Shown here: positions 1 to 64,000 of the stretch, one piece after another | How positions within the stretch are numbered: the first letter of the stretch is position 1 | Layout: each line of letters begins with the position of its first letter | NCBI GenBank assembly: GCA_903813345.2 | Contig: CAIIXF020000001.1 | Coordinates: forward strand, 27,590,001 to 27,654,000 | Direction of reading: 5' to 3' | Source of the DNA: Owenia fusiformis | Taxonomy: Eukaryota | DNA: 64,000 nt | Position numbers and translations under genes: made by a program | Notes under the pieces: generated by a model | Seen by the model: the letters and a program-made list of their open reading frames with translations, nothing else | Databases searched by the model: none | Told to the model about the DNA's origin: nothing

Positions 1-3000
1 TAAAAGTGAAGCAACTTTTTTTCTGATATTCCTTACATCAAATGGCAGCCATCTTGTTTTTCCCCCTTCAAATTAAACTGGCGGGAAATTCAAAAATTTG
101 AAAATTTTTTATTATCCTTAAATATATTTCAAAAATTTGATTTTCTTTTTAATTCTTCTTGGGTCTTAAGTTATTTCTTCTTTGTATGTCATACATGTTG
201 CCATTAGTGTTCTTTTCTATGACAATGACTATTTTTTGGTTTGTTAAGATACTTATTCTGGCTCTCAGCAGGAGGTTAATTATGCATCAAAACTTGTGAA
301 AAAGTAAATATACTTATCAAATATAACTAGGACAGTAATAAAAACCATATTTCACATACATTTGACTGAGGGACCAAAAGGGCATATACCCGGACACATC
401 CTTTACGAATTTGTGTACAATTGTTCTGTCTGAAAGAAATTATTTTTATATAATGTATGGAAACGTATTAAACATATTAAATAACCAGCAATGACATTAG
501 TTTTGTGATAATAACATCCCTTATAAGTATTTATTACAGGTCATGTAGACCTTTTTTGCGTGATTAAGAACAAAAACATTGACATTTGCTCGTTGGTGAC
601 GATGCACCTTTTTTAATTGATCTCGTATCTTAGAACGGTGTCAGTTCTCCAAGAAGACCTTACATATTAAACGTGTCTTGCGCCTGTTCTTTAGTAATTC
701 AATTGTGCACTTTCTCTTGAAAAAATAAATCTTTCAGATTTGTTGAATTTTCTCGCAGAAATCGCCTACTCCCTCTCTATCCATTTTGTCTGCTTACCAG
801 GTGTGATTGTGATTGGTGGTTGGCAGCTGTAACAAATGGCATGTGGTTACATTTTGCATGTTAATGTCTTGTTTCATTTGTATCTTGCTCATATTTTAGT
901 ACAACTTTTAGTACAACTTCATAGTTTACAGATCGTTTTTTCACGATAAGTACACCTCGATCATTGGATATCCAAAATACATGTAGCCTCAACAATGGGC
1001 TAAGACCTTAGAGTATCAATTATGCCAAAATTTCTACTTGATTTCTACAATGGTATTAATTTTGTAACTTTAACAAATGGCATTATTTTGCTTAAACGTT
1101 TGCAGCACAACATTTTTCTGTATTAATGTTTCCTAAAAACCAAACTGTACAGATTTGAACTGAAACATACTGACCGATGCCTAAGAATCAAAATACACTA
1201 CCATTTTGGTACAACGTTGAAGCCCTAATTCAATCCCTCTGACAACCTGTACAACCATTTTCTATTGGTTTCTTATTAATAATGAGTAAAAGTCAATGCA
1301 CTGAAGAAAAATGAACAAAAGAAGGAAATCTAATAATTGTTCAACAAATACAGTTGTCTGGGTGATTAACTTGGATAGAGTACCAGTAAATATTAAGTAA
1401 AGGTTTTTTAATGTTCTAATATGAAAAACGCATCAATGAATAAGACCTGGAGAAATTATTGAGGTTTAAAGTCAGATGAGAATATTCTGTGTCCAAGGAT
1501 TATATTGAATCTAAATAATATCCCTGTGTGGATTTCACAAGAGATTTTTCTCAAATTGTGGTATCATACTACAGTTATTTGAACAACCCTGATATAGAAA
1601 TGTCCGGAGCTGGTCAAATATTTGAGTCTTCACCTTTCCAAATTCTCAACAAACATATTTCACATCACTTAAAGGCACACCATTGGGTTAATGATTTGGA
1701 CACCATTACACTTAAAATGTTAAATAATCCACCATAGTACACGGAATTCATTACAAAAAATGGCCCTTATGATTTTGGATGGAACAAATCGTGAATTTTA
1801 TTTTAGTGGATCTGTGAACCATTTAAAACATTTTTATCCGCATGTACAAAGTTCTAGAGCTGTTTTTGGGGAGAAAATTGATTTTGTACCCCCTACCCAT
1901 AATTTTCAGAGGGGTAAAATTTCAAAAAATTATAATAAAATAATCCTCCTTGATTCTGGGGAATCTTATGTTGCCACAACCTAAATATGTTATATTTTAG
2001 GCTTATAAGTTATTTTAACGATGTCTTCCTAAAGAAAAGTATGGTTTTAACCCTTTGATGTCCAAATATAGACATTCTTTAAGTTCTATGTTAATTACAT
2101 TTTATTGTATATCTTCTCTTCCAAGATGGTTCTAGAACTGAAATAAAATCAAGGACAAATTTGGTTTATGCTTCAATACATGTAAACATTTTTGAGTTCA
2201 TACAGGATTTTCTAGATAAGAAAAAAAATAACAAAATATCTGGCCTGTGGTTATGGAGGGGGGGGGGGGTAAGTAGACATCAATGTCAAATTAAGGCATA
2301 CTGTCATACTAGTTATATTTTGTGCATTAGTTGTATCAGTATTGATGAAATTACTATGTTGCATTGTATTTTATTGCCTGCAGGTGACAGTTCAGGCTCA
2401 AAAGTGCTGATTCAGCATATTTTATTATATCAGTGTCAAAGTTCGAAATCTTGTTTGAAACTATTCAATAGCACAATTGTAGATTGAGCAAATATTTTGA
2501 TTTTTACATTTTATGTTGCTGGAAAAAGATGTAACAGATCTTTAACTTACAATGAAATATCTTTATCCATATACAAGAAAATGCAATTGGTAGAAAAAGT
2601 TCACATTTTGCTTCATTTCTTTTATTAAAATGCTTATCTTATTTGATTTGATTTGAAAACTATATTTATTCTGAGTAGCTCTATCAGTACAAAACTGGTC
2701 TTCCTAGAGGCCCAGTAATAATTTATACTTATTGTGGTAGCTACAAACAAGTAATGTATATCCATTAAGCACATTTGATAACAAAGCACATCTATAAACA
2801 CTTTGTGACATTGAAAGTATTAGATATAATTCTAAACAAACTTTGTTAAGTTTTTTTCAATAATTGATTAGAGCCCTACTGGGACCCCAGATTAACAACT
2901 GCCAAACACCAACCACTGAACACCACCCACAAAAATATAAAAGATTTTAACAATATGTCATCACAAGTGGTAGTGACATTTAACATGGCAATATAGTTAA

Positions 3001-4176
3001 TTGTTTGAAGAGCACCTACAAACTACACATGGTATTATAATATGTAGATTTTATTATTACACACTATTAACCCTTAAATGGTTTTTGAGGTCCCCATAGT
3101 TCATTCTTTGCAATAATTAATAATTATATCAGAAATAATCATTCTATCAACAGGAAATTCCATCTTATCCTCAATTAATCCAATTCCTTTCAGATAAAAC
3201 AAACCAAATGTAAATCGCATGATGACTTTTGTGCTACCTGAGACCACAGAACATCACTATCACCAAAAGATATTCAATTCATACAGGGTTATATACTAAC
3301 AACTACGAAATGATACAAAATGCTAAAACACCTGTACCCTTATGATAAGGTTTTCACATATTTTCTTGCATTCATGATAAATAATGCATACATATTCTAA
3401 AAGGTAATTGATTAAACTATGTAGAACTGAAGTCAGAATGAAAAAAGCTCCTCTGGTTGCAAAGTTATTGCGAAATACCCCAAAAACCTTGAGAGGGTAC
3501 AAAAAAAAGACCAATTAAGGTTTAACTTGCTCTATATGAGATAGGTAAAGGTGATGGGGTTCAGATGAGCAAATAACATCTTCTGCTGATATTAAACAAT
3601 CTAGCTGCTTATCCTTGAACATTTGAAATCAAAAATCATAACAGTAACAATAACAATAAGTGTTAAAGCTGATTGAGATGGAATTCCTGCCAAAAGAATA
3701 CTAAGTGCTTCAAAAAGAGTCAGTGATAATAGGCAGTCAAAAAGAATATGCTCTTTTAAATAGCCTGAACTGTAAATTTTTTATGGTAGGGATGAGGGGC
3801 ATTAGACATTGTTTCCCATTCACGTTGGATTATGGTATTGGATAGTTGGGGTTTGTTTTCCTTATGACTGGTCTACTCTTAAATTTCTTCTTTTTTCTGC
3901 TGGGTTCTGGAACAATTGGTCCTTTCTCTTTGACACTTTATAGGGTTATACAGAATGGAGAACTTGATAAGAAATATGAGACCAAAAAATGACCTCAATA
4001 ACAGTCGTAAAATTATCATTCATAAAATTATCATTCAAGGGTGTGACTGCTCGTTTAACAAATATTTGGAGACTTTTGACTAGTGATGTGAAGATATTCA
4101 CAGGTGACACAGCACATAGTAACAGGAGAGAAAAGCCAGCATAATTGCATCCAAGGTGTGTTATTATCACTTTAGA

Positions 4177-5391
4177 TTATTATCCCATCGAACGAAGTTC
4201 AGGGGGATATAGGGAACGCCTCCGTCCGTCCGTCCGTCCGTCCGTACGTACGTCCGTCCGTCCGTACGTACGTCCGTCTGTCCGTCCGTCCGTGCAATAA
4301 CTCAAATACCGTTGGCCCGATTTTGTTCATATTTTGTACACATATACCCTATGGGGGTAGAAGTTCTGCTCGAAAGCCGATTTTCAAAATGGCCACTCAT
4401 TTCAAAATGGCGGCCATTTTAGTGCCGATTTTACAGTAATTTAGGTGCAATAAGTAAAACTGTAATAGCAATATGTTTTAAATGTAAAAAATTATAAAGG
4501 ACATTAATAATGCTACAAATGTAGATATTAAAGAAGCACATGGCAGCCATCTTAAAAAATGGCGACCTTTACTCGTCATTTTACGATTTTTGCTGTAACT
4601 CAAAAAATAGTGGAGCGATTTTGTTCATATTTGGTATGTGAATACTATAAGCATTGCACACTGTCTAAAGACACTTTTCGTAGAAGGCGGCCATTTTGAA
4701 AAATGGCCGCCATTTTGAAAAATGGCCGCCATTTTAACGTATTTTACTATAACTCGAAAAGTCGTGGAGCGATTTTGTTCATATTTGGTATGTGACTACT
4801 ATAAGCATGGCACACTGTCCTATGACACTTTTGGTAGAAGGCGGCCATTTTGAAAAAAAATTTGAAAATGGCCGCCATTTTAATGTATTTTACTATAACT
4901 CGAAACTCGAAAGTCGTGGAGCGATTTTGTTCATATTTGGTATGTGACTACTATGAGCATGGCACACTGTCCTATGACACTTTTGGTAGAAGGCGGCCAT
5001 TTTGAAAAGAATTTTGAAAAATGGCTGCCTTTTTAACATATTTTACTATAACTCGAAAAGTAGTAGAGCGATTTTGTTCATATTTGATATGTGAATACTT
5101 TAAGCATGGCATATTGTCTAATAAAACTTTGGGGAGTAGTCGGCCATTTTGAAAAATGGCCACCATTTTTATGTGTGTTATTTTACAAGTATGTGTGCGA
5201 TTTTTCAAAAAATTTAGAGGTGGCTACTTAAAAGCATATTATTTCTTCTGATGATAACTTGGCTAGTGAGCAACCATTTTAAAAATGGTGGCCTTTCTGG
5301 TGTGTTGTTTTATGATATTTGCTATTCATCTGTAAAAATGCCAGCCATTTCTGTTCGATGGGATTCGCTACGCTTTGGCGTTGCCGTTGTT
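4177..5391 (+). mobile_element. Non-autonomous Helentron/HINE (DINE-1-like) element
   Basis: 5' subterminal IR ATCCCATCGAAC (~4182) pairs with GTTCGATGGGAT (~5353), followed by a short 3' stem-loop; (GTCC)n microsatellite at 4220-4292; central ~170-180-bp tandem units rich in AAAATGGC/GCCATTTT; inserted at TT with no TSD. Confidence 0.8.
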
Positions 5392-5715
5392 CTGGTTCTA
5401 GTATGTAATCCCATTGCCTGAATAAACAAAACAAAATGTAAATGATAATTCCAATGAATCCCAGTATGATTATATAAGGTAAACATCAAATCAATAGCTT
5501 CTATTAATAGAGGATCAAAAATTAATTGGTTCTGTGAAGATTTTCATGGGTGACACACCCCACATTCATACCATTTGGTCATTTGAAGTAGTCCTATTTA
5601 GCAATCAAAAATCAGGACACAACTTAGATCTAAGCACCATTATCAGAAAAAAGTCAGGCCATCCCCCCCAACTAGCTATATCCAATGCTTTTATACTTAT
5701 CCCTCAAAACCAAGA

Positions 5716-6740
5716 GTGGAGTTTGAGACAGGAAAGTTGCAAACACACCATCAACATATTTCGCCTGAGATTTGTCTGCTTTTCAGTCCTTTCCGCACCT
5801 GTTTTTTAATGTTTGTTTCATCAATATGTTGCGTTTTGGGACTCAGTTATCCTCTTAAAAGAAAAAATGCATTCAATCAGGGGTTTTAAAGATGTCAATT
5901 GTGGGTGACCAAAATTAAGCTGAAAACAATGGATTGCATGAGTTTTCCCTATGGGATATGGGAAAATACCATGGGAAATATTGTTTTCCACTTTATCCCA
6001 AAGGAATGCATTTTTCCTTTAAAGAGTTAACACTGTCTCAAAACATAACATACAGGGTGTCCCGAAAGTATCCCCCCTAGGCAGACATATTCCATTGTCT
6101 TCATGTATCATATCATTTATCCAAAGTTACATTGATTCAGCAAGTATCATGGTTCAACTCTCAAATGTGACAAAATTACAGGCATTTCAATTTTTAGTGT
6201 TTGGCCAAAATTCAATTCAATTGAACACCAAATCACTAGTCAATGTGTCCTCCAGGGCCATCTTAACAGCAGCAATTCTTTTCGGGTTGGATGGATATTG
6301 AGTTGGAAAAAGAGACGGTGAGGGTTGATACTCCAAGGAAACTCTTCAAAAGTGCCTTAAAAGATTTTAAGAGGATTGCAAAATTCCACACCCTGTAGAG
6401 CTTTTATGGTCCTATCTGAAAAGAATTGCTGCTGATAACATGACCAAGGGAGGACTCATTGACTTGTAATGGGGTGTGAAATTGAACTTTATTTTGGCCA
6501 AACACTAAATTTTAAAATGACTGTCACTTTTTCCCATTTGAGAGTTGAATCATAATTCTTGGCAATTCAATGTAACTTTGGATGAGCTTTAAAATGATAT
6601 ATGACATACTATGATGACACTGGTATATGTCTGCCTAGGGGGGGGGGGCAAACTTTTAGGATAACCTGTAAAATGATACATCAAACATTGAAAAAACATG
6701 TTGGTGGGATGTTTGCACCTTCCCTGTCTCAAGTTCAAAT
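5716..6740. mobile_element. Degenerate foldback MITE, interrupted by a Tc1/mariner MITE
   Basis: TTTGAGACAGGAAAGTTGCAAACA at ~5722 is inverted at ~6711-6735 (TGTTTGCACCTTCCCTGTCTCAAG); the inner arms 5825-5880 and 5995-6050 are also inverted. Confidence 0.55.
6053..6668. mobile_element. Tc1/mariner-type MITE (copy 1)
   Basis: TA|CAGGGTGTCC...CCTAGGCAGACATAT at the left end and ATATGTCTGCCTAGG...ACCTG|TA at the right end; long imperfect arms; related copy at 46437-47057. Confidence 0.8.
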
Positions 6741-8494
6741 CTTTTTATCATCTCTATGAGTGCTTATCCTGGAGTTAATGCATTGGTCTAACATATGCTC
6801 CTGTTTAAAACCTCAGAAATAGCCCAAATCCAACTTTTGAATGTCTGAAGCCTGTTGTGATACTTTCTGTGTGTTTTTCTAATTCATCTATGCAATTGCA
6901 TATTCTTTTATATGGATGACAATATTTTAGTGAAACTTTAGTATTTAGTCAATAATTCTTCTAATGTAATATGATGTATAAGCTAAAACTATTGCTCTTT
7001 TGTCAAGTGAACCATTAGACAGTTCTCAACATAATGTCAAACTCAGACTCAGAAATGTTAAAATGTGCCGAATCAGCACTTTTGAAAGTGATTCATAAAA
7101 TATCAACAATCAAATTTTGCATGTCCTGAGGTACCCTACATGGATCTTAAGTCAATTTGAATATTGATGATATGCTTAGATATATGACTTGCTAGATTTT
7201 ATCAATTTTCAATGGTACCCCTTTCAATCCTGGAAGAAGCACCAGTGTGCTAAAGAATTTTTTATTCTATTCATACTTAATATTTTTTATCATGATTTTG
7301 CATGGGTATTAGGAATAGCCTCCAAATCATCTGTGATTTTTTACAGTAAAAAATATCAAGGAATTAAAAAAATGTTGATTCTTTTAGAAAGCGTTTGTCT
7401 ATTAGACATTTCAAAATATTGGTTGTCAAAGGGTTAAAAAGAGACTTTTAAGTTAAATTCAGCTCAAATATTTTTTTTGAGTGTGACGTATTCTTTGTAA
7501 TCATCAAATTTATCATAAAATTGCCTAATATCTAAAAATTTGGATAGCTATGATTTTTTTCATTTTTGACCCCCTCCCCGAAAATGGCTGAGGGGTATAA
7601 CATGACATTTTTCCAAAATGAGGCTTGTACATCTTCGTACAGGCAACTAAAATTGCTTGAAATACCATACAGAACCACCCCACAAAGTTTCACGATTTGT
7701 TCCATCAAAAATTATAAGAAACATGAATTCCGTGTACTACCATTACAATGTAATTTCACCAGCACACTGTTATATGTACTTTTATAATAAATCATTAGAC
7801 TTCAATTACAGCATTTAAAAAGAACAGCTGTTCATTATTTTTATAATTTATTGCTTCACAATTGTTTTTTAAAAGTAATCGACTGAGAATACTCAAGCAA
7901 AATGGCAAGAAACTATGTCTATTTGTATAGTATCACTTGGCTTTCTGATGGTTCTGTTATATAGCACAGTAAAATCGACTAAAATGTATGTCCTTGAAGT
8001 TGGAACCAACTGATATATGTTAACATCGAGAGACATATGTCAACATTAAGAAACATATGTTAACATTAAGAGACACTCACATTTCAACTTATCACAGCTT
8101 ATTTCATTAGAAACTGAACTTGAAATGGTTCATAATTTGAGACTTATAAGTATTGTGTTCACATACATGTTAACAGGTTTTACTGTATCAAGACCATTTG
8201 CCATTATTATTTATATTCATTTAATATAAATTATTTTTCATAGAATATATAATAGATTACACATATATTATCTTTACGCTTCTTGAGCATGAACTTTAGA
8301 GATATAGCAATAATATTTTTTATCCCCTTATTCACAAACAACCAAGAGGCAAGTAAACATTATCGTCCTTTGTTAAATGTTATCGTAAGTTTAACTTAAA
8401 GACAGATGATAATATTCATGCGATTTACGTAAAAAAGTGATATGTCGATATATCCTTATTTTCACTTAGACTTATAAATCACCAATTTTTGTAG

Positions 8495-9871
8495 TCATAT
8501 ATCAAGGGACTTATAACTAATGCACTTGACATGAGCACTTTTCAAATTAGCAAGGTCATATGTTGAAGATACAAATGCAAGGTTATCATGAGCAGTATGA
8601 AGTCTTGTGATATTTGTTAGAGGCGACGCTTCCTGTTTTTTAATTGGTTTTTTGATTGCTTTACAATTGCACATTTGATGCAATCGTCTTCGAAAAGTTG
8701 GATGAAAGATACAATAAAGATAGAAATTGACCGTTGAGTTGAAAACTAAAAGACTTTCCTTGATGCCCAAAAATGGAATCAAAATGTTGTCTGGGACATA
8801 GAATTCATTGTTGCTTCCAATAATTGCTGATATAAAGTCTGGTGTTTGACAAATGATTACAACTGTAATCATGATGACAAGGTTTAAGGTGATGTTTGTG
8901 TTATGATTTGAATGCCTTCCAGCTGTCCCTGTCTGCCCCACAGCTGTCCTGGCTTGACTCACAGCTATCCCTGTCTGCCTTACAGCTGTCCCTGTCTGCC
9001 TTACAGCTGTTACTGTTTGACTCACATCTGTCCCTGTTTGTCTCACAGCTGTCCCTGTATCATGCACCATGCATGTCAATGTGCGTTGTAATTTCTTTGA
9101 TTTTTTAATTTCATGCACCAGTTTTATATTCAGGATAATCATTGTTATAATAGGGATTGAAAATAGAAATATAAATGCCAGAATAATATGGTAGATGAAC
9201 CTGTAAAGGTCTTCATTCCAGCCATTCAAAGTGACTTCCCCTGAAAGATGAGACACAAATGTGGCATTTGGTAATCCGCCTGAATTAAATGCTACATATT
9301 GATAATGGATCCATCTAGGAATGTTAAATAACACGGCTATTACAGATATCACCACCACAGTTCGCTTAGCGTTGGTATTTGTGCACATTCTATAGGCCTT
9401 AAAAGGTCTTGAAACAATTATAAATCGATCAACCGTGACAGCTGTAGCCATCCAAATAGTGCCAGTCTGTGCTGTCCAACCTACTGGTAAAACATAGGCT
9501 ATGATATAAGCACCCAAATCATAATACGACTTTAACGATCCTGTGTATGGATACACTGATCTCAATACTGTGTACAGTAAAGTATAGATTAGAAACACAA
9601 TATCAAAAACTGCCAATGCTTGTAATATAATACAGTTTGAGTTCCGTTTTGATTTTTGGAGCACTATTATAATTAATATATTCCCGATAAATCCGAACAG
9701 GCAAAATAATCCATTAATGTAGACATTGAGAATGTAATTGAATAAAGCATAGTCGTTTGTTGGAGTTGTCGCAAATGTTGTATTTAATGACTCCATTGTA
9801 GGTGTCAGATATGACATATTTGATGTCATCATTAATGTTGATGTCAGATCCGTGTTATTTGATGTCAACAT
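8495..9871 (-). CDS. Intronless class A peptide GPCR, FMRFamide-receptor-like (~458 aa)
   Basis: Seven hydrophobic segments; GFIGN in TM1, LAVFD in TM2, DRF after TM3, FNIPRW in TM4, QTP in TM6, NSTVNFYLY in TM7; S/T- and N-glycosylation-rich N-terminus. First ATG at 9871 (the ORF-track start at 9886 is TTG). Confidence 0.92.
   Translation of the reverse strand: MLTSNNTDLTSTLMMTSNMSYLTPTMESLNTTFATTPTNDYALFNYILNVYINGLFCLFGFIGNILIIIVLQKSKRNSNCIILQALAVFDIVFLIYTLLYTVLRSVYPYTGSLKSYYDLGAYIIAYVLPVGWTAQTGTIWMATAVTVDRFIIVSRPFKAYRMCTNTNAKRTVVVISVIAVLFNIPRWIHYQYVAFNSGGLPNATFVSHLSGEVTLNGWNEDLYRFIYHIILAFIFLFSIPIITMIILNIKLVHEIKKSKKLQRTLTCMVHDTGTAVRQTGTDVSQTVTAVRQTGTAVRQTGIAVSQARTAVGQTGTAGRHSNHNTNITLNLVIMITVVIICQTPDFISAIIGSNNEFYVPDNILIPFLGIKESLLVFNSTVNFYLYCIFHPTFRRRLHQMCNCKAIKKPIKKQEASPLTNITRLHTAHDNLAFVSSTYDLANLKSAHVKCISYKSLDI
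8920..9060 (-). repeat. 21-bp coding tandem repeat (TGTAVRQ-like heptads) in GPCR intracellular loop 3
   Basis: About 6-7 copies of CAGCTGTCCCTGTCTGCCTTA-like units; translation HDTGTAVRQTGTDVSQTVTAVRQTGTAVRQTGIAVSQARTAVGQTGTAG. Confidence 0.9.
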
Positions 9872-11160
9872 ACCTGGCTCAAGCAATAGCTAAAATCCCT
9901 CAATGTTCCCAAGATCAATGTAAATCCAGATTAATTATTATTTTCTGTTATACTCTGTAATTGCGACAGGCTTTAATAGCTATTAATGTCAGATCTGAGA
10001 TTCTCCGAAGTTTCACTAAGTATTATTGGCAGAGTGGCTAGTTGTAATTGTTTCAAAGGATTTCCTATATTTCACTCTCTATCACAAATCAACCTCTCCT
10101 CAATTAGTGAAGATGGATAGATTCGAAGCAGCTCTAGGTATTTTCATTTGTTCTTGGAAATGTTATCATATCTTCCCCTCTGGCTTCATTATACTGCATG
10201 CATGTTTCACTCTTATTCCCTTGTCTATTGAATAATGTGAAATTATTTTGTCATTTGACCAGTGGCATCCTATTATCTTTCATCATAAATAATTTTGTGC
10301 AATCTTGAAAATAATAAATTTAGTTAATTATCACACTGCTCTTTGTGAGCATAATTGTATCATTATGTGAGTTCTGGTCAAGATACTTAACGCGCCTTTA
10401 AGTCTTTTTACAGCAAAAAGTAAAAGTACATACAAGCTATCATCATCACCTGACAATTATTTACAATTATATAAATTGCAATGCAATATAACTCCAAAAT
10501 GTCAAAACTCCCTACAATTATTTGTTCAGTATGTTGTTCATTTATTACAAGGTTAATTAATATTTTTAGCCAAATAAGCATTGCTTTTTATGTTCATGTA
10601 GAGTATAGATATGGCCGTGAGAGTCGTACATGTAAAATTATTAATATAAAATTAATATAAATAAATATTGAGCCAATTAACACAAAACACAATACCTTGG
10701 AAAATAATGGCTAATTTAAGTTAATTAGCTACAAGAGTTTACACTTTGACATAACTGTTAATTAGCTCAATTGGATATATTATAATACCATCTCCAACTC
10801 ATCTTCTTGGGCGAAAATAAATCTCCAACTGGTGGTGTAAGCTGGGGAAGGAGGTGAGGGAAAAGAATCGAAATGTATAACTTACATTGATGTTAATGGA
10901 TTTTGTACGCACCTAGGGAGAAAACCCTCCAACTACAATCCTATCGATATCTCGTCTGAAGTCTCATCTCGTACTCTCGAGATCTGAAGCTTGATGTTTC
11001 GTTCAGTGTAACTTACCAGAAACATTTACCTGGGATAACCGGGGAATGGTCTTCTTAGGGCTTGTTCATACCTAAACCTTAACCGACTCTCACATTGCCA
11101 TAAATGAAATTATTGTCAATAATTTGAATATATCATCAATTAACTGTTGTTGGCAGGTCT

Positions 11161-11580
11161 CCAGCATTCCTATACTTTAAATGTATCTTAACAGTACCTT
11201 TTGTACTTCTTTTTGTCTATTTTAAGTTCTCCAACATTCTTATACTTTCACTGTTTCTTAACAGAACCATTTGTACTTCTTTTTGTCTATTTTAGGTTCT
11301 CCAACGTTCTGTTACTTTCACTGTTTCTTAACAGAACCTTTTGTACTTCTTTTTGTCTATTTTAAGTTCTCCAACATTCTTATACTTTCACTGTTTCATA
11401 ACAGAACCTTTTGTACCTCTTTTTGTCTATTTTAAGTTTTCCAGCATTCCTATACTTTAAATGTATCTTAGCAGTACCTTTCGTACTTCTTTTTGTCTAT
11501 TTTAAGTTCTCCAACGTTCTTATACTTTCACTGTTTCTTAACAGAACCTTTTGTACTACTTTTTGTCTTTTTTAAGTTCT
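11161..11580. repeat. 70-bp minisatellite, 6 copies
   Basis: Units start at 11161, 11231, 11301, 11371, 11441 and 11511 (CCARCRTTCYTATACTTT...TTTTGTCTATTTTAAGTTCT). Confidence 0.95.
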
Positions 11581-13574
11581 TCAATTGATTTTTATACTCT
11601 GAGTGTGATTATCTCGGCTATCTTAAAGCTGACCACATGCAATATCCTGTAATTGACTTAATGTATTTAAATCCACTACTCATAATGGTGAAACCCTGGT
11701 ATATTTCCAATATGCATGTTGAGTGACACATCAAGGTCTTATAATCCCAAATGTAATTAACTGGGTTCTGTGTTATAGTCTAAATCCTCTTGTGATTTGT
11801 TCATTTTGGCTGTAAATAGACCAGGTTTGTCATTGGCAAAATATTTACATAAATATACACGTAAATCATTCATTGTGTAAGAGTTCTGTTGTTACCCTGT
11901 GTGTACTATGAGCCTCTTAATGTAAACTAAGTTCAGCTTATAAAATATATTATAAATCAAATTCAAATTTCTGTCAATATAATGTAACCACTCGCAATAA
12001 CCATATACATGTACATGTAAAATATAACCATACATAATTACATATTTGCTGGAACTCCACCTTATAATCAACTGGGATTCACCTGATATGTGAACACACA
12101 CTGACACACATTAGTTGAGCTATTCATAAACCTTAGGAAGGGATATAAATGAAATGAAATATATTTTGGACAAAGAATAAATGGATATTTCCACATGTTG
12201 AATCTTCAGTCCATATTTGGTCAGATATATATGATTTTTTCAGATAGTGAAATAAAGATTGCGAGGGACAAGAAACAAATGAATGCGCTTTTTGAAAAGG
12301 CTGTTTCCAACATTTTACAATCTTTTCTCATTTCCACTTTAACATTGATTTTTTTTACTTAAGACCAAGCTAACAATAAAGTTGTTACATTGGGTTTACA
12401 AGGGGGAGGGAAGGAGTTAGTTGGAACATAATAGTTTTCCCAGATTTTATCTTCTATTGATTTTGTGATGTAATTCATAATTTAGCTCATTGAATGACTG
12501 AGGATTTTGTATGGGCCAGTTGACTTAATTGCTTTCAAAAACGGTAGGAATTTGAACTTTGCCCAAAATAACTGTGAACATTATAGGTTGACAAGTATAC
12601 ATGCATAGTTACATCATGGGCTCAATTAGAGTTAAAAGCCCATGGTTACATGTAGGTAATTGGTGTATACAGTTTAAAAATTAATGTTTTATTTCATTTT
12701 TGTTTGTGCCGTAAAGAAGAAACTCCAGCACATTGTCAAAATCAAGGACACTACAAAATCTTCAGTACATAATATATTGCTCGTATAAATACAATTTCAA
12801 TTAAGTTCTAAAACATGATCAGCCAATCGTTGGGTCTTTTACGCACTAATGCAGTACGATAACTTGTTTATAACAATTACAGTATTTACAATTGCTTCCT
12901 AGCCTCACATAAATTATCAATATCAGAAGTAAACAGTTTTGCATGATCGCAACCCATCTGTAAGGCAGCCATCAAGCAGCTGCTGTCACAAACTGTTTGA
13001 TTGGAGATCTTGATTTCTGATGACATTTCCTCCTATAATAATACATTCAATTTCTTCATTCCCGTCTATTTCAATCAATAATTCGATTTTAAGCTCATAT
13101 TTGATTATTATATAATGGAAAAATACTGACTCATTAAAAGTCAATATCATGTCAGATTGAACCAAATGTTATGAGAAACGAACAAATGATTTCATTCCTT
13201 GACTGAACCCCAGGATCTTGGTGACATGTCCACTATACACCAACGAGATGTGACTAATATTGCATGCTTAGTATGATAAAAGTAAAAATGCTCAGAACAT
13301 AGCAGTTGATGATATCTTATCAATTGAAGTTTGGGCCATTTTATATTACTATTCATCAAAATTAATTCATAGTTGACTTTATTTGTCAGTGAGACTTGTA
13401 CCCCCCCCCCTGCAACCAGCACCACTCCCACTAAAGGTAAAAATAAAGGTGAGAATGTGCAAAGGAAATTATAGAGCACCTTGAGATAGTGGCCACCAAT
13501 AGAAACAGACCTGGTCGAAAAGATAAACCTCTTCTTAATGATCAAACTTAAATTGTTAAATCTTTATGTTTTAG

Positions 13575-16500
13575 GTTTACCGCACGAGGAAGGGTAAACA
13601 CACAGCAGTTGATGGTGTTTGTGTAGGTATCCCTCGGGGAGAGTGCTTTGGTCTTCTGGGGGTGAACGGAGCAGGGAAAACTACGATGTTCAAAATGTTG
13701 ACAGGGGATGTTCCTGTAACCAAGGGAGATGCGTATCTGGATAAACACAGGTGAGGTACCAGGTGTATGCATAGTGTATGCATATCCTGTCTTATTGTAT
13801 GAAGCCTATAAGTGTTATTCAGTAGGCCCCGAAGAGGAAGTCCATGACATGTCCATATTTTATACATATAATTATGTCTTCACTTCTATTTCAACATAAA
13901 GTACAAAAACATGTAGTAATTAAGAATGAACAGATCACAGAGTGATATTCAGTTTTTGACAATAGAATAATGTTATAGGTGTTGAGATAGCTTTCATTGA
14001 CTGTTATTGCATTTCTTTCACCCACTTTATTAATCATTACTATCCATTCATGCAGTTAAGTATCTTTGGCAGTGCCTGTGGCCATACTTACTGAAATTGA
14101 TGTTAATTTGAGAAATAACTGCTTTATCAACCAAGAAAGATGAAACTACTCAATGTTAGGTGCTGGATGGAAACTCACATAAAATATAGATTTTGCCAAC
14201 TGTTTCTATTCACCATACCTCTCTGTAAATATGTCTAGTAGAGAAAGAGCTAGAGAGAAGCTGTCCGTCTGTTCTTCCGTTTGTCTGATGAATGAATTTT
14301 CAATAATTTGGCTAGCCACTCAATTTAAAATGCCTGCTTTTTGCGAAAAATGTAATCTTTGATAACTCAAATACCAGTTTTGGTTTAAATTTTATATGCC
14401 AATGCCATATGGATATAGAAATCTGAAATAGATAGAAATATAAAAATTTTATATGCTGATGCATTCTGAGCATAGGACTCTGGTCAAGAAGAAATGCTGA
14501 ATTCAGAATGGCTGACATTTCTCATGAAAATTATGATTTTTCTGATAACACATGAAATACCAGTTCCAATTTTATATAAAACACGAATGCCTAATGGTCA
14601 AATGGTCAAGAAAGAATTTAATATATGGTGTCACGTCACATCATGGATGTCGATTTTTCCAAAAGGAGACAAAATCCAGTGTGATTCACTACTCCACGGA
14701 GTAACTAGTAACTAATAACAAATGTTTCTCATATTTACTCTCATGTTAACCAACTGAACTGATTGCCAACACATTCTGAGAAAATCTATAATATTCACAT
14801 TTGTGTCAATGACTCAATTTACAATGAAAAGGATTATCTTGGATAGTTTACAAACCAAAATAATATTTGTGCATTATGTATTGTGACCATCATGTAATGT
14901 TTAAAAGGATATTTGAAGAAACTAAATTAACTGTAGAAAAACATTGGTTCCTGTTCTTAGTAATTATGTTCAATTGATTTTTCATTTAAAACTAATGCAT
15001 GTACTTTGAATTAAAAAGTAATTGGAGACATTCCAAATATTGGGTTGTCTACAGATGCCAGTTTGAATATTGAATATTGGACAAGATCTATTCAAAAGTT
15101 TCTAAGTTCATTTTTGGATTGTATAATACATAGACCTTGATATTGGATAGTTTTTTTTTTACTTAGGCATGAATAATGTCAAAATGCAATGTCTTACAAG
15201 ACAACCAAGATTGCTACTTATTTATCTTCTTATTTCAATTATTCATGTACAGGGTATGTCAAAAAGTTGTTACTTTTTTGAGTCCCATCTGATTGTTACT
15301 GATTTTTTTATGCTTTCAGTATTCTAACAGAGATGACGTCAGTGCACCAAAGTCTTGGGTACTGTCCTCAATTTGACGCCCTTGACCCTTTACTAACTGG
15401 CGAAGAACATCTACAGTTTTATGCCAGACTGAGGGGCGTACCAGAGAAAGAAGTAACGACTGTAAGTCTGTGATTCTGTGATTCTAGTGCTCATTTCTCA
15501 AATGTATCGTATTTCTTTAAATTGTCAGTTCAGTAGTTTTACATTATGTGGATAAACAATTTGTTCATCTGTACGCTATTAATGGTTCTAATTGTTCCCA
15601 ATTGCACCACTGTCGTGATAGGTAAAGAGAGAGACAATTTAAGCCAATTGATCTATAGTGTGCTCAGTGTAATTCCAAACTGACAATGAAGAATGGTGAT
15701 GAGTACATAATGTAATATATTGCATACTCTTAATCCTATTAATAACATCATCAGATAATAAATATTGATTGCAAAATAATTTGCTAATTAATAAGTACAA
15801 TATATCATTTCCAGGTAGCAAAATGGTGCATACAGAAGCTAGGGCTAAGTGCTTATGCAAATAAATGCTCTGAAGACTATTCCGGAGGGAACAAACGTAA
15901 ACTGTCAACAGCGATATCTCTAGTTGGCAACCCACCTGTTGTGTTTCTCGTAAGTACATGTATGCCAAAGAAAACAGCATTTGTCCCATTTGTCCCACTG
16001 ATGTGCTAATATGTTTGTCAAATGGGGTATCAGGCCCGTTGCCAGGATTTGCCAAAGGGGGCTTCACTTTTTGAAAAATTCCAGGGAGGGTTCACTTTTG
16101 ACAATTTTGTTGCAAAAATGGCCAAAATCACTTTAAAAGTGCTCAGAAAGGTGAAAAACTGCATGATTTTGAAATAATTTTTTGGCCAGGGGGAGAAGTC
16201 TTCTAAACTTCTAAACTCTCTGCAATATTTGAACACAGAGTGATTTATTATAAAAACTATAAATTACTTTTTAATTACTTTAAAATTGTGAAATGACTGA
16301 TGATCTTAATGCAACTCTAGAAGGTACAAATAAATTAAATTATTCAATGCAAAATTATATTAGTTGACATAGAGCAGTATGGCAGGCTATATATGTTTCT
16401 ATAGTATAAATATGTAACTATATTGAGCATATTTTTATCCCATAGGATGAGCCTACAACTGGGATGGACCCTAAAGCTAGAAGGTTTCTCTGGAACTGCA

Positions 16501-19500
16501 TCTCAAATAACATTAAACAAGGAAGATCAGTTATTCTCACTTCTCATAGGTAAACATTCATTCACTTCTCATTAGTAAATCATCCATTTATTCACTTCTC
16601 ATAGGTAAACCCAGCGATTATTTAAAGCTATACAAGCCTATATATATATATATATATATATAGGTACCTTATTCTCTTCATGGTATGTTTAGCTATGCAT
16701 TCACATCTCACATTAAAGCTCTGTGTACATATGTAGAGTATCACAAAGTGTTGTATATGTTTCCAGTATGGAGGAATGTGAGGCACTATGTGGGAGGATT
16801 GCCATGTAGAGTAACATAATGTGTTGTATATGTTTCCAGTATGGAGGAATGTGAGGCCCTATGTGGGAGAATAGCCATCATGGTCAATGGAAAGTTCCAA
16901 TGTCTCGGCAGTGTACAACATTTAAAAAATAGGTGAGAGGCATCAGGCATGATCAGGGTGCCCTCCTGATTTTTGCATTAGATTTGACTTGGTAAAGCGT
17001 GCCATATTTAGCTCTTGGAATCCTAAGATACACCATAGTAATTAGAGCTAAGTGTAAAATCTTTTGGATGGCAAAATGAAATTACATGTATACTTAAATT
17101 AGAATGAAATCTATAAATAAGTTGGTAACTTTCTAGACTGAAATGAGGCCTCAAAGACTGTGTAAACTGGCGAAATAATTTTTTTAATGTTTTATTGATA
17201 ATATATTCAATTTTTGTCTTAACTCAACTTCCCTAACTGATGAATAAGTTGGGGGAGACAACACCTGTTTGATGGAGAATTTACTCCCTAAATGAATAAA
17301 ATATTTAATGATACTATATGTACTTGTTCCGATCAATCTAATTAAATAGCGCTTTCACCCAATTTATAGCAGCCTAGATTTCACCCAACATTTCTGATGT
17401 ATTTCAGGTTTGGTGAGGGGTATACCATCATATTAAGAGTATCTGGCTCCAATCCAATTCTAACTCCTCTAATAAAGAGATTAGAGCAACATTTCCCCGA
17501 TGCTCTCCTGAAGGAGAAGCACCACAACATGCTGCAATATCAATTGGGGGAGAAAGGCGACTCACTTGCAAATATATTCTCAACCATGGAGAATCTTAGA
17601 GTAGAGTTTAACATTGAAGACTATAGTGTTAGTCAAACTACATTGGACCAGGTAAGTGGTTGTTAAATACAGGGTGCACCTTTGAAATACAGGGTGTCCC
17701 TTTGTAATACAGGGTGTCCCTTGATGATACAGGCTATACTTTTGTAATATAAGGTGTCCCTTGGTAATACAGGGTGTTCCTTGGTAAAAGGGATTAACCT
17801 TTTTAGAACAATGGTGTCCATTTGTAATACAGGGTGTCCCTTTGTAATACAATGTGACTGTATCCTTACTTTTGTAATGCAGGGTTTCACATTCTGTTAT
17901 AATGTGCATATTTTTATGTGCGTTAGTGAATTTCAACGAATAAGTTGCAAATAAAAAGGTTGAAATTTTTTTTTTATATACATAACAGCTGTAGGTAGAT
18001 CAGCTACACACAGAGCTATCACACAGATACATCCTTTATAAAAGTTGAATAATGAATGTTTTTCCAGGTCTTTATAAACTTCGCCAAGAAGCAGTCTGAC
18101 TTACTGGATGATGAACTAGCTGCCCAAGCAGCAGTAGGTGGAGAGTCAGAATCTCAGAGTAATCAAAACAAATCTGGTAAGTTACTTTGTTATTATTGAA
18201 CTTCCTAATGTATAGTGATAACCATGCTGCTGTAGTAAATTGCAGAGATCAAATGTGTAAAACAACAACTTAACAGGAATGTAGTTTTGGGGGATTTGAC
18301 AAAATTGGTACCAGTACTAATAGGGGCTCATATGGTAGCCAAAGGTGGGCCCGTCAGTGAGCAAATTTGAACCACATTATTTATCTCGGGAAACATGTCA
18401 GATTTAATGATTTGGAACTTTGACGCCCAAAAAGTGACCATTATGGATAGCTTTTCTAGGTTTTATACCCCCCGAGGTTATTTTCGAGGGGGTCTCAACT
18501 CTTTCTTAATAACTTTAAAAATATTAAAGAAATGTGTCTGAAACTTGCAGGGTACCTTCCTGGGGTCAACACATAGCTGTATTGAAAGTTTAGGATTATT
18601 TGAAATAATGGTTGCTATAGCAACCAAGAAAATGTGTTTCCAAACTGGCAATTTACAGCAATTTTGGCCTGTAGCAACCTGGTTGAAGTTAGATATTTTT
18701 TCTATTGATGAATTTTCACATTGTTAATTGGTTTCAAAAACACACTACAACTGTATTCTTTCATTTTATTGCAGATTAGAATTGACACCATGAGTATTAA
18801 AGGTCCATAATCATACATGAATGAACCCATCCCCCAAATTCTATAAAAAGTGGGCGTGGCACCAGACATGTACCAGTTTGTAATTCATAAGTTTAAACAC
18901 CCAATAAATAATGTTAATATTTATGTTACCATGTTTCCAGTGGTAGTTGAAGAAGTTCTTTTAAAAAACTAGATATATTACCATGGAAACCATATATTTA
19001 TGTTGCCATAGCAACAGAACTTTGGTAATGAAATAGCCAATAATTTGATCGAAGCCCTCATGCATGTGGTTCCATATATACAAAAATCAAATGTCCTGTA
19101 TCTCTCAAAGATCTTAAAACCTTCCTGGGGTCAACACAGAGCTGTATTGAAACTTTGGGGTTATTTGGAGTAATGGTTGCTATAGCAACCAAGAAAATGT
19201 GTTTCCGAGCTGGACAATTTATGGCAATTTGGCCCCACTGCAACTTGGTTGGAGTTTGATATTTTTTCTAGTGATGAATTTTCACATTGATAATTGGTTT
19301 CTAAAACACTTCTGTATTCTTTCATTTTATTGCAGATTAGAATGACACCATTAGTATGAAAGGTCCATAATCATACATGAATGAACCCCCCCCCCTGTCT
19401 ATAAGAAGTGGGTGTGGCACCAGACATGTACCACTTTGTAATTCATGAGTATAAAAACCCAATAAATAATGTTGATATTTATGTTACCATGTTTCCAGTG

Positions 19501-22500
19501 GTAGTTGAAGAAGTTCTCCTAAAAATATAATCATATAATAAATATATATATATCATGGAAACCATACATTTATGTTGCCATAGAAACAACTTTGGTCTGT
19601 TAACGCAAGGCTTAATGAAATTATTGTTCATTTGGCAGAATATATATCCTAGTAGTTTACACTCTTTGTAGTTCACATTTGTATGAGCTACTATTATAGT
19701 ATATCTGACACATCTCTATTCTATAGTGATACTTTTACATTTGCTTGCAGAACGTGATATGTGATAGGCCCCAGAGTGATGGCACTCAGAAGACTGCATA
19801 TGATATCAAATAAAGCTTGAAAAACAGATAAGTAATACAGCATACTATGACTCTGTCATTTAAACAACAGATGAAGCTGTAAAGTTCTTAAACCAGTCTA
19901 TTTCAGTTCTCCTCAGTCCTTTGTGAAACTTCACCTATATAATTTTGAAGCTCATATGTGGGTTCTGATTCTTCTGGATCTGTCATAGCTGGCCTCATCA
20001 CATCAACAAGATCTTGTCGTAATATGTTTGATGTGCACCAGTCTAGTTCTAGTACACAAGATAAATTATTTTTCAACCCATTCCCTCTGGGAGATGAGAG
20101 TTCAGGCTTGAGTTGCACACAAACTCTTCAATTACAGCCTGTGTTCCAGTTGTAATATTTGTAGATGACCCAATACATTAATTGAATGCATCTTGGTATT
20201 TCTGGCTATTTCATAGCAGAGTTGGAGGCCTGGTTTTTCCTCGTTGAACAAATGCACTAACACAATAACAACCTGTGAGAATGGTGTATCATCAAGACTA
20301 GAAAATCTGTGTCTGGGGAATGTACAATAATGTTCTTTGACTGATCAAAACGTCTTCACATGTATTCATCTTGGTGTTTGCTTCTTCTTGTGTTGACAGT
20401 AGATTGTTATCAACATATATTTTATTGAATCTATGTATTTGATAGCTGTCAGTTAAGAAATCTACCCTCTCTGACTTCAGTGGTAGCATGTCAAACACTT
20501 GCTCTGCCAGTTCTTCAAATGTGGATAGACGCTGCACTAAGCTGTGATAGATAGCATTACCATCATATATGTAGAATGATTCATCTTTTGCTGGTCTTGA
20601 AGGATAATGTTGGAGATTCTCAAGAGTATTTGGGAGTGTTGCTTTTGCTGCCTTCGCTGGCAGACCATCAGGAGACCCTAGCGCCCATGGCACTGGACTA
20701 AGCGGATACTCTAAAACTTTCTTGTTCTCTTGAGATATAAGAACTAACTGTCAAAAAATATTCCTCTAAACTTGTTGTCAGATGTTTTCAGGATGTCCTT
20801 CTCGATTGTCACAAATGTCTTCACCTTTATTCTTTTCACTGGATCTTGAAAACTTTTGGTGTCACTCACAAGTCTTTATTCAAATTCCACCTTGCCTCTA
20901 GACCTGACATGCAGTAGGTCCTGATGATAGACAGTAGAGTTGATCATAGCATCTGTCTCAAAGGGGTCTAAAAAGTTACCTATTGCGGCCCTTGCTTTTG
21001 AAACACCTTCAGAGCCTGCTATGTTTACACAGTAGTAGGCATTTGAATTGGTGATAAATCCAATTACCCACACCCTAAGATTTCGCACTCTGATTGATAG
21101 TCTGTTCAGTGGTTTGATCAACTGGCAAATGTAGTGCAGGTACTTGGGACCTGTTAACACTAAACCCAAGGTCTCTCAATAGCCTTTCTTTCTCTTGGTT
21201 TGTATGCTTGAGGTTAGCAAGCATGACATATTGTGCTGTTAGATATATAGCATAGTTGGACTGGTCCATTGCGAAGAATAGTGGACATAGGTCTTGTTGT
21301 AGACACTAGACAGAGTAAGTGGAGGTCAAAATCATTCTCTGCTAGCTTGGATGAATCGTGATATTACATGACAATAACCTCTTGTGAGAGCATGGGGATT
21401 GGTAGCTGGCTGATAAACTTGTCTAACAAATTCCTTTGTAGCAACTCCAGGAAGATTTTGGGCACTCTGATTGATCTATTATAATGGTTTCCAGTTAGCA
21501 CACCTTCAAGAGATCCACTAGCATATATGCCAGCTTCAATGATGATCTCAGAGAAACCTTGAAACCAAAACCAATGAATCAATAGCCAGAAATACCAAGA
21601 TGCATTCAATTAATGTATTGGGTCATCTACAAATATTACAACTGAAACACAGGCTGTAATTGAAGAGTTTGTGTGCAACACAAGCCTGAACTCTCATCTC
21701 CCAGAGGCATTGGGTTGAAAAATAATTTATCTTGTGTACTAGAACTAGACTGGTGCACATCAAATATATTACGACAAGATCTTGTTGATGTGATGAAGCC
21801 AGCTATGACAGATCCGGAAGAGTCAGAACCCACATAGGAGCTTCAAAATTATATGGGTGAAGTTTCACAAAGGACTGAGGAGAAATGAAATAGACTGGTT
21901 TAAGAATTTTGCAGCTTCATCTGTTGGTTAAATGACAGGGTCATAGTATGCTGTACTACTTATCTCTTTTTCAAGCTTCATTTGATATCATATGCAGTCT
22001 TCTGAGTGCCATCACTCTGGGGCCTATCACATATCACTTTCTGCAAGCAAATGTAAAAGTATCACTATAGAATAGAGATGTGTCAGATATACTAGATTAT
22101 CCTACACTTAGTGTACTAAATGTATAATAACATGAAAAAATAAATTTGATATTTATTGGCAAAATGAATATCCGGAGGATATCGTTACGATATACTCCGG
22201 GCGGAGGATATCGTGACGATATACTCCGGAAAACCCAATATGCAGAGGATATTGTGACGATATACTCCGCTTGTTAATTTCCCGCCAAATTGACTCTATT
22301 TGGCATGAAATTCATTTTACAATGATATTATACATTCAGTACACTCCTTGTAAGTGTAGGATAATAAGAACATCCTATGATTTTTTTCAGAATATCATTT
22401 TAATCTACTCAGCGATATTGATATATGCACTCATTCGCTTCGCTCTCTCGTGCAGATATCAATATCACCTCGTAGATAAAAATGATATTCCTCAAAATCA

Positions 22501-25500
22501 TAGGATACCCTATAAATAGTAGCTCATACAAATATGAACTACAAAGAATGTAAACTACTAGGATATATATTCAGCCAATACAGTTTACTCATACATTTGT
22601 TGTTTTCTCTAAATGGCCAAATGAATAGTCAAATGAACAATAATTTCATTAAGCCTTACGTTAACAGACCAAAGTTGTTTCTATGGCAACATAAATGTAT
22701 GGTTTCCATGATAATATATTTATATATGATATTATATATATATATATTTATTATATCATTATATTTTTAGGAGAACTTCTTCAACTACCACTGGTAACAT
22801 AAATATCAACATTATTTATTGGTTTTTTATACTCATGAATTACAATGTGGTACAAGTCTGGTGCCACACCCACTTCTTATAGACGGGGGGGGGGGGGGTG
22901 GTGGGTTCATTCATGTATGATTATGGACCTTTCATACTAATGGTGTCATTCTAATCTGCAATAAAATGAAAGAATACAGTTGTAGTGTGTTTTAGAAACC
23001 AATTATCAATGTGAAAATTCATCACTAGAAAAAATATCAAACTCCAACCAAGTTGCAGTGGGGCAAAATTGCCATAAATTCTCCAGCTCGGAAACACAGT
23101 TTCTTGGTTGCTATAGCAACCATTACTCCAAATAATCCCAAAGTTTCAATACAGCTCTGTGTTGACCCCAGGAAGGTTTTGAGATCTTTGAGAGATACAG
23201 GACATTTGATTTTTGTATATATGGAACCACATGCATGAAGGCTTCGATCAAATTATTGGCTATTTCATTACCATAGTTCTGTTGCTATGGCAACATAAAT
23301 ATATGGTTTCCATGGCAATATATCTAGTTTTTTAAAAGAACTTCTTCGACTACCACTGGAAACATGGTAACATAAATATCAACATTATTTATTGGGTGTT
23401 TAAACTTATGAATTACAAACTGGTACATGTCTGGTGCCACGCCCACTTTTTATAGACTTTGGGGGGTGGTTCATTCATGTATGATTATGGACCTTTAATA
23501 CTAATGGTGTCAATTCTAATCTGCAATAAAATGAAAGAATACAGTTGTAGTGTGTTTTTGAAACCAATTAACAATGTGAAAATTCATCAATAGAAAAAAT
23601 AGCTAACTTCAACCAGGTTGCTACAGGCCAAAATTGCTGTAAATTGCCAGTTCGGAAACACATTTTCTTGGTTGCTATAGCAACCATTATTTCAAATAAT
23701 CCTAAACTTTCAATACAGCTATGTGTTGACCCCAGGAAGGTACCCTGCAAGTTTCAGACACATATCTTTAATATTTTTAAAGTTATTAAGAAAGAGTTGA
23801 GACCCCCTCGAAAATAACATCGGGGGGTATAAAACCTAGAAAAGCTATCCATAATGGTCGCTTTTTGGGCGTCAAAGTTCCAAATCATTAAATCTGACAT
23901 GTTTCCCGAGATAAATAATGTGGTTCAAATTTGCTCACTGACGGGCCCACCTTTGGCTACCATATGAGCCCCTATAAGCTCCCCAAAAGAATCCTGGTAT
24001 ATCTTATCTGATCTGATATTTTTTTTTCTTTTTATATTTAGTGTTTAGCTTCACTTTGGGACTTGGGAAATTTTCACATTTCTCTTTTCTTCTTTCGCAA
24101 CTAACACTGGATAAACTTTGGTTCTTGCAACTAGTTTGGGTATATTAGTAGAAGCCTTTCTTAAATCAAATGCAAATGTTAAATCAAAAAGCTCAATTAA
24201 AATACTGTGTTTTATTCCTGTATAGCGCAGTCAACATTTTCACGATTCTGTCGGTCATTTAAAGTCAAATGTAAGTTTTTCAAATTCAAGATTTAGATAT
24301 GCATGAGTGAAATTTTCCCTCTAGTTTTTTTTTATTGATGGTATGCTTGATGATATGAACAAAAGAGGTTTCTTAGTCCCCAGTTAAGTTTGTTCCCATT
24401 AATTAAGCTTCACATATTTATTCACAGTTGAAAATGAATCCTTGGGAAACATTTTTTGATCAGATAGACCTCTTTAGTTTTAGTTTGACCTGTTCTTTCA
24501 ATCCAACGCTACTAATATATGAGTTGATTTAAATAGGCTAATGAAAAGCTTTTTGCTCGGGACTTGATTTCAAGATTAACATCTCTAATTTGCTAAACCT
24601 TCTAATAAAATAAAAAGCGACTAAAGATTCTCTTCTTGACATCTATTTCCACTCATCTTTCTTAAGAATGCCCATAAATGCCTATTCCCATGGCCAAGAG
24701 CTTTCATCAAGACAGAGAAATGTGTTTTATTTGTTCTCATAACATTCACTTAAAAACCAGGAAGTCAATCGGAGAATCTTTGGCAGCATAAAGTGTTATT
24801 TTGGCGAATCAGACATTGACAGTAAATGCTCATGGGCTGTAATACTACGCTTCCCATCTCTCCCTATATATTTAGACTGAATCCATCTTGACATAGAAAT
24901 ATGAATAATTAGAAAGATGGAGGAAAGATAGAGGAAAGGTCTGATGTAAGACAACTTTGAGGTATTGAATGAAGTATTCACTCATTTTGATTGATCTTTT
25001 GGACAAATATTTTTATCTGACAAAAACATGTGCACTTTATAATAAGTATGTACACACGTCCCAGTTTCACCCTTAAGTTCCATGGAAAACCTTTATATTA
25101 CAAAAGACTTGTACTTGTTCATTGACTTCTGTTGGAAATTGTAAAATCATTTAATTTGGCATGAGTGTCCAAAATGTGAAGGCTTCATTTATACCACAAG
25201 TTGAGGATGGGTCATAATGCCTGATTGATTAAACAACTAACATTGCTGGTTCAATCTACTTTTTTCTGCACCCTCTCGGGCATGCCATCCAGAAGACGCA
25301 TCAGTCAGGGTGAGGTACGGATCTATCAAGGAATCTAATACCGATGACTCACAGGTATTAAATGGATTCTATTTACTGTTACAGCTTTGCTCTAAGTATA
25401 AAATTATTCTGCATTTTGGCACCTATTTCACGGCTTTTAGCTTGGCACTTCTTAAAACCAAATACTGTACTTCTACTTCATTTGGCAGCTGTCTTAATTT

Positions 25501-27181
25501 GCCAGATACACCAAATCCTCAAAGTCCGCCAAATTAAGTAGCTACCAAATCCCCTTGTAATTTTAGTTACATGTAAATTAGTACCATTAGTGCATTGCAA
25601 TATTACAGTATATTGCGCCAAATCTTCACAACATCAAATCTGCCGAAATAAGTTGCACCAAATTAAGTAGATGTACAGAAATAGGCTAGCTGCATGTGTC
25701 TTTTGGACAAATTGTTTATGGAGTACCTTTTACCTTGGAGATATTTTATCTGTGTAATATACTGTAGTTTGCTAGTTTCTCATAATGAAGTCCCAAAGAT
25801 AACTCTCTTTGGCATTATATAATGTGCAATTATGTACCTTTTCAACAAGTTCTGAATTCTGACATCAATATTTGACACTCGTCTTTTTTGAAAAATAAAT
25901 ATCTTTTCATTTCGTTTCATCTTTCATGGCAAAGATGTTTTTCAAATTGATAGGAATTTCTTTTTCTATGTGCAGTACATTGTTTATCACTAAAATTGGA
26001 ATCAATGTCATTATTCAAATGAATAACCAGTGGGTGTACCTTCAAAATGAAACTGGATGGGTTTTCATTTCAAAGGAAACATACCTGGAATTAAGCCTAA
26101 CTATGCACTTAATATCTGAGGCGTAATTACTAATTGTAAGGCATAGTCTTGTGTTGCCCACGGGACACAAATTAAATTATTTCTCACTAGAATTACCAGT
26201 TTTTGTGTCAATATATGCTACAATTACCAGTTGTTGTGTCAATATGTGCTATAATTACCAGTTGTTTTGTCAATATGTACTACAATTACCAGTTGTTGTG
26301 TCAATATATGCTACAATTACCAGTTGTTGTGTCAATATGTACTAGAATTACTACATGCCACATTGTAGATGTACACACAGATGTAGAAGTTGATATGGCA
26401 ATACACATACAATTCACATGTTGTACAATTGTATATTCCCACAGACCCACTTTGACTCACTACACTACACTCTTATCTTTTAGGAGTACAATTTAGTCAA
26501 ATAAGATGTCTGTGCTTTAATTAAAGAAGCAATCCCTTTACCTCTGAATCCCAAATACCAAAAACTATATAAGAGATAGTGGCGTATGATACCTAAAATC
26601 TCAATTTTTGGATATGCAACATTAAAAAGTAGAGATACCTTCATACCAACAGATCTTTGGAAGAAAAACAATCATTTATGTATAATTATAGAATTTATGG
26701 ATCCTAATTTATGATTATATATTTATTATTATATAACTGTAGACTGTAACTGATACGTCATTCTGAGCAATACCTGTAAAGTAAGACCTGTCTAAGTGGA
26801 ATGGAACAGATTTGGTACCTCTAAAAGTGTTTCACTTGGGAGATGTTCCATTTATAGAGGTTCATTTAACATTAATCAGTTGGTCTTGGGACTCTGAAAA
26901 GTATACCACTAATAGAGAGGTGTTCCATTTCTAGAGATTTTTCGCTTTTACATATTTCCCTGTACATGCCTGCAAATGACTACTATATAAAGATATCCTT
27001 TAACATGCATTTCTATTAAATATTATGTACTATATTATTTGCAGACCTGACCAGTGGAGTTCACTATGACAATGTACAGGAAACTGATCATGAGCCTAGT
27101 CTCTATGGCAGCCAGGTTGACTTGTTGCCAGGCAACTCACATGCCAATCCAGCCAATCAACAAACTCTTTCCTTTGCATAG
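13575..27181 (+). CDS. ABCA1: ABCA subfamily lipid transporter (ABCA1-like), 3' exons encoding NBD2, R2 and the C-terminus; 5' part lies upstream of the window
   Basis: GT-AG exons in consistent phase: 13575-13750 ([16 protein letters not shown], Walker A), 15320-15461 (GYCPQFDA), 15815-15949 ([10 protein letters not shown] signature), 16446-16549 ([16 protein letters not shown]), 16840-16932 (SMEECEALC), 17408-17651 ([12 protein letters not shown]), 18068-18176 ([11 protein letters not shown]), and a probable last exon 27045-27181 (DLTSG...TLSFA*, less certain). The symbol marks the closest recognisable paralogue type, not proven orthology. Confidence 0.9.
17665..17885. repeat. ~20-bp minisatellite (TTTGTAATACAGGGTGTCCC-like)
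   Basis: About 10 imperfect tandem units immediately after the splice donor at 17652. Confidence 0.85.
19903..21565 (-). pseudogene. Fragmented Academ transposase/XPG-like nuclease
   Basis: Frameshifted and deleted pieces with family motifs: [80 protein letters not shown] (XPG/PIN-like EEADT), [15 protein letters not shown]. Confidence 0.8.
22095..22513. mobile_element. Small non-autonomous insertion with internal hairpins (possibly Crypton-type) in the right Academ arm
   Basis: Absent from the left arm (GATATACTA/TAATAGTAGC is contiguous there). ATTATCCTACACTTA pairs with TAAGTGTAGGATAAT; hairpin 22371-22507; three GAGGATATYGTKACGATATACTCCG repeats; no clear TSD. Confidence 0.55.
26190..26350. 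repeat. 31-bp minisatellite, ~5 copies
   Basis: CAATTACCAGTTGTTGTGTCAATATATGCTA tandem units. Confidence 0.9.
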
Positions 27182-29427
27182 AATATAATGGTGAATGAGT
27201 ACATGATATTGAATTAGGATATACAACGATGTTAAATGATATATGTGTACGATCTTTATTGATGTACAACAATTTTATGTAAGAATACACAATGAGAAAT
27301 ATACTACGCTATGTGAGGTGCGTGCATTCAAAAACAGGACTCAGTGTGTACCACTGTAGGGAACAATATTGACGTGGCTGAATAATACTTCATCCATTTC
27401 ACCTTCTTTCATGCAGGAGCAGCGAAAACTTATGTGGTGGCGTCAGCATTCTGTCTCAACATGAGGATTAATGTTCTATAAACACAGTGGAATATTGCAC
27501 CAGCAATAAAGCAAGTGAGCACAGCACCCATTTGAGATATTGAAAACAGGCTTGCATCCACCCAAGAAATCATTTGCACCCACTTGAAAATGAGAAAAAT
27601 GGGCATTAAGGCCTATTTGACCAATTTTGGCCTGAACTGTGAAAATGAGAATTTTGCACACACTTGTGGAGAACACAGAAACATATGCAGCATTGTGAGA
27701 TATGACTTATCAGGTTAGAGTAGATTCAACTGAATACCATACACTGTATGTAATAATTCAATGGTGCCAGATAAATGGACTATAGCAACCCTTGATATCA
27801 AAAAGCTTAACAACTCAGGCTTAGTGCTTTGCTAGTCTCTAAAATATTTTAAAACTGAAATTGATTTTGGTTTATGAGTGTATGAAGCAAAATGGTGAGT
27901 GTTAAACAACCCAATACATCTGAAAGGAGTCTTCAGATTACAGGGTTATGTACTGGGAGGTTTTCGATACAGGGTTTATCCCAAGGGAAATATATGTATC
28001 CCCCAAGAGAGTGCAAGGACCTTGGTGATAGTTCCCTAAATACATCATATATTTCCACTCGTTATGTACTGAGAACCTCCTCAGTAAGGATGGAATACAT
28101 GCATTTATGTAGAAATTGAAACAAATTACAAATAAATGATTGAATGCATCGCAATGAAAGCAGTATTTTGTCGATCATAATCATCGTTATAGTTTCTGAA
28201 AACAAAATTAGTGAACTGCCTGCTTGATTTAACACTTTAACTTCTGCCTCTAATCGTAGTCACATTTTGACCAGGATGTTAATTGTTATATGATGTATAT
28301 GAGTAATATGTAAAAAAAATTAAGTATATGTCCTTTTGCTAGGAATATATATGTTGTGGAAGAAAGACACGTAAATATGAAACCTTGCCATAACTACCTG
28401 CATAAATGATGTAAAATCTGTGATAAACTAAAACTGACTATTGTAATTTTTAAGAACTGATTCAAAAGTGGTATTTTAGATTTAAAAAACTATACTGTGA
28501 CATTTCTTAATTTGGATTTATCCCAGTGCTTAATTGTTATTTATACATGAACTGTTAATTGTTATAATTACTTAACTTGAAAAAACAGTCAGTTTATAAA
28601 ACATTTGTTATTTTATTGATGATGTTGGCGTATATTTTGGATCTGTTGAAATTTTAGAGATCTGTGTAAAATGTTTTGTGATTACATAGTACTATGTATT
28701 GTACTTGATATAACAGATTTAGGACTTGCAGTACTGTATGATAGATAATATATGATTTTAGAACATTCATTAATGGTTCCATGTCTTGTATATGGATTGG
28801 AGTGATATCATGTTTTATAATAATCAAGTGAGAGTAGGGAAACTGAGTGCTGAAGTTGCAAAAAACATGTTTTACATGTATTCGAGATCTGCATGTAACT
28901 GTGCGACTGGCTTCGTGCACTTAATAAAATTACTGGAAAGTGGAAGTTGGACACCTCCTGATTTTTTGTGATATAATTTATTGAGCTTTCACCTGATTAA
29001 CTATTGTCAAATCCATGGCCTTTCATCAAAGCCATGATAAGATCATATCACTTAAAAAACAAATGCATATTTTCTAAAAAATGCAGTGTTTCATTTTATG
29101 ATAATTTATTGTAAATATTAGATATTTCTATACTTTTACAGATATTTATATGGCTTGAATATTTATATTTCTTTTCTTACCTTTTAGTAGTAAGTAGAAA
29201 CACAATTTAATAAAAGGTCTTATATTTATTTAGCATTCCAATTGTTCTTATTTGTATGTATAATTGTTTTCAAAGTTTCTGTTACATGATGTCACATTGA
29301 GAAGTCACGACAATTAAACTGAGATAAACATTTTATGTACATTTACAAAAAGCATTTAAGATCATTGTGTACTTCGATGAATTTTCATGGCCATGTGCTA
29401 CCTGTATTTTCAGATAAACATAACTCA

Positions 29428-29520
29428 TTCTACACATCATCTGATCATCTTCTACACATCATCTGATCATCTTCTACACATCATCTGATCATCTTCTACA
29501 CATCATCTGATCATCTACAT
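29428..29520. repeat. 22-bp tandem repeat, ~4 copies
   Basis: TCTACACATCATCTGATCATCT units. Confidence 0.9.
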
Positions 29521-31686
29521 CTTTCATTTTTGCACAAAAGGTGCATTAGTGTACCTAGGTTATTGATTGAGGGTTGATAATTCTTTAGATTGTATGAATA
29601 ACTTGAATATTCAGTGGTCTTCTTTTCAAAATTGCAAAAAAATTCAAAGTACACACTGACCTTGAACTGATGTTGTATGGCTCCATTTAACAGCAAAGCT
29701 GTGTAGGGTTCCATTGGCATAATGTATGCACTTTGAATGGATTTTGATTATAAATTCTTTATCTAAAATGTTGGTTTACTTGATGTAATAAAATGTTCAA
29801 TTTACCAAATGGAGACTAAAAGAAAAGGGTGAGGCTGTTGAGGCAAATAAATCAAATAGAAATATACTGCCATTGACTTCTTTTTCAATAAAAACATTGA
29901 ATGAATTGTATTTCTGTTTGAAACTTGCATGGTGAGGCAGGTATACCTCTACCGTATCATGCCTGACTTAGAGTATGTGTATGAATAGTTCTTGCCCTAC
30001 CTACTTCAGAGGCTGGACTGATCCGATTATTCCAGCCTTTGAAATAGGTAACTCTAACCTAGATTGTTACTGCTAGAATTCAGAGAAGTAACTAAAGCAA
30101 CATACATTAGCAATTTACTAATCACAGGACAGTTCTTACTATAAAATATACAACTGTATTACATGTATTTGTATATTTTTGGAATTTCTATTTTGTTAAA
30201 CAGTTTGAGTGATGAAGTCATTCTTATACCTAAAAAAATAAATTATTCTTTAGCACATGTTTAAAAAATATTTAGTTTGTTTTATTGTTATAATTTTTAA
30301 AAGTGACATAATTTTAAGCAAAAGATAATTGCAATTTTATCATTGCTACAAAAAGCCTCAACATTAGATAGATAATCAGAAAGTAACAGAAGTTCCATAT
30401 GACCTTAAACTATACTTCTGACCTTGACCTTGGCCACTTGCACAATCCGAGTAGGTGGGTTGTTCTTCCTGTCCTAATTTAACCTTAGAGCTTTTTACAG
30501 TGCATTTGATGTAGAAAATTAATTTTTCTAAAGGACACCCCAGTTATATGTTTCAATTGTTAGGTCTCAAATTATATTATATTCCCGTTCGATTTAATGT
30601 TAACAGTTATCTACTTCAAGTGCTGGACCATGGAGCTTTTACCGGGATCACCTCATTATACCGACGTGCATTATACCAAAACCCATTAAACCGACGCGCA
30701 TTGTGTCGAAAACCAACATAGGCCTACCGATGCGCGTTTTACCGAAATCCGTGCCAGTGGGATGGCACATTGCCTGAACCCATCAATTTTATGACGTGCA
30801 CTTCCGCGTGGGACTATATCTTTACAGCGAGAATTTCAAGCTTTTGTCAGTGTAGACATAAAAAGTTGCGGTCCGTCATACTCGCGCTTTTTTCAATATT
30901 TTAATTTGAAACTCGCAAGAACGGTGCTTTGAATCTAGCTCTATACTCTTTTAAAACGTCATGTAGACACATGATTATGTACATGTATGATAGTGCACAG
31001 TAACATTATATAGGCATAGAATAATAAAAGTGGAGCCTGAAAAGTCAAATATGGTGCTATATTGAAAAGCCAAGAGAAATATTACTGTATCAGCATATAA
31101 AATAGTTAGCTTATATATTACTTTATCATACACCATGGCTCAAAGTATACATGATTTTTTCATTGAACAGACAAGTCTTGAAAATTAAAAATATTTTAAC
31201 TTTAAACTTTTTAATCTGAGACTGGATGTTAATCTGTTTTTTATATATTCATATTCAATTAAAAGTTTATCGCGCAAAGACACATTTTCAGATAAAGTTT
31301 AATTTAAAATCTTTGAACATCTTTACATCTCAGTTGCGGCCAGTAATTTTTTAACTGATGCTAGGCGTCTCGGATTGAGGGGTCGTCTAAAGAAACTTAA
31401 TTCCAGTTAACCATCAATTCCTGTATGTCATAGAGGATAAAGTCATAATTCTGTTATTTATGTTTGATTATAGTCTGATAGTAAACCCTGTACTTAATAA
31501 AATATATTTAACTGTGGTAAATTCTGTATTCAATGAAGTAAATATTTATTTATACTGTTTTGTTTCATTGGTAGAAATAAATAATTGTGCTATTAAATAT
31601 AAAGTTTCACATTTCTTATTGGACTTGATAATTACTGTATTTTCCATCTTGTGCTGATGGGGCCAAAAATTGTTGTCATGGAGAGA

Positions 31687-32091
31687 CACGCGGTACTAAC
31701 TTCGACCGTTAATTTGAATTTTTGACCTACCGGATGTTCGAAAATCAAGGATTACGAGTCTCGTACTGCACCGTTTTTCTTCAAACTTGTTCCATTCAAA
31801 GCATATCAAAAATCCCTTTCTGTTGGTACATTATTCTCTTAAACAGAGTCCCTACTTCCAGCGGCATTTTGGGCCCCAGCTGTAAGAAGGCCTTCTAACC
31901 GCTGGGGACCAAAACGCTGCTAGAACGAGGGACTTTTTACAATAAAGTTATGCACCGACAGAAAGGCAATTTTGTTTTGCTTTTAATGGTATAAGTTTGA
32001 AAAACGGTGCAGTATGAGACTCGCAATCCTTGATTTTCGAGCATCTGGTAGGTGAAAAATTCAAATTAACGGTCGAAGTTAGGACCGCGTG
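31687..32091. mobile_element. Transib-type MITE
   Basis: CACGCGGT...ACCGCGTG termini, ~120-bp TIRs, 5-bp TSD AGAGA, internal palindrome at 31846-31936. Confidence 0.8.
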
Positions 32092-32507
32092 AGAGAGAGA
32101 GCAAGATATGTTGTCATGGAGATAGTAAGAAACGCATTCATTTGTTTTACTTAAAATCTTTCCAAATCCAAGTGTGACTTTTATCAATGTGTGCCTCAAT
32201 GATCCCATTAATTCTGAAGTGCTTTCATTTTTTAACCATTTCACTTACATTTTTTTCATATAATACTTCTAAATTGGCATCATTTCCATGTTTAAATTGC
32301 TTCAGTTTTTGGCTACTGATATTATCTCTATCATCAGTTTTCATTCCACAAACGAAACATCAATTATTTTGCCCAATATTTCATTTTCATCACTTAGAAA
32401 CATTGATTACATGTTTTAATTGGCAGTTTAAAATGGTGCTCATTAACTATAAGCCCAATATTCAGCGTCCCTTTAATATCTATTTAGGGGCAAATCAATA
32501 CTAGGCT

Positions 32508-33306
32508 AACCCCTCTATCACACCAAACTAGTTCTTACCCGTTCTTGCCGTTCTCTTCGTAAATGGGCTCCATCTGACTGTGGTCGGGAAATATGTCTAA
32601 AATAATTAGCTACTTGGTTCATGAACAGTCTTCAATACGTCCATCTCATTCGCAGTTCGTTCAGGTCGCACCACGTCGGTGTGCAACGTCGTATAACGCG
32701 TCCCTTAGTCTAAAAGGTCATCATGACCTGATTACAGAACGGTATGGTCGCCATCGAATTTTGAATCAATTCAAAATTCTAGATCACATTCGCTGTTCGG
32801 GAAAGTCCATGAAGTTCGTAAACAGACCGTAGAACGTTGTAGCTACGTTCATTCCGTTCGCACACAGTTTAAAACAAGTTTTGAAGAACGCAGTGGCAAC
32901 TTGCTTGGTGTGATAGCTATATTTTTGCTAACTCGTTAATAAATACGTTCTTAATCAGTTTTAACCCGTTTGCAATTAGTTCTACCTCGTTCTCAATACG
33001 TCCTCAGACAGTTCAACTCGTTGTAAAAACGTCCCTAGTAGGATTGAAGTATGACGGTTCCGTTCGCAGTACGTCCAGCTCGTCGTTAGTAGGTTGTCAC
33101 TCGTTCTAATTGTAGAACGTGACGACCAAGATAACATTTTGAGCATGTCCTGAGTTCTAGAGGACCTATCCGTTCGAGTACTTTCGATGAAGTTTGTAAA
33201 TAGACCCCAAACGGCTCTAAGTTAGTCCAGTACTAGTCCGTTCATTCACAGTTGAAGCCCGTTTTCGAGAACGTAGTGAGAACTAGTTTGGTGTTATAGT
33301 AGGGTT
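32508..33306. mobile_element. PIF/Harbinger-like MITE
   Basis: AACCCCTCTATCACACCAAACTAGTTCT is inverted at the right end (AACTAGTTTGGTGTTATAGTAGGGTT), in a TAA/TTA context; the interior is rich in CGTTC repeats. Confidence 0.6.
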
Positions 33307-33879
33307 AGCAGGTCATCTGATTCTCAATTTGATTTTGATTTGAATTGATTCTCAATTGAGACCCATATGGACTTTGCCCCACCGATCTTGGTTGAGTTTA
33401 AGTCATGGCTCTAATTGGTACAAAAATTAAGCTACCCACGAATGCTGTTTTTTCTCCGGGGCCTTGATACTAACGAAAACAATCGTGCGGACATTTTTGG
33501 ATTATTTCCGGTGTTTCTTTTTGTTCCTACCTCATTTTTCAAAGTATCCATGAAAATTTCTTGACTCTGTTGAAAGCCTATGGTCCAATCAACCGTACCT
33601 CCTTATCTTATGATGACCGCACAAAATGATAGAGCGTTGGAACCGACTGTGCCAAATGCTACGGATATTGCAGCTATGTGTGTTGTGTTTTATATATGTC
33701 CGACTAATCGAATTATTGTTTTGATTCTATCTAGATGTATTTAATAGATGTCTCGTTCATTCATTCATTTGTCCAATAAAAATCATGACTGCCTGGAAAT
33801 TAATATGAATAAAGTATCATATAAAGAATGAAAACGTCAAATTAAGAAGCAAAAGTCTTTTCTGGGTCACTGCGAATGG

Positions 33880-34223
33880 CATGATTTCCTCGAGTCTCTT
33901 CAGTTGCAAGGCAACCATACTGGGACCGATTCGCGTCGTTCCACTACTGCCCTTGGTGGGGGCCCGCTACCATACTATATGACTCCCGGGGTTTACTAAA
34001 GCACGTTAGTGGAGGAACCAACCACAGTCTCACAATCTGTCTCCGGCAAGAGCGGCCAGAGAACCAACCCATGCCAAGGGCCGGTAAATGGTTGGACCTT
34101 CGGACCGGGTGTCCGTAGTGACAATGATCAACAACTCCGTACCTGGGGCTTGAACGCGGGACCTCGTATCCCACGACGTTCAACCGCAAAGTAGCCTCAG
34201 TCTACACCACTAGGCTACCCTGC
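33880..34223 (-). mobile_element. tRNA-derived SINE
   Basis: Minus-strand Pol III A box TAGCCTAGTGG (34217-34207) and B box GTTCAAGCC (34155-34147), followed by a GC-rich body; no complete cloverleaf. The 3' boundary is approximate. Confidence 0.6.
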
Positions 34224-35876
34224 TTAGGTGTCAAAATTGCTAAAAAATAATGTAGTTGTTACAATTATTTGCTTGGATAAACAGGAAATTACATATCTTA
34301 ATTGATTAATCTGATTTAGTTGGAATCGAAGTTCGACCAACCAAGGCAATGCAATCAACAACTCTTGCAAATGTGAACGGAAGTCGTAAAGACAAAAAGT
34401 ACAAGAATCGTGATCAATGTAAAGTATCACATTTAAGACACATCTTTGAATATCGGGTAGGATAAACATTCCAAAATGAAGAAGAATCATTTAGAATGTT
34501 TGATTTGTTGCCAATATAGACTATCTTAAATGAATGAAATAAAAGGCATCGCGGGCCACTAAAGCCGATGAGTGAAAACAATTATAATTGACGCATCTAG
34601 ATCACTCAATATAACGGTAAGTGAATAGGTTTGTGTAGATACGTCGAGGAAAATAAGCTATTTCGAGGCGTGAAATAATCTGATTACGCTGATTAATAAT
34701 TACGCGTGGCTATAAACAGTGTTGTGTAGAACAAAAACAAGATAACTGAACGACCTATTAAGGAACTGTACTTCAGTTTCAAAGTGTTTCAAAGATATTT
34801 CCGTATGTTCAAAAACACAAAATTTATATTTTAGGCTATCCATATTTTTCAGATATCTCCAATTCATATTACAGGGGAACATAATCAAGTTTCCGAGAAG
34901 AATTTACACTCGCTACTCAAAATGAGGTACGGACACAAGTACAGACATGGGCTCTACCACCTGATCTGATAGAGCCCATGGTACAGAGGATAGCCTAGTG
35001 AAGGCATCTATCTAATCTTTGAAATCTCGTTAAGGTCTCGTTTAATGAAATTTTAGGAGATCTGTATTTTTAACAATGAAGACTAACATTTTTTCTATTT
35101 GAATTCTATGTCTAATTTTCTATCAAAACAAATTAGTTTTTGCACTGTTATTTACCTTTATTCAAATTCTAGAAATTTTCAAGTTTTCTAAAAATGGTCG
35201 GGCTAAATCCCCATTGACACAATGTTGAAAAACCTTCAAAGTTCATTTACTCTTACAAGGATCATGATTTTAATGTGAAATCGCAATCCATATGTCAGTA
35301 ATATCATATAGTTACATTCTAATGCCAATGGTGTTTTAAGTTGATTCAAATGGAATTACTTGTTAAATCAAAAAATTAAGTGACTCTTCTCATGTTATTT
35401 AGCCCTACCTATACCCATGATGCCATCTACATGTATTTTTCTATTTATATTGAAAGGGTCAATTCTACAGAATCAGACTTTTTGGGGAATGCGTTGAGCG
35501 GGGACGTATCACATCCTTTCAGGGTGTATCATTAACATTCTCAGGTTTAATTCTCCATTTTGTTCTGGTAAATATCATTATGATAAAATCGCAAAAATAA
35601 CTTTCTAAGGGTGTGCTTAACGTGTGGCTAGCCATGCTTTACCACGGTGAATAAATGCACTAGTAAACCTTTGGTTTGTAAAATCGTGTTTTAAAGTAGA
35701 ATACGTTATGCAGGATTTCTCGGTTATTAGACGGACCAATTTCATTTTTGTATTTAATGACATTTTAGATGATACTTTTTTTCAATCGAGCCTCATAGAC
35801 CTAGTAAGGGAACATGGGGCAAAACGGCTCTAAAAATTTAATTTTAAGTTGTTCTGTACGGGGTATTTTCTTATCT

Positions 35877-36406
35877 CACTGGCGACCCACTCGATTACGC
35901 TGGTTACCGAAACGGTTCGTTTTGGTAACAAAATGTCGGAACGTCGAAGGTACGATTTTTCTCATTTCTTTATTTCACACGTTGTAGGCAGAATTCCCAC
36001 GACATTTTGTATGAGTATCATATGTTTAAAAAAATGTACATACAATGTGCGAACAAATAGTTCAGAAGACAACAAAATCGTCGATTTAATTCTTCACTTA
36101 AGTTACATAAACGGTTTTTCGAAAAAAAGTTAAGATCTGCACTTTTAACCCAAACCGTTTATGTAACTTAAGTGAGGAATTAAATTGACGATATATTCTG
36201 TTGTCTTCTGAGCTATTTTTTCGGCAAACATGAACATTTTCTAAAACATATGATACTGATATACGTCTGTGAGAAAAAAGTCGTGGGGATTCTGCCTACA
36301 ACGCGTGGAATAAGGAAAAAAGAAAAATCGTACCTTCAACGTTCCGACATTTTGTTACCAAAACGAACCGTTTCGGTAACCAGCGTAATCGAGTGGATCA
36401 CCAGTG
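35877..36406. mobile_element. Transib-type foldback MITE
   Basis: CACTGG...CCAGTG termini, 5-bp TSD TATCT, nearly fully palindromic. Confidence 0.85.
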
Positions 36407-37100
36407 TATCTGTCAATCATCGCGAGTAGTTACAGAAACGAGAGTTCTGACACACCTATAACATGGAGTCCTATGGGGAGGGACACGATTTTTCATAGTA
36501 CCCTCCCTAACATGGGCTCCAATGGGGAGGGACATCTGTGAGCCTCCCTGAGCTCGGGAGGCACATACGGGGACCCCACCCCTCCCCCCCTCGGCGTGGT
36601 GGCGTGTACATATTTCGGGGATCTCGGCCCCTAGGGGTAACGGACGCCCTACCCCACGTCTGTACGTTTACTGTAAGGGATACTATTCGAATTCCCGCCA
36701 AAAATAAATCGATAAACCAGTACGCGTCGTAAATGTCACTACCTTATTTATAAAGTGCGGCCCAGGCGGATTATCGATTACCTATCAACCAGGCGTTTCG
36801 TACTCGCGAGGTCTTATCGTTTTAAGGTCATCCAGCTGTCAGTTTACGAAACAAATTACTCTGGACTGTACTTTAAAGTGCGGACCTAACTCGATAATCG
36901 ATTATCAATCAACCATCCATCAACTTTAATTAGTGTAACGTCCTTCATCGATTTAAGATCATACCGTTTTATGGATGTTATATTTGATTGTGATAAATAT
37001 TTATTTTGCCAATTCGTCAACACACTTCTTTTCAAAATACATCAAATAAATACATATTTACATTATAACATTCAAAATTCTTCATTGAATCAGACACAAG

Positions 37101-38202
37101 TTACAAAGGTATTAAATCGGAATCTTTAACCCACGAATCAAACTTTTTTGGCCAATATTGACAACGCACTAAATGTTCCCGTTGCCCTCGTCTTGTTCGT
37201 GTTTTCAAGATTTTTTCTACTTTCCAAATATCATCTTCATTCGCTTGTACTCTTTGAAGCTCCGATTGGTAAAAAGTACCCTTAATGTCTTCATTTTGAA
37301 AATCATTTAAACGATATAACGGGAGGCCCTGTCTAATGAAACGTTTCGCTACTTTAAAAATTTCCCCTGTCCAATGCTCGTTGTATTCTCTTGTAAAAAC
37401 ATGTCTCGACTGGGTAATTCTAACCAAAGCTCCAATGGGAAATTTAAATATATATTTAGACCTAGTTTTAACGACAGCTAATTTTGGGATAGTACATCCG
37501 CCACCAAATGGCCAGTTCATCGTCTTCAGTTACATTTTTAGGAGCCATCTTTATGCTCCTATGCCAGGTGGCGTTATAACTTTTAACAAAATTTTGCAAA
37601 TTGTCTATATATCTATAGTTCTGTTTATATGTCATGAACCTCATCATTTTCGTCTTCAATGTCTTTATAAGGCGCTCGGAAAAGTTGGCTTTGGGCGTAT
37701 TTTCCGTAACAAAATGGCGTACTCCCCATCGAGCCAGCAATGTCTGTACGACCCTCGCGCGAAATTCTTGACCTTTATCTGTTCTAATGACATCTGGTTG
37801 ACGCTGCCCTTCTTTGAAGATGTCATCAAAGGCCTCTGCAACAGCTTTACCCGTCTTGTTAGGTAGAGGCTTAACCCAGGCAAAACGGGACATGATGTCA
37901 ATGACGACTAGGATAAATTTCGTATTGTCATTCTCTGTTGACCAAGTAGACATATCCATGAGATCAGCATCCCATTGTTCATCAATATGTGAAACATATA
38001 CTTTATTCCGAGTAAATTGTCTCTTATAAGGTCTCTGTAGGCCATAAGCTTCTTGATTGTCCAGCCATTTCTTTATCTGATAACGGGACAGCTGGTATTT
38101 CCCATCATTTAGTACAGCTCTATAGAGTTTGTCTGGTCCAGCAAAGGCTCCAGAATTTCGACTGTCAAAGTATAATTTCTTTAGATAGTCTTGATATGCC
38201 AT
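37101..38202 (-). CDS. Polinton-type retroviral-like DDE integrase with C-terminal chromodomain (one frameshift near 37485)
   Basis: ORF 38202-37468 has WDADLMD, IRTDKGQEF and KANFSERLIKTLK (D-D33-E) plus YNATWHRSIKMAP. Overlapping ORF 37520-37101 has FPIGALVRI, WTGEIF, GTFYQSELQ and the chromo motif WKVEKILKTR..HLVR..WPKKFDSWV. Removing one A from CCCAAAATTA joins them. Confidence 0.9.
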
Positions 38203-38261
38203 CTTACACTGTCGGAATCTAACTCCTTAATGACGATCTCTCTTTAAATTGCTAATATTTA

Positions 38262-39857
38262 TCACTCAGTGCTTGATTCAACAGCCTCGTTTTCGGATTC
38301 ACTCTGTTCTTCCTCAGAACTACTTTCCTGGTCTGTATCCTCTATAAAGACCTCATCAAACTTGTGTTTGTTTTTTAAAAGTGTCTTCCTAATGGCTAAG
38401 TTCACAGAGACACCCCTCCTCATCATATTAATTATTGAATCAATTGTATTTCTGTGTAACGCATTGTCTTTTACATCAACCGTTAGCTTGACGAATTGTT
38501 TATATCCTTTCATAAATTCTTCCTTATTCTTCGACAATAGTTTATTATCTGCCTTTTCTACAGCCTCTGTCTTATCCATCCCTCTATCCATATACTCATC
38601 CACTTTACGTCGGTGGTCTTCCTCATTCTGTCTTAAAGACCACTTCTTTAAGAATGCAAATGTTTCATTTGCTTTCAAATCACCATCATCGTCATCAACG
38701 TCATTGTCTTTGTCTTGAGGAATCTTCTCCTCAATATTTTGGGTAGATTGGGTCCTCATCCTCTTGGGTAGTGGTCCCTGATCTTGACACCACTTTTTTA
38801 TATGCCTCTGTAAGTCGTGAATGCTATCAAATACTAAACCACAGTCATCACAGGATACCATGTTGTCTTCTCGAAATTCACGTTCCAAGTAAGGGTAGTT
38901 CTTAACATCACTACTATTTATAAATGTTGTCGTCGGAAAGTCGACTTCTGAAATACCCTGTCTTTCAAGTAAGTGTTTTGAATCATTCATTGGTTCCTTG
39001 AAGTTGCGGGAATCGTGATGAGTTTCAAATTCAACTTCACTTTTAGTAAAGGCATTTGGTTTCAATCTGCTGTGCTCCGAAGTTTCTTGCTTCAGATCAA
39101 GAAGCAGGTAACCATAGGGTCGACTAGTTGCGTTGGTATATGCTCTGACCAACTTGTTTCCATTTCCGGGGTACATCTGCCTCGATAAGAATGCCACCTG
39201 TTGGCGATCTCTCGCGTTATTAAACAGTATCATATAGTGAGAGTTTAAGCTCATCGATCTATTCATTTTTCCTTGATGATACATATTCTGGAGTAGGCAT
39301 ATCACAGACAGATTTCGATGGTGACTGCCTTTGCTATAGAGATCACATATCCGTTGATCATTTGTTGCCTCATTCATAAGATCATCGAGAAGCATCAAAG
39401 TAGGAACTGAAGTGTCAAGGTATCTTGAATCATCAATATCCTCTGGTATTCCCTTCACAAATTCCAAATGTGGGTATTTTCTTAGCTCTTCGTAGGCAGG
39501 CTGCCATTGACCATAACACCAGATGATTCTTCTAGGAATTGGGGATATATACCGTTCAACATTTTTGATCAAGTGCTTCATAAGCCAGGTCTTCCCCGAC
39601 GATGTTGGTCCGGCTGAAAATACAAAACAAAACAAAAAATATTTTTTAATAAATTGACATGCTCTCTTTCTATATTTAGAAACCTATCAGACTTTTAATT
39701 TCAACATGTCCATGCCTATACCTGCTATCATAGTAAACGGATGTTTCAGCATAACATCAGACTGATGCATTTTTTCTCCATGAAACTTATTCATATGCCT
39801 TGATAGGTTATCACCTCTCGTAAAATTCACACTACACTCAGAACAATTGAAAGACAT
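38262..39857 (-). CDS. C2H2-ZnF / A32-like (FtsK-HerA) Polinton packaging ATPase / ZnF / helical domain fusion, 2 exons, 495 aa
   Basis: Exon 1 39857-39722 (MSFNCSECSVNFTRGDNLSRHMNKFH...HPFTMIA), GT-AG intron 39721-39614, exon 2 39613-38262. Splicing restores HPFTMIAAGPTSSGKT (Walker A); Walker B LMLLDD; GSHHRNLSVI-LLQN and RPYGYLLLDL motifs; second finger CDDCGLVFDSIHDLQRHIKKWC; acidic tail. Confidence 0.9.
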
Positions 39858-39882
39858 GTTGTCTGTTCAAGATCTATCAGTA

Positions 39883-39950
39883 AAATGACTCAAAACATGG
39901 ACAACTTAAAATATATAAGAATATTCTAATGTGCAGTATTTTGATTGGTT
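39883..39950 (-). promoter_or_regulatory. Putative Pol II promoter of the ZnF-ATPase gene
   Basis: On the minus strand: CCAAT (~39948), TATATA (~39917) and Inr-like TCATTT (~39888), ~30 bp apart and upstream of the ATG at 39857. Confidence 0.45.
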
Positions 39951-40025
39951 CAAAATGTGTCAATTAAGATCAATTCTAAACATAAACAGGCATTTATGAC
40001 ATTATAAACTATTGAATATTAAAGT

Positions 40026-40562
40026 AAAGGGAGGGGACGAGGTTTGGAAGATGGAGAAGAGACAGGAGGAGGTTGGGTGGAAGTAGGAGGAGGTATGAGG
40101 TAAGGAGGAGGTAGGGAGGAGGTGGGAGGAGGTAAGGAAGAGGTTCGAGGAGGTAAGGAGGAGGTAATGATGAGGTAGGGAGGAGGTAGGAGGAGGTGGG
40201 AGGAGGTAAGGAGGAAGCGGGAGGAGGTAGAGAGGAGGTGGGAGAAGGTAAGGAAGAGGTAAGGAGGATATAGGGAGGAGGTAATGATGAGGTAGGGAGG
40301 AGGCGGGGGGAGGTAAGGAGGAGGTAAGGAGGAAGTGGGAGGAGGTAGGGAAAAGATGGCTAACTTCCGCTTTAAAACCTACCCAGGCCGACTAAAAGAT
40401 GCCTCACTTCCGCTATGATGTCACCCTCTTGCCCAGACAGATGCAAAATGGCTGACTTCCTGCTAGAAAGCTTCAAAATGGCCGACTTCCGGTTAAATGG
40501 CTGACTTCCGGGCTGACTTCCGGTCAAGTGGCTGACTTTCTGTCAAAATGGCTAACTTCCGG
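40026..40562. repeat. Subterminal purine-rich (GGAGGAGGTA)n tract followed by an AAAATGGCTGACTTCCG motif array
   Basis: ~325 bp of GGA/GGT repeats (40026-40350), then ~8 copies of (AAAAT)GGCYRACTTCC (40354-40562) abutting the right TIR. Confidence 0.85.
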
Positions 40563-40620
40563 AACGTATAGTCGTGGGGTAGGGCGTCCGTTACCCCTAG
40601 GGGCCGAGATCCCCGAAATA

Positions 40621-42559
40621 CCAGGTCGTTCAATAAGTTCTCATAATTTTGCTCTCATTTTAAGAGTTTTTTATATTTTTCCATGAAAATTTCACAGACG
40701 ATGCAGAATGTATCTGTGTAACAACCCTGCAAAAATTAAGTTTTAATTCTAATGGTCGTGAAAATGGCGGTTGTTATAGTAACATGAAAAATGGGTAGGC
40801 GGGGCAGATTATTTGACGTCATAGTGGCATATAATTCAGTTCAACATTGTGGAGAGTAACAAGTGTTTTAATGTCATGTAGTCCCATTTATCCCATGAAA
40901 TAGTATGGGGTAAATGTTTCTATTCCTACTTTAAATGCTCAAAATAATGTCCATTGGATGCGACACACTTTCGATGACGTTCTACCCAATCCTGGAAGAT
41001 TTTATGGAATCCATCAGGAAATCTAGCTCTGAGAGCATTTTGGACTGCATTCTGCAAATCTTCTGTCGATGCAAATCGAAAACCTCTCAGCTCATCTTTC
41101 ATTCGGCCAAACACGCCAAAGTCGCATGGGGCTTCATCAGGTGAATATGGTGCCTGTGGGAGAACTTCCATTCCGAGTTCTCCTATGGTGTTCAGTACAA
41201 GTTCTGCCCGGTGACACGGGGCATTATCCTGATGAAATATTCTTGTCGCCAACTCTAGGAGGGGGCGTTTCTTTGAGAAGGCCCGTTTGAGATGCCTCTT
41301 GAGAACCTGAAATAGTCAGTAGGATAGGATACTAATGCCTTTAACATTTGTACTTAACCATTTTTATAGTTCAAATCTGATTTTAAATTTGATTTGATTT
41401 AATGTTTTTACTCTTATATTGATTAATTTATTAATAATGAATAAGCTTACCATTGCATAATAGTCCTTGTTTATTCTCTGACCATCAGGAATTGCATGCG
41501 TAAGCAGCACCCCAGAGCTATCCAAAAACACAATGAACATCACCTTGCCGTCATTTTTGGTCAGTTTTGCCAGGGTTGAAATGGGAGTAGGTGAGTTCTT
41601 AGTTCTCCAACCACTTGATGCTCTCTTCCCAAGGGGCTCATAATAGCTGACGTACACCTCGTCGCATGTGATAATTCGTTGAAGAAAACTATCCCCTTCA
41701 TCTTGGTATCGTCTTAGAAATTCTTGGGAAACCTCAACTCTGCGGGCTCTCTGGTCACTAGTTAACTCCTTTGGCACCCATTTAGCACACATGAGGTTCA
41801 TTTTAAGCTTCTCTTTCAGAATGAAGTGTGTTCTACCTATACTAATGTTCACATTCTCACTAAGTTCCCGTACAGAGATGCGGCGATCATCATCTAGAAC
41901 TGTCTTAACTCTTTCAACAGCCTTTGGGCTGGTGACTTTTACCGGTCTGCCAGTCCGTTTTTCATCCATCACAGATTTTCTTCCCTCTGAACCAAACCTT
42001 TGATACCATTGGTATATGGTAGGTGTGCTCATTAACTCCTTTCCATAAATATCTTGAACTGCTTTTATTGTTTCTCCTCTTGATTTCTTGGATAACACAC
42101 AAAATCTTATCACACTACGGATTTGAATTTGAATTTCATCTTGACTTTTCACAAGACCACAGTCAGCTGCCATCTTGGGTCTCTCTATTGAAACCTTTTC
42201 TGTGATGTCATACCTTTTTATGTGATGTCACAGTAATAACTATACTCAGAAAAGTTGCATCTTTCACACTGATGTCAAAACCTGTTTCTATGGTTGCAAA
42301 TCTTTCAGATAAAACATATGACATTTCAAGATGAAATCTAACTACATCCATGGATTTTACGATCAAATAAAGTTGCCCCGCCTACCGATTTTTGACGTTA
42401 CTATAGCAACCGCCATTTCCACAACCATTAGAATTAATACATAATCTTTGCAGAGTTGTTACACAGATACATTCTGCATCGTCTGTGAAATTTTCATGGA
42501 AAAATATAAAAAACTCTTAAAATGAGAGCAAAATTATGAGAACTTATTGAACGACCTGG
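40621..42559 (-). mobile_element. Mariner (DD34D) transposon, apparently intact, inserted in the Polinton right TIR
   Basis: TA|CCAGGTCGTTCAATAAGTTCTC...GAGAACTTATTGAACGACCTGG|TA; ~190-bp TIRs; the left Polinton TIR shows the empty site with a single TA. Confidence 0.95.
40926..42173 (-). CDS. Mariner transposase, 2 exons, 367 aa
   Basis: Exon 1 42173-41451, phase-0 intron GTAAGC...TTTCAG 41450-41307, exon 2 41306-40926. Motifs: HTH region with TGRP, WVPKEL, ITCDE, HQDNAPCH, YSPDEAPCDF (D34D). Confidence 0.93.
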
Positions 42560-44591
42560 TATGTACACGCCACCACGCCGAGGGGGGAGGGGTGGGGTCC
42601 CCGTATGTGCCTCCCGAGCTCAGGGAGGCTCACAGATGTCCCTCCCCATTGGAGCCCATGTTAGGGAGGGTACTATGAAAAATCGTGTCCCTCCCCATAG
42701 GACTCCATGTTATAGGTGTGTCAGAACTCTCGTTTCTGTAACTACTATCGCGCACTTTGATGTTCCACTTTATCAATGGTTTGTGGTTTACATTTTTCGA
42801 GTGTTTTATACTTTCCTAGGACTATCTTCTGTGATTTTTCAATGGTCAAAAATATTGTCGAGAGTGGGGCAAAACGGCCCATGGGTGGGGCAAAACGGCC
42901 CACCCTCTGTTACATGGGTTTTAAAACCAAAATTAATCAATTACAAGACTCGTCCACACACATAATATCTCAGACGTTCAAACCTTTGACAGATAAAGTA
43001 TTCTTAACCCCTACCATAATTCTAGTCATTCGATATGTGTCGGAAGGAATTAAGGTACAAGCCAAATGTTAAAATCGTTATATTTGAAAACCAATTGCTC
43101 TTGCACAATAAGATTTTTGTATGTTATAACATGTGTGGGCCATTTTGCCCCAAAGACATGTGAATTTTCAAATAGACCTCTTAATTTGCCTAATAGTTGA
43201 AGCTTGAAATTTTTACAAATAAAAAATAAATGTGCATACTCTATGTAAAATGTTAAATCAGAATCAAAACGATATTCTATCATTTTGTTGCCGGATTTTT
43301 TTAGAGATTCTCGTGGGAGGGGTTATTTACAAAAAGAGGGTGAAAAGTAGAATTACCTCTAAAGCGAGACGCTGCTTGGTTATAATGGGCGGTCGAGAAG
43401 GTGGCAGAAATTTCAAAATTCGATTATGTGACTTTTGAAGAACCATCTTTTTATAGGTTCAAAAGATATTTCGATAGGCCACTTTGCCCCAGACGGCCGT
43501 TTTGCCCAATGTTCCCCTAGTACTTGAATCATGACAATATAACATCGTTAAATTCGTTTAAATTAGAAATGCTCTCGGTTTGGAATTTGATTTTACAATA
43601 AAGCTGTAATTTGTGCATTTAGATCGCTTTTGTTACATTGACGTAAGTCCGTCAAAGTAACATAAGTTACATTGGTAATATAACGGGGTTTCGTCAATGC
43701 AACAAAAGCGAGAGGCTCAGTATATGAATTACAGCTTCACGATTTACAAAACAAATTCCAAATCAAGAAACTTATTAAAACTAGGCTATTTTCTAGCTTT
43801 GGGCCAAATTATAATCTGCAACTTGACTTATTAGGTTTAAATCGAGAAGCCAAAAATTCGTAACCATTCCGTCAAAGTAACTAAGAAAAATTCGGTATAA
43901 CCTCAAGTTCGGTAGCCTACAATGCGCGTCGGTATAATGGGTTTCGGAAGACTATAATGCGCGGACTCCCTTTTGCCAAGGGGAAACGAACTCCCGTGCA
44001 GTGATATATCTATACCGAGACACTGCATAGGAGTTCGAAGGGGAAATTCACGTTTCGTAAAAACATATACAAGGGTTCACATTTAACCATTTTGGTCCAA
44101 ACTTAAATCATTACTTGAAAAGTAGTCAGAATAATGGAAAACTGATTTTGAAAGAATTTTTGTCGGAGTGGGAGGGTTTGCTCGCCTCACTGACTTGTTA
44201 TATTCACCTCCGCCGGGCCATGCCCGGCCCTGGTCAGTCACAGGCCTGACACTATAGTCTAGTACTGAAATACAATAAATCAATCAATCTTACTCTTCTA
44301 AGGTAAGTCAACTTTACTGAACAAATTGAGACTAGTAAGTTACAGTGAGGCCAGAGATGGTTATATATAATAGCACCCCCCCCCCCCCCCCCCCGGGGAC
44401 CCCCCCCCAGCTCAAGAGTGCCAGAAAAAAATTGAGTGAAACTTGAGACCTATGTCAAGGGTTGAAAAAAATTCAAAAATTATTTTGGAGTACCAGTTGC
44501 TTTTACATTATACATATTTGTACACAAAGCTGTTCAAACATGTAAAGGAGGAATAAACAATTAGTCATTTCCTTTCGTTTCATGATGCACA

Positions 44592-44601
44592 TCTCGCGAG
44601 A
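44592..44601. promoter_or_regulatory. CGCG element (TCTCGCGAGA) upstream of RCC2
   Basis: Perfect palindrome ~100 bp upstream of the RCC2 ATG; a known housekeeping core-promoter motif in vertebrates. Confidence 0.55.
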
Positions 44602-44697
44602 ATCTAACGAGACTTTCTCATGCCGTAAAATCTTTTACGGTTTCTTTGTCAAAATATACACTAAAACACCACATTCACCGTTCAAATCAAGTCAAAT

Positions 44698-47600
44698 ATG
44701 CCACCAAAGAAAAGAACTGGCGGTGATCCAGGGTCTGGAACTCAACAGAAGCGCAGAAGAAAAAAGAAAGCGACAAACGGTGATGCAGAAGACGATTCCG
44801 AAGAAGAGAACAATGGCAACAATTCTGGCGGGGAATATGAAGAAGAAGACGGTCAAGGAGATGCACAAGTTGTGAGTTTCATGTGTTATCATGTTTAGAT
44901 GATTTCATTTTATGATTTCCTGATCAATTTGGTACCAAATATAATGTACTTTTTTCCAGTATAGTTGTTGGGCCTTTTGTTTGTCTTTTCTTCCTTTATT
45001 GTTGTTGATGGCTTTTCAAAACATTGATTCTCAGCCAGAACTCTTCAAGTATAAATATGAGAAGATACAAGAATATGACCCTTGCGACAGTTGAATCAAC
45101 CGAAATGAAAAGCCCCCCCCCTAGTATGTATCCAACAGACCGAATATAATATTCGGTCTGTTATGATTGATATATTTCCTGTGGAAATCGCGGTGATATT
45201 TTTTGCACATAAATTTCTCGTTTATTACAAGAATGTTCACCTTGAAAATTGGTGAATATGTTGAAGAGATGTTCATCTTAAACTAGAAGCAAAAATATTT
45301 GTATAAGGCGGGTACAAGTTGATATAAAATAATGAAATGTTCAGACTCACCAAAACTTCAGGATGTGTTCATAAGTAGATCGCGAAATCAATGTCAAGGA
45401 CGTTTGAGTTCACGAGATCCAAACGAGATATGCAAATTTTTGAACTTTGACAACACACCACTTGATTACCTCGGCCTTCTTCATGAATATTTCCGCTCTA
45501 TTTACTATAAATGACGAAAATTAATCGGGATAATGATAACAAATGACTAGATCTAATAAATTCCCGCACAAATGGAATTAATCAATACGCTTCCGTAATG
45601 TTGCTCCGTCCGCTCCACGTGTTATTTGTTTACAAATAGACTGACGTCACTGGCTAAATCTCGTTCATCGTGAGAATTGGCATTGCCAAAATGGCTTGAC
45701 CAAATCAATGGCTTCGCTACAAGAAGCGTCTGTACATTTTATGAATATCTTCAGTAAGAGGACAATATACGAAAAAATAATATTGTAAGTTCTTTATAAG
45801 GTAATCATTTTATCATTAAACAAACTTATTTGTAACATTTATATAACACCACATTTTACAATAGGTGACTTACAGTCTGAATTTATTCAGACGAAGGATA
45901 CAGTCTACCCCCCCCCCCCCCCCTCTCAGCGTACCAAAGAGAAGCCGAAAAATTACTGTCCCGCTCCGTAATCTTTATATCTCACCTCATATCTCATATT
46001 CATTGAAGTTTTACACATAATACAGATAATAGATATCTTATTGAGCAATTAAAGTCCATTTCACTGCTTCATTTCGTCAGTAGAACGGCAAAAATAAGAA
46101 ATTGGGAGACCATTGTGCAATAATATATGGAAAAGTATATTCATAATGTACATGAATGACATTTGTATATCTTGGATTGCTTCTAGTTTGGCTTATAAAG
46201 TGTGTGGCCTCTTATATTTGGATGTTTCTCTGCCATGTTATTTTCAATAAGATTAACATGGCTGATATTCTTCAAATTACAAGACGGCACAGGCTTATTG
46301 CACAAAAAACTAAAAAATCTGAAATATACAAATCCCCCATTATTTAATTATCATTGATATGATTAAATGTCAATGTTACTAATTCTTTTTTTGTGTTCCA
46401 TACCTGGCTTTTGAACTTCTGCACTTTCCAGATATACAGTGTCCCAAAGTATGCCCCCCCCCCTAGGCAGACATATACCAATGTCTCCATAGTATGTGTC
46501 ATATATCATTTTTAAGGCTTATCCAAAGTTACATTGATTTGCCAAATATGATGGTTCAAATGGTAAAAAGTAACAGTTACAGGCATTTCAAAAATTAGCG
46601 TTTTGTCAAAAAGATCAGTATCCTGGAAACAGCCCTGACCCTGTGACAGAAAATATGGATGCCATTCTCGAAGATAGGATGGCTATTGAGTTCTAAAAAG
46701 ATGACGTTTAGGGTAGATACTCCAAGGAAACTCTTCTTATGCCTTAAAAGGTTCCATGAGGATTACAAAATGCCATATCCCTATTTGAAGCCTGTTTAAG
46801 GTCATATATGGAAAGTATTGCTGCTGTTAACATGGCGGCTAAGGAGACACACCGACTATTGTTTTGGTGTAAAACTGACTTTAATTTTGGCCAAACACTA
46901 ACTTTTGTATTCCTGTAACTTTTTCCATTTGTGAGTTGAACCATGATACTCGGCAAATTAATAAAACTTTGGATGAGCTTTAAAATGATATATGACACAT
47001 ACTATGGAGACATTGGTATATGTCTGCCTAGGGGGCCCATACTTACGGGACACCCTATAGCATAAATTTTGAAAGTCATCTTGCTAGTATAGATCTCTCC
47101 ATGAACTCCTTGAGATTATTAAAATTCATAAAAGTGCAACTAAACATAACGTAACGTACCGACGCCGAGTGGCCAAAAAGGTCGGAAGATATCACGCCAT
47201 GGTCACATATTAATCACCATATTAACACTTTCATAAAATAAAATAGCATTCAACGAAAAAATCACGTTTACCTGTTTATCTGTACTAGGGATACAGGAGC
47301 ATGTTCGTTGAACATCACTTGTTACGCATAAAAAAACCCTTAATGCATTTTTGAAATTAAATCATTGCAATGTTTAATATTATAACTCATGAATTTCAAT
47401 TACAGGGACAACATACACTGTGAGTTGACAACGTACATTTCTGATTTTTTAAATTATACCAAATTCATGAATATTTATTAAATCGTAACCCGTCTTAAAT
47501 TGTGCAGTTTAGAGAAACACATTCTCATTAAAATATTCGACACTCCAAGACGTCATGGGAGAAAATTATCAAAGGAAATGTGTAAAAAACAACATTTTTC

Positions 47601-50600
47601 CAACCGAACAATTGTATGGGTAGACGTACAACGAAAAAAATCGAGCACTGCTCGAAGATCTTTTAACGTAATTAGAAAAATAAATGTCTTTGAAATCGAA
47701 TACACGCGAAATCAAACAGGAAATCCTTTTTGTATTCCTCAAATTTATTTAACTTTCAGATAATTGAGGGATCTAAAGTGACTGGAGAGGTATTATTCTC
47801 AGGAGCCTCCAACTGGGATATGGTTGGAAGAAGCAAGTTGCCCAAAGATGGTAAGCCATGATCTGTTTTCTCGACATTATTCAAGCATAACAATAATGAA
47901 AATTAATTCAAATGTATTTGTGACCATTTTTAAGCCCCAGTCACATTTGCTCTGTGGCCTTACGGTGGCCATAGCTTCACAAAATCGATATAGAAAATCA
48001 ACATCATACTGCTTATCCCTATATTGTATGCTGCATAATTCTCTCAATATTGGGAGGCTACAACCGCCTTATGGTTGCTGTTGATCAAATGTGAATTAGG
48101 CATTAATTAACTAAGCGACCATTGATAATAAATCAGATCATACGTGGTCAGCATTTAAATGAGAAAAATTAAGGTAATTTTTGTATAATTTCAGCCAAGA
48201 ATGGTGGCGGTCCTAACTTATGGGCACCTCATAGGATTGCTAGTTTAACTGGTGTGAAGGTGCGCTCCATAATTACTGGATGCTTAGCATGTCACAATCT
48301 GATAATTACAGCCGAGGGCAAAGTTTATAGCTGGGGTAGGTAGAACCTTAGAAATCAATCAGTACACTAATACTTTTAGTATGATGATATACAGTCTACG
48401 ATACATGTATTTCACTCCTATAATGTTGAATGCATCGTAAATGATATGCCATAAACTTACCTACGCCTTATCAGGATGACATGTTTAAATTTTTTGCATA
48501 ACCTTGGGATACTTCTGATTTTTCATGTCTCCGGTTTGACCAATGGTGAAATTGCTAACTTGGCTGTGATGTGTTGATAATATTCAATATTTACTTGTCA
48601 GTGCATATAGCAAAGTTCTCGCAATTCAGAGTTGAACTTCAAGTGAATGTAATTTTAGGTCGTAACGACAAAGGCCAGCTAGGCCATGGTGATACAAAGC
48701 GTCGAGACATTCCCACAATAATCGAGTCTCTCAAGGACGAAAACATAATCAGCGCAGCTGTTGGTAAAAATCACACTCTAATTTTAAATGGTAAGTCTAT
48801 TATTATCTTTCTGCGTGTTGTTTTACAAAGAAAGAATGGTTTAGGAATTAAGGATATAGTGAAGCCCTCCATCTGTCAAGAAGATAACTTGAATACGAGT
48901 TCATGGATTTTCTTCATATTTGGTGGAAAGATATATATTAGACAAGACAAGATGGCCACCACATGGCAGGAATTTCAGCCAAAGTAATAAACATTACTTT
49001 GGGAGTCTGGAAACAGGAATTTTGTCAATTTTGAGATCTTTCTGAAGTACAGTTTTATTATACTCAAAATAAAGGTTATTAAGAGTATTGCAAATATTTT
49101 ATAATTTTTCTGATTGTAGCCATGGAAAATTCAAAATGGCTATCTAATGTGGGATTTCGCAATAGATTCCTGAGATCTTCAAAGAATGGTTATATTACAA
49201 CCGAAAGATTTTCAGAGTAGATCACAATTATGATATTGTTTTTCTGATTCGTGCCTCAAGAATTCACAATGACATTACATTACATTAGATCTCAAATATT
49301 GTCTTTATGATTTGAGCCCTTGAAATCCTAAATTGTCACTCAGATGCTTAAATTGATGGAAATTCTGATATATCCCCCAATGTCTGTCTTTGATTATCTG
49401 CATATCAAGGGTAGAGTAGATGATACATACATGCACTACATTTTGTTAAATAAACATTCATGAATATAAATGTGGCTACTCAGTGGAGTTGCCACTTTCT
49501 AGATTACGATGATTCGCAAAACTTGTTATATCTGGCTAAATACGTTATTATCTGGTTTTGATCTTTGCTTTTTTGCTCTTATATCGAACCCATGGAATTG
49601 CATTGAGAAATGAGTAGTCCAAATAAAAATAAATTCTGTTTCAAATAGTTAAACCCCAATAGCACGGGGTACCATCGAATAATTTTGGCAACATACCGGA
49701 GAACGACATTTTACTAAGAAATGGCAATAATTTAGCACAATATATTTTTTAACTAGAGTTCTACTTTGATTTTGACAAAAGTAAGTATTCCATGCAATGG
49801 CTATTTCATTCATGAGTTTGTAGGAATTCTGTTGGAACCCAGTTCTGATCAAGTACGAAGTTATTGAAATCGGCGCAGTCGGACTTTACTCCGAAAGATG
49901 GTTTTTCGCTTATAACTTTTTACAACATTTAAGTATAGACTTTTGAAAAAAGTACAGAATAGTCCTTATACTATTGAATAATTCTGTTATTTTTGATTCA
50001 CACGACTCTGATTTGTTTAATTTAAAAAAAGTTTTAAAAATATTACTTAGGAACGTAACCGGAGCTGGGAACGTAACCGGAGCAGATAAGTTGAATTATA
50101 TCATTTAAAAAATAAAATATATGATTTAAAGCATATATATTAATAAATACGCATTCGAACAATCCCGTATGTTTTTAAATTAGTATATGTGCTTTAAATC
50201 ATATATTTTAATTTTTTGATTAAATAATTCAACTGATCTGCTCCGGTTACGTTCCCAGCTCCGGTTACGTTCCTAAGTAATATTTTTAAAACTTTTTTTT
50301 TAATTAAACAAATCAGAGTCGTGTGAATCAGAAATAACAGAATTATTCAAAAGTATAAGGACTATTCTGTACTTTTTTCAAAAGTCTATACTTAAATGTT
50401 GTGAAAAGTTATAATCGAAAAACCATCTTTCGGAGTAAAGTCCGTCTGCGCCGATTTCAATAACTTCGTACTTGATCAGAACTGGGTTCCAACAGAATTC
50501 CTACAAACTCATGAATGAAATAGTTATTGCATGGAATACTTACTTTTGTCAAAATCAAAATAGAACTCTAGTTAAAAAATATATTGTGCTAAATTATTGC

Positions 50601-53600
50601 CATTTCTTAGTAAAATGTCGTTCTCCGGTACGTTGCCAAAATTATTCGATGGTACCCCGTGAATAGGCAAATATAAGTAATCTTCAAGCAAATAGATAAT
50701 GAACCTTCCCCTCACTTCCAATGTTTTGACTAATGTTGTACAGTTATTGGTGTATGAGCTGTCATGACAACCTCAATGATTATCAATATTTATAATAAAA
50801 ATAAACAAGCATGTAACATATACTATTTCTGACCTTGTACAATATTAGATATATGAGCAGAATGACAAGACTTTCTGTTTCGGTTTACACATGGGCTAGA
50901 TAGAAGCTCTGGCTTTTTGAGCACTGGTCATGCCCTCCTGAGAATTCACTTTTAAGTAGAATAATTAAATATTACTCCAAATAAATTTTGTGTGCTCTTG
51001 TGAAAAATATGAGAAATGTATATTTTGTCAATGAAATTTTGCACATGTCAGTGAAATAGAATTAAATTTTAAAAATATAGGAAGTGACTGGTCAATGGCT
51101 GAGTGATTTGTGCAGTATACTACATACTAGGTTATGTATAATATTGAAAGGTTCACCAGGCTAGATATTATTTTTGGAAAAACTGTCTCTAATTATTTCA
51201 ATGAATAAATTGATTTAAAGTACCATTAACAACATGCCACAATAGATCAGGTAAAATATATATGAACAAATTGGCTTGATCCTGTAACATCAGTTAATAT
51301 AGCAATACAAGACAGTCAAGATGGCTAATAAGGCTTCATATGCAAGGCGTAATAGATTATTTCATCCTGCTGAAGATCCTCTTAATGATCTGCCACTAGG
51401 AATGTCATACTCAAGTGTATTACTGTTTTATTGATTAGAAGTCATGCTGTGGTAATATGTCTGAGTCAGTGTGATAAAATGTATTGACAGCTTTGGAAAA
51501 TACCAAAGTACAATGAACAGTATCCAGAGTGTTTTTTTTAGATTTTGAAAACATGTACACATATCAATATTCAAACATGCTGTTGTGGAAATAGAAATTG
51601 AATTTTATACTGAAAATTCAGGAAATGAAGTACATGTACAAGCTGTACTTTATAGCATTCACATGTTATAATTGTTTGAATGAATGTCTAATTGTGTCAC
51701 ACAAGTCTAGATAGGGCTTGGTATTTGTGATATACAAGGTGACACATAAATAAATATAAAAATGCAGGGAATTTGTCCATTTTTGTAATAAATTCATATG
51801 TGAAAATGGAATGTCAAATTGCCAGTATTTATATGAAAAGGATCATCACGATTAACACTGACATCCTATTTCTTCTCAGCTGTGAGAATCATGTATCTCG
51901 TGAAATAGAAAGATTTGTTGAGTATAATGGAAGATGATAAAACCACTGAATGTAGATTGATTAAATAAAGCATGAACTTACAGGGACTTACCATTGTTGG
52001 ATTTAGGGGCTTACCTTTGAAAAATGTTCTGGTTCCATCAAAAATATCTCAACACTTTGTTCCAAGGTTCTTTATTTTGAGAGGTGAAATGATCGATAGA
52101 ATAAAATCATAAAATAATTGTAAGTTAAACTGCAAATTTTGAGCTGAATTAATTAAAAGTTACCCAGTGAAAACTGTAAAATCTTGTAAGCTGAAACTGA
52201 CATTGTAATCCACAAGCAATTGTAATCCACAAGCAATTGACGTATTTGATACATGAAAAAAGTGGGCTCTCTTTTGTCACTGTTCCACAACTAGTTACTT
52301 TGACGAAACGTCAATGTAACAAAATGGATGAACTTCCTTGATATGAGTTTTTTGTTTTCTCGATTTAAACCTTCTTATATGTCAAGTTGCAGATAATTAT
52401 TTGACACAAAGTTACAATATAATCTAGCTTTAAGAAGTGCTCTCAGTTTGGAATTTAATTTTTGAATAAAGCTGTAATTATGCATTTAAACCATCGCTTT
52501 TGTTACATTGACGTATGTTGTCAAAGTAACATACACGGGTAATATGACAGACTTTCATCAATGTAACAAAAGCGAGGGGCTAAATATATGAATCTCAACA
52601 AAACAAATTCCACATCTAGGAAACCTATTAAAACTAGACTATATTTTCTAGCTTTGTGCCAAATTATAAATGGCAACTTGACTTATAAGTAGGCTTAAAT
52701 CGAGAAAACAAAAAACTCATCCATTTTGTTACATCGACGTTAACTAATTGTGTAACAGTGCTTGTGTAGTATAGAGTATACATGTAATATAAGAATGATT
52801 AGTTAATTGGATGTTGTTCATTTTATGTTCCATAGGTTGGTACATATTTTTATTGCATGTTGTCATTTCATGTATGTTTTCATTTTATGTTCCAGATAGA
52901 GGGGTGGTGTATGCATGTGGAGATAACAAGATGGGTCAGATAGGAATAGGGTCTCAGGCACAATCCATGATCACAACACCAGCACGTGTAAGTTCTCTGT
53001 ATATACACATTATAATGTATTTTTGACACTGAATATGTTTCACATTTGCTTATTTTACAAACATTCTTCATCCTGATAGTCTGTAAAGACATATTGTTGG
53101 GAATTAGAGACAAATGACAATCTCTAATAAATTAGTAATTTAATCTCATAAAACCCAAATGAAATTACAATTCTAATGATTAATGATAAAAATTCTTCAT
53201 TTTATAGTACATGTACGAGGGGTGATCCAAAAGTCTTGGATGCCTCGCTCTAACTTTGCTATTTTCTAATATAATTACATGAAACTTTCAGAGAGTAAAG
53301 ATCAACGTCTTAACAACTTTGTGTATAAGTTTCAATAGAAAATGATATATTTCAGCTGCTTTTCTAAACGTTTTTTAATAATGGGTCCTTGCCACCCGGA
53401 ACGGTATTTAAATATAGCGATTCACGTCACAACTGTTATAATATGGCAAATACTTTAGGTGCAGGTGCACAACCTAACACCAGTCATGGTATGAAAGAAT
53501 TTCCGATTTTCAGTCTGAGTGCCATCTGCCATCATCATCTTCACATATTAAGGCCTACTTTTCAACATATTTTCCGCGAATTTGAACTCTCATACCGCTT

Positions 53601-56241
53601 TACCAATGAATGGAAGTCATTTATGAAACCGCCATTGCTTATGTGATACAAATGCTGCTGGAGTGCCACTCTAAACCTTATACAATTCTTTCAACCCTCC
53701 TTTTTTTTGAGAAAAGGAAGAAAATCACACGGAGCCATATCTAGACTGTATCGTGCATATGGTAGCTGCTCAAGGTCAATAATAGTGAAAATATCTTGTA
53801 CTATTCTTTGTTCCACTTTGATTTCTTTCATGTTCTGCATTTCAGCAGCCATCTTGCAGCAAAAATGATACCAGAATGAGGGTTGCTTGTCTGATGTCAT
53901 TTTCTTAGAATTTGACATATACGGCCATTGTCATATGTGACATTATAACTAAAACACAATTAATTGGTTGAGTAGTAACAAAGGAAGTAAACTAACATGG
54001 TTTAAGATTCAAAATTCAAAAAAAGATAGTGGTCAAGACTTGCGAGACAAGTGAAATGGCGGCAACATTTAAGGCTGAAAGTTGCCATGTGCGAATACCG
54101 TTCTGGGTGGCAGGGTCCCTATATTAAAAACTATCTAGAAAACTACATAAAATATATCATTTCTCCATGAAATTAATACACAAAGTAGTTAGGTTGTTGG
54201 TCTTTATTATTGGAAAGTTTAAAGTAATTTTATCAAAAACAAACAAAATTAGAGCAGGGCGTCCAAGACTTTTGGATCACCCCTCGTATAGATCATTATT
54301 TTACTAAAAACTGCATTTATATAGAAAAACAATGAGGATGTTTTTTATTATTCAAAACAGAAAATTAATAAATTTAAGAATAACAGAGTCATTCCATATA
54401 CTTTGAACTTGAAGAATATTTGTTGCAGATCAAATACAAAGGCCCTCCTATCAGACGCATTGCTTGTGGTGGTGAGTTCTGTATGATATCAGACATAAGA
54501 GGCAATCTTTACTCATTTGGCTGTCCTGAGTATGGTCAACTTGGTAAGTAGAAACTCGGATGATTTTTTTCGCCCGAGTACAAAGTTTGCATTTCACTGA
54601 TTTTGATTAATAAAGTACCCCATACAAATTTTGGCGCATACTTCGATGTGCTGTACTAGGAAATGTTTTTTAGCAAAGCTGAATAAAAGATTTCTAATAC
54701 ACAAATGCAAAGAAAGTATTGTAAATTAATCCATATAGAAATCAATTTAGTGAATGTATCATCTTAACAAAATTAATATATTTGTTTTTAATATTTGGTA
54801 TTGTCTTTCTAGGTCATAACACAGATGGTAAATACTTTGTAACCAGTAACAAGTTGTCTTATGAGTGTGAACTGAGACCAAGGCGAGTACATGTGTTCAT
54901 CGAAAAATCACGGGACGGCCATGTCTCAGGAATGAGTGATGTTGAAATAGTTGATATAGCATGTGGCCAAAATCATACAGTAAGTAGTTATGTAGTTTTT
55001 TTAAAGAGAGATTTGGGGAAATTTTCCCGCTGCAGTTTAAATGCCTTTTCTAAATTTTAGCACCAAATCATAGACTTTGCAACTTTTCACTGTGTAGAAT
55101 TTAAATACACATGTACATGTATGAGTTTGAACATTTCATAGGTACAATTCTATCAATTTTATAATATGAGTATCCTAAAAATATTCTATATTTATTTTTA
55201 CGATTCATTATTGAACTTGAATAATGTTCCAGTTGGCGCTAGACTCTAAGAAACGGGTATTCACTTGGGGATTTGGTGGCTATGGTCGCTTGGGACACAG
55301 TGAGCCTAAAGATGAACATGTTCCACGTCATCTTAAATGGTTTGACACGCCAAGCAAACAGGTAGTGATGATCAACTGTGGAAGCACATTCAGTATAGCT
55401 AAAACTGAAGTTGGTAAGTTCATTCCTGAAGTAAAAGGTCATGACAAAAACGTGTCCATGCCAGTTGTAAAATCATTTATGTTTTGGCTATTAACACACA
55501 ACTTTGTTTGATTTAGTTACTTGTAGATATTCTCTTATATTATGATTATATCGATGTGATGTTATTTGTCATCACGAGAAGTGCCGACATAGTATAGTTA
55601 TATGGTCTCCAACTTTTGTGTGGACAGTGTTCGGTGGTTGACAGTCAATATCCGTTACAAATGGCAGGTGGTGATATTTTGCATGTTCATGCCATGTCTG
55701 TATTCGCATCTATATTTGTAGAATATACATATTTATGGGGCCAAACAAAAGCCACGGGTGAGGCAGCAATGTATCCTAAGGCCATCTCTGACCTGAACGG
55801 CTGGAAAGTGCGAAGTGTTGGCTGTAGCAACAAGAGCATCGTGGTCGCTGCTGATGAGAGTCTCATCAGCTGGGGTCCAAGTCCAACATATGGCGAACTA
55901 GTTAGTAGAAATATTTGTAATGTATCTCAGGTGTAAAAGTGCAATGTAAAAGTGAAGTTGACACATTTTTTGCTTTATAAAAACTAAAACCTTGAAAAAT
56001 TTTGAATCTAATTGATAACTGATTTAATTGAAAACACAATTAAATGTGATGTTTCTATTGTTTGTAGTGCTACGGGGAGAATAAGCCTAAATCCTCAACC
56101 CAGGCCCAGGAGGTTAAGAGTATAAACACGACATATATCCTACAAGTTGCCTGCGGCTATGGTCATACACTCCTCTTAGCCAGAGCTGATTCAGAAGAGG
56201 ACACAAAGTGCTTAGAGAAAATCCCAATATTCACCCCATAA
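44698..56241 (+). CDS. RCC2: Protein RCC2 (TD-60) homolog, 10 exons
   Basis: Exons 44698-44871, 47760-47850 (GASNWDMVGR), 48195-48335 (NLWAPHR), 48659-48790 (GRNDKGQLGHGDTKR), 52896-52987, 54429-54543 (SFGCPEYGQLG), 54813-54979 (CELRPRRVHVFIEK), 55233-55413 (WGFGGYGRLGH), 55722-55900 (MYPKA..SWGPSPTYGEL) and 56068-56241 (KPKSSTQAQEVK...TP*). All GT-AG and in phase; basic NLS-like and acidic N-terminus. Confidence 0.96.
46437..47057. mobile_element. Tc1/mariner-type MITE (copy 2) in RCC2 intron 1
   Basis: Same CCTAGGCAGACATATACC arms and TA flanks as 6053-6668. Confidence 0.8.
49663..50661. mobile_element. 1-kb near-perfect foldback Transib-type MITE in RCC2 intron 4
   Basis: CACGGGGTACC...GGTACCCCGTG, 5-bp TSD AATAG, ~490-bp arms with a short spacer. 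Confidence 0.9.
52278..52760. mobile_element. Transib-type MITE; partial related copy at ~43560-43890
   Basis: CACTGTT...AACAGTG termini; flanks TTTGT and CTTGT; the internal CGCTTTTGTTACATTGACG palindromic core is shared with 43625-43710. Confidence 0.7.
53216..54286 (-). mobile_element. Degenerate mariner relic in RCC2 intron 5
   Basis: TA|CGAGGGGTGATCCAAAAGTCTTGGA...TCCAAGACTTTTGGATCACCCCTCG|TA; remnant YSLDMAPCDF motif in ORF 53691-53918. Confidence 0.85.
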
Positions 56242-59200
56242 CTCTTGAATCATGTAGTTGTGTGTAGCAATATGCTAGTATGGCCAAATACAGTTGAAGG
56301 AAACTTTGTCATGTCTTGATTCATCTATCATCTAAGAATGTTCCGAATCTTTAAAATAAAGCGGTTGAGAGAATCTATAACCTTGAGTCATCTTACAGTA
56401 TAAAAGATCCTACTATTTTGTAATCAGTTTCAGAATTGACAAAACTCAAAATATTTGGGAAGAAAATATCTAGAAGGCCAAAGGGGCTTGATAAGTACGC
56501 AATTAAACTTTCATATGGTTCTTAAATCTTAGTGAATTCTTTAAAGTGTAATATTTTCAAATATGCATGTAAGTCTTGCCGACGTACTGTGAAATATATA
56601 CCTCATAAGTGTTTAATGGGGTGCTGGTTTTAAGTAATAATGGCTTATTTTGTACCTGATGTTTTGTACATATAAAAGAGATATCATAGATGTACCACAT
56701 ACTTCAAATATAAGCGAGATATGATATAGGTAGTGTATATGGAAGTGTGATACGCAATAATGTACTGTACATTGGAGTATGATATCATAAAATACTGTAT
56801 CATAAAATACTGTACATTGAAGTGTTATGTCATAGGAGCATTGTACATTAAAGTGTGATGGCATAGGAGTACTGTACATGAAAGTGTAATGTCTATTTAG
56901 TGAAACAGTTATCTCGAAGTAGGGAGTCATTAATTCAAAGATAATCACCAGTTTGTTTGAAATCATGTGTACTATTTGAAGCAATTTAGGTAACAAAGTT
57001 GACAGTACATTATGTCGAGAGTACATATTAAAATACACCTGAAATATTGACAGTAGAATAGTAGATATAACATAATGTCGTTGAAACTATGAGTACATAC
57101 TCTTTCTCATGACAATAATATTGTGAAATTCACTGTTCCTTTACTGCTTTTTGGTCTGTAAAGAACATGTCACAATCAAAAGTATCGAGATCATATTGAA
57201 TTTTATAAATAAATCCAACATGAATTGAATTGAATCTCATTTTGTCAACCAAAATGCCAAAAAATCTGAAGATCTTTAAAAAATTAATATCTTTAATGAA
57301 TTGGAATTTGTTTTTTTTTGTTGGATTAGGGTGCATATTTTACACACATCAAGAAGTTGTTGCTTGTTGCAATAAGTTTAGAAACAGTTGCAATTGGATT
57401 TACAGGAAAGGTTATGGCAATTACTTAAGAAACAATTGCAATTTAAATGGACAATCTCTTACCATAGTATCTTTTATCATGGTACATGTAGTATAGAGTA
57501 GGATACACATATATATATCTTCTATATTTCTCAGTGATTGGATATACCAAAAATCTACCTTACAGATATACCTTGGGATATTATAAGATTATTATATATA
57601 GCATCATTTCATTTAATATTTTCCAATCCATGTTTAAATCTGTTGATCGAGAAAAATATTGGTAGAAAATCACCGATTTTAGAAACATATTGATTGCATA
57701 AACGTGCGATCCCAAATAAATGACGTTGACGTTTCAAGCTAATAACATCATGCAATATCTCAAGGAGTATCTGTATTGTGAACCATGTACATAATACACT
57801 AATAGATTTCTCAAATTCATTTAAACATTAATGTTGTATTATCGGGTGGTAAGTGTGTAGATAGATGTATAAATACTTGGTAGATGATGATCAAAAGACA
57901 AATCAGTCAATATTTTTCCATTTTATCATTCCACATCAATTTAAGACACATTCAATACTGACTTAATTGTGGAGTTGCTTTTTCCTACAAACAATTCAAG
58001 CAAGTTTACCATTAACTCTGTATTGTTTTTATGCACACATTATTTTTAAAGTTCAGTGTTGTTAACATATTCATATTGTGTTGTAATGTATTCCGGGTGA
58101 ATTGTGTTTGCAATTTATTACAAAGTATATTTTTATAGCTAAGACTTTGTTGTTGCCATGAAATCTGCCATAGTGTAGCTACTTTATAGCTGACAAAAAT
58201 AATTCTTCAATATTGCCATAGGTCAAAAATAGATCATTTTAATGTCCTTAAACCATACTATTTCATATAAAATCATAGTAACTTAACTTGGATTCATAAT
58301 GTTGCTTTTCATTCATTTTTAATTTATTCAGCGTCATCTGTGGTTTTATATACATAGTCCTACATGTTTGTAAATCAAAATAGTTCACATGATGTGATGT
58401 GTCACAGCAAGCAGTTTAATGATTATTCATACCTAACGATGGCATAGACAATAAATCCAGTCAGTTTTGCCCTGTTGTGTAAAAGTAGATTGACTCCATA
58501 GACTGATATCAATGATGCTATTCAATTTAAAAATTTTAGTTGTTATGCTCATCCCAGTCACAACCAATATTTGGCACAATTTACCATATTTGTCTATCCT
58601 ATCTTTTGTGCAATTAACAGGCTCGCTCTTGAGCTACCTCAAGAGTACTTTGCAAATGCTTATTACAGGTTGGGACATTGTAGATTTTAACATAGTCTGT
58701 TTTCGAACTGCAACGCTATAGTTCTGTGTTCTGTACAGTCAAGTGTTTTATGAAAGTTACTGTACCTCAGATTATATGTTCAAAAGAGGCAATAGTTTGT
58801 TTGTGTAACTGCATCATTCTAATTAAAACCATTTTGCAATACAAAATGTTTAGCTCTAAATGAGGATGCATCAGCCATTTTCTGCCATATTCTTTGTTAT
58901 TTCATATTTCAATATTTTGTATATAAAAAGTAGTTAAGATGTACATTTTGAATGTATCCAATCTTGTAGTTAATCTTTACTATAAAACCTGTATTTTCTA
59001 GATCTCAATAAAGTTATGATATTTAACAAAACCAAATTCAATTTTATGTTTTCTGGTTTGTAAATCAACATTGATTGAAAGTTGCAGCTATATACCAGAT
59101 GGGTTAATAAATTGGTCACTTTTCTTTGAAATTATCCCTATCCCATACCTTTTGCATTATTCATACTACTGCTCATATTGACACATTAGGATTGTATCAT

Positions 59201-60074
59201 TTATTATCGTATCATCTATAAAATGAAGCCCTCTGATTGGTCAGTTCTTGTGCTATACCGATCTGTATTACTATATTTTTTTCAAAAAGGTGTTCGGTTC
59301 ATCGCATTCACATTCGATATGCATAATTCCACCAGTATTTAAGTTAAAGTAAAAATATCTGATTTTATAAAAAATATTTGTCCTTGGACCAAACCTGTCA
59401 AATGGTTTTTAATAACAACCTAAATGGATGGACTCTATTGCTATTCTTTTTTTAGTGGAATAAATAAACAACAGTAACATATTGAAAGTTGTTTTTTTTA
59501 ACTTATTTTGAGTAAAATACTTTTCAAGCTAATAATTTGGCATTTGCCAAAAGAATCTCCTAAAAATAAAACATTTCATGATCTAGCCATCAACAAATAC
59601 TATAGTATATAATCTTTATATATAAAAACTGTATTTTCTAGATCTCAATTAATATTATCATGTACTTAACAAAACCTGATTTTACTTTTAACTTGATACA
59701 ATATACATCAGTACTAGCTATAGTACTACAATTATGTACACATTGATTTTAACAGACCCCCATTCCTATTGGGATGAATCTGTTTTCCAATTAACAATAG
59801 TTTAACCAAATCATGTTCATGTTCATAAAGCACTGATTAGAGCATCAACACCTAAAGGTACAACACAAGGTAGCAAGTGAAACTTTATAATATGAATTCC
59901 AATTAACATGACGGCAAGTATAATGTAGTCCATGCTGTGTAGGTCTGTTTCAAAGAGTCTAGAATTGTCTCTGCAGCAACATGTCTCACATCTCATGTTA
60001 AATTTATGTTCTCCTTTTTCTGAGGAATGAGTCTAGAATTGTCTAACATATAAAGTCCAACACAGGTTCAGGTC

Positions 60075-63000
60075 TCAGCTGGATGATTTTCCCCAAAATT
60101 TTCCACTCCCACGTAATCTGGAACATAAATGTTATTTTTGAGAAGCAAAATGTATTTGTATAGGGGCAATAAAGGAGAGGGAGTTGTTTGTCGAATGAAA
60201 TAGAATAGTCAATAAAATATTTAAAAGTGTATTGATGTTTTTTGGATGAAAAACATAAGCGAAATGCATAATAAAACTCCCCCGATTCATTCAACAAACA
60301 ACTCCCCCTCCTTTGTGTTTTTCTAAATTCAGCTCTCATCCTGGACATGTGCAGTCTGGTCCATAATTTTCAGTAAACTTTCAGTTATGAACATACTGAC
60401 TTTCAGTATGTACTGACATTTAAGGAGGGAGAAACATCAAATTATTGAAAGGTAAATATCCAAATTGTGTTCAACATGTTCAAATAATACCTTCCATGGC
60501 TATGTTATATCAATGACGTCACACGTCTGTGTGCGCGTGAAATTTGGAAGAAATGGAACATGACGCCATAGGATTGCCATGGTAAAAAGTTTGGCGGCTA
60601 TACAGGAATATATAGCCGTCGCCCTTGGTCAATAGGATAATTTCCTTGGACAATATCATATTTTCCCTCAAAATAAAATTCATATTCCACCCCTCCCATT
60701 AAATAACCTCAATTGCAGTAATCAATATTGTAGCACATACCCTTTTGTTTTTGAAGCTTTTTTCATTGGTTTGTCTAGTTGTGCAATAACCTCTCTACTG
60801 TCAGCTTCGTCCATATCTGTCTGTTGTGTGGCCTTTAATGTCTTCTTAATGTTGGCAACCTGAAGATGTTAAGGTTTTATAATTTAACAGTCCCTGATTT
60901 TGTTTTGAAACAAGGTTAGCAATCGATATTGAAGTGCCGAAATACTGGTGGATATTTTTACTTTTCACTGATTCCCACATACTCTTGTACTTGCTTCAAA
61001 AGGTATGATGAAATACTGAGGATATCATTTTTTAACAACCAAGATTCAAAATGTCAATGCATCCAGCTACACACTAAGAATAAATTTGGTCACAATAAGC
61101 TGCACTCTGAAAGACTTAAAACGAAATATCTGCATGTATATACGTGAACTCCAAATATGTCTAAATTAATAGCCACCATTATAAATATCATAAATTATGT
61201 GTATTTATTATTTTTATATCAATTTAAATTTTGATGAAGAGGATGTTATCTCTATTTCATTACCTCTATCTCGACCTTTTGTTTTTGTTGGATTGACTTC
61301 TCTCTGTTTGTGTTTGCTCTGTTGACTTGAGTCTCTATGCCTTGTAAAACAGCCTCACAGCCTGAACACCTAAATGTATGAAAAATTAATATTTAAGGAT
61401 GTTCCCTGGACGAAGTTGAAAACGATGAACACCAACCCCTAATTTTTCTTTTAAAAATGTGAAGTACATAGCATAACTAAGTGTTTCTGTGAGTTTAAGA
61501 AAAAGTTAAATATTCAAAAGTGTGTTTTGGGGTGAAAACCTGATTTTTAACATGGGTTTCAATGAGAAAGTGCCACGCCCACTTTTGTCAAATATTGACA
61601 CTTTAGAGGCCTCTTGCTCAGAAAAAAGCACACTAACATATGGTTTTTAAAGTTTTAATATTCTTTGTTGCCCGTGAGAATCCCAGAAAACCATTTTTGA
61701 GAAAAAGTTAAATACTATTGAATATTTTCCTATCTGACCAGGGAACATCCTTAATATCATAAGAACAGCATCACATGTGAGAGAAGAGTTCATTCAAAAA
61801 AAATTTCAGATAGTTCTTACTCAGCAAATTACTTGACTAATGTTACTTGGGTTAAGGACCAGACATTTAATTTCATATCCAAAATAAATTGTTATCACTT
61901 TGTAAATGAGGGGAATTAGTATAAGATTCATTATGAAATCTGCAGGTAATGGATATTGGATGTAGCTTAACAGACTAAAGATTTCCAATATCAATATTAT
62001 TTTGATTTTAATGTTGATGATTATTAGAAAAGTTGGGTGAAATTAACAGGAAATATGTATTTGGTCTTTACCTGTATGTTCAAGATTACAATGTCAAATG
62101 CAAATAAGGCATTAACATGCAAAATGTCACCACCTGCCACCACAGATCAACAACTGTCAATCACTGAACACCAAAAACCAACTGAAGAATGCCATAACAA
62201 AAAATGGAGACTAAACAATATGTCATTGCTTTCTGGTAGGGACATAATAAAAAATGATCAAAACATACCACTCTGAGAGCACGGTGACAATGTCATTGAC
62301 CTGCTCTGCTCTGACATCCCTTCCAATAGCATAATCCACTTCTAGGCGCTGGTTTTTCTGATCTAATTTTCCTCTGACAATATCTGAATACACCACTTCT
62401 ATTATTAAGTCTTCAAGTTCTCTGACATTTGACATCTCCAATTCTTGCTGTAGAATTGCATACGGTATACACTGCAAAGTAAGTTAAAGTCTCAGTTACA
62501 TTTGCTCTGGTGGATGTAGCTTCACAAATTCAATACAAAAAATCATAGTAGTGCTTATTCCTATATTTTATGCTCCATATTTCTCTCAATTTGGGCAAGC
62601 TGCAGCCACCGTACAGTTACCATAGATCATTAGATGACTGGAGATTTTCCTTCCAGGGATATCATTCATTTCGCATTTTATCAGAAATTTTAATAAAACC
62701 TCTTCACATTAATCATAATACATAAAACGAATATATAAAAATGGCATACAGAGAGGCTAATTTCAGTCAAAAATATAAAAGTCTCCACAAAAAATTTGAA
62801 GTTCTCAGGTTCCTAAAATAATGTATAAATCCTCTGATTGACTCTCACAATAAGGCTAAGCCATCCAGGACAAATATTTTTCATACTGTTGAATGTTGCT
62901 ACATGGAACATGTATGTTTTATTTTTTACATATAACATATAAATTATCATTATTATTTATGTATAACATCAAATTATCAAGTAGCCATAGTATATCTTAT

Positions 63001-63108
63001 ATTTTGTTGAAATGCTTACCTTCTTTTGTGTGGCCAATGACACTATTGTCAATTGTCTTAATTTCTTTAGCATTTTCGGAGTGAGATCAGGAAGGTTGGC
63101 TTTGTTAC
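60075..63108 (-). CDS. COPS7: COP9 signalosome subunit 7 (PCI domain), 3' five exons; 5' part beyond the window
   Basis: Exons 63108-63020 ([13 protein letters not shown]), 62471-62269 ([37 protein letters not shown]), 61369-61264, 60859-60741 (VANIKKTLK) and 60117-60075 ([14 protein letters not shown]); phases are consistent. Confidence 0.95.
61397..61750. mobile_element. Kolobok-like MITE in a COPS7 intron
   Basis: TTAA|GGATGTTCCCTGG...CCAGGGAACATCC|TTAA. Confidence 0.75.
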
Positions 63109-64000
63109 CTAAAATATCATACACACACAGACATGTCACCTCTAAAGCAAAGCTATATACTGTACATATACCTTATAATAAATTATATGTCAGCTTTTGC
63201 CAAGGGGGTTCAGTTTTTAAAGAATTCTAGGGGGTTAAAATTAGAAAAATTGGGCTCAAAACCATTTGTAAAGTGCTCAAAATGGTGAAAACTGCATGAT
63301 TTTGAAAGAATATTTGGTCGAATCCCCCTGGCTACGGGCATGTATGTACATCTTTGACCCCAATATTAACGATATATTGTATCAATCGAACAGACAAGAT
63401 AAATGAGTATGACAGACAGCTAATATGATAAATTGCATATTGCTGGATATGTTACCAAGGTAATGAAAATATACCATATTCTCTCTAATGAGCGCACAGT
63501 GCAATTTCCAAATTGAAATTTAGAAAGGTAAGATATTGAGATTCCAATTAGCACACATACAAAAGTTAGAAAAAAGTTAGCCTTCAACTTCATATTTTTG
63601 AGACCATATTCAATCTAAAAGTTGCATATACATTCAATGGAACTGTGTGCTCATTAGAGAAATTACGGTAAATTGCCTTTGTTTTTGGCTAGATTTTTTT
63701 TTAAAAGTTCTGTATTTCTCAAAAGAAAGTTTGTACTCACATCAATAGTCATTGTACAAGTTTTTATAGTTAATACATATATATTTATATAGTTAGTGAA
63801 CTTTTATAGTAATAATATTCACTTTTATAGAAGTTGTACTTATTTTAGTCATTATATTTCCTTTAGTCATTGCACTTAAATCTTTATTCATTAAACTCAA
63901 TTTTTAAAGTCATTGTACTTACTTTTATAGTCATTGTACACTCCATAGGCAAATATGTTAAGGAGGTTCACAATGTTTTGGTTGGGGCCTTCAGACAACT

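Follow-up and report, generated by a model that had tools for sequence, protein, structure and literature searches.

The 6,322-bp unit at positions 36425-42746 of the window (the whole 64-kb stretch of DNA that was analysed) is a real, complete, stripped-down Polinton of 4.4 kb, in which only an integrase and an ATPase have been kept. We consider it probable that this element arose by internal deletion from a Polinton/Maverick element, of a lineage common in molluscs, and is non-autonomous. The initial annotation had described a mini-Polinton of about 4.4 kb encoding only an integrase and a packaging ATPase, with AGTAGT...ACTACT termini, repeats of about 245 bp and an ATCGCG duplication. This description holds: the element measures 4,381 bp once a nested mariner of 1,939 bp is subtracted, and its repeats are of 244 bp with three differences. 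Its features are the following.

36419-36424: left 6-bp target site duplication ATCGCG, read directly, the same as 42747-42752
36425-36668, plus strand: left terminal inverted repeat, 244 bp, beginning AGTAGT (repeat search and BLASTN)
36669-37100, minus strand: non-coding spacer of 432 bp, from the integrase stop to the left repeat, without Pfam match
37101-38202, minus strand: integrase gene with rve core, SH3-like part and chromodomain (domain search), ATG at 38202
38203-38261, minus strand: intergenic spacer of 59 bp without poly(A) signal (read from the sequence)
38262-39613, minus strand: ATPase exon 2, with Walker A and B, middle C2H2 finger and C-terminal domain (protein P0001)
39614-39721, minus strand: predicted GT-AG intron of the ATPase, 108 nt, which restores the family spacing
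39722-39857, minus strand: ATPase exon 1, carrying the start codon and an N-terminal zinc finger of the C2H2 type (domain search)
39858-40562, minus strand: upstream non-coding region of 705 bp (tandem repeats and motif matches)
40563-40620, minus strand: right terminal inverted repeat, inner portion of 58 bp (97% in the repeat search; BLASTN)
40621-42559, minus strand: nested mariner/Tc1-type transposon, foreign to the element (TA duplication, repeats, domains)
42560-42746, minus strand: right terminal inverted repeat, outer portion, terminating ACTACT (repeat search and BLASTN)
42747-42752: right 6-bp target site duplication ATCGCG, read directly in the sequence

Boundaries of the element

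The left end reads ATCGCG/AGTAGT (36419-36430) and the right end ACTACT/ATCGCG (within 42741-42755). The 6-bp target duplication is perfect and, like inverted repeats hundreds of bp long at the termini, it is a Polinton/Maverick feature that is present here. The two repeats are 100% complementary over their outer 165 nt; BLASTN aligns 188 nt at 99.5%, with a single indel within a run of C, and reaches 96.6% over the inner 58 nt, and it is from the outer and inner alignments together that the 244 bp and the three differences are derived. Two 27-nt subterminal repeats, 49 bp apart, are contained in the left repeat. The right one is split by the mariner, whose insertion is flanked by TA at 40619-20 and 42560-61 and which possesses inverted repeats of its own (189 nt at 95%), HTH_48 (2.1e-8) and Transposase_1 (6.5e-6) domains and a transposase lying in two reading frames. 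BLASTN detected no second copy of the element within the 64-kb window, and the terminal 29-mer had no match among viral contigs.

A 6-bp duplication, long terminal inverted repeats and a 5'-AG end are given as Polinton features in the available parts of PMC6839031 and PMC3014272, and the element resembles the Polintons/Mavericks (polintoviruses, animal adintoviruses) in all three. The likeness extends to the rve integrase with a C-terminal chromodomain and to the A32/FtsK-type ATPase. On the contrary, the protein-primed polymerase, the capsid proteins and the protease are absent, and at 4.4 kb the element is far below the 15-20 kb of Polintons. The Polinton termini are written 5'-AG...TC-3' in the portion of PMC6839031 at hand, whereas the 3' end of the element reads CT, the exact inverted complement of its 5' AG. 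Because Polintons by definition encode a polymerase and an integrase, as the accessible text of PMC5499653 states, the element is a derivative rather than a strict Polinton. Both ends are kept and at least one propagation function is absent, which is a feature of non-autonomous derivatives.

The two genes and the remaining DNA

The two genes had been described as co-oriented and 59 bp apart, and this is the case: both lie on the minus strand, with the ATPase stop codon at 38262-64 and the integrase ATG at 38202. In the integrase, the rve domain is detected at E=2.9e-11 (43.9 bits, cut-off 32.6) and the chromodomain at E=5.7e-4, its 20.2 bits being under the cut-off of 25.1. Residues D80, D142 and E176 are invariant in 8/8 aligned integrases, those of the polymerase- and capsid-bearing contigs L027, L081 and L033 among them, and the protein is 33-38% identical to the integrases of such contigs. 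In the window copy, the reading frame is broken near 37482-37490 and runs in two frames, which had been missed at first; at this break, nearly all of the contig depth (three runs) and three of the four RNA reads do not match the window in length. Moreover, the chromodomain of the window copy has a C at the place of a W that is conserved in 7/7 relatives. With its broken integrase frame, its replaced chromodomain residue and a mariner in one repeat, the window copy is decaying and no longer pristine.

The other gene encodes an ATPase of the FtsK/A32 packaging type. Exon 2 contains the Walker A motif GPTSSGKT and the Walker B motif LLDD, whose residues are invariant in a 14-sequence alignment, and the reading frame of the window copy is intact. 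The 108-nt intron (39721-39614), also missed initially, is needed to join the zinc-finger exon with Walker A; the predicted splicing brings back the spacing of the relatives (HPFTM-xxx-GPTxxGKT), and none of the RNA reads confirms it. Relatives at E<=1e-3 number 486 among 3,806 candidates, many of them with a precomputed PF04665 (Pox_A32) assignment, a family that is not reached at E<=0.01 in the window ATPase itself. In a fold search against BFVD, ranks 1, 2, 4, 5 and 7 are A32-like/packaging ATPases (E 2e-6 to 4e-4), with Sputnik V3 at rank 10; the PDB search returned nothing at E<=0.001. The N-terminal zf-C2H2 is detected at E=5.5e-5, with 23.8 bits, under the cut-off of 25.2, and the same finger is found in the relatives P0003, P0005 and P0027. 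In these comparisons, the zinc-finger fusion is an old and widespread architecture of the ATPase lineage, not an adaptation of the mini-element for packaging its own genome, as had been suggested. In the structure model, residues 310-429 form a confident helical C-terminal domain; the ATPase as a whole displays two C2H2 fingers, and the additional helical domain is conserved.

The reported absence of any pPolB, capsid or protease remnant is borne out. Using the proteins of two full-length relatives, L027 and L081, as TBLASTN queries, we obtained no match in the 64-kb window at E<1e-4 for the polymerase, capsid-like, penton-like, protease-like or other proteins, and Pfam gave none for nine spacer reading frames at E<=0.1. 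The non-coding DNA that is left in the element amounts to no more than 432 and 705 bp. The former carries a candidate minus-strand AATAAA at 37005-37000, downstream of the integrase. Much of the latter (39858-40562) is filled by a tandem repeat, an array of the GGAGGAGGT type at 40064-40351, and the motif ATGGCNGACTTCCG has five matches, all at 40356-40561, versus 0.01 expected; no match to this motif was found in 87 loci. The array could be a promoter or a protein-binding array, and the same region is a candidate site for the breakpoint of a deletion.

Copies, transcripts and related contigs

In three public runs from the same organism, several contigs overlap each position. In a set of near-identical contigs (0-3% different), the depth per contig exceeds that of the lowest-depth diverged contigs by a factor of at least 4-30; the depth of assembled contigs is a poor measure of copy number. 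Contigs of the three runs bridge the 59-bp spacer (38022-38480), and over the spacer 36669-37100 their depth is equal to that of the genes. Genes and spacers alike seem to be present in several copies in the organism, a signal that covers the genes and native spacers only and that a full-length family would give as well; a number of copies for the mini form is something that we could only infer. The left flank is itself a high-copy repeat, so it provides no single-copy baseline. In the runs, word depth in the terminal repeat is 5-15 times that of the interior, and therefore other elements share the repeat, which is all that this ratio shows. Matches occur in 20 runs, from 6 studies, and each of these runs carries only 52-59% of the sampled words.

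RNA reads run in the sense direction of both genes: in the stranded data, the first-mate-on-plus depth reaches 5-12 across the integrase and 1-7 across ATPase exon 2, and about 0-2 on the other strand. The window copy is about 1% different from the majority contigs, and the listed ATPase differences between them (6 non-synonymous, 1 synonymous, a small selected sample) fit neutral decay of the window copy.

Among 81 fetched loci, 30 carry the long form of the ATPase, and 15 of these have at least 900 bp downstream. An intact integrase lies directly downstream on the same strand in 6 of these 15, and an rve integrase is tightly linked to the ATPase and co-oriented with it in 7 of the 30. DNA similarity halts at the integrase stop in the pairs L005/L012, L008/L012 and L016/L041, no reading frame of at least 90-100 aa was found within 1.0-8.5 kb past the integrase in L005, L016, L041 and L012, and the integrase is the last gene ahead of non-coding DNA in the related metagenome contigs. 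This pair, the ATPase followed by the integrase, is probably native to the lineage and terminal in its elements. In the comparison of relatives, a pN of 0.14-0.41 versus a pS of 0.77-0.92 in both genes indicates strong long-term constraint on each of them. The clean gene boundaries had been taken as an argument against a random deletion; with the same ATPase-integrase order in 6 related contigs they are native, so that a single breakpoint on the upstream side of the ATPase would suffice.

In L054, the C-terminus of a polymerase lies directly upstream of a long-form ATPase, which makes a layout of polymerase, ATPase, integrase and element end plausible. PolB was found in only 1/30 long-form loci, and in 0/8 of those with more than 1 kb upstream, in short contigs and with polymerase queries from another lineage; the layout for a single deletion is thus not usual in the lineage. 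Long-form ATPases also adjoin a capsid-like gene (L026) and a protease-like gene (L043). None of the 7 integrase-linked relatives showed both element ends, and terminal inverted repeats were present in 1 of the 18 contigs examined, L004 (4,242 nt), a short, repeat-bounded unit that keeps the zinc-finger ATPase without the integrase. L009 (4,404 nt) carries the integrase and the ATPase alone, with non-coding flanks of 664 and 450 bp. L004 and L009 hint at a recurrence of small ATPase-bearing units, among loci in which ATPase retention is biased because they were found by ATPase homology.

Origin and propagation

In the deletion origin that we favor, the polymerase, capsid and protease genes would have been lost, and the terminal repeats and the gene pair kept. 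The element, or its parent, would have entered the site when the integrase inserted linear DNA, generating the 6-bp duplication. Without a polymerase of its own, the element is unable to replicate in the manner of Polintons and would multiply only with help in trans: a related full-length element may supply replication, by acting on shared terminal repeats, and also capsids, should the element ever leave the cell. Against a deletion, neither a parent sharing the terminal repeats nor a deletion breakpoint was found, and the scarcity of PolB in long-form loci, the small units L004 and L009 and the intact ATPase frame of the window copy count on the same side.

Derivatives of the Ac/Ds and P-element types have kept their ends, lost their interior and depend on trans functions for movement. 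The element resembles them in its retained ends, its lost interior and, presumably, its trans dependence; unlike them, it keeps two genes, both apparently open in related copies, and its missing function is replication, not the recombinase. In Pieris mannii, the available text of a preprint (10.1101/2025.02.07.637071) describes polB-lacking Polinton variants that stayed active. As described there, these are also repeat-bounded Polinton derivatives without polymerase, apparently still moving, and they raise the same question as the element, i.e., what mobilises them; however, they reach at least 12 kb, with capsid and packaging genes and retrotransposon cargo, whereas the element has only its ATPase and integrase.

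It is possible, and in our view unlikely, that the element belongs to a helper-dependent satellite lineage, whose two genes would be kept by selection for integration and for packaging in the helper's capsids, a helper Polinton or adintovirus providing polymerase and capsid. The complete, repeat-bounded unit, the intact frame of an ATPase that fold matches suggest to be of the packaging type, an integrase frame that is unbroken at this point in nearly all related contigs and 3/4 RNA reads, the sense-direction RNA reads and the strong long-term constraint on both genes are consistent with such a lineage. So are the ATPase-integrase pairs amid long non-coding DNA in the divergent L005, L012, L016, L041 and L009, the repeat far commoner than the interior and hence common to other elements, and the active polB-lacking variants of the butterfly, as far as that preprint reports them. 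However, the 64-kb window has no second mini copy, and no second flank, other duplication or helper was recovered; neither the zinc fingers nor the gene adjacency is specific to a satellite, both being ancestral; the short length of the related contigs does not allow them to be recognised as two-gene units, the only one of 18 with terminal repeats (L004) having no integrase; and the biased ATPase retention and the 6 non-synonymous to 1 synonymous differences, a small selected sample that fits neutral decay, also weigh against it. With phage satellites (PICIs, P4) and virophages, the likeness is one of idea only, that of a capsid-less, helper-dependent element as proposed in the initial annotation.

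A one-off relic, in which a full-length Polinton inserted here and had its interior deleted in place, the 4.4-kb form having no function and never having moved, is decidedly unlikely. The target duplication and intact repeats do not prove integration as a 4.4-kb unit, since in-place deletion looks identical, and the earlier reading, an integration as this unit, does not follow from them. The very many Polinton-derived regions that the accessible part of a preprint reports in bivalve genomes (10.1101/2025.04.19.649669) are in keeping with a relic, as are the frame break, the replaced conserved residue and the nested mariner of the window copy, and a multi-copy signal limited to genes and native spacers, as a full-length family would give. 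On the other hand, with only 3/244 differences between its repeats and a distance of about 1% to the majority contigs, the copy is young; such a deletion would need to have left the two genes, all of the upstream array and the two repeats exactly intact; and TBLASTN and Pfam found no fragment of the lost genes.

Bacterial Mu, Tn7 and IS21 pair an rve-type transposase with an ATPase. An autonomous two-gene transposon of this kind, moved by its integrase with the zinc-finger ATPase as a DNA-binding cofactor and needing neither polymerase nor capsid, would account for the tight, co-oriented linkage in 7/30 long-form loci, the two C2H2 fingers and extra conserved helical domain, and PolB in only 1/30 of these loci, but it is highly improbable, as Polinton integrases are not known to excise, the predicted ATPase fold matches virion-packaging ATPases and not bacterial transposition ATPases, and long-form ATPases adjoin capsid-like (L026) and protease-like (L043) genes too.

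The Ginger2/TDD and GingerRoot elements, as presented in the available part of PMC6839031, are small and repeat-bounded, encode an integrase-related recombinase and are flanked by a 6-bp duplication, and the element is like them in size, repeats, recombinase and duplication. Its AG...CT termini, versus the TG...CA of Ginger given in that part of the source, set it apart from Ginger2/GingerRoot. Moreover, the Ginger elements carry no ATPase, and the integrase of the element aligns over its length with Polinton integrases.

A bounded element with two genes

The stretch at 36425-42746 is a bounded mobile element. As read from the sequence, it starts with AGTAGT, ends with ACTACT and is flanked on either side by ATCGCG. 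An inverted-repeat search gave terminal inverted repeats of 244 bp, the outermost 165 nt of which are 100% complementary; BLASTN aligns 188 nt of the repeat at 99.5%, a C run accounting for the one indel, and an inner 58 nt at 96.6%. The right repeat is split by a nested mariner/Tc1-type element, and without this insertion the element measures 4,381 bp, including a left spacer of 432 bp and a right spacer of 705 bp. The features are the following.

Features of the element and its left flank
35877-36406: foldback/MITE-like repeat, its inverted repeats nested (132-nt arms at 92% and three further pairs inside); 13-18 bp separate its end from the site of Polinton insertion
38202-37101, minus strand: integrase, starting 59 bp 3' of the ATPase
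39613-38262, minus strand: ATPase exon 2, with Walker A (GPTSSGKT), Walker B, a second C2H2 finger and a C-terminal region of ~170 residues
between 39722 and 39613, minus strand: predicted ATPase intron of 108 nt, GT-AG
39857-39722, minus strand: ATPase exon 1, with the start codon and a C2H2 zinc finger
40356-40561: five matches to the ATGGCNGACTTCCG motif (0.01 expected), adjoining the inner edge of the right repeat and found nowhere else in the window
40621-42559: mariner/Tc1-type element splitting the right repeat, with a TA duplication, its own 189-nt inverted repeats, HTH_48 and Transposase_1

A tandem-repeat search showed that the right spacer consists mainly of a GGAGGAGGT-type array, to which the five ATGGCNGACTTCCG matches are added. 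On the gene strand these matches read CCGGAAGT, which we take to be a candidate ETS-type binding consensus. The inverted repeats of the mariner are unusually long, and its transposase lies in two reading frames (41364-42227 and 40926-41315) with an AT-rich stretch between them.

The predicted splice of the ATPase would produce the HPFTM-xxx-GPTxxGKT spacing seen in the alignment of its relatives. No joint corresponding to this intron was found among the 15 of 169 joints listed, and the RNA depth was 0 over exon 1 and the intron. The integrase has an rve core above the Pfam cut-off (E=2.9e-11), and the same catalytic D, D and E occur in all eight aligned integrases. Its chromodomain match falls under the Pfam cut-off, and that of a related metagenome locus, L009, is over it. 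In the element copy, the integrase frame is broken near 37482-37490, within a homopolymer.

TBLASTN (E<1e-4) of every frame from two full-length relatives bearing polymerase and capsid genes, L027 and L081, recovered the ATPase and the integrase in the window, nothing more. Nine spacer frames of the element gave no Pfam match. That the element is an autonomous Polinton can be excluded. These results bear out the initial annotation on the termini, the near-identical terminal repeats, the 6-bp target-site duplication, the nested mariner and the lack of any pPolB, capsid or protease remnant. No further copy or fragment was detected by BLASTN within the 64-kb window, and the terminal 29-mer had no match in viral contigs.

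The ATPase family and its gene neighbourhoods

A protein search yielded 486 ATPase relatives at E<=1e-3 among 3,806 candidates, those with a species name coming from scallops and a pearl oyster. The best full-length relatives are 33-39% identical across 94-100% of the query and share the same architecture throughout, i.e., an N-terminal finger, the ATPase, a middle finger, an acidic stretch and a helical C-terminal domain; many relatives carry PF04665 (Pox_A32). The AlphaFold model (mean pLDDT 64; ~70-79 in the ATPase domain and 81-94 in the C-terminal helices) matched, in a viral structure library, A32-like packaging ATPases of giant viruses and Sputnik V3. Given this common architecture, PF04665 and the fold matches, the ATPase of the element belongs, according to its model, with the virion-packaging ATPases, and the alignments show its zinc-finger fusion to be old and widespread. 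Foldseek gave the model no PDB match at E<=0.001 (its highest-ranking hits, PLP enzymes, were treated as noise), and a sequence profile search of the PDB with the ATPase returned zinc-finger matches only. A protein-atlas search with the C-terminal domain gave no usable match; searching longer proteins for fused neighbours gave a single one, an unrelated kinesin fusion.

We then compared 81 loci, i.e., 80 of the 548 confirmed metagenome matches and one viral contig. A short ATPase of canonical layout is found in 51 of them, in a canonical compact order: polymerase, ATPase, two small genes, integrase and capsid-module genes. Among these 51, the polymerase is present in 18, the small gene in 35, a capsid-like gene in nine and the integrase in 15. 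The other 30 carry the long form, with zinc fingers and a helical C-terminal domain as in the element. That the long form arose by fusion of the ATPase with the two small proteins lying between canonical ATPase and integrase can be dismissed, since the C-terminal extension has no similarity to them (BLASTP, best E 3.3). In the ATPase-domain tree, the element lies on the long-form side (SH-aLRT 87) as a long branch, within no strongly supported subclade. Prokaryote genome contigs searched for the ATPase contributed six loci, all short-form.

Only one of the 30 long-form loci, L054, has a polymerase, directly upstream of the ATPase, and one, L026, a capsid-like gene. A protease-like domain (Peptidase_C5, E=5.9e-6) is found in one long-form locus, L043, where a single frame at 472-1971 encodes a C2H2 finger, the ATPase and an adenain-like protease in succession, either as a fusion or because an intron or stop was missed. 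The integrase is present in seven of the 30, directly downstream on the same strand in six and upstream in L009; restricted to the 15 long-form loci having at least 900 bp downstream, the proportion with a downstream integrase is six of 15. In pairs of ATPase-integrase loci, the DNA similarity ends at the integrase stop, and no frame of 90-100 aa or more lies beyond this stop across 1.0-8.5 kb. Both genes are under strong constraint, with a pN of 0.14-0.41 versus a saturated pS of 0.77-0.92. As far as sequence comparison can tell, the ATPase-then-integrase pair, with the integrase last, is a native conserved module. The gene arrangement is thus presumably not due to tidy deletions in the element.

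Several other observations were made in these loci. In L012, 3' of an intact ATPase-integrase pair, positions 5683-10077 are occupied by satellite arrays of ~360-bp period in a large inverted duplication (541-nt arms, 95%); complex prediction for the natural ATPase and integrase of this locus returned 'no answer' (score 0.00). The N-terminal part of the protein-primed polymerase of L027 (2586-7598), a canonical relative, also contains C2H2 zinc fingers (zf-C2H2 E=2.3e-15), so that zinc fingers appear to be a recurrent add-on among these elements. Flanking inverted repeats were looked for in 18 loci, and only L004 has terminal ones (339 nt, 94%). This locus of 4,242 nt lacks an integrase; besides a long-form ATPase, it has two unknown frames and, as cargo, a CARD-RING gene of apoptosis type (CARD E=2.4e-13), and is thus another short ATPase-bearing unit.

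A probable deletion derivative, a possible satellite

The most economical reading is that the element is an internally deleted Polinton derivative which retained two terminal genes and both ends. A single breakpoint 5' of the ATPase would suffice, provided that the parent had the layout pieced together from L054 and the integrase-terminal loci. The deletion may have preceded the insertion, which would make the element a member of a mobile mini family, or may have followed it, which would make it a relic. The initial annotation had proposed instead a satellite of Polinton viruses. A real, bounded two-gene element devoid of other Polinton genes stands; the zinc-finger fusion and the clean gene boundaries lose their special meaning, both being native to the relatives, in which the fusion is common and the pair recurs with similarity stopping at the integrase stop.

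In its broad form, the satellite proposal holds that marine invertebrates harbour a hidden lineage of miniature Polinton satellites without capsid or polymerase, equipped with a zinc-finger packaging ATPase, here accompanied by an integrase. They would be replicated by the polymerase of full-length Polintons or adintoviruses and transported in their capsids, their own ATPase packaging the small genome, and would be the eukaryotic counterpart of phage satellites. We regard this as rather improbable. Small ATPase-bearing units do seem to recur (L004 and L009), which favors it, as does PolB in just one of the 30 long-form loci; however, the loci had been located via the ATPase, and the contigs of relatives are short.

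Non-autonomous Polintons are hardly documented: one lizard survey (PMC3014272) notes their apparent absence, and the nearest case, reported in a preprint (10.1101/2025.02.07.637071), is that of polB-lacking yet still active variants of at least 12 kb. We found no description of a two-gene derivative in a literature search outside which lay supplements and Repbase, which may hold similar entries; within that scope, a 4.4-kb unit with nothing but an integrase and a packaging-type ATPase would be the smallest non-autonomous Polinton derivative. If mini copies are numerous and selected, Polinton viruses would have satellites of their own, and these would offer a handle on the terminal sequences and proteins sufficient for Polinton replication, integration and packaging. 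Should the element instead stem from a single deletion event, it would be no more than common genomic debris.

Copies and transcripts in Owenia fusiformis

In 20 public runs of the organism from six studies, 52-59% of the sampled words of 36669-39900 were found, the complete set in none; no RNA run was listed among them. The material mapped onto 35900-40030 comprised assembled contigs, in two DNA-type sets and one RNA-type set, as well as the raw reads of a stranded RNA run. Since a foldback repeat of very high copy number makes up the left flank (35900-36406), this flank provides no single-copy baseline for depth. Inside the element, contigs are ~200-820 nt long, several overlapping at every position. 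Those nearly identical to the window (0-3% different) are about equally deep in the integrase and ATPase genes, in the left and intergenic spacers and in 39648-40030, their depth being at least 4-30x that of the shallowest among the diverged contigs (8-14% different). The terminal repeat reaches 5-15x the depth of the interior. Over the 35900-40030 covered by reads, contig depth suggests several to tens of related copies, together with other elements having the same repeat. At 36425, a loose end in run X2 consists of adapter and four letters, one letter off the right flank of the window; an end of this length is not enough to establish a second insertion site.

At the integrase frame-break site, the length differs from that of the window in all or nearly all of the contig depth (three runs) and in three of four RNA reads, and the break is thus private to the copy in the window or to its assembly. 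RNA reads lie almost exclusively in the orientation of a minus-strand transcript and agree with the majority variants, not with those of the window. Among 27 coding differences out of 40 listed of 509, a small and selected sample, the non-synonymous to synonymous counts are 6:1 in the ATPase and 3:5 in the integrase for near-fixed differences, and 6:6 for partial-depth ones.

In the mapped runs, the foldback repeat (35877-36406) has a word depth ~100-500x that of the Polinton interior, and at 36406-36408 hundreds of reads have loose ends continuing into diverse sequence. Elsewhere in the window, the minus strand of 8495-9889 contains an intronless frame of 464 aa resembling a seven-helix receptor, with a TAVRQTG-like short tandem peptide repeat in one loop.

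Follow-up and report, generated by a model that had tools for sequence, protein, structure and literature searches.

A predicted Polinton-type ATPase flanked by zinc fingers in a short mobile element of Owenia fusiformis

ATPases of Polinton/Maverick elements have been treated as plain packaging motors, yet a large conserved subfamily appears to have its own zinc fingers and a regulator-like module, and the existence of short derivatives that pair an ATPase with an integrase between perfect ends leads one to ask what role the ATPase has after the capsid genes are lost. Here, we have analyzed one such locus in a 64,000-nt stretch of Owenia fusiformis DNA (contig CAIIXF020000001.1, positions 27,590,001 to 27,654,000; the whole stretch is referred to as the window). 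How is this protein assembled, to which family does it belong, and what might it do in so small an element?

The ATPase gene and its putative intron

The gene lies on the minus strand and appears to comprise two exons, with the following features:

39857-39722, minus: exon 1, with the start codon ATG at 39857, a C2H2 finger and HPFTMIA
39780-39845, minus: N-terminal C2H2 finger of exon 1, C-x2-C-x12-H-x4-H
39721-39614, minus: putative intron, 108 nt, GT-AG, phase 1, with a pyrimidine tract
39613-38262, minus: exon 2, from Walker A to the stop codon (38262-38264)
39588-39611, minus: Walker A, GPTSSGKT, directly after the acceptor; G6 and K7 invariant
39381-39398, minus: Walker B, LMLLDD; D76 invariant, D77 nearly invariant

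The ATG at 39857 opens 45 codons that encode a classical finger followed by ...KHPFTMIA. Exon 1 ends at 39722 with atg ata gca g, followed by the donor GTATAG; on the acceptor side, a T-rich tract closes with CAG at 39614, and the first bases of exon 2 complete the split Ala codon before GPTSSGKT. Read without splicing, the frame runs into a stop within the intron and the protein ends at 56 aa. From that stop to Walker A there is no further ATG, so that a working P-loop depends on the splice. The spliced join leaves 16 residues from the H of HPFT to the T of GKT, which equals the spacing in homologues that have the motif in one piece. A profile built from the N-terminal regions of 38 homologues ranked the exon-1 ORF (39690-39866, minus strand) first of the 2,133 window ORFs of at least 20 aa (E 1.5e-9); two pieces of it were aligned, the finger and 'vlkHPFTMI', the latter stopping at the donor. 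Against Pfam zf-C2H2, exon 1 scored 24.6 bits (cutoff 25.2; E 3.1e-5). The preliminary description of this locus had held that the ORF track misses exon 1 and that a 108-bp GT-AG intron at 39721-39614 rebuilds the P-loop region. Both points stood: exon 1 emerged as the best window ORF by the homologue profile, and the join restored both frame and spacing.

The distribution of the intron was examined in the best 120 of 486 homologues. HPFT...GK[TS] was continuous in one ORF in 93 of these 120, the remaining 27 starting downstream of the intron site and thus being uninformative. The expectation that such an intron is not routine in relatives was therefore upheld. In two metagenome loci, L001 and L002, the Gly codon of the G-K pair, six codons downstream of the window site, is split by a clean GT-AG phase-1 intron; introns around the P-loop have therefore arisen at least twice. 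On the basis of these comparisons, the window intron appears to be lineage-specific.

We also analyzed three raw RNA runs carrying the same species label, about 6-12% of each being read, which gave 48-75 reads each and 1-6x depth; these reads come from several copies, as they are mostly 90-99% alike. Exon 2 and the integrase gene downstream of it were covered by sense-strand reads in all three runs. In two of them nearly all first mates lay on the plus strand, which fits RNA from the minus strand in the usual stranded libraries, and here the last bin of exon 2 had a depth of 3.5-3.7, whereas the intron bin and exon 1 both had zero depth. Both strands were covered in the third run, intron included. 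The RNA check that had been proposed for the junction thus gave a divided result: the gene is read on the sense strand (three of three runs), and no read joining 39722 to 39613 was listed among these partly read runs of 1-6x depth.

The missing junction reads would fit another explanation, in which the 108 nt are not an intron but a gene-killing insertion, so that the exon-1 finger and the ATPase are no longer in one product. Other damage in this copy (a broken integrase frame and a nested mariner), the 93 of 120 homologues that are unbroken at the site and the donor itself, GTATAG being weak against the usual consensus, point the same way. However, the exact GT...AG borders and the long pyrimidine tract restore both the frame and the 16-residue spacing, the 108-nt sequence has no second copy within the 64-kb window, and coverage in the two stranded runs falls to zero at the edge of exon 2. 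Furthermore, the GT-AG phase-1 introns of L001 and L002, only six codons away, indicate that introns do arise in this ATPase gene. An insertion is thus considered very unlikely. We infer that the intron is spliced, for which sequence and homology give good support and the RNA reads give no proof.

Domains, family and distribution of the long form

An AlphaFold2 model of the exon-2 product (44-row alignment, mean pLDDT 75; residues numbered as in the exon-2 translation) suggested the following layout:

residues 1-193: ATPase core, pLDDT about 90
residues 194-249: linker, disordered
residues 250-278: small finger, modelled as two short strands and a helix
residues 254-275 (38787-38852, minus): second zinc finger, C-x2-C-x12-H-x4-C
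residues 279-312: acidic stretch, disordered
residues 311-423 (38343-38681, minus): helical domain, 113 residues, seven helices, pLDDT 93-98
after the helical domain: acidic tail

The helical domain reached a pLDDT of 88 when modelled alone. It had no Foldseek match at E<=0.001, its best VIA Z, 7.2 over about 62 residues, was within the chance range for helical models, and a search of the ESM Atlas picked up the finger alone. As modelled, it has no convincing known fold. A complex prediction of this domain with the integrase core scored 0.10 against a mark of 0.34, which speaks neither for nor against contact.

The core was assigned by its relatives. All 22 invariant residues of the 44-sequence alignment are kept in the window copy, Walker A and B included; 39 of the 44 aligned homologues matched Pfam Pox_A32 and 16 matched Adeno_IVa2, and the window exon-2 protein by itself matched neither Pfam family at E<=0.01. 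The best fold matches were the B204 packaging NTPases of STIV2 and STIV (Foldseek, E 5.5e-4), which made up the nine best rows and 11 of the 12 listed first. PDB sequence searches with protein or profile returned generic fingers and P-loops and nothing more specific, and a PHROGs search returned nothing useful. Judged by this homology, the window ATPase belongs to the A32/IVa2 branch of FtsK-HerA and is of the Polinton packaging type. It should be noted that a packaging role of the long form is assumed from homology, and that the element has no capsid gene.

To what extent is the fusion with fingers a property of this one gene? At E<=1e-3, 486 homologues could be identified, many of which span 93-100% of the query at 31-39% identity; annotated ones include scallop and pearl oyster proteins. 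Among the best 120, strict patterns found the C2HC finger in 84, the N-terminal C2H2 finger in 45 and both in 26. In a quick maximum-likelihood tree (120 rows left from 168 after removal of near-duplicates; SH-aLRT supports only), a canonical short-form clade (SH-aLRT 99) had short forms in 33 of its 35 rows, and 36 of the 37 short forms fell on the half opposite the window protein. The C2HC finger was present in 54 of the 63 rows on the window's side, and a branch of support 88 set apart 54 of the 57 C2HC forms, with the window protein among them on a long branch. Neither feature extended to the canonical loci: none of the 21 canonical short-ATPase ORFs had a finger, and the C-terminal module was found only in long-form ORFs. 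A single matching protein exceeded 786 aa, a chimeric kinesin gene model.

The fusion therefore appears to be a family trait that is common in marine invertebrate DNA. The preliminary description had taken it as peculiar to this gene, which was not borne out, the survey finding it routine in the lineage. Its other structural claims fared better. The ATPase is of the Polinton type, as its A32/IVa2-like homologues, its fold matches and the hallmarks of the element indicate; canonical ATPases are stand-alone proteins, about 210 aa long and finger-less; and the unassigned helical domain of ~110 aa with its acidic tail was recovered, at 113 residues and with no fold match. As for the two zinc fingers, one does lie on each side of the core; the second is of the C2HC rather than the C2H2 type (final His replaced by Cys).

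Several loci were informative about the surroundings of the long form. Further short elements with such an ATPase were L001, a short contig bounded by inverted repeats in which the integrase is absent, and L005/L006. In L006, a long form and a canonical short form lie about 950 nt apart, the short form being 43% identical to a canonical ATPase. Fingered ATPases also adjoin TBP-like (L006, L012), PC4-like (L005, L010), BIR and CARD-RING genes. A long-form ATPase joined to polymerase or capsid genes was not found among the loci examined.

The helical domain used alone as a query retrieved 101 cluster representatives, many of them fragments. Twelve of 99 new representatives were complete proteins of 200-295 aa in which a long acidic linker joins a C2H2 finger to the helical domain; an ATPase segment was missing altogether from 11 of the 12, and one, P0127, has the second finger in addition. 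When these 12 proteins were made into a profile, it found 77 proteins at E<=1e-5, including one annotated starfish protein, and matched the long forms with an hhalign probability of 99.9% (E 2.4e-31). In HMM searches, the stand-alone finger matched exon 1 (E about 3e-8) and the helical part matched the C-terminal domain (E 1e-26). An IMG/VR search with a single stand-alone module protein returned nothing. The finger-acidic-helical module thus seems to exist independently of the ATPase. Since both of its ends match, the long form resembles the small protein with the ATPase core (and the second finger) set mid-way, or the small protein arose in reverse by loss.

Such a module could mean that the long form is not a packaging enzyme but a transcription regulator, activator or repressor, of the element or its helper, with a captured ATPase domain. 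Activators are usually built as a finger with an acidic linker behind it, a layout that the long form resembles; the module stands alone in 77 proteins, TBP-like and PC4-like genes are among the neighbours of fingered ATPases, and L006 has a canonical short ATPase in addition, a hint that packaging may not be the task of the long form. Adenovirus IVa2, whose bipartite DNA-binding domain is described as flanking the core and as binding repeats near one genome end, itself activates a promoter, the major late one (PMC5033970). On the other hand, the long forms retain Walker A, Walker B and every other invariant residue of the ATPase, which suggests that ATP turnover matters; the ATPase keeps its canonical place beside the integrase, and DNA binding is a prediction. 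We consider a pure regulator unlikely.

The gene pair and its element

The ATPase gene is followed on the same strand by an integrase gene, and both lie between inverted ends. The features outside the ATPase gene are as follows:

36419-36424: left target-site duplication, ATCGCG, read directly
36425-36668, plus: left terminal inverted repeat, beginning AGTAGTTACAG
37000-37005, minus: candidate AATAAA polyadenylation signal, found by eye about 96 nt past the integrase stop
37101-37529, minus: C-terminal frame of the integrase with the chromodomain (Pfam Chromo/Tudor-knot; tblastn to integrases of related loci)
37468-38202, minus: N-terminal part and rve core of the integrase, ATG at 38202 (Pfam rve, E 3.1e-11)
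40064-40351: pyrimidine/purine-rich minisatellite with periods of 11, 21 and 32, between the ATPase gene and the array
40354-40562, minus: subterminal array of GGAAGT[CT][AG]GCC units, at one element end only
40563-40620, minus: inner part of the right terminal inverted repeat, by inverted-repeat pairing
40621-42559, minus: nested mariner-type element within the right inverted repeat, with a TA duplication and 189-nt inverted ends
42560-42746, minus: outer part of the right terminal inverted repeat, ending ...CTGTAACTACT
42747-42752: right target-site duplication, ATCGCG, read directly

The element (36425-42746) measures 6.3 kb, or about 4.4 kb without the nested mariner, whose transposase is split over two ORFs (Pfam HTH_48 and Transposase_1). 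Its inverted ends are 244 nt long, the outer 165 nt being 100% identical, and both start with AGTAGT. By its ends, its 6-bp duplication and its integrase, the element is a Polinton/Maverick derivative. A Ginger-type transposon was rejected, as the Polinton hallmarks fit and the ends and duplications of Ginger-type transposons are unlike those of Polintons. A host-domesticated gene was also rejected, since intact inverted repeats and the target duplication enclose the gene and the reads come from several diverged copies. Intact vertebrate Mavericks are described as having 6-bp duplications, (AG)3 or (AGT)2 end motifs and intronless genes (PMC8097293).

ORFs of at least 110 aa within 36425-42746 were those of the ATPase, the integrase and the mariner, plus three overlapping frames over the 40002-40391 repeat tract and two antisense frames. 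By this ORF list, a polymerase gene is absent, there being no room for an ORF of ~1150 aa, and no ORF is left for either a capsid or a maturation protease gene. GGAAGT[CT][AG]GCC had six exact matches, all in the array, against 0.04 expected. The core of this repeat resembles a host ETS-type site; on account of this core and of its position at one end only, the array may be an ordinary promoter rather than a target of the fingers. A search for repeat arrays upstream of the long-form genes in L001, L002, L004, L006 and L009 gave nothing comparable.

The alignment of the integrase keeps the invariant acidic residues of the rve core, and the protein is 33-42% identical to integrases of related loci, with near-full-length core matches. 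Its frame shifts once, around 37455-37490, between the rve core and the chromodomain. The extra length relative to L064 and L021 is far too short for an intron, and contigs and reads of other copies vary in length at this place, so the break belongs to the window copy or a subset of copies. With its integrase frame broken and a mariner in one end, the window copy is probably defective.

The ATPase gene lies upstream, its stop codon 59 nt from the integrase ATG. Related loci were collected for comparison, 80 from the metagenome scan and a canonical one from IMG/VR. The longer ones had, in order, an ORF of ~1150 aa with family-B polymerase motifs, a stand-alone finger-less ATPase, an rve+chromo integrase and further ORFs. 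Of the 35 loci that extend 1.5 kb or more beyond the ATPase match, 29 had a same-strand integrase downstream and six did not (L005, L006, L010, L012, L014 and L033); in L002 and L062, the integrase lies upstream of the ATPase. By these comparisons, the gene pair of the window is the ATPase-integrase block of a Polinton.

This pairing also bears on a different possibility, that the ATPase is a transposition helper acting with the integrase on ends or targets, like MuB, TnsC or IstB, the 4.4-kb element being self-sufficient and cut-and-paste-like. Between the intact ends, which have a perfect 6-bp duplication and a 165-nt repeat of 100% identity, the element has retained these two genes alone, and long-form elements hold the two close together: 59 nt separate them here, their ORFs overlap in L009, and in L002 they are neighbours in reverse order. 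However, the modelled fold is FtsK-HerA/A32-like and does not seem to be the AAA+ of the bacterial helpers, L001 has a long form and no integrase, Polinton integration probably needs a polymerase-made copy, and contact between ATPase and integrase is hypothetical. A helper of this kind seems quite unlikely. If the two-gene element were nevertheless a minimal self-sufficient unit, in which a finger-guided FtsK/HerA-type ATPase has been retooled from packaging to assist an rve integrase, for which we see little chance, eukaryotes would have their own version of the ATPase-plus-DDE pairs known from Mu, Tn7 and IS21, and the finger-acidic-helical module would be an adaptor that also circulates as a separate gene.

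Proposed role and known systems

The reading that we prefer, and regard as reasonably probable, is that the gene encodes a long-form, IVa2-like Polinton ATPase that recognizes DNA, carried by a reduced derivative that relies on full-length relatives. In this scheme, the ATPase core sits inside a small, putatively DNA-binding, regulator-like module, with the C2H2 finger before it and the C2HC finger, the acidic linker and the helical domain after it. The first strand (HPFTMIA) would be brought up to Walker A by removal of one lineage-specific phase-1 intron. If IVa2, a member of the same branch, is taken as a guide and its logic is here built from fingers, the fingers would most probably let the ATPase recognize the element's own DNA, for genome recognition, for activation of its own transcription, or for both. 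The preliminary description had put forward recognition of the element ends, a repurposed regulator and a dominant negative against a helper virus as conceivable roles. As a single zinc finger covers about three bases, multimers or partners would be required for specificity. Also against this reading, the twelve differences listed between close copies, 4 synonymous and 8 non-synonymous, give no sign of constraint among recent copies. The reduced 4.4-kb carrier keeps only ATPase and integrase, and replication and any capsid would have to be supplied by full-length relatives. The analysis itself gives the gene structure, the family, the architecture, the borders of the element and the wide occurrence of the fusion; DNA binding, target sites, helper dependence and in vivo splicing are the parts of the scheme that we infer.

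The kind of gene and the kind of element are already known, and the combination of zinc fingers with such an ATPase does not seem to have been described: no published account of it was found in a full-text literature search, supplementary lists being a place where such genes may be named. Separate zinc-finger genes are reported from algal Polinton-like viruses (PMC9356565) and a C2H2 protein from Mavirus (PMC3671162), and a 2026 preprint describes Polinton-like regions as most plentiful in bivalve genomes. Our results also concern annotation, since such proteins currently go under the names of host zinc-finger proteins, such as 'zinc finger homeobox protein 4-like', and the first exon is missed by ORF callers.

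Comparison with known systems places the window protein as follows. With MuB, TnsC and IstB, it shares its setting, a small mobile element in which the ATPase gene adjoins that of a DDE/rve recombinase. This would be a resemblance of layout only, as their ATPases appear to belong to another fold class and to have no sequence relation to it; the listed fold matches and the sequence matches in the PDB included none of them, although such lists are not proof of absence. Non-autonomous Polintons likewise have Polinton ends and a 6-bp duplication and lack polymerase and capsid genes, but the window element keeps the specific pair of ATPase and integrase, with the ATPase motifs intact. B204 of STIV/STIV2 is the best structural match of the modelled core (TM on target about 0.52-0.57), although this protein, from archaeal viruses, has about 200 aa, lacks added domains and shares only 12-14% sequence identity. 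The canonical Polinton/Maverick ATPase has the same domain (44-51% identity over about 170-200 residues, best tblastn segment), the same rve+chromo integrase neighbour and the same element hallmarks. It is about 210 aa long (ORFs of 204-276 codons, stop to stop), starting just before HPFT and ending just past the core, whereas the window ATPase appears to have a finger on each side, an acidic-helical module and an intron. Finally, adenovirus IVa2 has neither zinc fingers nor a homologue of the helical domain and belongs to a capsid-forming virus, but it is of the same ATPase branch and has DNA-binding regions on both sides of its core, where the window protein has predicted fingers. The long form may thus be a natural parallel to IVa2 and offer a handle on how Polintons recognize their own DNA.

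Nested mariner, repeat array and integrase word depth

One further element was identified in the Polinton derivative:

40621-42559, mariner-type element, inside the right inverted repeat of the derivative

The inverted ends of this nested element were 189 nt long with 95% identity and were accompanied by a TA duplication. Its transposase was found as two separate ORFs (41364-42227 and 40926-41315), the former of which contained the HTH_48 and Transposase_1 domains.

Analysis of the repeat array at 40354-40562 revealed that the core of its repeat unit was (C)CGGAAGT, the core motif bound by ETS-family factors. It may therefore not be the fingers of the element that target this array, which may instead serve host factors as a promoter or enhancer. 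We also compared contig word depth in DNA run X7, which was approximately 35-47 for the 3' part of the integrase (37050-37740), whereas that of the ATPase (38040-39155) was approximately 9.5. It may be that this end of the integrase belongs to a more numerous family.

Remaining features of the window

Three further inverted-repeat structures, resembling small elements of the foldback or MITE type, were observed:

31687-32091, palindrome with arms of 93-119 nt
35877-36406, arms of 132 nt, 92% identity
46459-47035, arms of 58 nt, 98% identity, spacing 461 nt

The ORF at 8495-9889 (464 codons), presumably a host gene, matched the 7TM receptor domain of the rhodopsin family with E = 1.6e-17, and an RCC1 repeat (E = 9.2e-12) was detected in an ORF at 48559-48987, probably a host-gene exon. 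In addition, a pair of ORFs on the minus strand (15639-16091 and 20298-20750), each exactly 150 codons long, were separated by approximately 4.7 kb; neither had a match in Pfam, and both may represent the same repeat.

Fingered ATPases and stand-alone relatives in other genomes and metagenomes

The helical domain of the long-form ATPase was also identified in a family of 77 stand-alone proteins of 200-290 aa (including P0127, P0146 and P0155), in which it was combined with a C2H2 finger and an acidic linker. One of them, from starfish, was annotated as a yeast-adherence-regulator-like protein.

Among the related metagenome loci, one contig had inverted repeats at both bounds:

L001, 1-4242, 4.2-kb contig, inverted repeats of 251 nt, 97% identity

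It contained an intron-containing long-form ATPase, a basic ORF and a CARD+RING ORF, and integrase was absent from this contig. Two other loci, L005 and L006, shared 2.2 kb surrounding the long-form ATPase at 98% identity, and a 147-nt piece located upstream in L006 occurred again downstream in L005 in inverted orientation, hinting at a unit of about 3 kb with inverted ends. A canonical short ATPase was also present in L006 (3093-3770). The genes next to fingered ATPases contained TBP domains in L006 and L012, PC4 domains in L005 and L010, and a BIR domain in L010; host-like genes for transcription and apoptosis thus recur as a set in this position.
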